Positions 1-22,842 of a DNA stretch of 22,842 bases are shown here, piece by piece. Numbering within the stretch: the first letter of the stretch is position 1; each line of letters opens with the position of its first letter. The notes below the pieces were generated by a model. That model ran no database searches. It saw only the letters and a list, made by a program, of their open reading frames with translations, and had not been told where the DNA came from. This stretch comes from a virus: UHGV virus genome UHGV-1660455. One strand, 5' to 3'. The translations under genes were made by a program, and so were the position numbers.

Positions 1-72
1 CGGATGAATATGATGATCTCATATCAGGAACTTGTTCGCACCTTCCCTAACTGTGTTATAGACTACTAAATA

Positions 73-96
73 TTAACCCCTCAAAAGAGGGGTTAA
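73..96 (-). terminator. Perfect palindromic hairpin (TTAACCCCTC-AAAA-GAGGGGTTAA) immediately 3' of the J stop; putative intrinsic terminator ending the late tail operon
   Basis: 10-bp perfect inverted repeat with a 4-nt loop read directly from the sequence, flanked by A/T-rich sequence; sits 5 nt beyond the J stop codon at 101-103. Confidence 0.45.
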
Positions 97-100
97 TATT

Positions 101-3100
101 TTAACCTGTGAATGAACCAGATCCGTGTGATACTATGACAGTAGGCGAATAAATGGACGCGCCCCTGTTATTTTGAGCGGACACTTTAATACGTACTGTT
201 ACGTTTGGACCTGTTACAACAGCAGAATGCATAATAAGTCTCTCCACGTCTTGCACAGATGAACCACTCTCATTGCCGTTAATATTGATTAGTCCTGCAC
301 CATTACCTTTAACGTTTGCTATAACACAGACGTGTCTTGCGTGCCCAGAACTGGATGAATCCGTATAAGTTATTACCTTTTCTAAAAGGCCGTCACTAGA
401 CCGACTAACGTCAGTTCCGGTGTGCATATTTGCAATGTCCCCGATAAAACTTTGGGCTTCCACAGTCCCTTTGAATTTACCGCTTGTTGCTTGTATCTCA
501 CCAGTAAATCTACCGCCACTAGCATATACTACACCTCTGACGGTCACATTGTTGAATTCAGCATCTCCAGCTTTATTCAACTTCCAACCAGCAGAACCAG
601 CTGCATAGTTGTTGGACTGGATATAGTTGCCGATTTTTGCGTTCTCAATGGTGCCGTCCTGGATGAAGCTGGCCCGGATGAATGTCTGTCCATTCTGGAT
701 CACAAACGGCAAAGCCACGCTATTTCCGGCTGCCGTGGTGACGGCGAAGCGATCAGCCAGGAAGATAACCTGCGACTGCATGCCGGATGGCGTATTCTCC
801 ACGCCGATACCCATCCCCGCGGCGTAATACTGACCGTTGCTGGAAACGCCAACCTTGATGTTGTACATCGCGCTGAGGTCGCCATTAACGTTTGCTATCG
901 CCTGAGCGTTAGTGGTGATGGCGGAGGTATGCCCGTTCACGGTCGCCGTAATGCCGTTTATCTGCGTGGCCGTAGCCTGCTGATAGTCGGAGAACGTCTG
1001 ATTCAGGCTGTTTATGGATGCCTTGTTGCCGTTGACATCCGTCTGCAGGCTCAGCAGAGAACGCGCCGTTGCCTCCTTCTCGTTAACGATTACCTCATCA
1101 ATACGATCCAGCTGCGCACTGTTCCCTGCGACCGAAGCTGACAACGATTTACGCGTAGCCACTTGTGCCAGCCCGTTCTGGATAATTGCGATAGCAGAGT
1201 TCTTCACCCCGCCCGTCATGCCGTCCATAGACACGCTGATGCTGTCGATTCGCTGGCCCAGTGCGGTATCAGCAGTCGCAACAGTCTGCTCAAGATCTGA
1301 GAGAGAAGACGACACATCACCGACCGTGCTAGAAAGCTCATTAACGCTGGTCTGAACCTGCCCGATGTCCTGCGCGTTTTTTGCGATTTCCTGCGCCTGG
1401 AGTTCAAGTTCATCGTTGGCCTGTTTGATGTCGTCAGCCATGCCAGCAATTTTTTCATTGCTGTCCACAGCGTTCTCGATCAGGTCTTTGAACGTCTCAG
1501 ACCCTTTGATGTCTTCAAGGATCACATCTGTGATGTCAGAAACGTCGATACTGGCCTGCCCACGAACCCAGCCGGTATAACCTGACTCGTTACCGCTGCG
1601 GTCAACCAGCTGCGCGCGGTACCAGAAAATCTGCCCCGCTTTAAGGCCCATCTGCTGATATTTACGCTGTGGGTATGGCACATCAGCCAGCAACATCGCA
1701 TCGTCCTCAGTACCGGTCAGGCTGTACTGAATTTCCGTCTTCAGTGTATCGTCCGTATTGGCCGGGAACCCCCAGTTCAGCTCGATACCGAACACCACGT
1801 TTTCAGACGCGATGAAACCCACCGGCTTCGGCGGATTCCCGTCCTTGCCCGTCAGTGTTTTCTCTTCTGAATATCCCCATCCGGACGAAATTTCAGCGGC
1901 ATTGATGGCACGCACGCGAACCAGGTAGCGTCCCGCATAAATACCCGGAACATCGAACGATGTGGTGGAGCTGCGCGGCACATTGACCCAGTTCCCGTCA
2001 TTGCGGCGCCACTGTGCTTCATAGGCGATGGCGTTCTTCGCCTGGTCCCAGCTGACGCGCATGGTCTGAACGTTCACATTCTGCTGAACCACAGAGAATG
2101 AATTGATGACGATGTTGGCTGGCGGGGACTGATTACCTGGTGGAATAATACTTATTGGCCGCTGGTCGATAATGGCACCGGTATCGATACGCGCATATTT
2201 ATCCGGATCGTGCAAAGCGCCAGCAATCGAATACGTTCCGTCATTATTATCCGTAACGCTGATAACGCGATATTGCTGCGCGTAAAGCTCTTCAGACTCG
2301 ACAATCCACACCGATTCCACTGCAGGTGTTTCGCTGTATGCCGTTGTCACAGTGACGGCCCGCCCGTTTACGCTCTGTATCGTCCTGCTCTGCGATGCGC
2401 CGGACGGAAGGTTAACCATCAGACGGCTTCCGGGAGCGGCTGCCGAATCACGATCAAGCGTGATAACGCGACCGTTAACCGCGCTGATGCGCCCTCCCAT
2501 CACTTTTCCGGAAAGCAGCTCATCGGCAACCGCGATGATATAACCAGGCTGTGGGATCTTACCGTCAAGACCAACATCGAACGACACGATGCGATCCTTG
2601 TTATTGGTCAGGATACCCCAACGTCCTTTGCGGTTTGCCTCTGACTGCCGGGTACAACCAATGGCTGTCATTTCGAGCTGATTTGTGCCAAAGCGAGCAA
2701 CGAGATCCTGCTCAAATACAGGCTCCATCGCATCCGCGTAGGCATTACCAGGATCGGACCAGGAAACCAGTGCCGTGGTATAGCGGGTTTTGGTGGTGCT
2801 GCCCGAATAGGTAAAGCGCCCATTAACCACGTTTGCACGCGTGTAGCTGTAATCCACATCGCGGGGCATATCCGCCAGCGCAACGATTTGATCGCCACCC
2901 CAGTACGTCATGCCCCGGAATATCGCCGCAAAATCACGTAACACGGTATAGGCGTCATTCCTCTCCTGCACGTACACGTTACAGGTATAGCGAGGCTCAG
3001 TGCCGCTACCGCCTTTACCATCAGGAACCGGCTGATCGCAATATTGCGCGACCTGATAAAGCGTCCATTTATCAATATTGGCCGCCGTCAGGCGATTGCC

Positions 3101-3991
3101 CAGCCCAAAGCGGTCGCTCACCACCAGATCGTAAAAAATCCAGGCTGGATTATCCGTCCACGCCCACTTAAACGCCCCTGTCCATGTGCCGCTGTAGGTG
3201 CGGGTCTCCGGGTCATACGTATCCGGAACGCGGATTACACGCCCTCGCGGTTCGCAGGATATTTGCGGGATAGAGCCGTTAAACTGGCTTGAGTCGAATT
3301 CGATGTACAGCAGCGCGGTATTTGGATAACGCAGTTTGGCGTCAATAACCTCTGTGTAGCTCTGCAGCGTCATCGTGTCGCCAATTTTCGCGCTGTTGGC
3401 ATCCGCCGTAAGCTTACGCAGGCGCACCGTCCATGTACTGCCTGCCTGTGGTAAATCGATACGATGGCTGCGTTCGTAGCCGGAAGTTGTCTTGCCGGTT
3501 ACGCTGGTATTAAGTACCGTCTGCCAGGTGCCGCCATCGGTCTGCAGATCAATAGCGTAGTTAATTGAATAGCCAACCAGATCGCCATCATCCTCCTGTT
3601 TAAAAAGCGATGGCCACTTGAGGCGCAGGCGAACGGCTGACAGTTGCGTGTTGGTAAAGGTATGTGTCCAGCCGGTGGTGCTTGACACTTCGGTGCCCAC
3701 GCTGATTTCATTTTCTGTGCCGGGGACACCCTGAATATATTTTTGTGCCTGAGTCCCCGGACGAAATTCCCACGCCACGCCACTGAAGTTTTGCGATCCG
3801 TCTGCATTCTCCAGTGGCGTGCCATCGAGATAGATATCCTTCGCCGTCAACTGCCCTGCAAATTCGCCCTCTCCCAGTGCAACAAGAATTTTGGCTTTCG
3901 CTACGGACTGGAGATCGTCTGGTTGTTCAGTCGGGGTGCGTGAACTGGAGCTGCCGCCCTTGCGGCCTCTAATCGGAGTAGATGTAGCCAT
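101..3991 (-). CDS. J: Tail tip / host specificity protein J (central tail fibre), 1296 aa; mosaic with a non-lambda C-terminal region
   Basis: Uninterrupted 1296-aa ORF. N-terminal and central parts are recognisably like lambda J (fibronectin-III-like middle region), and it sits last in the conserved order ...M-L-K-I-J. Confidence 0.93.
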   Translation of the reverse strand: MATSTPIRGRKGGSSSSRTPTEQPDDLQSVAKAKILVALGEGEFAGQLTAKDIYLDGTPLENADGSQNFSGVAWEFRPGTQAQKYIQGVPGTENEISVGTEVSSTTGWTHTFTNTQLSAVRLRLKWPSLFKQEDDGDLVGYSINYAIDLQTDGGTWQTVLNTSVTGKTTSGYERSHRIDLPQAGSTWTVRLRKLTADANSAKIGDTMTLQSYTEVIDAKLRYPNTALLYIEFDSSQFNGSIPQISCEPRGRVIRVPDTYDPETRTYSGTWTGAFKWAWTDNPAWIFYDLVVSDRFGLGNRLTAANIDKWTLYQVAQYCDQPVPDGKGGSGTEPRYTCNVYVQERNDAYTVLRDFAAIFRGMTYWGGDQIVALADMPRDVDYSYTRANVVNGRFTYSGSTTKTRYTTALVSWSDPGNAYADAMEPVFEQDLVARFGTNQLEMTAIGCTRQSEANRKGRWGILTNNKDRIVSFDVGLDGKIPQPGYIIAVADELLSGKVMGGRISAVNGRVITLDRDSAAAPGSRLMVNLPSGASQSRTIQSVNGRAVTVTTAYSETPAVESVWIVESEELYAQQYRVISVTDNNDGTYSIAGALHDPDKYARIDTGAIIDQRPISIIPPGNQSPPANIVINSFSVVQQNVNVQTMRVSWDQAKNAIAYEAQWRRNDGNWVNVPRSSTTSFDVPGIYAGRYLVRVRAINAAEISSGWGYSEEKTLTGKDGNPPKPVGFIASENVVFGIELNWGFPANTDDTLKTEIQYSLTGTEDDAMLLADVPYPQRKYQQMGLKAGQIFWYRAQLVDRSGNESGYTGWVRGQASIDVSDITDVILEDIKGSETFKDLIENAVDSNEKIAGMADDIKQANDELELQAQEIAKNAQDIGQVQTSVNELSSTVGDVSSSLSDLEQTVATADTALGQRIDSISVSMDGMTGGVKNSAIAIIQNGLAQVATRKSLSASVAGNSAQLDRIDEVIVNEKEATARSLLSLQTDVNGNKASINSLNQTFSDYQQATATQINGITATVNGHTSAITTNAQAIANVNGDLSAMYNIKVGVSSNGQYYAAGMGIGVENTPSGMQSQVIFLADRFAVTTAAGNSVALPFVIQNGQTFIRASFIQDGTIENAKIGNYIQSNNYAAGSAGWKLNKAGDAEFNNVTVRGVVYASGGRFTGEIQATSGKFKGTVEAQSFIGDIANMHTGTDVSRSSDGLLEKVITYTDSSSSGHARHVCVIANVKGNGAGLININGNESGSSVQDVERLIMHSAVVTGPNVTVRIKVSAQNNRGASIYSPTVIVSHGSGSFTG

Positions 3992-4002
3992 ATTGCGCCC
4001 AT

Positions 4003-4026
4003 AAAAAAGGCCACCCTGAGGTGGCC
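4003..4026 (-). terminator. GC-rich hairpin (GGCCACC-CTGA-GGTGGCC) followed by a U6 run on the minus-strand transcript, between I and J; terminator-like or attenuator element
   Basis: 7-bp perfect stem at 4009-4015/4020-4026, preceded on the plus strand by AAAAAA (4003-4008), which is UUUUUU after the hairpin on the minus-strand RNA; lies in a 52-bp I-J spacer. Confidence 0.5.
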
Positions 4027-4043
4027 TGAAAGGAGGTTTTTAT

Positions 4044-4634
4044 TTATTGCTGGTCTTCGACATAAATCCCGGCAGAAATAATCGCACCGCCGATTTGCCG
4101 ACGACCATAAAGAAGCGGTACCGGATAGCCCTGCGCGGCGGTGTTGGTGACTCCACCGAACGCGTATGAGGCGCGGTTATCTGAACTCTGTTTGCTGGCC
4201 AGCCCCGCTGGTTGAGGGGAAAGCATCTGAACAACCCCGCCAATCATCATTGCGGCACCGAATTTGTATAAGAATGGTGATGCCGCAGCCCAGGGTGTGA
4301 AATTAAGCACCGCCCCAACGGCAACCAGAACTGCACCAAGTATTGTCTGGAGTAATCCGGCCTTTTTGCTCCCGATAATCACCGGGACAATGCGAATGAC
4401 ATCGCCGGTGACCGGGTAACCCAGGTCATCAACACCAATATTCTTTTTCCCTTTGAATACTGAATAAGTGAGACCACGGCGTTGGCTGGAAATCATAAAC
4501 TGCTCAAAGCCCGGTATAGTCTTTGCCAGCGCAACACTCGCTTCGTTCACGCGGGAAATCAGGCGATGGTGAACTTTACCGAATGTTTTCCCGAGCACGC
4601 CGCCAAGCTCAATGCGGGTCATTACTTCCTGCAT
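4044..4634 (-). CDS. I: Tail assembly protein I
   Basis: 196-aa ORF between K and J in lambda order; hydrophobic central segment. An alternative start at 4622 overlaps the K stop (TAATG). Confidence 0.85.
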   Translation of the reverse strand: MQEVMTRIELGGVLGKTFGKVHHRLISRVNEASVALAKTIPGFEQFMISSQRRGLTYSVFKGKKNIGVDDLGYPVTGDVIRIVPVIIGSKKAGLLQTILGAVLVAVGAVLNFTPWAAASPFLYKFGAAMMIGGVVQMLSPQPAGLASKQSSDNRASYAFGGVTNTAAQGYPVPLLYGRRQIGGAIISAGIYVEDQQ

Positions 4635-5392
4635 GTTTCACCTGCCATTACATCTTTATAGCGAACGATCTTCATTGTGCGCTCCTGCCAGTATCCGCCA
4701 TAAGGAACACGTTGACTCAGATGCCCGTAAAGATGGTGCAGCAGCATGTTACCCTCCAGTAAAATCCCGGCATGATTCCACTTATCGGCCTGCACCTGCA
4801 TGATGACGAGGTCCCCTTCCTGAGGCGGACCATCAAACTCCCTGAATCCGCACTCGTACCAGCACTCCTGATAGAAATTGTCCGGGTAGTCGTTTTCCCA
4901 CCAGGGATAATCCACCCGGTAATCGTGGAGCTCGATACAGTGGGTCTGCCGGAAATAGCTCATTACCAGACCCCAGCAATCGAAGTGGCCAAGCACGAAC
5001 GGACGCTCCAGCAATGGCAGCTCCCCGCGTGGCTGAATGGTACGTAAATCCCCCTCTGGCCAGCTCACAATATGCCAGGGCAGCAGCGTTGCATCACACT
5101 GCGCCTTATCCAGCTCGCTGGCCTGCGTCGTCGCATCAGGATGGCTGTGAACAATGGCCACCACCGTCCCCCAGTCTTCTGCCGCTGCGTAATCTTCGGG
5201 GGACAGGTGAAAATGTTCAGTCGGCTCTGCTGCGAGATTACGACAGGGAAAATAGCGCTCAACCCGGCTTTTCTGTGCCACCACGCCGCAGCACTCTCGC
5301 GGATATTCCGCTGCAGCGTGTGCCATGATGGCATCAATGGTTTTCTGGCGCATATCAGCTCCTGATAAGGGATGTACCGGGGAAACCGCCAA
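4622..5392 (-). CDS. K: Tail assembly protein K (JAB/MPN plus NlpC/P60-like fold); true start probably the internal Met at 5353
   Basis: ORF with the conserved ...AEYPRECCGVV... and HSHP motifs typical of lambda K; sits between L and I. The ATG at 5353 lies 1 nt after the L stop. Confidence 0.88.
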   Translation of the reverse strand: MAVSPVHPLSGADMRQKTIDAIMAHAAAEYPRECCGVVAQKSRVERYFPCRNLAAEPTEHFHLSPEDYAAAEDWGTVVAIVHSHPDATTQASELDKAQCDATLLPWHIVSWPEGDLRTIQPRGELPLLERPFVLGHFDCWGLVMSYFRQTHCIELHDYRVDYPWWENDYPDNFYQECWYECGFREFDGPPQEGDLVIMQVQADKWNHAGILLEGNMLLHHLYGHLSQRVPYGGYWQERTMKIVRYKDVMAGETCRK

Positions 5393-6110
5393 ACGGCAGC
5401 TCGTTGCTGTCTCCGTGCCGGAGCTTGCAGGCCGTCAGCGTGCCGTTGCAGACATCCAGCGATGGATCGTCAACCGGATTATTGTTTTTGTCGAAATAGC
5501 GCGTTCCGGCATAGTCGCAGCCGTCGCCGGTCCGGTACTTGTTCCGGATGCACCAGCTGCATAACGAATGCAGCTGCCGCGTGGGTATCATCTGGCCCTG
5601 TAAATCCATCGGACTGGAAAGCGTAAATTCAACAGATTCATCCGTCTCGGTGCTTCTGGCATCGATATAAAAGACCTTCAGCTTTTCCTGTGACGGGTCT
5701 GCAGTGGGATTGCCCTGCGGAAAATTTCTGGCGTCCAGATACTGTGCCAGCGTGTCGTGGATACTCACTTTCGCCTGCAGCAGATCGTCATACGCCAGAC
5801 AGAGCGCTGAGATCGAGCTGTCCAGGTTCGCCACACTCAGTTTTGGCTGTGGACTGGTACCGTCCGTAGTCGCTTCAATACCCTCAACCTGACACGGCCA
5901 GGCTTTATACTCCTCCCCCTGCCACCAGATGGACTTCGCCGGAAGTTTATTCTCATCCCCGCCTGCAGCCTCAATCTCTTCCGGGGTATGCGCGATATTA
6001 TGTGCGTGGAAGCGGAGTACATCTGACATACCGAACGCTGTGCCATCGACAGAAAAAAGCCGGACTTCATTGCCCGGCTCGAGTTTTTGATAATCAGCAT
6101 TAAGACTCAT
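5355..6110 (-). CDS. L: Minor tail protein L
   Basis: 251-aa ORF following M in lambda order; Cys-rich C-terminus (possible Fe-S site) as in lambda L. Confidence 0.88.
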   Translation of the reverse strand: MSLNADYQKLEPGNEVRLFSVDGTAFGMSDVLRFHAHNIAHTPEEIEAAGGDENKLPAKSIWWQGEEYKAWPCQVEGIEATTDGTSPQPKLSVANLDSSISALCLAYDDLLQAKVSIHDTLAQYLDARNFPQGNPTADPSQEKLKVFYIDARSTETDESVEFTLSSPMDLQGQMIPTRQLHSLCSWCIRNKYRTGDGCDYAGTRYFDKNNNPVDDPSLDVCNGTLTACKLRHGDSNELPFGGFPGTSLIRS

Positions 6111-6454
6111 GGTGCAAATGCCTGTTCAAACGTTGCGGTTACGGTTATCACTTTTACGTTTTTAACCACCTTTTTGAGCGTGTCAGCCTCGACACGCCAC
6201 AGCGCGGTATCGCCGAAAGGCGGTGTGAAAATAAACGACTTCACTTTATGCCGCCGAAGGAAAGCGTGAATTTCATTCGCTGTAGTCGGATCCCCTGAAA
6301 AGGAATATTCATAGGTACGAATCTCATCATTCAGGCCGGAGCCGCTCACCTGTGCGTACCCGTCGCCGAACTGGACCTTCCTGACTGTGTCTTTGCTTCC
6401 CTCGGTGGGCTGGCTGGAAACCTTAATGCCCCAGGGGAATGTTTCTATCGTCAT
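6107..6454 (-). CDS. M: Minor tail protein M
   Basis: 115-aa ORF immediately after H, overlapping the L start by 4 nt; size and position match lambda M. Confidence 0.88.
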   Translation of the reverse strand: MTIETFPWGIKVSSQPTEGSKDTVRKVQFGDGYAQVSGSGLNDEIRTYEYSFSGDPTTANEIHAFLRRHKVKSFIFTPPFGDTALWRVEADTLKKVVKNVKVITVTATFEQAFAP

Positions 6455-6459
6455 AACTG

Positions 6460-8976
6460 TTACCTGCGATTGGTCGCATTCCAGATAAGCCCACCGGGCT
6501 GGATTGCCCTGGCGATACCATCGTTGACAGATTTGTTAATCACCTGCTGATACGCCTTACCCAGCCTGTCTCCGTCGTTTTGCTGCTGTGCGTTACCGGA
6601 AGCATTCTCGACCGTCACCGGGGCATATACACTGACACCGAAAGGTGCTGCAGCCGGGCCTGTACCACCGCCCCCGACATACCCACCCGTGGCATACCCT
6701 TTCATCATCCGGTAAAGATTGCCGACGCCGATCCGGCTGGTAGCCTCTTTGGTGAAAACAAATTCACCACGGTGAACGACACCTGCAGGTTCATATTTCC
6801 CGCCTGAACCGGTATAACCGCCACCTGCAAATCCCAGCGCGGTTGTCGCTGAATCCACCAGGCCTACCATCGCCTGTTTCAGCAGGATCTGTGTCAGCAT
6901 GGAGAGCGTGGAGCGGGTGAAGTCAGCCCAGTCAGCCTTTCCGCGCGTCAGCATGTCAGCCATATTTTGCCCGATGCCATCAAACGCACTGGTGGCAGCC
7001 GACTTCATCTGGCCATAAGCATCTGAAGCAGAATCAACATAATCTGCCCATGCGGATTTGGCTCCGGACTGCCAGTCGTCCCGCAGCTTATCCTGCTCGG
7101 CGTAATACGCCTGCAGCGCCTGCAGCTCATTCTGATAACCAGCATCGTTCTCCGAACCACCACCATTTTTCCAGCCCTGAAGAAGCTGGGCCTCTTCATT
7201 GCGACGTTGTGCTGCACGACTGCTCATACCAGCACTTTCCGCAAGGGCTCGGGTTTTCTCGCCGATCTGCGTGACGTATTTTTGGGACGTATCCTGCAGG
7301 CGATTAAGCCGCTCCTGCGCCACTATCTGATCGCCGAGCTTCGCATTCAGCTCCGCACGGGAAAGCACCTCACTTTTACTGGCCAGCAGGGATTTTTCCT
7401 CAGCAGAAAGCGTTCGGGTCTTCGCGGCCTCTTCCAGAACCGTAAAGCGGGACTGCTGACGCCACAGCTCCTGACGCTGCTGGCTGATGGTGTCATTGAT
7501 GCTCTTATGCTCCTGCAGGGTGCGCAGCTGTGTCTGTAGCTCCAGCGTATGGGCACTGGCCGTATCGGTGGCACGGGCACCTGCGGGGGTTCTGATCGCC
7601 GGGGTCTTCTTCGGCTTTTTAAGGGTGTCTTCGTACTCTTTTTTCGCGGCAGCCAGGTTGATGTTGTAGTCAGCCTGGAGGATCCGCCCCTCTTTCAGCG
7701 CCTTGTTGAGCTCGCTCTGCCTGGCCGTGTATTTCTCCAGTGCCGTCTGCGTTTTGGCATAGTTTGCCTGTGCCTGCGCAGCATACTTCTGGCGATCCGA
7801 TTCCGCAGCCGCTTCGCGCGATGCATTCTCTTCGTTCGCCCTGGCAATTCCCGCCTGCTGCTGCGCCATATCCAGCGCAAGCCTGGCCGTTTCGCGGTCA
7901 TTCCAGAATCGGGCGCGAGCCTCATCATTGACATATCGGTCACCTTTACGCAGGTTCCAGATTTCATCAGCTTTTTTGAACGCGGCTTCGGCTTTTGCCA
8001 CCATCTCCTGCGCGGTGTCAGGTCGGCCAATATCGAGGGCTGCATCCCACATCGACTTGAAGGCGCGCTTCAGGGAGTCCGCTGAAGACTCTATCGTCCC
8101 CATATTGTCGCGGATGGCTTTGGTCTGATCGTTGAATCCGGCTGTAGCCGCCTCGTTAGCCGCCTGCAGTGCGCCAGCCTCATCACCGGCACGCTGCAGC
8201 TGCGCCACATGGGCAATCTGTTCTGCGGTAACGTTATGGAACTGCTGGGCCATCGCGATCAGGCCCGATGTCGGGTCAGTTGCGAGCTTGCCGTAGGCTG
8301 CAGCGACTTTCTCCACCGGCACGCCGGAGGCATCAGTAAACCGCGCCACCGCCTGGCTCATTTCATCAAAGCGCGAGCCAGTACGCACACCTGCATTGAT
8401 AAGCTCGGTCAGGGCTTCACTGGTCTGGTTGAACGTTAGCCCCGCTGCCTGTCCGTTCCGCGCCAGTGCCAGCATGCGGTCAGCTGTCAGTCCGGCTGTG
8501 TTCCCCGACAGTACCAGCGTTTTGTTGAAATCAGACAGAGTGGAAGAGCCCTGGTACCAGGCATAGAACAACGCGCCCGTTGCAACGGACAATGCACCAA
8601 TGCCGACCATCAACGGGGAAATCGTCCCCAGCAACGCCCGGAATGTCGGAATGATCCCGCCAAAGGAGTCCTTAACCTGACCGCCCTGCTGAAGCAGAAT
8701 CAGCCAGGGGTTCTGCCCACCCGCCAGCTGCGTGGCCACGTCAGTAAACTGCGCCGGAAGCATACGCATTGCTGCGTTATACTGGCCTATTGAAATACCC
8801 GCCTTGCGCGCGGCGTTCTCCTGGCGGCTAAAGGACTGCTGGATCCGTAGCGCTTCGTCGTTCGCCGCGCTGCCAGTCTGCTTTAATTCTTTTTTGACGT
8901 AGTTAAGCTGCTCGTTAAATTTCGTCGAGTTAACGTCAAGGTTAACGACCAGATCACCCACTGCCGTCTGGGCCAT
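6460..8976 (-). CDS. H: Tail tape measure protein H
   Basis: 838-aa ORF with Ala/Gln-rich coiled-coil core and Gly-rich C-terminus; N-terminus and the ...AMRMLPAQFTDVATQLAGGQ... segment recognisably lambda H-like. Confidence 0.93.
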   Translation of the reverse strand: MAQTAVGDLVVNLDVNSTKFNEQLNYVKKELKQTGSAANDEALRIQQSFSRQENAARKAGISIGQYNAAMRMLPAQFTDVATQLAGGQNPWLILLQQGGQVKDSFGGIIPTFRALLGTISPLMVGIGALSVATGALFYAWYQGSSTLSDFNKTLVLSGNTAGLTADRMLALARNGQAAGLTFNQTSEALTELINAGVRTGSRFDEMSQAVARFTDASGVPVEKVAAAYGKLATDPTSGLIAMAQQFHNVTAEQIAHVAQLQRAGDEAGALQAANEAATAGFNDQTKAIRDNMGTIESSADSLKRAFKSMWDAALDIGRPDTAQEMVAKAEAAFKKADEIWNLRKGDRYVNDEARARFWNDRETARLALDMAQQQAGIARANEENASREAAAESDRQKYAAQAQANYAKTQTALEKYTARQSELNKALKEGRILQADYNINLAAAKKEYEDTLKKPKKTPAIRTPAGARATDTASAHTLELQTQLRTLQEHKSINDTISQQRQELWRQQSRFTVLEEAAKTRTLSAEEKSLLASKSEVLSRAELNAKLGDQIVAQERLNRLQDTSQKYVTQIGEKTRALAESAGMSSRAAQRRNEEAQLLQGWKNGGGSENDAGYQNELQALQAYYAEQDKLRDDWQSGAKSAWADYVDSASDAYGQMKSAATSAFDGIGQNMADMLTRGKADWADFTRSTLSMLTQILLKQAMVGLVDSATTALGFAGGGYTGSGGKYEPAGVVHRGEFVFTKEATSRIGVGNLYRMMKGYATGGYVGGGGTGPAAAPFGVSVYAPVTVENASGNAQQQNDGDRLGKAYQQVINKSVNDGIARAIQPGGLIWNATNRR

Positions 8977-9307
8977 AGCGCACGCCTCCTGAAATACCTG
9001 CAGCCTTCGCCATCAGCGTATCGTCATCCGGATCATCGATGTCGATGGCTTCCGGTGCAGAGGAAAGAATGCTGAAACTGTCCGGGGTTAACTCCGGATC
9101 GGCAAAAAACAGGGTTGAGATGGTGTAGAGCAAGCCGGAGAAATGTGCGTCCAGCTGCGCATCATGAAAGTAATTGTCCTGGTAGAAGATTTTCCAGTCG
9201 CCGTATTCCGTTGAGGACATGCCAGCAAGCATGGCACGCCAGTCCGGGCGACCGAACTCACGCGCCAGTTTCATGGCAAACTTCAGCTCACTGGCGAGGG
9301 CTTTTCC
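8954..9307 (-). CDS. T: T segment of the tail assembly chaperone G-T fusion, reached by a programmed -1 frameshift from G (putative slip site GGAAAAG at 9301-9307)
   Basis: The ORF in the -1 frame relative to G stays open from the end of G through 8954. The heptamer G_GAA_AAG lies 7 codons before the G stop, at the position where lambda has G_GGA_AAG. Confidence 0.75.
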   Translation of the reverse strand, partial: GKALASELKFAMKLAREFGRPDWRAMLAGMSSTEYGDWKIFYQDNYFHDAQLDAHFSGLLYTISTLFFADPELTPDSFSILSSAPEAIDIDDPDDDTLMAKAAGISGGVRYGPDGSG

Positions 9308-9705
9308 GCAGTAACAGGTTCAGCGGGTTCATTACGTTCTTCACCGGGCTCAGCCTGGTCATCAGTGACCGGCGCAATCATCCCGGACAGGAGTTTCACC
9401 TTATATTCGGCTTCGGCAACAAGTTCGGTCGGCCATGTCTGCATGACCTCATCCTGAATCTGCTCCACTTCCGCCGCCGCGTTTTCTCCCTGCGATCCTT
9501 TAAGCGCGTGGCCATGCCAGAGTGACATTGCCACCAGATATGCTCCACTCTTCACGGTAAGGGTAATGGCAGCCTGAAAATCACCAGCTTCAACCGCCTC
9601 AAGTTGTTTCAGGTATTCGAGGTATTCAATACGCTGCAGCGCCGACAGCTGGAACAATGTGACGCTGCTGCCGTTACTTTCAAGCAGCTCGCTCTTTAGA
9701 AACAT
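9283..9705 (-). CDS. G: Tail assembly chaperone G
   Basis: 140-aa ORF, same length as lambda G, starting MFLK...; follows V. Confidence 0.9.
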   Translation of the reverse strand: MFLKSELLESNGSSVTLFQLSALQRIEYLEYLKQLEAVEAGDFQAAITLTVKSGAYLVAMSLWHGHALKGSQGENAAAEVEQIQDEVMQTWPTELVAEAEYKVKLLSGMIAPVTDDQAEPGEERNEPAEPVTAEKPSPVS

Positions 9706-9741
9706 AATTACTCCGGGGGAACGGGGCTTTCGCCCCGGTTA

Positions 9742-10479
9742 TCAGGAAACAGTGACTTTGCAGATCGCCACAAAGTTACCGTCATTGCTCATTACGATGA
9801 TCTCGACGGTGCCTGCCGCCACGCCGGTAACAGTCAGGGTATTGCCGCTGACGGTGACCGTTGCTTTTGACGGATCAGAACTGGCTACGCGGAAAGACTT
9901 ATCTGAAGCACTTGCTGGCAGGACAGAAACAACCAGTTGCGTCGTGGCCGCGACAGCCACAGCCGCCGTGGATTTATCCAGGCTGATCCCCGTAACGGCA
10001 ATCGGCGCGGTACCACTGTCTTCGGCCAGCGATGGTTTGCCATTGTTGGTGATTTTTGCCGTGCGGGTCATGACCTCTTTAGACGAGATGGTCTTGCCGA
10101 GACTGCTCACCCAGCCCTTAAAGACATCGACAACACCATTCGGATATTTGATTTTATACCCCTTCACGGTGCCTTCATCGAACCAGTTCACCAGGTCCTG
10201 CTGACCGGAATCCTCCGGCATCCATGCGAGCGTCAGGTTTGTTTCACCGGCTGATTTCTGCCCCTGCATCGTTGATGTCCAGTCGGCATTCTCATCATCG
10301 ATGTAGGTGTCATCTTCCGATTCAGCTGTCAGTTCTCCGGGCTGCAGGTCTTTAATCTTTGCCAGGCGCAGCCAGTCAACGTCTGAAAGCGGATTGGCGT
10401 ATGGATCACCAGTTCCGGTGTAAACCCAGAGGGTGGTACCAGCACCTTTTGTTGGTGCCAGCGGGTTTGGTGTGGCCAT
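9742..10479 (-). CDS. V: Major tail tube protein V with C-terminal Ig-like domain
   Basis: 245-aa ORF; the ...[25 protein letters not shown]... N-terminus is recognisably lambda V. Confidence 0.93.
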
Positions 10480-10486
10480 AGGGTCC

Positions 10487-10885
10487 TCACATGTCGTAAG
10501 TAATGGAATATTTCAGGTCGGCAGAACTCCACAGCGCCATATCGTCATCGCGCTGGTAGTCATAGCCCTGCTGAACCATTGTGGTGATAAGAGATTCAAG
10601 CCCCGGAACCTCTGCGAGAACCGGATACACTCTCGTCTCCATCCAGTCATCCAGATCAGAATCAGGTACCTGAGCCTCAAGAAAGACTTCGATATGCAGA
10701 ATGGCCTGCCAGCTATCGGCGTCCAGTTCTTCCCCTGTGTATTCCGCATCTGTCAGGTAGACGGCAACAGCGGGAAAATCACCCTCTTCGAGCACTGCAG
10801 GTCTGCCGTCAAAATAAATGACATCAGTACCAATCGCGCTTTCCAGCGCGTCAATAATCACCTTGCGAATATCGCTGTGTTTCAT
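10487..10885 (-). CDS. U: Tail tube terminator protein U
   Basis: 132-aa ORF with the ...[27 protein letters not shown]... motif pattern of lambda U. Confidence 0.92.
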
Positions 10886-11436
10886 CGTGTCAGAATTAAC
10901 CTGAGTTGGTTGGTAAGGGATGCCCGGAGCTCTTTGGGCATATCTGACTCCATGAGCTTCGGCAGTTCTTCTTTAAATGCCGTAGTTAATGGAGCTGCCA
11001 GCGGGATGCTGACCACTTCAATGGGGTAACGAGGTTTTGAAGTCCGCCTCATGACATGCCAGCGACCATTTTTAAGTTGCTGGATAAAGCCGCCCGGAAA
11101 ACGAAATGGCCCTATGCGAAGAACGCTGTTGGCCCCTTTCTTGTCCCGTTTTCTGCGGGAAAGTCGCACGCTTGCGGTACCGAGTTTAATGGCCGGTAAA
11201 TTTCCCCGGTTTACCCGGATAAGTGCACGAGGTCTATTGACCGTCGCACGCTTCACCCTGGCGCGTTGCTTTACCAGTTTTCGCGGTACGCGCGTATCTT
11301 TTGATACGACTGCCACGCTGCGGCTGACGGCCCGGTTTGCCACGCGGTTAACGGCCTGCGCCGATGCCCGCGGAACAGCCGTTTTGCTGATGCTGTTAAG
11401 GTTTTCTATGGCCTGTTCAAGGCCTTTTATGGACAT
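10882..11436 (-). CDS. Z: Head-tail connector / tail completion protein Z
   Basis: 184-aa basic ORF between FII and U in lambda order. Confidence 0.85.
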   Translation of the reverse strand: MSIKGLEQAIENLNSISKTAVPRASAQAVNRVANRAVSRSVAVVSKDTRVPRKLVKQRARVKRATVNRPRALIRVNRGNLPAIKLGTASVRLSRRKRDKKGANSVLRIGPFRFPGGFIQQLKNGRWHVMRRTSKPRYPIEVVSIPLAAPLTTAFKEELPKLMESDMPKELRASLTNQLRLILTR

Positions 11437-11445
11437 ATGCGCTCC

Positions 11446-11799
11446 TTAACGGCGACGCGAAGATGCAGGTGGAGAGCCGTTACCCAGACAGATATGACAG
11501 GAGCCACAGTCATCCGGACCAATACGTTCAACCCAGAATTGCCGACCGTTAATCGTCAGCGTGTCCATACGCTGCAGCTGCCTGACAGTGGCGGTTTCCA
11601 CAAACAGGGTCGGGCTGGTTCCTTCAACACGAATCCCGGCACCGGCATATCCGATATTTTCTGGATCATCGAATACACCGACCAGGGTGGCACCTGACAA
11701 AGCGCCTGACATCACCTTTGCCTCTGTGCCCATCACACCACGGATAGCGCTATCAGCTCGCGACATGGCCTCGTCAAAGAGATTATCGAAATCAGCCAT
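11446..11799 (-). CDS. FII: Head-tail joining protein FII
   Basis: 117-aa ORF, same length and position as lambda FII. Confidence 0.88.
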   Translation of the reverse strand: MADFDNLFDEAMSRADSAIRGVMGTEAKVMSGALSGATLVGVFDDPENIGYAGAGIRVEGTSPTLFVETATVRQLQRMDTLTINGRQFWVERIGPDDCGSCHICLGNGSPPASSRRR

Positions 11800-11809
11800 G
11801 TGGCCCCCT

Positions 11810-12271
11810 TCAGACTTCGAAAGCCAGCCCCTTTGCGATCAAGTCGTCGGCATCCTGTTCAGATACGCGGATAATCACACCAGGCTCTACGATAGATACC
11901 GGCTCGTTACGCGTGGCATGCAGAGCGTCAATATGCAGGGTGGCCAGCGTTTCTACTGATACCAGGTCACCCGTTGTGGCCGATTCCGTTTTTACTTTTG
12001 CCACGTTAGCAACATTGTTGTCGGTGCTGTCGGTGCTGTCGGTGCTGTCGGTGCTGTCGGAAGCATTCTGCACGCCGTTTTCACCGTCAACTGACCCGGC
12101 ATTGCCATCCAGTTCCTCTTCAAGCTCAGCAATACGCATCGTCAGTTCCTGAATGGTGCCGCTGGTACTGACCTCGCGGTTAAGCTGGGTCCCAAGTTCA
12201 TTCAGGCGGGCGACCAGCTTTTCTTTTTCTGTCATGGGAAATACTCCAGAAAGGTGGCCCGACAGGGCCAC
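11810..12271 (-). CDS. FI: DNA packaging protein FI, with an expanded (DST)n linker
   Basis: 153-aa ORF. The N-terminal ...EL.ARL.ELG.QLNR.VS..GT..EL..R.AEL.EELD... and C-terminal ...LH.DALHATR.EPV... segments are lambda FI-like; the central acidic linker holds the tandem repeat. Confidence 0.88.
   Translation of the reverse strand: MALSGHLSGVFPMTEKEKLVARLNELGTQLNREVSTSGTIQELTMRIAELEEELDGNAGSVDGENGVQNASDSTDSTDSTDSTDNNVANVAKVKTESATTGDLVSVETLATLHIDALHATRNEPVSIVEPGVIIRVSEQDADDLIAKGLAFEV
12021..12060. repeat. Perfect 9-bp tandem repeat (TCGGTGCTG, about 4.4 copies) inside FI, encoding (Asp-Ser-Thr)n on the minus strand
   Basis: Read directly: tcggtgctg x4 followed by tcgg. Confidence 0.95.
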
Positions 12272-12280
12272 TGGGGGAAG

Positions 12281-13306
12281 TTATGCCAGTTTGACGGAGA
12301 CGAATGCGTCAGGGTCTGGCAGCAGCATCAGCGGAGCTGACTGAATCATGGTGAATTCGCGCGCCGGATCCCCCGACTGCACCCAGTTTTTCGGGTAGCG
12401 TGTCGAGGCATTGATACCTTCGCGCTGGGCATCAGCATCAAGAATGCAGCCATAGGTACGCAGGCCACGAGCCTGGGTATTCCCCAGCACCATTGTCAGG
12501 TCCGGCAGATAATTCTTTTTGACGTCGTTTTCGACGTACTGGCCGGAGTACACCACGATGGCCACATCGCCAAACATCCCCTTGTATGAAACAGCCATAC
12601 CCAGGTCTTTCACGGCAGTTTCCAGCTCAGAGTTAGAACCACGACGCGTATCCAGCTTCTTCTCAACAGCCTTGAAGGAACGGAACAGCGCCCAGCCTTT
12701 CGGATCGAACACAATGATGTTGACCACACCGCTGGCGTTGAGCGCGTAGGCTTCAATGTCATCGGTCGGGTCATACGTTTCTTTGTCGCGGGTTGACCAT
12801 GCAGCCGCACCGGCCTGGACAATGTTGTTACCAGCGCTGCGGCCCATATCGACTTCAACAGGCTCGAACGCTTCCCCGGTCATGGTGTATTTACCGCTGA
12901 GCACCGCCGAAACAGCCTGTTTCTCTTCGACCTGAGCAATCGCCAGCTCTTCATCCTTCATGTTCTGAAGGATAATGCGGCGACGGCGATAGACCGGGTC
13001 AGCGAGATTCTGCGGATCCTCATCCGGCAGGCGGCGGAGAGTCATCAGTGGGTTAACTTCGTGTTTCGGCTTCACATAACCCGGCGTGAATTCAGACGTG
13101 CTGCCGCCACGGGAGCGGATCACTTTGCCGGAGACAATCGGCGAGACGTAAAGCGCCATATTGACCAGGCCAGGAATTTGCGACAGGTAAACCTTCTCTG
13201 TACTGAAGGGATAGGTTTCGCGGAAAAAGATACGCAGGAAAAGCGGATCGAATTTGAATTTCTTCTCATTGACCGCCAGCAGTTGGGCAGTGGTGTAAAC
13301 GGACAT
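12281..13306 (-). CDS. E: Major capsid protein E
   Basis: 341-aa ORF, same length as lambda E and highly similar along its whole length (MS.YTTAQLLA.NE.KFKFDPLFLR...). Confidence 0.96.
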   Translation of the reverse strand: MSVYTTAQLLAVNEKKFKFDPLFLRIFFRETYPFSTEKVYLSQIPGLVNMALYVSPIVSGKVIRSRGGSTSEFTPGYVKPKHEVNPLMTLRRLPDEDPQNLADPVYRRRRIILQNMKDEELAIAQVEEKQAVSAVLSGKYTMTGEAFEPVEVDMGRSAGNNIVQAGAAAWSTRDKETYDPTDDIEAYALNASGVVNIIVFDPKGWALFRSFKAVEKKLDTRRGSNSELETAVKDLGMAVSYKGMFGDVAIVVYSGQYVENDVKKNYLPDLTMVLGNTQARGLRTYGCILDADAQREGINASTRYPKNWVQSGDPAREFTMIQSAPLMLLPDPDAFVSVKLA

Positions 13307-13320
13307 AGATTTTTCCCGTA

Positions 13321-13344
13321 AAAAAAGCCGCGCAAGCGGCTTTT
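13321..13344 (-). terminator. Hairpin (GCCGC-GCAA-GCGGC, extendable through flanking A/T) with a U-run, between D and E
   Basis: Inverted repeat read directly; on the minus-strand RNA the stem is followed by UUUUUUU; located in a 67-bp D-E spacer. Confidence 0.5.
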
Positions 13345-13373
13345 ATGAATGATGATGGTTGTAGAAATGCGGA

Positions 13374-13706
13374 TTAAACGATGCTGATTGCAGTACCGGC
13401 GAACGCGTTACGTTTAATGTTGTCGTCGGTGACGGCAGATGGCCAGAGGACATCTTCAATACGGAAAGAGCCAGATTTGTAATATGCCAGTTCCGCGCTG
13501 TTCTGGTCTGCGGTTACAGCCAGGATGCCCATTGCCGCGCCAGCATGAGCACCATCCCAGACGGTCAGCTTGCCAGAAGTGGCATCCAGCATGAGCGGCG
13601 TCATGGCTGGAGTGGAAGCCGTCAGTTCGCCAGGACCATACGCAGTGTGCGCCGGGTCGCTGTTACCGAGCGGCTGGTTATGTGTGAAAACTTCAGTAAT
13701 TGCCAT
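13374..13706 (-). CDS. D: Head decoration protein D
   Basis: 110-aa ORF, same length as lambda D, with the conserved ...GNSDPAHTA... and ...[11 protein letters not shown]-terminus. Confidence 0.95.
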
Positions 13707-13715
13707 GATAGCCTC

Positions 13716-14981
13716 TTAAACGGGGGTGTTTAACAAATCGTCAGCGGCATCAGAAGATGCGCTACCTGCTGGGAGTGCACCGGGTGCTGTTTCCATCAAA
13801 CGATCCAGCGCCGTATCGGTACGCGCCTGGGCACTTTGCGGTGCAGCAGCCAGAATGCGCTGTGCGCTCTCTACCGTCATACCCGGCGTTTCGGCCAGTG
13901 CTCGCGCCTGTGACTCACGCCCTTTAGCCTCATCGCAGTTCAGGATGCCCATGATGCGGCTATTCTCTGCAGCTACTGCTGCAGTAACCTGCGCACTGAC
14001 ATCTACAGGGGCCGCTACGGAAGCAATGGTCGTGTCAACGGTAGTGACCTGTTCAGCTGAGGCAGTTGTCTGAGTTGCTGCCTGGTCAACTGGCTTAGTG
14101 GTCACAGCTGAAGCAGAAGGTGATGGCATAGTTCCTCCAAGGGTTGTTTTTTTGCGTCTGTCGAGTGCTTCGCGCATCACGCCGAGCGCATCGGTATTGT
14201 TAACAAGTTCATCCGCCAGTCCGTTATCCAAAGACTCCTGGCCGGAGAATACTGCCGCTTCGGTGTCCAGCACGTCCTGAACAGACATGCCGGTATAAGC
14301 GGAAACCTTTTCGGCAAACATCTGACGAGTGGCATCGATACGCGTCTGGAAATCAGCACGCACATCTTTCGGAAGCTTTTCGTAAGGGTTGCCGTCGACC
14401 TTGCGATCGCCGCTGTAAATCAGCGTGACCTCAACGCCGTTAGTTTTGAGCGCAGCGCCATAGTTGCTGTGCGCCATCATGACCCCAATGGAGCCGGTTC
14501 TGGCCGTTTGTGTGACCAGCCGTCGCGATGCCGAACTGGCTATAAGCTGCCCTGCACTGCAGTTCATGTCATTGGCCAGCGCCCAGATGGGTTTGATATC
14601 GCGCATACGGGCTATAATGTCGGCGCAGTCAAACGCCCCGGACACCATTCCACCCGGCGTATCCATATCCAGAAGAATGCCGTCAACGCCGGGGTCACTG
14701 ATTGCCTGCTGCAGGCGAGCAATGATCCCGTTGTAACCCGTCATGCCGGAATAAGGCTGAAGCGCACGGGTTTTACTGACCAGCGTGCCGGAAACCGGCA
14801 AGACCGCGATACCATTTGCCACCTGATAGCTGCGTGATGGACGGGGATCCATGTCATCATCCTCACCAAACAGCGCCAGCGGTTCGGCTATTTGTCCGGC
14901 ATCAAGCGTGATGCCAGAGACGGTATCTGTCAGCCGGGTGATGCCCAACTGGCCAGCCAGCGCGCAAATAGGCGGGTTCAA
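13716..14981 (-). CDS. C: Head maturation protease / scaffold protein C (S49 peptidase family; the 3' portion corresponds to the Nu3 scaffold frame); the 5' end appears frameshifted
   Basis: 421-aa ORF that opens on a TTG directly after an in-frame TGA. It is recognisably lambda C from ...CALAGQLG... onwards, but the first 26 C-like codons lie in another frame (next feature). Confidence 0.85.
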   Translation of the reverse strand: MNPPICALAGQLGITRLTDTVSGITLDAGQIAEPLALFGEDDDMDPRPSRSYQVANGIAVLPVSGTLVSKTRALQPYSGMTGYNGIIARLQQAISDPGVDGILLDMDTPGGMVSGAFDCADIIARMRDIKPIWALANDMNCSAGQLIASSASRRLVTQTARTGSIGVMMAHSNYGAALKTNGVEVTLIYSGDRKVDGNPYEKLPKDVRADFQTRIDATRQMFAEKVSAYTGMSVQDVLDTEAAVFSGQESLDNGLADELVNNTDALGVMREALDRRKKTTLGGTMPSPSASAVTTKPVDQAATQTTASAEQVTTVDTTIASVAAPVDVSAQVTAAVAAENSRIMGILNCDEAKGRESQARALAETPGMTVESAQRILAAAPQSAQARTDTALDRLMETAPGALPAGSASSDAADDLLNTPV

Positions 14982-15046
14982 GCATCAGCGGCTCATTAAA
15001 GGCCATACTGGCAATATGCGGAAGATTACGCAGCTCGTGCGCCATC
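14903..15046 (-). other. C: Out-of-frame 5' fragment of gene C: ATG plus 26 codons matching the lambda C N-terminus, then a frame change and premature stop
   Basis: Manual translation from the ATG at 15046 gives [26 protein letters not shown], then unrelated residues and a TGA at 14903-14905. The C homology resumes in the +1 frame at ...ICALAGQLG. Confidence 0.6.
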
Positions 15047-16618
15047 TTGCTCCTCCTCGTTTGATTTTTTCACTCCGGCCTCAAAAGCTGCAGCGGCCCA
15101 TGCCGGTGGTTTCAGACCCGCAGCACGACGCTCCATGGTTTCCCGGACCTGCTGGGCAAAAATCTCCTGATAATCATCACCGCGTTTGGCGCACTCTTTT
15201 TCATACGTGCTGAGACCTGCCTCAATGAGCATGACGGCCTCCTGTACCTCTTTCAGCCCGTCAATTGCCATTCGACCAGAGCCAATCCAGTTGGCATTCC
15301 CCCAGGCTGTTCTCGCCTCCTGGAAACTGAACCGGGCTTTCGAAGGAAGCGTGACCACGCGGCGGACAATCGCCTCTTCAAGCCAGCAAAGAAACATCTG
15401 ACAGGCCTGTCGGGATGCCACAAACTTGCGACGCCCCATAAAGTACGCCCAGGACTCGTTAGCACTTGCGCGTGCGGTCGAGTAGCTCATCTGCGAATAG
15501 TTTCGCGAAAGCTGCTCATACGACACACCAAGCCCAGCGGCAATATAACGCAGCAGGGACTGTTCAAAAGTCGAGTAGCCGTTATCGGTATCCTGCGCCG
15601 ACTGAAGGTTGAGAGAATCACCCGGCAACAGGTGTGGAACCCTTGCCCCACCCAGGCGAACAGGCGCAGCTGAGTAATAGGACGCCATTTCACCGAGCCA
15701 GCCCGTAAGTTTGCTCTGCTGCTCTTTATTATCCGCGCCGAGAATAAAGTCCATCGCCGATTGGGTATCCAGTTCACTCTCGATGGTAGCGGCATACATA
15801 GCCTTCACTATCGCGCTCTGGAGCTGGGTATTTTGCAGGGTATCGAGCATTTTCATCTGCTCCATCACGCTGTAAAACGCATTGGCCCCACGGGTCTGTC
15901 CATCCTCCATCGGTTCGAATACATGGATAAATGAAGGTCGACCGCCGGGTAGTTCGCGAGGAATGTAGGTCCAGTTCTGCGCCATCCAGCCGGGATAACC
16001 ATCGTCGCTGACGTAATATCCCAGCGCAGCACCGCTATCATTTATTTTCACACCGGCGCGACAGTTCCGGGTATCACCGATATTATTCGGATTGCTGACG
16101 CGCTTCGGACTGACCATTTTGAACTGAGTACGGAAAAGACGCGTTGAATCGCTGTCCCAGGTCGCCTGCGTGCATAATTCACCGTTAAACGCGTGCATGG
16201 CCACACCTTCTCGGATCATCATCGTAAACGTTCGCTTACGCTCGGCATCAATCCCGCAAAAGTCGTCCTCGGCATACTCATTCCATGCAGCTTCCACATC
16301 CCGCGAGAATGCCCGTGAATCCTCCTCATTTATTCCCAGATAACGCCAGCTTGGTCGATAACTGAGTCTGAAAAATGACCCGACGATGTGGTCCTGGTGG
16401 AGCTGCACGGCGTTTGCCGCGTAGCCATTATTTCGCACCAGATCGTCAGCGCGGGCATTTCCGCGAGAATAGTTGGGTAGGAGTGCGGCATCTGCACTTT
16501 CACTCGGCGGATTCCAGCCTCGCAGCTGCCCACCAAACCCGCCTCCACCGCCATGATATCCTGCGTATTCCCGAAGGGATGTTTTCCCGTCAGGTCCCAC
16601 CAAAGATGGTATTTTCAT
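15026..16618 (-). CDS. B: Portal protein B
   Basis: 530-aa ORF highly similar to lambda B over its length. Confidence 0.96.
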
Positions 16619-16821
16619 ACGTAAAACCCTGCTGGCCCCCGGCGTCGTGATGTGGTGCCAACCTGAGATTCAAGGTCAGCAATATATTTTTTGAGATCGC
16701 TGACTGAAGTGGCTGTAAATTCCACTCTTCGACCGTCTTTCTGTACCGTCGCCACGCGCTTTCCCATCATCAGGTCATGTAACGCAGCGCGCGCGGCATC
16801 CAGTTCAGTCTGTGTTGCCAT
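16615..16821 (-). CDS. W: Head-tail joining / DNA stabilisation protein W
   Basis: 68-aa ORF, same length as lambda W, with the conserved ...[31 protein letters not shown]... core. Confidence 0.93.
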
Positions 16822-18743
16822 TATTCATCTCCAGATAATGCCCGCGCGTAATCCGCCAGGGTCTTGTTATTGTTACGGCTGCCTTCTTCCTCCAGCAGGC
16901 TGGCCAGAAGTGAATCAAGATTTAGCTGCCAGCGGGATATGCTTATACGCAGCGCCGCCAGTGCATAAACAAAGCAATCGAGCGCCTCATTTCGTCGTTT
17001 TTTGCTGTCCCAGACGATCTTTTTCTTTCCGTCTACCCATTTTTCCACCTGCTCTTCAGCTGTTAGTTGTTGGGCCTCTGTTAGATCGTAGATTTCTGGG
17101 TTATTCGGGAAATGAACCGCTCCCGCCAGCGGCTCGTCTCTTTGCGCCACCAGCGTGAAACGGTTATAAATCTGCTCTTTTGCGGTGTCTGTTCCTACCT
17201 CTGTGAGGTAAACACCATTCTTGTTACGCTTGCGTGGCATGTTCGCCACTGGCTTTCCATAAACCGACGCCCCCTTTATAGGGATCACACGAAACAGACC
17301 GTGTTTTTTTGAGCGGTTGTAGACGATGGTGGGATCAATGCCGCCAATATCCCAGCAAGTGCGGGATATAACCATTTCGAGACCGTTCTGGCGCTTATAC
17401 GTCCTGTTGATCGCTTCATCAACTCGAGCGAGAGTCGACTCATCATCATGACGACCCATAATGATAATTTTGTCGATAAGCCAGCTTTCCTCTCCCGGCC
17501 CCCATCCCCAAACACGCATTTCGTAACGGTCAAGCTGGGAGTCAATACCCGCTGTCAGATATGCCACTCGCTCCGGCACAGACGCTTCAAAGTGCTCTTT
17601 TCGTTCCGCTAAAACTTCAGCATCGGGTCGCTCACCTATTTTCGGTTCCCACGTTTCGCCCAGGGTCGTGTTAACGAAAGTTTTTCGCTTACCCGTATCA
17701 CCTTTTGTTTTTATCCAGTCCTTGACGATCTGCACCCAGGTTGTGAACGGGCTATATGCGGTCCAGATGTGGAATGTAACGCTATCAGGAGGTTCAATTT
17801 CGGTACCGGATGAAGAAAACCAGTTAAGGCCGTCTCGTGTCCAGATACCTGTTTCATCACAAATATACCTGGCCTCCAGAAATTCCAGCTCCTGTTGTTT
17901 AATCACACAGGCATTGTGTTCACAGAGGTAGTAAACGCTGGCAGGTTCTCCCGGAGACCATTTGAAGCCAAATGGTGTCTCTTTATCACCGAATTTCAGA
18001 TACTGCTCTTCCCCACAGTGTGGGCATGGAACATGGAACCGAAGAAAATGTTCAGACTCCTTAGCAGCTCTTTCTATCTGGCACGTACCTTTGACTTTCG
18101 GTGTAGATCCGCGAATGGATTTCGGCCATACAGAACCCTCAATACGCTTATCACCCAGAAAGGTGGGAGAACCTTCTTTCTCGATGTCATCATCGAAAGC
18201 GGCGAGCTCGTCGTAGCCAGCCACATCAACTGATTTTTCACGGTAGTTTTTTGCAGCCTTACCGCCCAGGCACCAGAAACCACGACCATTCGAGAAACGC
18301 TTCATGCTCAGCGTATTGTCCCGGTGTTTTTTACCGTACCAGGGAGCAAGCGCCAGCAACGTCGGAATATCACGAATGGTCGGTTCTACATGAGACTTCA
18401 TGAAGTTTTCAGCATCACCGTCGGTTGGTAACCATATTAGGGAGTTACGCTGTTTATGTTGGATGAAATATGCGTAAACGCCGAGCAACATTTTTGAGTA
18501 GCCGACACGAGCCGATTTAACGACATTCACCTCGCGAATATAGTCATTACCCATCGCATTCATAATTGCACGCTGAAATGGCAGTGTTTCCCAGCGCCCT
18601 TCCTGGTAGGCAGACTCTTTCGGGAGATAATAATTCTCATCTGCCCATTCAACTGCTGTTTGCGGTTGCGGCCGGTACAGCGAACGTAACCCCGCCCGCG
18701 CAGAGTGCTGCAGCCCCTTAACCTGACTGTTCGATATATTCAC
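16821..18743 (-). CDS. A: Terminase large subunit A (gpA; ATPase/endonuclease)
   Basis: 640-aa ORF near-colinear with lambda gpA (MNISNSQV... N-terminus; Walker and nuclease regions conserved). Confidence 0.97.
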
Positions 18744-19263
18744 TCAGCAACCCCGGTATCATTTCATCCAGCGCAGCTGCCTTGTTCATGGCCTTAATGA
18801 TGTCCTTCTTGAGGAAATCAATATGTCGGTTCTCCAGCTCCGGGAAGCGCCGCTGAACCGACAGAGGTATTCCATCGAGAATGCTGGCGATTTCTCCGGC
18901 TACCCGCGACAGCACGAACGTGCAGAATGCGGTCTCCACCACTTCAGCGGACTCTTTTGCATTTTTTAATTCCTGAGCGTCAGCCTGAGCTCGCGTAAGT
19001 CGGTGTCGCTCATATTCAATCGTGCCAGGTTGAAGATCGGACTCAGAAGCGATACGGAGATCTTCAACTTCCTTCCGCAACTTTTCATTTTCTATAGCTG
19101 CATCGCGCGCACTGTACCATTCGATTGCAGCAGCAGATTCAAAGAGAACCTCATTACCTTTGCCACCACCGCGGACAACCGGCATACCTTGCTCCTGCCA
19201 GTTCTGAATCGTTCGGACGCTTACCCCGAAAATTTCGGATAAGCGTTTTTTGTTAACCTCCAT
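18718..19263 (-). CDS. Nu1: Terminase small subunit Nu1
   Basis: 181-aa ORF, same length as lambda Nu1; N-terminal winged-helix region MEVNKK...IRTIQNWQEQGMPV.RGGGKGNEVL... essentially as in lambda. Confidence 0.96.
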   Translation of the reverse strand: MEVNKKRLSEIFGVSVRTIQNWQEQGMPVVRGGGKGNEVLFESAAAIEWYSARDAAIENEKLRKEVEDLRIASESDLQPGTIEYERHRLTRAQADAQELKNAKESAEVVETAFCTFVLSRVAGEIASILDGIPLSVQRRFPELENRHIDFLKKDIIKAMNKAAALDEMIPGLLSEYIEQSG

Positions 19264-19438
19264 GGCTTACTCCTGGCAAAAAACAGAGAAAGGAAACAAT
19301 CAACGGTAAACTTCCGTTTTCCTTGCTCAGCATTTCCTTTCTGGAGAGAGGACGTTTTTAACAAAAACAATGAGTAAACAAGAAGAAGAACGGAAATGGC
19401 ATAAACCAGAAAATTTTCATAAATAGCGAGAATCTGCG

Positions 19439-19450
19439 CGGACGCCGCCC
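19439..19450 (-). other. cos: cosN cohesive-end site (predicted 12-nt overhang 5'-GGGCGGCGTCCG-3' on the phage l-strand), with cosQ-like and cosB-like flanks
   Basis: The revcomp of 19400-19500 aligns by eye with the lambda right-end/left-end junction (...GTTACG|GGGCGGCG....|CGCTATTTATGAAAATTTTC.GG...), about 180 bp upstream of Nu1. Confidence 0.75.
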
Positions 19451-19511
19451 CGTAACAGGCCGGATCGCCGGAAAGGACCCGCAAACGATATTAATTATCA
19501 TTTGCATATCA

Positions 19512-20186
19512 TCATCGACGGCACTGCTGCCAGATAACACCACCGGGGAGACATTCCATCATGATGGCCGTGCGGACATAGGAAGCCAGTTCATCCATCG
19601 CTTTCTTGTCTGCTGCCATTTGCTTTGCAACATCCAGATCCGCACATTCAGCAGTATTTTTCAGCGCGTTATCAAGCACCGCTTCGAGATTGGTATCAAC
19701 GCCAGAGTTAACTTCAAATTTGTCGGCGCTGATGGTTACCTTGTTCTGTACTGGCTCATCACGCAGGATACCAAGGCTGATGTTGTAGACTTTGGTCACC
19801 GACTGAGGCTTTTCTAATTCGGCGGCGCGGATAGAACCACCAGCGATATTGGCTTCCTTGATGAATACCTCACCGTTCTTCACAACAAATGGTGAGGTAT
19901 CAATCTCAACGCCAAGCGTCATCGAAGCGCAATATTGCTGCTTACCAAAACGCGTATTGACCAGGTGTTCAACGGCAAATTTCTGCCCTTCTGATGTCAG
20001 AAAGGTAAAGTGATTTTCTTTCTGGTATTCGGTTGCTGTATGTCTGGTTTCAGCAAAGCCAAACTCGCGCAATTCAGCGGCACCAGATTTAGACGGCAGG
20101 TCACCTGACAGCAACGCGCCACGGAAAAAGAGCGAATACAGAACATCCGTCGCCGCACCGGATAACGTAATGATTTTCTGACCCAT
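19512..20186 (-). CDS. Conserved lambdoid-phage protein of unknown function, encoded just upstream of cos
   Basis: 224-aa ORF with an AAAGGAAA ribosome-binding site. It resembles proteins found at the right end of lambdoid genomes, but my recollection of the exact family is uncertain. Confidence 0.6.
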   Translation of the reverse strand: MGQKIITLSGAATDVLYSLFFRGALLSGDLPSKSGAAELREFGFAETRHTATEYQKENHFTFLTSEGQKFAVEHLVNTRFGKQQYCASMTLGVEIDTSPFVVKNGEVFIKEANIAGGSIRAAELEKPQSVTKVYNISLGILRDEPVQNKVTISADKFEVNSGVDTNLEAVLDNALKNTAECADLDVAKQMAADKKAMDELASYVRTAIMMECLPGGVIWQQCRR

Positions 20187-20446
20187 TATTTATTTCCTTT
20201 TAGGCGTGAGCCTGTCGCACGGCAAAGCCGCCGAAAGTTAACGGTTTGCCCAGGCTCACAGCTGAAAGACTTTCTTTGATGTGCGCGTGCGATGCGCATA
20301 AATGCCGCGCGATGCGGTTACTGTCTGAATATCAGGGTATTACTTCGTTTTAACCCCGGGTAAGGTAAGCATTCAGCCCGTCAGTGGTGGGACACTGATT
20401 CACGCAAAGAGGAGGAATGGCTGAATAACTCTTCGAAGGAAAAAGG

Positions 20447-20911
20447 ATGATCACCAAAGTAAAAATCAAGTTTATTTCCCCTATTGATGGATCGGTATCA
20501 GATACCCCCACGGAGCATGCAATTCCCGTAGTTCCATTGACAGTATGGCCAAGTAGCTCAAAAGATATAAACGTTTATAAACCAAATGGATTGAAGGCTG
20601 GTGCCTACGCACTTATAGATACCGGAGCAGATCTTTGCTATGTGGATTCAGACTTTGCTGACGATTTAAAACTCCCAATCGCGGAAAAAACAACTGTGAG
20701 CGGAGCCACCTCAACAATAGAAACTACAGTTCGGCATGCGGTAATATCGTTCACTGAGGACGAAAGAGTTTTTTCAACAGAATTGACTTCAGTGCCATTG
20801 GTAAGTAACGGGAGAAAATTCCAAGTCGTTTTCGGAATGCAACTAATTAAAATGGGCGCCCTTACGATGGATTTTTCCAATCAAGTATTTGAGTTAACAT
20901 TTTTTAACTAA
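20447..20911 (+). CDS. Retropepsin-like (clan AA) aspartic protease, 154 aa; AT-rich moron gene on the strand opposite the late operon
   Basis: ORF with a good Shine-Dalgarno (AAGGAAAAAGG-ATG) and the canonical aspartic-protease signature hydrophobic-hydrophobic-D-T-G-A (..YALIDTGADLCYVD..). Markedly lower GC than the flanking phage genes. Confidence 0.75.
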   Translation: MITKVKIKFISPIDGSVSDTPTEHAIPVVPLTVWPSSSKDINVYKPNGLKAGAYALIDTGADLCYVDSDFADDLKLPIAEKTTVSGATSTIETTVRHAVISFTEDERVFSTELTSVPLVSNGRKFQVVFGMQLIKMGALTMDFSNQVFELTFFN

Positions 20912-21055
20912 CCCCCCAGGGATACCTCCCTCTTTTGCAAGACTGGATAAGGGCATTGCTTTTGCTGTTTTCCTAGAATCGGTACCAGAATTGAGTTGCG
21001 ATTTAATGTCTTTTAATTCGCTCTCAATTCTCTTTACACGTTCAGCTAAAGTCAT
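20894..21055 (-). CDS. Small hypothetical protein (53 aa, N-terminal predicted helix ERVKRIESELKDIKSQL), convergent with and overlapping the 3' end of the protease gene
   Basis: Hand-translated; absent from the ORF track because it is under 60 aa. Strong ribosome-binding site (AAGAGG, 6 nt before the ATG). Same low-GC module. Confidence 0.35.
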   Translation of the reverse strand: MTLAERVKRIESELKDIKSQLNSGTDSRKTAKAMPLSSLAKEGGIPGGLVKKC

Positions 21056-21176
21056 GATTGCCTCTTAATAATCGCTTAACATCTACAAAGCCTTCCCGAA
21101 GACAATACATACCATTATCAAGCCCACCAGCAGGTGAGCTTTGTAATGGAAAGCCGTTGTGAAAGTGGCTCTCAAA

Positions 21177-21194
21177 AACCACAGATTTGTGGTT
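21177..21194 (-). terminator. Weak hairpin (AACCACA-GATT-TGTGGTT) with a U-run on the minus-strand RNA, at the 3' end of the Rha-like gene
   Basis: 7-bp inverted repeat overlapping the stop codon by 2 nt; followed on the minus-strand RNA by UUUUGAG. Confidence 0.35.
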
Positions 21195-21879
21195 ATGCGG
21201 CCAAGCGGTGCTGCTCTTCGATAAGTGGCTGGCGGTGATTACGCTCGAACATGCCGCGCAGCACTTCTTTGCGTTGTTCGAAGTCCCACCCCATGCTGAT
21301 GAATACCGTGTTGGCGCGCTGTAGCTCGGTGATGCAGTGAATTTGTTCCGGCGTCAGGTAATCGCGGATCGGCTCTTTCTTCCCGATTTCGTGATGCACG
21401 CGGAACTTGGCCGCCGTCATGCCCAGCGCCAGTCGGTTAATCAGGTCAGCTTCGTTGCTGAAGTGATGCGGGGCGATCTGCTTACCCTGCGCCTCACGCT
21501 CATGCTTGATGGCATCGGTCATAGGCTTGTACTCCAGACGCGCCGAGTTGCGATCCATCTTCTTCTTCGCCAGCGCGCTGCGCATAGTGAAGAATTCATA
21601 TACCAAGCGCTTTTTGAATTCACGCACAACTTCATTGTTTCGCATGTAGGTGATCAACAGCGTGGTTTGCTGTTCGTTTAGCAGTGCTATTTCCTGCTTC
21701 TGCATGCCCCCATCCGTTTGAAAGGGTCGCATTTCAAATTCCACCCTTCCGAATTCTTCGAGGTCGCTTTTGTACTTCCTGATGAGTTGAATCACTGGCT
21801 TGTGATCCTTCATAACACCACTGGCGATCACTGCCGAGTTGGTGACCAGGTCTAGCTTCTTGATTTCTACTAATTGCAT
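21193..21879 (-). CDS. rha: Phage regulatory protein of the Rha family (antirepressor-like)
   Basis: The N-terminus ..LVTNSAVIASGVMKDHKPVIQLIRK.. fits the Rha-domain pattern (T.SS..IA...GK.H..V.R.IR). The tracked ORF runs to 21963, but the Met at 21879 has a plausible ribosome-binding site and begins the conserved domain. Confidence 0.7.
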   Translation of the reverse strand: MQLVEIKKLDLVTNSAVIASGVMKDHKPVIQLIRKYKSDLEEFGRVEFEMRPFQTDGGMQKQEIALLNEQQTTLLITYMRNNEVVREFKKRLVYEFFTMRSALAKKKMDRNSARLEYKPMTDAIKHEREAQGKQIAPHHFSNEADLINRLALGMTAAKFRVHHEIGKKEPIRDYLTPEQIHCITELQRANTVFISMGWDFEQRKEVLRGMFERNHRQPLIEEQHRLAA

Positions 21880-22032
21880 GGCGTGTACCTTTCTTTGAGA
21901 TGAACCTTTGCCGCACAGGAAATCAGCCCGTCGAGGCTCGCCAGCACTAACTGACTTCCTCAAAGGCTCATTTCAAAGGGTATGGTTCGACGTGGGTTGA
22001 ATGCGCTGCGGTGCGCGGTGAAATTCTGGCAT

Positions 22033-22057
22033 AAAAAAGCCCGACCGAAGTCAGGCT
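22033..22057 (-). terminator. Intrinsic terminator after Rz/Rz1 (stem AGCCUGAC / GUCGGGCU, UUCG loop, then UUUUUUAU on the minus-strand RNA)
   Basis: 8-bp stem with one G-U pair and a UUCG tetraloop followed by a U6 run; lies 20 nt beyond the Rz stop. Confidence 0.65.
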
Positions 22058-22076
22058 CTGTTATTTGGGTAACGAA

Positions 22077-22535
22077 TCATTTAAGACACTGCTCTTTGAT
22101 GTATTCCTGCAAATATCCAACCTGTTTCGTCACTGTGACGATTCGCTCTCTGAGGGTGAAATAATCCCGTTCAGCGGAGTCAGTAAGTCGGGGGCCGGTA
22201 ACATCGCCCAGGCCGCCGGTGCTGGTCGTTCCGTTCGCGGGACAGTTTGCGTTGAGCTGCAGCCGCTTACGGCCAGCAATGACATCGCTATGCAGACGCT
22301 CAATGGTTTCTTTCGCATCAGCCAGTTCTCCGGTGTATTTGGCATCCAGTGCAGCGACATCACGCTGGCGGGTCTGCATGTCTTTAATGGTGGCGGTCGC
22401 CAGGAGGAGTTTCTCAGTGGCCTTATCGCGCTGGTCTCTGTAAGTGATGGCGTTGTCGCGGTAGTGGTTCACGAAGAAATTAACGCCAGCACCAGCAACT
22501 GCAGCCAGTAACGCTTAACCAGTGCGCTAATCATG
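22077..22535 (-). CDS. Rz: Rz inner-membrane spanin subunit (i-spanin); the N-terminal transmembrane region appears interrupted by a frameshift
   Basis: The ..[28 protein letters not shown].. periplasmic domain is lambda Rz-like. The ATG at 22533-22535 overlaps the lysozyme stop but is in a different frame from the body of the gene. Confidence 0.85.
22130..22318 (-). CDS. Rz1: Rz1 outer-membrane lipoprotein spanin subunit (o-spanin), embedded in the +1 frame of Rz
   Basis: Lipobox LLAVSG|C followed by a Pro-rich segment ..[26 protein letters not shown].., closely resembling lambda Rz1; wholly nested inside Rz. Confidence 0.85.
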
Positions 22536-22842
22536 ACAGGAACAGAGCTCGCTCTGCCTTGCGGCGATTCGTGAGCCCCGGCATCACCTTTCCGCCTGAT
22601 TTATTCCAGCGCAGAAATTCATCTGCCGCGCCTTTTATATCGCCAGCATTCAGCTTTTTCAGCAGTGTAGATGTGGAAAGAGCACGCGACCCAACGTTGT
22701 AAGCGAACGACACCAGTGCGTCGAACTGGCCTTGTGTCAGCTTCACCCTGACAACTTTCAGCACGTCATTCTCATAACCAACAAGCCCTGTTTTCAGAAG
22801 CCTGTCAGCGGTTTGCTGGTCGATAGTCATACCGCGCTTTAC
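22531..22842 (-). CDS. Endolysin, P22 gp19 / T4 lysozyme-like (GH24 family); 3' part only, the 5' end lies beyond the window
   Basis: The C-terminus ...[11 protein letters not shown] and preceding ..QGQFDALVSFAYNVG.. match P22-type lysozymes, not the lambda R transglycosylase. The frame is open to the window edge. Confidence 0.85.
   Translation of the reverse strand, partial: VKRGMTIDQQTADRLLKTGLVGYENDVLKVVRVKLTQGQFDALVSFAYNVGSRALSTSTLLKKLNAGDIKGAADEFLRWNKSGGKVMPGLTNRRKAERALFLS

Follow-up and report, generated by a model that had tools for sequence, protein, structure and literature searches.

A reading-frame break in the Rz spanin gene of an Escherichia coli lambdoid prophage contig, probably caused by mis-closed assembly gaps

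Lambda-type spanins and the lysis cassette of the window

The Rz and Rz1 genes of phage lambda (protein families PF03245 and PF06085) are the last genes of the lysis cassette and lie directly after the gene for the endolysin, an arrangement shared by the DNA considered here. Lambda Rz has 153 amino acids, and the sequence of its transmembrane domain (TMD) is different from that of the 155-156-aa allele family dealt with below. Rz is a type II inner-membrane protein with a single N-terminal TMD, N-in/C-out, and the TMD is its anchor (PMC5295617).

The DNA analysed, referred to as the window, is the whole 22,842-nucleotide stretch of UHGV virus genome UHGV-1660455. Its late genes follow one another on the minus strand in the order lysozyme, Rz/Rz1, a Rha-family gene, Nu1, A, W, B, C, D, E and so on to J, and the order holin, lysozyme, Rz is the same in relatives. 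The locus represents an unexceptional lysis cassette of the lambda type from a lambdoid prophage of E. coli, consisting of endolysin, a spanin gene Rz with Rz1 embedded in it, and a terminator-like hairpin. The Rz periplasmic domain matches PF03245 full length, a conserved 11-residue motif follows the membrane anchor, and direct reading reveals cysteines in the linker (NANCP) and near the C-terminus (EQCLK). Rz1, read in the +1 frame wholly inside Rz, has its lipobox cysteine at position 20 and a proline-rich mature part. Unlike lambda Rz, however, the N-terminal TMD is shortened and out of frame with the body of the protein. Of the attributes that go with membership in the embedded two-component spanins, the periplasmic domain, the Rz1 lipoprotein and the position in the cassette are all present, whereas a TMD contiguous with the periplasmic domain is absent from the window and present in the allele of an E. 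coli isolate introduced below, where an 18-residue stretch is part of one ORF. Apart from the break, then, this is a textbook embedded lambda-type two-component spanin, the intact sequence of which is already in public databases.

Reading frames of Rz and Rz1

An earlier, sequence-only reading of this DNA held that the start codon and transmembrane segment of Rz are out of frame with the periplasmic domain, and this is confirmed. The split arrangement is present in the window, where all lysis features are on the minus strand (Table 1), and the PF03245 body is read in the frame one base back from the short ORF that begins at the ATG. The same reading had the ATG overlapping the lysozyme stop as ATGA, which is right, and placed it at 22533-22535, which is one base off: the ATG is at 22534-22532 and the lysozyme TGA at 22533-22531. 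In relatives the lysozyme slot is annotated as a 149-aa lysozyme.

Table 1. Features of the lysis cassette and the two gap junctions (window coordinates)
Feature	Position	Strand	Evidence or comment
Endolysin (T4-type lysozyme), 3′ two-thirds, cut by window end	22531..22842	-	PF00959, E 2e-36
Rz 5′ fragment, 21 codons then TGA (22471-22469)	22469..22534	-	Cytoplasmic tail and first 11 residues of transmembrane helix
13-nt gap junction	22478..22481	-	Between 22480 and 22479, equivalently 22479/22478
Rz periplasmic domain (coiled-coil body), 131 aa	22077..22472	-	PF03245, E 6.8e-43, profile positions 1-125 of 126
Rz1 o-spanin lipoprotein, 62 aa, intact	22130..22318	-	PF06085, E 5e-15; +1 frame, embedded in Rz
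Hairpin and U-run just 3′ of Rz stop, intrinsic-terminator-like	22030..22064	-	RNA fold -17.1 kcal/mol, z -3.6
14-nt gap junction (TGCGCGGGTTTTCT) in C, head protease/scaffold (S49 peptidase)	14966..14969 (about 14968)	-	blastn against isolate

Codons 1-19 of the short ORF are identical to those of the intact 156-aa Rz of relatives. The only start available to the body is, as had been claimed, a GTG; it lies at 22472-22470, is the first start in that frame after the upstream stop, and overlaps the TGA of the short ORF as GTGA. Inspection of both frames for transmembrane segments, which had been proposed as a check, fits the same picture. The uncharged hydrophobic stretch, 18 residues long in intact Rz, runs for 13 residues in the first ORF before the stop, and the GTG-started body has neither a hydrophobic segment nor a signal peptide, its maximum 19-residue Kyte-Doolittle mean being 0.02. 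A hypothetical -1 join of the two frames would yield a 152-aa protein with an uncharged stretch of only 14 residues.

The contention that Rz1 is unaffected also stands. Its PF06085 match is clear (E 5e-15), its lipobox (...LLAVSGC, with VSGC ending in Cys20) is intact, a GGAGA lies eight bases upstream, and there are zero mismatches with the E. coli isolate GCA_002109445.1. The hairpin 3′ of Rz was brought out by folding; a consensus terminator scan did not report it.

The nucleotides missing from Rz and from C

Alignments with four relatives, together with blastn, reveal that the lesion in Rz is a clean 13-nt gap (TCGGCGCACTGGC) in the segment coding for the transmembrane helix. Where relatives have GCGTTAA-TCGGCGCACTGGC-TTTCTTCGTG, the window has GCGTTAA-TTTCTTCGTG; as written in the window the junction is CTGGCGTTAATTTCTTCGTGAACC and its counterpart in the intact allele is GCGTTAATCGGCGCACTGGCTTTCTTCG. 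The gap takes out codons G20-A23 and one further base, four and a third codons in all, from inside the helix, and the identity flanking it amounts to 1 nt only (T). The sequence-only reading had supposed that a 1-nt loss near AATTTCTTC would join the two frames into an Rz of about 153 aa. A 1-nt indel as the lesion is rejected by the four alignments, each with the one clean 13-nt gap, and the length of intact Rz is instead 156 aa (155 aa in phage Louie and ECONIH5). Close relatives have a single continuous Rz ORF starting at the same ATGA overlap, so the split is not a chance pattern; that homologous Rz genes might begin at the GTG, which had been named as a refuting possibility, was not seen among them.

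The second lesion that had been noticed, in gene C, is likewise real in the window, as a 14-nt gap that leaves the body of C in a different frame from its start codon and first 26 codons (affected stretch 14940-15045, minus strand). The junction in the window is TGAACCCGCCTATTTGCGCGCTGG and its intact-allele counterpart CCTATGCGCGGGTTTTCTTTTGCGCG. Both gaps fall in the 5′ part of late genes. Slippage between direct repeats was considered as their source and rejected, as the nearby pairs, CTGGC...CTGGC in Rz and TGCGCG...TGCGCG in C, would give losses of 18 nt and 16 nt respectively, which are not the sizes observed.

Comparison with intact relatives

The prophage of E. coli isolate GCA_002109445.1, on contig MVIN01000046.1, was reached through an exact match of the 224-aa ORF of the window (J also has exact protein matches). 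It resembles the window in its series of genes: holin, lysozyme, Rz/Rz1, Rha, a 53-aa ORF, a 154-aa ORF, the 224-aa ORF, Nu1, A, W, B, C, D, E and on to J. In the blastn alignment to the isolate contig, window 22842-12526 shows 0 mismatches and is interrupted only twice, by the 13-nt gap in Rz and by the 14-nt gap in C. Window 5491-1 is 100% identical to the same contig, and the 15.8 kb compared in total contain no substitutions. Unlike the window, the isolate prophage has both the 13 nt and the 14 nt, and its Rz and C are therefore intact; the contig encodes an Rz of 156 aa, a C of 447 aa, an A of 640 aa and a B of 530 aa. The window prophage thus differs from an intact copy by two gaps of nearly equal, odd size. 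The 156-aa Rz that results from repair of the window is a known exact E. coli protein (P0031, e.g. AFG40716.1) found on 37 contigs.

Against a 97.5%-identical prophage, MSB1_9D, the conserved part is without any other frame-breaking indel. Short indels do occur in that alignment at window 980-1300, in the divergent 3′ part of J, with J still open at 1296 aa. Because there are no substitutions relative to the intact isolate and no other frame-breaking indels in the conserved part relative to MSB1_9D, the prophage is not generally decayed.

More distant cassettes tell the same story for the segment in question. Escherichia phage Louie (PQ850616, annotated ‘Rz-like spanin’) and ECONIH5 (‘lysis protein’) are 97.8% identical to the window in lysozyme and the 5′ part of Rz, while the 3′ half of their Rz/Rz1 is a different mosaic allele from that of the window; the ‘lysis protein’ cassette of E. 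coli TC24 is 95.5% identical over its whole length. In all three the start and TMD coding sequence are the same as in the window, but the 13 nt are present.

Searches for the junctions themselves gave a consistent result. Exact scans for the 24-mer spanning the Rz junction found none in a one-genome-per-species set, IMG/VR or JGI metagenomes, and those for the C junction 24-mer found none in the one-genome-per-species set or IMG/VR; the intact Rz 28-mer, used as a positive control, was found in 40 IMG/VR viral contigs. With megablast, the full length of a 90-nt Rz junction query is matched by 17 complete E. coli genomes, and every one of them (17/17) carries the 13 nt. Exact-protein look-ups returned no record of the 131-aa GTG product, of C products of 421, 410 or 368 aa, or of a 47-aa N-terminal fragment of C. 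A 100-aa Rz product and a 378-aa C product do have matches, namely in ENA scaffold_1173 (shortened there by N-runs), in a Logan contig starting at that ATG and in GCA_045572135.

Coincidence with breaks in other assemblies

The metagenome scaffold ERZ28657847 ZELL14-1_SAMEA2467067 scaffold_1173 (ENA) is 100% identical to the window outside its N-runs, and the positions of these runs are informative. One run of 10 N is in the lysozyme gene (L058 1924-1933), and the base next to it is the last base of the window, 22842. A run of 137 N spans Rz, and the contig to its left ends ...GCGTT, 2 nt from the junction in the window. In C a 10-N run begins 8 nt past the site of the 14-nt gap, and here the scaffold contig, which ends at that run, retains the 14 nt. 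Direct display of missing bases by this scaffold is thus for C only and does not extend to the 13 nt of Rz. Further 10-N runs are in A and in B, at both of which the window sequence is correct. Measured against the isolate, the 10-N runs are true uncovered gaps of 4-23 nt, and the 13 and 14 nt missing from the window are on the same scale. The chance of two random sites being this near to the four internal N-runs is estimated at about 1e-4, so the gaps in the window and the breaks in the assembly are taken to share a cause. SPIRE was considered as the origin of scaffold_1173 and rejected, as SPIRE uses MEGAHIT contigs that are not scaffolded (PMC10767986).

The window appears to be one complete contig, with an assembly breakpoint at either end. 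Its other end is about 11 nt past the end of scaffold_1173 and 27 nt short of the end of the isolate contig. The identity shared with MSB1_9D and with several Logan contigs runs out at window 47, shortly downstream of J, and the isolate contig continues identically through positions 1-47; this is another mosaic or repeat boundary, with the ends of three assemblies lying no more than about 40 nt apart.

The Rz gap itself is at such a boundary. Many prophages have the same lysozyme sequence and the same initial 60 nt or so of Rz; a mosaic boundary follows at 22466-22480. The Rz alleles of different prophages are identical through GCGTTAATCGGCG, with divergence beginning inside the missing 13 nt, and a further metagenome contig, ERZ27334065 k115_106936, starts at window 22465, beside a C/T variant at 22466. 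Allele divergence at the gap, taken with the start of this contig, suggests that the stretch repeatedly breaks short-read assemblies. One of the alleles at the boundary, in E. coli ET846, is annotated as a DUF2570 protein.

Origin of the gaps

Most probably the organism itself does not have the Rz frameshift. We favour, with a probability of roughly 0.7, the explanation that two short assembly gaps were closed or abutted while the 13 and 14 bases belonging in them were left out, and that the break in Rz is therefore not biology; the position of both gaps beside assembly gaps of scaffold_1173 speaks for it. That the gap exists, has this size, is unique among the collections searched and coincides with assembly gaps is observed, and from this we infer that a joining step in assembly produced it. 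The window would be a short-read, probably metagenomic, contig built from the same contig pieces as scaffold_1173 or from equivalent ones. One gap left unclosed would have split the contig and set the window end at 22842, and an uncovered gap between two short-read contigs, joined without the missing bases, would have given the Rz frameshift, with the gap in C having the same origin. The real phage would then encode a normal 156-aa type II inner-membrane Rz, and this intact protein would pair with Rz1 to bring about disruption of the outer membrane, the last step of lysis. Mis-closure is the most economical account in that it covers the window end at an N-run and the junctions near contig ends, and also why the two gaps are similar in size, lack flanking repeats and come with no substitutions. 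Some points count against it. Deletions of 13-14 nt are an atypical sequencing error, and de Bruijn assemblers do not normally invent a junction without read support, so that the account needs an additional step, outside a plain de Bruijn graph, in which contigs were joined or gaps closed.

The sequence-only reading had offered a decaying prophage or an indel sequencing error as the possible causes. This was the right pair of options, though decay is disfavoured by the alignments and error of the homopolymer type is contradicted by them. Under decay, a resident lambdoid prophage would have undergone two genuine and very recent deletions, of 13 nt in Rz and of 14 nt in C, and the i-spanin gene would be a pseudogene through ordinary decay or domestication. 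The ATG would then yield a 21-residue peptide, and reinitiation at the overlapping GTG would give at most a soluble cytoplasmic Rz body, which could neither reach the periplasm nor form the periplasm-spanning complex with Rz1. Rz1 alone would be inert and outer-membrane disruption would fail, while the lesion in C would independently block head maturation, leaving a newly defective prophage. Small inactivating deletions do occur in prophages, and the loss of lysis and head maturation could benefit the host. In keeping with real deletions, the gaps are clean and outside homopolymers, both are in the 5′ part of late genes, and broken Rz or C genes are known from other assemblies (Rz of VREC0864 annotated as ‘frameshifted’; a 1-nt deletion in C of GCA_045572135); moreover the segment hit in Rz, its TMD, serves as membrane anchor (PMC5295617). 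Yet there are zero substitutions relative to the intact isolate prophage over the 15.8 kb, neither junction is in any collection searched, both events are of the same unusual size without flanking repeats, and both lie 2-8 nt from the end of a contig in another, independent assembly, whose sequence is identical and which keeps the 14 nt of C. Real, very recent deletions accordingly seem doubtful, though as the main rival they deserve to be taken seriously. From what is known of bacterial mutation spectra, two non-repeat deletions of 13-14 nt without a substitution over 15.8 kb are an unlikely mutational outcome. A variant in which the gaps are real and have a shared cause, either a host or phage process that makes repeat-free deletions of 13-14 nt in late genes, thereby disarming the lysis and head maturation of a prophage only just acquired, or a gut population of mixed intact and disarmed phage that breaks assemblies, has only a slim chance of being correct. 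An error of the base-calling type has a precedent in the related GCA_045572135, where C has lost 1 nt from a T-run and several further late genes are split, but the window lacks 13 and 14 nt of mixed sequence, and the alignments refute a homopolymer indel, making it highly improbable as the source.

Could the two-frame Rz instead be functional, either through programmed -1 ribosomal frameshifting or as a split i-spanin composed of a membrane peptide and a GTG-started body? The GTGA overlap would permit termination-reinitiation, and a -1 shift would give the 152-aa protein. Direct reading, however, reveals no slippery heptamer of the form X XXY YYZ at TTA ATT TCT TCG TGA (TTAATTTCTTCGTGA), and the joined product would have an uncharged stretch of 14 residues as against the 18 of intact Rz, while the GTG product is without hydrophobic segment or signal peptide. 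Among the collections searched the arrangement is unique to the window, and the relatives examined all have a single ORF or a different lesion. Programmed frameshifting and a split i-spanin are essentially excluded.

Broken spanin calls and neighbouring genes

The main value of mis-closure as an explanation is for quality control. Annotation of the window at face value would give a defective prophage with Rz and C pseudogenes, whereas the evidence suggests that the phage is intact and identical to the one in a sequenced E. coli isolate. Real deletions, on the other hand, would be an unremarkable case of prophage inactivation, the biology of which is already known. As the Rz TMD stretch is at a boundary between conserved and variable sequence that is prone to assembly breaks, frameshifted spanin calls in metagenome phage contigs should be checked before they are counted as decay.

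Broken calls are met with elsewhere. In a related cassette of E. coli VREC0864 (NZ_LR536431.1), the holin gene and the Rz gene (‘lysis protein’) are both frameshifted pseudogenes according to RefSeq, an indication that broken spanin calls recur in assemblies. A related prophage in GCA_045572135.1 (JBIGMR010000002.1) has terminase A in three ORFs, shortened portal and major capsid genes, and the 1-nt loss in the T-run of C, a pattern such as homopolymer indel errors, or else genuine heavy decay, typically produce.

Between the lysis cassette and Nu1 the window has a gene for a Rha-family regulator (PF09669; 21193-21879, minus strand). The exact Rha protein is recorded in 1202 blocks, beside many lysis cassettes and at least three unrelated packaging/head modules, and with such varied neighbours it behaves as a highly mobile mosaic unit. 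The slot 3′ of Rz that Rha takes up in the window is filled in phage Louie by a gene annotated as an anti-CRISPR protein (2355-2825). The 154-aa ORF (20447-20911, plus strand), which has weak retropepsin-like matches (PF13650), accompanies the 53-aa ORF (20894-21055, minus strand) beside Rha in several prophages.
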